Shown piece after piece: positions 1 through 34,881 of a DNA stretch of 34,881 nucleotides. Position numbers and translations under genes: made by a program. Location of the stretch: positions 1 to 34,881 of the forward strand of contig NIVC01004799.1 of NCBI GenBank assembly GCA_002269645.1, given 5' to 3'. Numbering within the stretch: the stretch's first letter is position 1; every line of letters begins with the position of its first letter. A model generated the notes under the pieces. That model had not been told where the DNA came from. It searched no databases and saw only the letters and a program-made list of their open reading frames with translations. This DNA comes from Macrostomum lignano. Its lineage: Eukaryota.

Positions 1-183
1 TCTGACTGTCTGCGCCGCTCCGCTGCTTATTCTGTGGCTTGGGCGACGGTGGCGGCGTCTGGTTGGCGCAGACTTTGCCAGATTTGATTGTCAGGCACCT
101 GCCGTTGAGTGCCAGGCGCCAGCTCAGCAACCTGCTGCTGAGCTTAATGCACGCTCGCTTAACCACGCTTAGCTATGTCCTCA

Positions 184-1364
184 GATGACCTCAGACCGTA
201 GCTTAGCCAGCTGTGACCCCATGTGACCTCAGACCGTAGCTTAGCTCAGCTGTGACCGTAGCTTAGCCCAGCTGTGACCCCATGTGACCTCAAAACGTAG
301 CTTAGCCAGATGTGACCCCATGTGACCTCAAAACGTAGCTTAGCCCAGATGTGACCTCAGACCGTAGCTTAGCCCAGCTGTGACCCCATGTGACCTCAAA
401 ACGTAGCTTAGCCCAGATGACAGACCGTAGCTTAGCCCAGCTGTGACCCCATGTGACCTCAAAACGTAGTTTAGCTCAGCCCTGACCCCATGTGACCTCA
501 GATCGTAGCTTAGCTCAGCCCTGACCCCATGTGACCTCAGATCGTAGCTTAGCTCAGCCCTGACCCCATGTGACCTCAGACCGTAGCTTAGCCCAGCTGT
601 GACCCATGTGACCTCAGACCGTAGCTTAGCTCAGCTGTGACCCCATGTGATCTCAGACCGTAGCTTAGCTCAGCCCTGACGCCCATGTGACGTCAACTCG
701 TAGCTTAGCTCAGCTGTGACCCCATGTGACCACAAAACCGTAGCTTAGCTCAGCGCAGACCCCATGTGACCCCAGACCGTATCTTAGCTCAGTTCGGACC
801 TCATGTGACCTCAGATCGTAGCTTAGCTCAGCTGTGACCTCATGTGACCTCAGATCGTAGCTTAGCTCAGCTCTGACCCTATATGACCCCAGACCGTATC
901 TTAGCTCAGCTCTGACCTCATGTGACCTCAGATCGTAGCTTAGCTCAGCTGTGACCCCATGTGACCTCAAAACCGTAGCTTAGCTCAGCCCTGACGCCCA
1001 TGTGACGTCAACTCGTAGCTTAGCTCAGCTGTGACCCCATGTGACCACAAAACCGTAGCTTAGCTCAGCGCAGACCCCATGTGACCCCAGACCGTATCTT
1101 AGCTCAGTTCGGACCTCATGTGACCTCAGATCGTAGCTTAGCTCAGCTGTGACCCCATGTGACCTCAAAACCGTAGCTTAGCTCAGCTGTGACCCCATGT
1201 GACCTCAAAACCGTAGCTTAGCTCAGCTGTGACCCCATGTGACCTCAAAACCGTAGCTTAGCTCAGCCCTGACCCCCATGTGACCTCAAAACCGTAGCTT
1301 AGCTCAGCTGTGACCCCATGTGACCTCAAAACCGTAGCTTAGCTCAGCTGTGACCCATGTGACG
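184..1364. repeat. Minisatellite, ~39-40 bp unit (GTGACCCCATGTGACCTCAGACCGTAGCTTAGCTCAGCT)
   Basis: About 30 tandem degenerate copies visible directly; boundaries approximate. Confidence 0.95.
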
Positions 1365-2388
1365 TTAACACCCATTGATAAAGATATTTGGCCCTGTATC
1401 CCTCTTTCCAAGACTGTTGGTTTTATTGACGTCATTTCATTTAGATTATCTTGATTCTCGAAAACAATGAATTTGCCAGTGATATTGCATGACCTAGTCA
1501 GTAGGCTTTTATTCGTAATTTTTAAGACATCACACAGTGTGCTTATTTGGTTATATTGTTATTGTTATTGTTTTACTGCTGCAATAAAAATAATTTTAAC
1601 GCCGTTTCAAGGTTGAACCTTGATGTTTCGAATGTATTTTCTATTAAGGAAAGCGCGAAGTAATTTTCAGACTACTTCTGGCAGTGGCCACCCAGTTAAA
1701 TAGAAAAGCACACCAGCTACATTTCAATAATTTTCTTATTCTAACAAGTGAGCTTTCCTTATTGAACAGCTATTTTTTATTCTCCTTTTTGTCGCCCAAC
1801 TTGTGGCGTGTATAAACTGTTCATTATTGGCTTCTGTTATTAAGTGATTGTTTTCAACAATTTCTCTCCGCATGGAATCTCAGTCTTGAGTAGTGCAGCA
1901 GCACAATTTGCCAGATTGGTTATTTTCACTCGTCTGTTTATTTATTTATTTTTTAAGCCCCCTTTTTGTAGTTTTGCACAGCCAACCTGGCCGTTAGTTT
2001 CTCTCTTTCTCTATTATTGTTTTCTAGGCTTTCACAATAATGTTAATAAAAAATAGTGTTCTTCATAATGGTAGATTTTCTTGGTTTTAGCTTAGCATTG
2101 TTGTAAAGTTTAATTGTGTCTAGCAGAATGATTCAGTTGTATTGATATTACCTATCTATTGCTTCTTAAATCTTTTTTAATTGCAATGAATGTATAAAAA
2201 TATATATTTATATGCTTGTAAATCCGTGACGTCACCTCTGCGCCGCTACCAAGATTTCCTGAGCTCTTAGCGGATAAAATCATACTTGCGCATTGGCCTG
2301 TCTTCGTTGAGTCATTTAGGTCTCTGATTTAGCTCATTTGTAATCATCTAAGTTCCTCGGTTTCTGTGCTGAGCCACCCTACTAAATC

Positions 2389-3727
2389 TTGTTGCTGGGC
2401 CAGCCTCCCAGATCCTCAGTTGCTGGGCCAGCCTCCCAGATCCTCAGTTGCTGGGCCAGCCTCCCAGTGTCAGTTGCTGGGCCAGCCTCCCAGATCCTCA
2501 GTTGCTGGGCCAGCCTCCCAGATCCTCAGTTGCTGGGCCAGCCTCCCAGATCCTCAGTTGCTGGTCCAGCCTCCCAGATCCTCAGTTTCTGGGCCAGCCT
2601 CCCAGAGTGTCAGTTGCTGGGCCAACCTCCCAGATCCTCAGTTGCTGGTCCAGCCTCCCAGATCCTCAGTTGCTGGGCCAGCCTCCCAGAGTGTCAGTTG
2701 CTGGGCCAGCCTCTCAGATCCTCAGTTGCTGGGCCAGCCTCCCAGATCCTCAGTTGCTGGGCCAGCCTCTCATAGTGTCAGTTGCTGGTCCAGCCTCCCA
2801 GATCCTCAGTTGCTGGGCCAGCCTCCCAGATCCTCAGTTTCTGGGCCAGCCTCCCAGATCCTCAGTTGCTGGGCCAGCCTCCCAGATCCTCAGTTTCTGG
2901 GCCAGCCTCCCAGATCCTCAGTTGCTGGGCCAGCCTCCCAGATCCTCAGTTGCTGGGCCAGCCTCCAAGAACCCCAGTTGCTGGGCCAGCCTCCCAGATT
3001 GTCAGTTGATGGGCCAGACTTTCAGATCCTCAGTTTCTGGGCCAGCCTCTCAGAGAGTCAGTTGCTGGGCCAGCCTCTCAGATCCTCAGTTGCTGGGCCA
3101 GCCTCTCAGAGTGTCAGTTGCTGGGCCAGCCTCCCAGTGTCAGTTGCTGGGCCAGCCTCCCAGATCCTCAGTTGCTGGGCCAGCCTCCCAGATCCTCAGT
3201 TGCTGGGCCAACCTCCCAGATCCTCAGTTGCTGGGCCAACCTCCCAGATCCTCAGTTGCTGGGCCAACCTCCCAGATCCTCAGTTGCTGGGCCAGCCTCC
3301 CAGAGTGTCAGTTGCTGGGCCAGCCTCTCAGATCCTCAGTTGCTGGGCCAGCCTCCCAGATCCTCAGTTGCTGGGCCAGCCTCTCAGAGTGTCAGTTGCT
3401 GGGCCAGCCTCTCAGAGTGTCAGTTGCTGGGCCAGCCTCCCAGATCCTCAGTTGCTGGGCCAGCCTCTCAGAGTGTCAGTTGCTGGGCCAGCCTCCCAGT
3501 GTCAGTTGCTGGGCCAGCCTCCAGATCCCCAGTTGCTGGTCCAGCCTCCCAGAGTGTCAGTTGCTGGGCCAGCCTCCCAGATCCTCAGTTGCTGGGCCAG
3601 CCTCCCAGATCCCCAGTTGCTGGTCCAGCCTCCAAGATCCTCAGTTGCTGGGCCAGCCTCCCAGTGTCAGTTGCTGGGCCAGCCTCCCAGATCCCCAGTT
3701 GCTGGTCCAGCCTCCCAGATCCTCAGT
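2389..3727. repeat. Minisatellite, ~28 bp unit (CAGTTGCTGGGCCAGCCTCCCAGATCCT) with shorter variants
   Basis: Tandem copies visible; the long ORFs here are periodic translations of the unit. Confidence 0.95.
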
Positions 3728-4380
3728 CGCTGTGCCAGCGCCACTCTCGCAGAGCCTCGGGTAATCTAACCACTAAATATCCGGAATATTCCATCTGAAA
3801 TCCAATCAATCTCTCATGCCAGAATAGTGTCTCAAATTTAGCCTTGGATCTCACTACAGTAGCCGCGCGCAATTCGCCCCCTGCTTTGATATTAGTTTTC
3901 CCATCTCGTTGGCTCAGGCCCGGTCCCTACAGTGAGAATAATTAAGCCGCATCCGAGCTATAGCCCCCCCCCCCTGTCTGCAGGCAGTTTGGCTGTCCCT
4001 CAGTCGCGCCCTGTAGCCAAGCAACACAGTGGAAGCCTCCCACTCAGTACGTTAAAAGTGCATTTGCTAGCTAGTAGTTGGTATAAAGCAGCTGGGCGAA
4101 GTGAAATTGCAATCTCCGCAGTCTTATTTTTTTCTACTCCAACGGCGCGCACGCAATGGTCCGCAAGGCTCCTTTCTCGGGCTCCTACGCTTACATTGTA
4201 AGGCTTTAGACCATCGCTAGAGAGTTCATTCTAGCGAAAACTGTTCCAAACCCTTAACTGCGTGCACCCTGTGCTTCGCGAGTCATGCACTTTTAATACC
4301 TCCCCTTCCAGCGTCCTAATTTGTTCATCCTCGACCAGGTCTGTTCGCGTTTTAGTGTCTACCGCTATCCAGGACTACTA

Positions 4381-4404
4381 ATGGTGCGGGTTCGTGGCCT
4401 ACGA
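4381..4404 (+). CDS. NTHL1: Candidate first coding exon of NTHL1 (MVRVRGLR)
   Basis: ATG at 4381 and GT at 4405 give a phase-0 junction compatible with the phase-0 acceptor at 6583. The donor (CGA|GTATCG) is weak and there is no independent support. Confidence 0.3.
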
Positions 4405-4519
4405 GTATCGATTTATATTAATGTCGTGTGCTTTGGTCTGTTATGGGATTGTTTTAGTTAAGTCTGGTGTGTCGCATTGATTTAATGGTTACAACTAGTC
4501 AGCCAGAGGACACAGCCAA

Positions 4520-6363
4520 ATTTATTCATGCAGATAGTTAGACAGACAGTTAAACAGTTAGACAGACAGACATACTGTGACATTTATTCATGCAGATAGT
4601 TAGACAGACGGTTAGACAGTTAGACAGACAGACATACTGTGACATTTATTCATGCAGATAGTTAGACAGACAGTTAGACAGTTAGACAGACAGACATACT
4701 GTGACATTTATTCATGCAGATAGTTAGACAGACACTGTGACATTTATTCATGCAGATAGTTAGACAGACACTGTGACATTTATTCATGCAGATAGTTAGA
4801 CAGACACTGTGACATTTATTCATGCAGATAGTTAGACAGACGGTTAGACAGTTAGACAGACAGACACTGTGACATTTATTCATGCAGATAGTTAGACAGA
4901 CAGTTAGACAGTTAGACAGACAGACATACTGTGACATTTATTCATGCAGATAGTTAGACAGACGGTTAGACAGTTAGACGGACAGACACTGACATTTATT
5001 CATGCAGATAGTTAGACAGACAGTTAGACAGTTATACAGACAGACACTGTGACATTTATTCATGCAGATAGTTAGACAGACACTGTGACATTTATTCATG
5101 CAGATAGTTAGACAGACACTGTGACATTTATTCATGCAGATAGTTAGACAGACAGTTAGACAGACAGACACTGTGACATTTATTCATGCAGATAGTTAGA
5201 CAGACAGACACTGTGACATTTAGACATGCAGACATGCAGACACTGATATTTAGACATGCAGACATGCAGACACTGATATTTAGACAGGCAGACAGACACT
5301 GGTATTTAGACAAGCAGACATGCAGGCAGACAGACACTGATATTTAGACATGCAGACATGCAGGCAGACAGACACTGGTATTTAGACATGCAGACATGCA
5401 GACACTGATATTTAGACATGCAGACATGCAGACACTGATATTTAGACAGGCAGACAGACACTGATATTTAGACATGCAGACATGCAGACACTGATATTTA
5501 GACATGCAGACATGCAGACACTGATATTTAGACATGCAGACATGCAGACACTGATATTTAGACAGGCAGACAGACACTGATATTTAGACATGCAGACACT
5601 GATATTTAGACATGCAGACATGCAGGCAGACAGACACTGATATTTAGACATGCAGACACGCAGACACTGATATTTAGACATGCAGACATGCAGACACTGA
5701 TATTTAGACATGCAGGCACACAGACACTGGTATTTAGACATGCAGACATGCAGACACTGATATTTAGACATGCAGACATGCAGGCAGACAGACACTGGTA
5801 TTTAGACATGCAGACATGCAGACACTGATATTTAGACAGGCAGACATGCAGACACTGATATTTAGACATGCAGACATGCAGACACTGATATTTAGACATG
5901 CAGACATGCAGACACTGATATTTAGACATGCAGACATGCAGGCAGACAGACACTGGTATTTAGACATGCAGACATGCAGACACTGATATTTAGACATGCA
6001 GACATGCAGACACTGATATTTAGACATGCAGACATGCAGGCAGACAGACACTGGTATTTAGACATGCAGACATGCAGGCAGACAGACAGACACTGATATT
6101 TAGACATATAGACATGCAGGCAGGCAGACAGACACTGACATATAGACATGCAGGCAGACAGACACTGACATATAGACATGCAGGCAGACAGACACTGACA
6201 TATAGACATGCAGACAGACAGACACTGACATACAGACATGCAGGCAGACAGACACTGACATATAGACATGCAGGCAGACAGACACTGACATATAGACATG
6301 CAGGCAGACAGACACTGACATATAGACATGCAGACAGACAGACACTGGCATATAGACATGCAG
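4520..6363. repeat. Compound GACA/CATG-rich minisatellite with three sub-arrays (~36-58 bp, ~30 bp, ~36 bp units)
   Basis: Units CATTTATTCATGCAGATAGTTAGACAGACACTGTGA, then GACATGCAGACACTGATATTTAGACATGCA, then GACATGCAGGCAGACAGACACTGACATATA variants. Confidence 0.95.
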
Positions 6364-6582
6364 ACTGGGACATGTGGTCATGCAGACAGACAGACGGGAA
6401 CTGACATTAGGACAGAGCACACGGAGACAGTAAAACATTAGATGAATGGCTGACAATGACTCATCTATCATGCACGTGACTCATCAATCCCAAATATGAC
6501 CATTGCCATGATATCATGCATCATTAATCTAATTCCTACATTAATAAATGTTCGTCTCTCCCTACATCTCCCTCCACTCCAG

Positions 6583-6870
6583 GCTTCAACCTCGTCTCCG
6601 TACTTTCAGTCTGAGGATTCTACAAAGAAATCCGCCGCTAGCCGTGGCGCCAATTCAAAATCGCAAAATCGCAAGCGCCGCTCCCAGCCGGTGCCAATCG
6701 CTTACGAAGAGTCGGTCGGTGAGGCTGCTGACGAACTGGTTGCCGCGGCGCCGGCGCCGGCCAAGTGGGAGGCGCAGCTGGCTAACATTAAACTGATGCG
6801 AGCGGATAAAAGTGCTCCAGTTGACAATATGGGCTGTCACACTCTCGCCGACGGGGCGGCCGAACCCAAG
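6583..6870 (+). CDS. NTHL1: NTHL1 exon: N-terminal region
   Basis: Acceptor CTCCAG at 6577-6582, donor GT at 6871. Encodes WEAQLANIKLMRADKSAPVDNMGC...EPK, resembling the NTHL1 W..QL.NI..MR....APVD..G segment. Confidence 0.9.
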
Positions 6871-7011
6871 GTTTGTTTGTTTTGAGAGTGCATTAATTTA
6901 GCTGGGCACACTGCTGCGGTGTGAAGTAGAAGCTCTGAGCAGGGGCGTGGCCAGCATTCTTCATTGAGGGCTGCCGTTTCATTTAAGGGGATGCCATTAA
7001 TTTGAGGGCAG

Positions 7012-8240
7012 CACCAGGGGCGCCGGCACCAAGGAGCGCCAGCACCAAGGAGCGCCAGCACCAAGGGCGCCAGCACCAAGGGCGCCAGCACCAGGGCGCC
7101 AGCATCAGTGTCGCCAGCACCAGAAGCGCTAACACCTGTAGTAACTGAGTCAGAGGCCGTGTTTGCTGTGTAGCCAAACTCTTATAAATCTCGCCGCGCT
7201 GGGCACGCGTCTATATATTATGGAGTTAGAATTGGGGTGGCGGCACCCACCCCACTCCGCAGCCAATCAGACTGCCCGGGCGTACCATACTGTGCGTACG
7301 CACACTACATCTCTCCCCTTTCGAATAGAGACTGAGAGAGAAGAAAATCGATTTAAACGTAACTCGAAAATACAAATTTCGAAAGATTCACCGATGATGC
7401 GCATTGAAAATGGAGATTAAAATATTGAGGAAATAAAATATTTGAATTGAATGCAGCAAAAACGTAAAAAAACTTCAGTCCGCATATTACGGAAAAGAAA
7501 GTCAGTTAATTTCAGTCATTGCAGGATTTCAAATTCAGTCCTTGTAGATTTTCACGCCCGCCCGAGCAGCGCGGGGGTGCGGGCGCAGCGCCATCGGGGA
7601 GGCGGGTGGATCTCGGGCCGCCTCGCCCGAAGCTCTCGGTGCAGCGGTCTGCGTCTGGGCGCCGGCGTCGCGAGCGTACGCACACTACAACACCAAGGGA
7701 CCAGCACCAGGAGCGCCAGCACCAAGGGCGCCAGCACCAAGGGCGCCAGCACCAGGAGCGCCAGCACCAAGGGCGCCAGCACCAAGGGCGCCAGCACCAA
7801 TGGCGCCAGCACCAGGAGCGCCAGCACCAAGGGCGCCAGCACCAAGGGCGCCAGCACCAAGGGCGCCAGCACCAGGAGCGCCAGCACCAAGGGCGCCAGC
7901 ACCAAGGGCGCCAGCACCAGGAGCGCCAGCACCAAGGGCGCCAGCACCAAGGGCGCCAGCACCAGGAGCGCCAGCACCAAGGGCGCCAGCACCAAGGGCG
8001 CCAGCACCAAGGGCGCCAGCACCAATGGCGCCAGCACCAGGAGCGCCAGCACCAAGGGCGCCAGCACCAAGGGCGCCAGCACCAAGGGCGCCAGCACCAG
8101 GAGCGCCAGCACCAAGGGCGCCAGCACCAAGGGCGCCAGCACCAGGAGCGCCAGCACCAAGGGCGCCAGCACCAAGGGCGCCAGCACCAGGAGCGCCAGC
8201 ACCAAGGGCGCCAGCACCAAGGGCGCCAGCACCAGGGACG
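7012..8240. repeat. 15 bp minisatellite (GGCGCCAGCACCAAG) interrupted by an insertion at 7137-7689
   Basis: Tandem copies at ~7012-7131 and ~7690-8240. Confidence 0.93.
7137..7689 (-). mobile_element. Non-autonomous LTR-retrotransposon-derived mini-element, 553 bp, 5-bp TSD ACACC
   Basis: Termini TGTAGT...ACTACA. ACACC at 7132-7136 and 7690-7694. On the minus strand a purine tract AAAGGGGAGAGA directly precedes TGTAGTGTGCGTACGC at 7309, and the same 16-mer starts the element at 7689. Confidence 0.7.
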
Positions 8241-9144
8241 TCAGTAACCCTCATAAGTTTAAGCTACAGTAGGGACACAGTGTGGAGAGTAGCGATCCGC
8301 CCCCGCAGTCTAAATAGTTCGATGATAAATCGATTCCACAAAGTGACGACTGCCCACTAACCTGGCAAAATATATCATATTTGATTGATGATTTTTCAGG
8401 CTTTAAGCTGAACTGGGTGCGCCTCCCGTCCTATGTTTGATGCTGCAAGCAACAGTAGTTGCTGCATTTCCAATTTGCGTGAGACGGAGGCGGAGAGAGA
8501 GAGAGTTGCCAGGGTTAGGACAGGAGAACCTACATCTAGCTGCTATAGCTTATAGCTACTCAAACTTAATTAGCCTGCTCATCAGCCGCAGTCGTTATCG
8601 CAGATCTGACTGAGAGAGATCGGCTCCTTATCATCAGCCGCCGAGCGAATTCGATTCCGCCCCAATGTCTCTCTATCTTAGAAAGAGTCCAATTTTCTTA
8701 TTTCTCCTCCCTGTCCCGTCGCTGCCTGCCTGCGTTATTATTTAGAAGCAAAATTTTGAGGACCTGCCTGACAGCGGGCGGGAGGCCGTTTTCTTCTTGT
8801 ACTCGTAAGGATTTTGAATCCGGGGATTTCCGTGTCTATTATATATTGATTCTTCCCACTCAATTACTGCCGCCCGTATCTCTCTGTATTGCCTGAGGCA
8901 GGGGTGTCGGCCTTCACTGCGTCTCTTTTTATTTATCTCTAGCTATGCCGGCTCAGCCTAGGTGGGTGCGTGCCCTCTCTCGATTCTTGCTATCCACTCT
9001 CGAGTCTCTTCTTTTAGCTCATCCGCTTCCAGCTAAACACTTCACCCTAACCTCTCTGCCCCTCTGTCTCAAACCCTCCCTAACCCTTTCTCCTACCCCT
9101 CCGATTCTAACCCTGTACACCCCTTCCTGACGCCTCTCGTACTC

Positions 9145-9500
9145 ACCTCTCTACCCCTCCCTACCTCTCTACGCCTCCCTACCCTCTCTACCCCTCCCTA
9201 CCTCTCTACGCCTCCCTACCCTCTCTACCCCTCCCTACCTCTCTACGCCTCCCTACCCTCTCTACCCCTCCCTACCCTCTCTCTATCCCTCCCTACCTCT
9301 CTACGCCTCCCTACCCTCTCTACCCCTCCCTACCCTCTCTCTACCCCTCCTACCTCTCTACGCCTCCCTACCCTCTCTACCCCTCCCTACCCTCTCTACC
9401 CCTCCCTACCTCTCTCTACTCCCTACCCTCTCTCTACCCCTCCCTACCTCTCTCCACCCTTTCCTACCCTCTCTCTACTCCCCTCCCTACCCTCTCTCTA
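9145..9500. repeat. Pyrimidine-rich minisatellite (CCTCTCTACCCCTCCCTAC-like)
   Basis: Tandem C/T-rich units visible. Confidence 0.9.
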
Positions 9501-10122
9501 CCTTTGTTCCTCTGTCTATATCCTCTCTTCCTGTCTGCTTCTCTTTTCTATCTTCTATCCAAAACAAATCCTCTTAGTTTGCCCCTACCGCCCTTCTATG
9601 CAGCCGCTTCAGTCCTCACGCCCTCAGTTCATTGTTTCTACGACTGAAGCTGAAGCTGAAAAGCTGAAATAATTTTATATGAATATTATATTTCAGATTT
9701 CCATAATTTGAATAAAAGCACTAGTATAATATTTGTTTGCCTAATTTGAGATTCAATAAGCATTCCTTTTGGCTTTGATTGCAGATAGAAGCGCGATTAT
9801 CTTTCCTCTCTGTGCAGGCTGAATCTATAATATGGAATAATAATTTGAGAGCTGCCAGTAAAATAAATAATTTGCCACACTCGGCTGCACTGAAGTGCCG
9901 CCAGCCAACTGGCTTTTAAGCCTACTTAGAGACTATACCGATTTAGTCTAAAAAGGAGTTTTAGCTGAGTCTAGCTGAGTTGAAAAGCTGAGTCTAAAAA
10001 ATCTGCCTTGGAAAATAGAGGTTCTCTGGCACTTTTAGCAACAATATACTATATACTATTATTAGCATTAGCGCACTGTCTTCGCCGCTCCCAAAATGCT
10101 GTAGAGACTCAGATTAAAGGGC

Positions 10123-10279
10123 CATACTGACATAAGCGCTGTCATGAGCGCATACTGACATAAGCACTGTCATGAGCGCATACTGACATAAGCGCTGTTA
10201 TGAGCGCATACTGACATAAGCGCTGTTATGAGCGCATACTGACATAAGCGCTGTCATGAGCGCATACTGACATAAGCGC
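10123..10279. repeat. 28 bp minisatellite (CATACTGACATAAGCGCTGTCATGAGCG), ~5.5 copies
   Basis: Direct inspection. Confidence 0.9.
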
Positions 10280-10654
10280 GCACTTCTGCAAGATCTTAGC
10301 ACCTTGCCCGAGGTAATTGCGCTCTTATGCCATTGCACGCTTATCACATTTGTAAGGCAACAAAGATTATTATTAGACGCTTAGTATATGCGATGAGTAC
10401 ACAAGTGTGTTTACACTGCCAGCGTACCAGTGCGTGCATGTGTATGCCCGATTTAGCAAGTTGCGATTAGAAGATTTCCATTAAAGTGTGTCCTACTGTT
10501 TTGTACCTGAAAATTCTATTCATGCTATTATGGATGGCAGCCAAAAATAAATATTCTTGGATGAGAGGTCAACTGACCCCTATTGACCCCTCCTAGATCC
10601 GTAACGGTCTCCAGTCTTGGCAGCCATTGCTATATTGTCACAAATGGGATTCCG

Positions 10655-11097
10655 AGGGCACACAAGGCCACACAAGTGACACACAAGGCCACACAAGTGG
10701 CACAAAAGACCTCAAGTGGCACACAAGGCCTCACAAGTGGCACACAAGGCCTTACAAGCGGCACACAAGGCCTCACAAGTGGCACACAAGGCCTCACAAG
10801 TGTCACACAAAGCCTCACAAGTGGCACACAAGGCCTTACAAGTGGCACACAAGGCCTTACAAGTGGCACACAAAGCCTCACAAGTGGCACACAAGGCCTC
10901 ACAAGTGGCACACAAGGCCTCACAAGTGGCACACAAAGCCTCACAAGTGGCACACAAGGCCTCACAAGTGCCACACAAGGCCTCACAAGTGGCACACAAA
11001 GCCTCACAAGTGCCACACAAGGCCTTACAAGCGGCACACAAAGCCTCACAAGTGGTACACAAAGCCTCACAAGTGGCACACAAAGCCTCACAAGTGT
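10655..11097. repeat. 21 bp minisatellite (GTGGCACACAAGGCCTCACAA)
   Basis: Tandem copies; 7-aa periodic translations. Confidence 0.95.
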
Positions 11098-11640
11098 CGC
11101 CCTACTTAGTCACAGCGCTTCGCTCTTTATTGGTGCTGGAAAGTGAATTCTTACAGGAAGGGAAATAGCGCCGCTGCTCAGGCAACTGCCAAGATAATTT
11201 CAGCCTGTTCTGAGTAGTGCTCATAATAAACCCTCCTCTTGTCGTGTCGCCATCTCGCTCGCTAACAATATCTCCGCAGGGCATCAATAATTTGTATTCC
11301 TTTTACGACTATAGCGACTATAGCGACAGATGGGATGAATGGGTATTTTTTAGATATCCATTGCTGCGCCGGAGATTCAATCAGGCACAGTCAGGCTATG
11401 CGTGCCGTTAATTTCTCGTTGTCACTTTAGCAGCCAGCTGCGCTTGCTTGAAGTGCTACGGCTTCGCTCAGCATGCTAGAAACATCTTAGTAGCATCTTA
11501 TCCACTCTGTTCTATAAGACTGGATGCTTGTTGTCGCAATCCTGCCATATATTTGGATTAATTTGTTTATTCCTAGTGTATGAAATTATTAACGATACAT
11601 ATCGGTGGATTGATAGCTCGGGACAGTTTATGATTCAGTG

Positions 11641-11942
11641 TTTTTTTATTATTACACCTGCCCCAAATCGGCCAAATGTGTAACCGACAGCTCAGCCGCA
11701 GCTATTGCGCGGCGCATCTGAAGGCTGCGTACGGCTGTTCAGTCCAAGGACTGGGGGGTCGCCACACACACAGCCTCAATTAACCCAGCTAATGCTGGCG
11801 CCCATTTTACAGCTGGGTGAACTGAAGCAATGCAGAGTTAAGTGCCTTGCTCAAGGATGCAAATTGTTCCGAGGGGATTGAAAATCGAACCCCCGACCTT
11901 CAAGTCGTGATTCCGACGCTCTAACCACTAGGCTACAACCCC
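11641..11942 (-). mobile_element. tRNA-derived SINE with a CORE/V/Meta-like central domain
   Basis: On the minus strand: Pol III A box TAGCCTAGTGG (11925-11935), B box GGTTCGATT (11883-11891), central CCTTGAGCAAGGCACTTAAC (11837-11856) and CACCCAGCTGTAAAATGGG (11801-11819), and a TAATAATAAAAAAA tail ending near 11641. Confidence 0.8.
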
Positions 11943-12002
11943 TATTGTAGACTAGTGTAGCCTAAAAGCTGATTAACTAAGATTTCTCGCTCCTCCCGTC
12001 AG

Positions 12003-12173
12003 ACATTTCGCTATCAAGTCCTGCTGTCCCTGATGCTATCCAGCCAGACTAAGGACGAAGTCACTGCGGCTGCTATGGCCCGCCTGAGGCGGCACGGCTG
12101 CACTCTGGATAACATTCTGGCCACGGACAATGCGGAACTGGGCCGCCTCATCTATCCCGTCGGATTCTGGAAG
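12003..12173 (+). CDS. NTHL1: NTHL1 exon
   Basis: AG at 12001-12002, GTAAG at 12174. Encodes [21 protein letters not shown]...LIYPVGFWK, the hallmark NTHL1 segment. Confidence 0.97.
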
Positions 12174-12253
12174 GTAAGCTGCGAATGGACTTTTCATGTT
12201 TGCCCTTTCACTGCTGCTCGAATAAACTCAATTTTCTCTCTATTTCCTTCGTT

Positions 12254-31989: not shown

Positions 31990-34024
31990 TTAAGTTATTT
32001 CGGTTTGTGGCCGTTCCAAATATGCGGTCGCAGCAAAATCATATCCTGCTGATGTGCTACCACAAACGGCTGCACCACGAATAAAATGTGCGGCATCTGC
32101 TCCTCCAGTTCGAGCACCAAAACCCATAAGAGTTCCCGTTTTATCTAAATCTCCCCAAGTTCCACTATCATATGTAAAAAAGTTTTGCCCAATTAGCGTA
32201 TATGTATTAGCTGATACATTGTATGTGCTTATTTGATACCAAACTCTTTGATTTAAAATATTAATTTCAAAAAGATGCCAATCGCCGTTATCAATATTTG
32301 CATAAGTTATCGTTTGATCGGCGTCGTTAAGAACATCATTACGAACTGTTGCACCGTCTGATTTTATATTACTCCAAAGAACCCCAACTCTGTCGCGCCA
32401 TTCACTAGCAAACACAATCAAGCCGGCGCGGGTTGTTAACCCGGATCCAAATTCAGTTGTTGGACGTTCGTGACAATATGCATAAAACCAAACCGCATCA
32501 GCACCATCTCCTGTAGAATTAGCGACTCGGAAATAGAAGGAGGCGGAGATATTACGAAAATGGGTGAAATTAAATTGCAACGCTCCAGACTGACCACTTG
32601 CTTCATCAGTAATTCTAGCTCCATTTTGATAATCAATATATACAGCATCTCCAACAAAACTTCCAGTTGGAAAAATATCACCGGCTGTGGTTGGGTTTTG
32701 ATATCCAGTCCAATTGCAAATTACAGGCTCGTACAAAGCGGCATCGATTGCAGGTATTCCATCCAATTTTATTTTATCGTTAAAAGACATTCGGCCATCC
32801 GCCGTTTGTGTTACTCGCGTATCAACATAACCTTTAGTAACAACAGAACTGTTATTGTTTATAGTAGAGATATTAGTAATTGTATTACCTCCCATATCAA
32901 TTGATTGATTAACCACTCCCAAATTTAAATCAAGAATTGTAAACGTCTGTCTATAAATCTGGAAGGTTGACAGACCCGGGTTGGTTGAACCCGAGGTTGA
33001 TGTAAGACAGAACAATCTGAAATATGAATATGTTTTATCAAAATTTTGTGTGACATTAATTGTTTGAGTTGAGTTATTTATTGCTACAGAACTATCCGCA
33101 GGTATTAATACGTCCCAACTTGTATTGTCATTACTTCCTCAAATCGCCATGATGCTGGGTGCTCGTTGAAGGTGATGGCCTACCACGTAAATCAATTTAT
33201 AACACATTATTGCGGAAGGGCATTGACTTGAATCCAATAATCGGTTTGAGTATTATTTGTTGCCCAATCTGTTGAATCATTACCATCAAACGCTTTCCAA
33301 CTTGCAAAATCAGTTGTATTAAATGCAGTGCTTGCGGTTATTGCAAAACCATTTCCACTCCAATCTGCCATGGTAGGTATGTGACCAGTTTCAACCGTTT
33401 GGAATCGATCCTGCTTTAAGGCTCCACCTCCAACTAAATTATCAACCTCCGTTTTGGTATAGGAATCAGTTATATCTCTTTTTAAATTTAAGGAATTATC
33501 AACTTCAGTTTTGCTATAAGAATCAGTTATATCTCTTTTTAAATTTAGGGAATTATCAACTTCGGTTTTGGTATAGGAATCAGTTATATCTCTTTTTAAA
33601 TTTAGGAATTATCAACTTCAGTTTTGGTATAGGAATCAGTTATCTCTTTTTAAATTTAATGAATTATCAACTTCAGTTTTGGTATAAGAATCGGCCGTAT
33701 TGCGTTTTAAATTTAATGAATCATCTATTTGAGTTCGAGAATAAGAATCAGTTATATCTCTTTTTAAATTTAACCCATTGTCAACCTCTGTTTTGTATAT
33801 GAATCGGCTACGTTCCGTTTTAAATTTAGAATTATCTATTGAGTTTTGGTATAGGAATCTGCAACATTTCTTTTTAAATTTAGTTTAGTATCAACTTCAC
33901 TTTTTTTATAACCTTCATCTTCATTAATATATCGGTTATCTCCGAATGTAACACTTATTCCACCAGACGTACCACCACCAGTACTTGATGTTCCGTTCCA
34001 TGAGGGTGTTCCAGAAAATAACAT
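31990..34024 (-). pseudogene. Fibre/spike-like protein: 19-aa repeats, discoidin (F5/8 type C) domain, neck motif, L-type lectin domain; 5' half frameshifted
   Basis: ATG at 34024. About 8 YTKTEVDNSLNLKRDITDS repeats (33445-33910). Discoidin-like AITAS...WKAFDG...W...WIQV...GSNDNTSW...YSYFRL (33000-33360). MGGNTITN...VVTKGYVD. Lectin-like GQSGA...GDGADAVWF...GFGARTGG...H (32020-32640). The 3' 341 codons are open. Confidence 0.75.
33445..33910 (-). repeat. 57-nt coding tandem repeat in the fibre-like gene, ~8 units
   Basis: Eight TTTAAATTT cores spaced 54-57 nt apart. Confidence 0.9.
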
Positions 34025-34075
34025 TTTTTACTGTCTATTTTATAGAGTCTAAAATATCTTAAATACTTCGTGGTT

Positions 34076-34472
34076 TACACGAGCTTCATTCGAAAGTCGA
34101 TATAAAAAATACAACGCCGCTTGCCGCAATAACTTTTATCAAAGTTTGAAACTGTTCGTGATGATCTCCACATAAACGATTTTTAGTATGATTAAATTTG
34201 TCTTTTATTTCCTGTAACGGAGGAAGCGCGTATGAATCAAAAAAATAAACAAGTTTTGGTTTTGAATAAACTGCTGACCAATGAACACCATTTTCTTTTG
34301 TTGTTTCAATATTAACAATGAAACATCCATATCTTGGTAAGTCTTTTATCTCATCCCGCATAACACATCTGAATGGTTTTATTTTTAACTGCCGCGCCCA
34401 ATTTGTTAATTCGATATTGCTTGTTGTGTCTGTTCCATATCTTTGTTTAAAATCATCCCACGTCATGGTCAT
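34076..34472 (-). pseudogene. Adenain-type cysteine maturation protease with a 1-nt frameshift before the catalytic Cys
   Basis: IVN...GVHWSAV...YFFDSY.LPP (His, Asp). QTF-DKSYCG is restored by adding one T at 34141-34143, placing TGC at 34126-34128. Confidence 0.88.
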
Positions 34473-34691
34473 TTTATGTTCCTGAAAAACTCTTGGTTTT
34501 AGTTAGTTTCGTAGGTGTGGGTTTTAACAATTCCTTTCTTATTTATCAGTTGTAACTGCCTTAATTTTGCTAGTTCTAGTTCGTAATTATCTTCAGCTTT
34601 TTAACTTTTTCTGATTGTTTTTTTAGTAAATTATTTTTATTATTACCCATTTTACTATAGGAAACGACAAAGTCTCGAACCTTTGGTTCGG

Positions 34692-34881
34692 CTAAACCTG
34701 TTTTATACGTAAAATTATTGTTATTGACTGCCCACCAAAACTTATTAATCTATCGCTTTCATCTACAATCCTAATATAAATTGATTGAACATTATATTGA
34801 TTTAATGGGTAATATATTGGGGTTTGAGGTGAACAATCATTTTCTCTCCAATTGGAACAGCAAGAAATGGGATTGAATAAA
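34692..34881 (-). pseudogene. C-terminus of a penton/minor capsid-like protein (frameshifted, runs off the window)
   Basis: Reconstructed VPIGEKMIV.PQTPIYYPL...IYIRIVDESDRLISFGGQSITIILRIKQV* resembles the Polinton minor capsid C-terminal pattern; one frameshift and one in-frame TAA. Confidence 0.7.

Follow-up and report, generated by a model that had tools for sequence, protein, structure and literature searches.

The closest described counterparts of the gene reported here are the fibres of protist Polinton-like viruses (PLVs). In the available text of PMC12220804, these are modular and phage-like, combine phage-tail repeats with laminin G_3, collagen, and H-lectin or discoidin domains, and are proposed to stand as homotrimers on the penton. 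Our locus has in common with them a long modular gene, the phage-tail repeats, a domain of the ConA superfamily (laminin G_3 in the PLVs), and a module of the H-type lectin or discoidin kind. It differs in how these parts are combined, as the PLV discoidin is described as occurring alone, paired, bordering a YadA head, or joined to patatin, and laminin G_3 supplies the ConA-type module there. Furthermore, most PLV fibres carry a Peptidase_S74 chaperone, which the fibre described below lacks, and the PLV hosts are protists. The available text of the same source contains no L-type lectin and no chain that joins a discoidin domain to one.

Fibres of other Polinton relatives are described in less similar forms. 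In Tetraselmis PLVs, the tail fibre and discoidin are separate genes in the text available (bioRxiv 2025.10.09.676808; PMC9356565), and the Ltf fibre of Gezel-14T (PgVV) was found in purified particles (bioRxiv 2022.07.28.501842). Ltf, like our product, is a phage-fibre-like repeat protein, in its case of a Polinton-like virus; it has T4 gp36-like repeats and belongs to an algal virophage, and the word lectin is absent from the available text. Oomycete Polintons have a beta-helix fibre (PMC10748475, available text), and in the adintovirus paper (PMC8502044) ‘Fiber’ and ‘Lectin’ are defined as map labels for the related MELD viruses, with ‘Fiber’ used once on the adintovirus maps of the available supplement. 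The accessible text of a vertebrate Maverick survey (PMC8097293) has 0 mentions of fiber, lectin, or receptor, and fiber goes unmentioned in that of PMC4028283 and bioRxiv 2026.06.19.733378. Outside the Polintons, the porcine adenovirus 4 fibre carries added galectins (cited in the available text of PMC4587935) and is likewise a trimeric fibre of an animal virus with carbohydrate-recognition domains, but it consists of a canonical knob with tandem galectins, a single lectin fold, on an adenovirus shaft rather than phage-type repeats. In the literature that we covered, to which subscription papers or supplements could add, no Polinton is described with an L-type lectin head or with a discoidin and an L-type lectin together. 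What seems new here is the domain pairing, unreported for Polinton fibres in that literature, as modular lectin fibres themselves have already been described.

The window, by which we mean the whole 34,881-nt stretch of Macrostomum lignano DNA that was analysed, begins with 24.3 kb of satellite-rich eukaryotic DNA with a GC content of 0.50. An AT-rich, gene-dense element extends from an AGTAGT at 24355 to the window end. This AGTAGT (24355–24360, plus strand) is a Polinton left end that lies directly 3′ of a 32-bp host satellite, at the point where both the GC and the repeat content shift. It is followed by a gene for a protein-primed family B polymerase (26188–29793, plus strand), unbroken over 1201 codons, that matches Pfam DNA_pol_B_2 (E 8e-18) and PHROG 1907 (E 1.5e-19). 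The element is an integrated Polinton/Maverick, as the sequence-only reading had held, since it has the protein-primed family B polymerase and, where it joins the host DNA, the (AGT)2 terminal motif. AGTAGT is the commonest terminal motif of vertebrate Mavericks (PMC8097293, available text), and the element shares with animal Mavericks, Polintons, and adintoviruses, as described in the parts available of PMC8097293, PMC8502044, and PMC4028283, this end, the polymerase, and putative pX-like, protease-like, and penton-like genes. Its gene order departs from the vertebrate plan. The flanking host DNA and the range over which the group is known suggest an animal host.

Between the left end and the polymerase, and distant from the capsid block, lies a pX-like ORF (25105–26118, plus strand) that has a pair of hydrophobic motifs of the pX-like kind and also several repeats of the GxGLxL type; its match to Pfam Adeno_PX (E 0.011), with adenovirus core-protein motifs, is below the cut-off. 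Just inside the left end, nested inverted repeats at 24365–24602 (25 nt at 100% and 24 nt at 92%) form one long hairpin (z −9.9 vs 100 shuffles), which is possibly a single-strand replication origin of the terminal repeat; an Rfam scan of 24000–34881 returned no family. Another ORF, of 218 codons (30973–31629, minus strand), has a strongly hydrophobic stretch (Kyte-Doolittle 19-mer 2.15) and no library match, and it has some likeness to the two-helix SLATT-type proteins of Polinton-like viruses. On the host side, the insertion site is right after 25 copies of the 32-bp satellite (23543–24354), which overlaps a Gln/Ala-rich, coding-looking stretch (23220–23500). Further upstream, a host endonuclease III / NTH1-like gene is visible as two plus-strand exons (14087–14308 and 15379–15513) with a GT-AG intron between them (HhH-GPD E 6e-7; 4Fe-4S motif E 0.012).

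The minus strand near the window end holds the C-terminal end of a putative penton-like (minor capsid) gene that runs off the window (34692–34881), a putative adenain-like cysteine protease gene whose frame shifts close to the 3′ end (34075–34502), and, downstream of these, the fibre locus. The protease-like label depends on His/Asp/Gln/Cys motifs, and the penton-like label on one motif; Pfam, PHROG, and PDB searches gave no match for either gene. Among the scanned ORFs of the element, which is cut at 34881, there was no match to a retroviral-type integrase, a packaging ATPase, or a major capsid protein (hexon); these genes, like the right end, would lie beyond the window.

The fibre-like gene occupies 31990–34024 on the minus strand (first ATG 34024, stop 31990; 2035 nt, ~678 codons) and contains five parts in order: a Gly/Ser-rich start, 19-residue repeats, a domain of the discoidin/F5-8C type, the neck, and lastly an L-type lectin. 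The start (33923–34024), a putative capsid-vertex anchor, has a hydrophobicity maximum of −0.04 and found no significant match among 125 fetched proteins. Because the sequence holds four large open pieces (33839–34027, 33639–33884, 33210–33608, and 31993–33138), a single ~680-residue product is deduced and not read. By eye, across three frames, there are about 8–9 frame changes, all within about 33140–33890, and every one falls within the repeat array or within the discoidin domain: one frame runs through the second half of the discoidin into the neck and the lectin, and another holds three repeats with the first half of the discoidin. The former frame is 382 codons long, so that the joining of its three parts can be seen in the sequence itself, and the neck motif MGGNTITN...TKGYVD is in frame with its partners on both sides.

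Homologues carry the reading across the breaks. A frameshift-aware alignment to a protein with an unbroken discoidin domain (P0032) is collinear over them, with 62 of 164 residues identical and a score of 215 against 36–45 in 10/10 shuffles, and it places three frame changes in the discoidin, near 33230, 33170, and 33140. A second alignment, to the repeat homologue P0041, passes repeat unit 5 with two frame changes, and none of these aligned paths contains a stop codon. The alternative of two or more genes, with a stalk-repeat gene followed by a neck-plus-lectin gene that starts at an internal Met, would suit the closest lectin relative, P0001 (332 residues, 56% identity), which has a neck-like start and no discoidin, as well as the separate tail-fibre and discoidin genes of Tetraselmis PLVs noted above (bioRxiv 2025.10.09.676808). 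It is, however, hard to reconcile with a 382-codon frame that starts with one half of a discoidin domain and a 133-codon frame that ends with the other, or with the gap of ~70 nt between the halves, which fits the 24 missing profile positions, and we judge it very improbable. These observations support reading the locus as one gene. The sequence-only reading had put forward a corrected single protein of ~680 residues with a Gly/Ser-rich start, about eight 19-residue stalk repeats, a discoidin/F5-8C domain, a neck motif of trimeric fibres, and a ConA/legume-type lectin, and this description is borne out, both by the span, the shared frames, the position of the breaks, and the collinear P0032, and by the evidence for each part given below.

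What the frame changes mean for this copy is a separate matter. They are absent from the 3.6-kb polymerase and from the 1.15-kb 3′ part of the fibre gene, and they are grouped within the window's final 1.7 kb. Homopolymer runs are not rarer in the polymerase (10.3 per kb) than in the broken part (7.9 per kb). Frame changes are likewise present in the protease-like gene and in a small ORF rich in Lys beside it (34075–34650, minus strand), so the damage is regional rather than specific to the fibre. Indels that bring no nonsense codons and are crowded near the end of the record are more in line with error than with neutral decay, and the frame changes are probably local sequencing error in a stretch of low coverage. 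The fibre gene could instead be a truly decayed pseudogene with real frame changes, which would alter the state of this copy and not the identity of the gene. Some 8–9 frame changes in 750 bp, two broken neighbours, and the tendency of repeat arrays to slip are all in keeping with decay, and the 96% of vertebrate Maverick loci described as degraded in the available text of PMC8097293 raises its prior. Nevertheless, neutral change should also have struck the intact 3.6-kb polymerase, nonsense codons would be expected and none are seen, and the damage is limited to those last 1.7 kb, which leaves decay the less probable account, though one with a real share.

The stalk (33434–33904, minus strand) consists of eight 57-nt (19-residue) repeats of the YTKTEVD type, and the count of about eight is obtained both with Tandem Repeats Finder (33437–33904, period 57, 8.3 copies, score 523) and by anchored measurement, which gives units of 54, 56, 57, 57, 54, 57, 57, and 57 nt. 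Differences among the 5 full-length units are distributed 32/16/43 over the three codon positions, as coding repeats would show, a small sample that counts for little. The repeat is matched by chain d of PDB 8hqz, the L-shaped tail fibre of a T5-like phage (E 3e-9), with which it has the 19-residue YTKTEVD-type unit in common; the latter belongs to a tailed bacteriophage, and the likeness is confined to the repeats. It also matches PHROG tail-fibre families 5004 and 10305 and lies below a match to Pfam PTR (PF12789), which among 17 scanned proteins matches a single one, weakly (E 0.016). Searching 3404 candidates with the 133-residue piece yielded 68 homologues, through the repeats in all those inspected (18 fetched). 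The other domains of these homologues vary (Peptidase_S74 chaperone, laminin G_3, YadA heads), and the best of them, P0041, ends in a C-terminal Peptidase_S74 fibre chaperone.

The domain that follows (32950–33400, minus strand) is split over frames, and the support for a discoidin / F5-8 type C identity is good but indirect, as it comes through the two halves and an unbroken homologue. The first half matches positions 2–40 of Pfam F5_F8_type_C (E 0.0008–0.002, below the curated cut-off). The second half has no Pfam match of its own but is 44% identical to P0015, which in turn matches positions 65–117 of the same profile (E 9e-5, also below cut-off), and both halves are collinear on phrog_17517 (positions 9–64 and 97–179). 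In the ESM Atlas, P0032 has a score of 0.97 to F5/8C clusters, while Pfam and PDB sequence searches with it gave no match. Both P0032 and P0015 carry discoidin plus neck as a unit, with neither lectin nor repeats, and among GenBank phages there was no match for P0006 or P0032.

The neck, together with a second short stalk motif, spans 32749–32922 on the minus strand (MGGNTITN...TKGYVD at 32895–32821) and accounts for the whole predicted trimer interface. When three copies of the neck plus lectin were modelled, the prediction scored 0.77, and the best of 3 controls scored 0.01; the runs showed at least 59% contact agreement and a pLDDT of at least 67. The mark set for this score was attained by 21/30 microbial proteins solved as pairs and by 0/23 solved as single chains, and among eukaryotic proteins by 17/29 pairs and 0/30 single chains, a test that is calibrated on two copies and ignores the alignment. 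All confident contacts are within residues 7–64, and the lectin heads are not among them. There is a weak likeness between the neck and those of solved tailspikes (E 0.09–0.16; 9m4c and 9m4d at 0.13–0.16), and the trimer pass may therefore reflect memory of such structures. The chain is predicted to homotrimerise through the neck alone.

That the tip domain (32047–32739, minus strand) has an L-type (legume/ConA-like) lectin fold is well supported by structure prediction. A model built on a 33-row alignment has a mean pLDDT of 79.9 and mostly 85–97 over the domain; the alignment-free model has a pLDDT of 32. Foldseek ranks ERGIC-53 (E 5e-12), VIP36, and legume lectins at the top, the ESM Atlas gives 0.90, and VIA-align has L-type lectin domains in every one of its top 10 rows (Z 16.6–21.1), with ERGIC-53 aligned over 208 residues at an rmsd of 2.9 and Z 21.1. 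Many predicted viral proteins have the fold at lower scores. Direct sequence searches with the 382-residue piece found no match in Pfam, NCBIfam, PDB sequences, or GenBank phages, and the lectin itself has no match to Pfam PF03388, PF18483, or PF00139, which 5/21 homologues match, all below cut-off. A profile search against PDB sequences pointed to laminin-G only (neurexin, SHBG), an identity that we dropped because L-type lectins structurally outrank other folds. Solved cellular L-type lectins have the fold in common with the model (Z 18–21, rmsd 2.8–3.2), along with the Ala-Asp and Gly-Gly loop motifs. They are 13–18% identical to it, and the window's domain differs from them in apparently lacking the loop Asn, in having neither a signal peptide nor a membrane anchor, and in belonging to a distinct subfamily found otherwise in large prokaryotic proteins.

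Conservation suggests that this lectin likely has a binding site, with a ligand and a calcium need that are not predictable. The Asp of the Ala-Asp motif is present in 31/33 aligned rows, the two Gly of the Thr-Gly-Gly loop in 32/33 and 27/33, and Glu180, Arg277, and His285 in 32/33 each. We take the Asp and the Gly-Gly to be the counterparts of ERGIC-53 Asp121 and Gly251/252, a correspondence made by motif. Mapped in the same way and not by superposition, the position of ERGIC-53 Asn156 holds Asn in 0/33 rows, and the position before it in 1/33; two homologues compared with solved lectins (P0013 and P0022) gave no alignment. The mannose contacts of ERGIC-53 are Asp121, Asn156, and Gly251/252 (PMC3912170), and with the mapped Asn absent, canonical Ca-dependent mannose binding is not assured.

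These results bear on whether the protein, as a trimeric virion fibre, could be something other than a dual binder of host-cell glycans: one of its domains might be structural or bind protein or lipid, or its target might be a helper virus, mucus, or bacteria. The seemingly missing Asn would accord with this, as would the functional diversity and many ligand types of discoidin domains (PMC9356565, available text), the prokaryotic origin of the named lectin relatives, and the dependence of some Polinton-like viruses on giant viruses in the available text of bioRxiv 2022.07.28.501842 and bioRxiv 2025.10.09.676808. The near-invariant set of Asp, Glu, Arg, His, and Gly-Gly, on the other hand, suggests a binding site that is maintained, and lectins at fibre tips are a recurrent viral solution to attachment. 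We consider this alternative unlikely, though not negligible.

A search of representative proteins with the lectin piece gave 40 matches. The closest relatives, P0001 (56%) and P0002 (65%), are ENA proteins, and with the window's lectin they form a 100/100 clade on a long branch in an unrooted tree (33/33 rows) whose deeper forks are not settled and which gives no direction of transfer. A scan of GTDB with a homologue profile yielded 42 loci. In 15 of them the lectin of the window finds a match with an E of 1e-3 or less, as computed in a small database; the strongest are 31–33% identical and come mainly from Patescibacteria/Saccharibacteria. Scanning GTDB with the window's own lectin gave 0 relatives among 21 pattern matches. 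At the nine GTDB loci examined (L001–L009), the domain is in or at ORFs of 666–3680 residues, and from the 27/62 ORFs scanned, the neighbours are mostly housekeeping or surface-protein genes, with phage-type genes at one locus (L003). These nine loci show an L-type lectin subfamily that falls outside Pfam cut-offs and resides in giant proteins that lack annotation, from Patescibacteria/Saccharibacteria and a handful of further bacteria; beta-lactamase-family genes adjoin two of them.

Lectin, repeat, and domain searches returned no full-length homologue with the architecture of the window's fibre. An F5/8C match was found in 0/21 lectin-bearing homologues scanned and in 0/24 with precomputed domains, and 0 relatives of 670–2000 residues appeared among 7991 candidates, a count of little weight. 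One relative, P0111, joins the lectin to CBM_4_9, and others join distant lectin forms to PA14, so chains with two binders do exist among the prokaryotic relatives. The stalk repeat, the discoidin-plus-neck unit, and the lectin are each found elsewhere in different company. This points to assembly by shuffling, though not as yet among Polinton copies, and indirectly supports the modular architecture that the sequence-only reading had proposed. Its broader claim of a trimeric fibre-type architecture with two named folds is supported as well, given the stalk match at E 3e-9, the trimer score of 0.77, and a lectin Z of 21. The sequence-only interpretation is thereby borne out in part, and the extracellular virion stage and glycan-determined tropism that it also suggested are conjectural.

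The gene might also be a captured host or bacterial lectin or adhesin carried by the element with no role in a particle, as its best solved fold matches are cellular cargo receptors and the stalk repeat is found in YadA-type adhesins too. Yet the best cellular lectins are no more than 13–18% identical, and the gene has no signal peptide, membrane anchor, or intron, a GC content of 0.27–0.41 like the element rather than the 0.50 of the host, and a place in the block of capsid genes, and capture is accordingly a far-fetched explanation. On the whole, we think it likely that the locus is one Polinton gene for a homotrimeric attachment fibre, with its sugar binding and its place on the virion drawn from analogy, and that the frameshifts reflect sequencing error sooner than decay.

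In the mechanism that we propose for this attachment fibre, the order and folds of the domains and the capacity to trimerise are computational results; vertex docking, sugar binding, a virion stage, and tropism are all inferred by analogy. Without a signal peptide (there is no hydrophobic stretch), the protein would be made in the cytosol and then added to the capsid, where its short N-terminal tail would dock on the penton vertex as in adenovirus fibres. The repeats would build a thin trimeric stalk from which three discoidin domains project midway, and beyond these the neck would re-zip the three chains, leaving three lectin heads to splay at the tip without mutual contact. A particle so equipped could attach multivalently to glycans of mucus or the cell surface; the lectin would be its main head for receptor binding, and the discoidin would serve as a second binder, weaker or accessory. 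The fibre itself may have been assembled from modules that circulate among phage fibres, the fibres of Polinton-like viruses, and large prokaryotic surface proteins.

The general idea of shuffled lectin fibres in Polinton-like elements is already published, which limits the surprise. The findings would widen the phage-derived modular fibre repertoire, known from Polinton-like viruses of protists, to include a probable animal element, and they add an L-type lectin subfamily common to a Polinton fibre and giant prokaryotic proteins. More tentatively, and as a possibility rather than an expectation, there may be an animal Polinton lineage with a dedicated receptor-binding fibre that displays two unrelated glycan-binding folds per trimer, takes its tip lectin from a prokaryotic subfamily that is frequent in giant proteins of the Patescibacteria type, and has its gene intact in the genome. 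If so, the window's lectin, P0001, and P0002 would mark a family of such fibres. According to the available text of PMC8097293, virions of animal Mavericks/Polintons are unobserved, and the fibre offers a concrete attachment candidate for how these elements would recognise cells. The unbroken and well-folded lectin head is a small expressible domain, which makes the question of a receptor and an extracellular stage one for the bench, and, if the reading is true, it would be the first direct handle on both in an animal Maverick.
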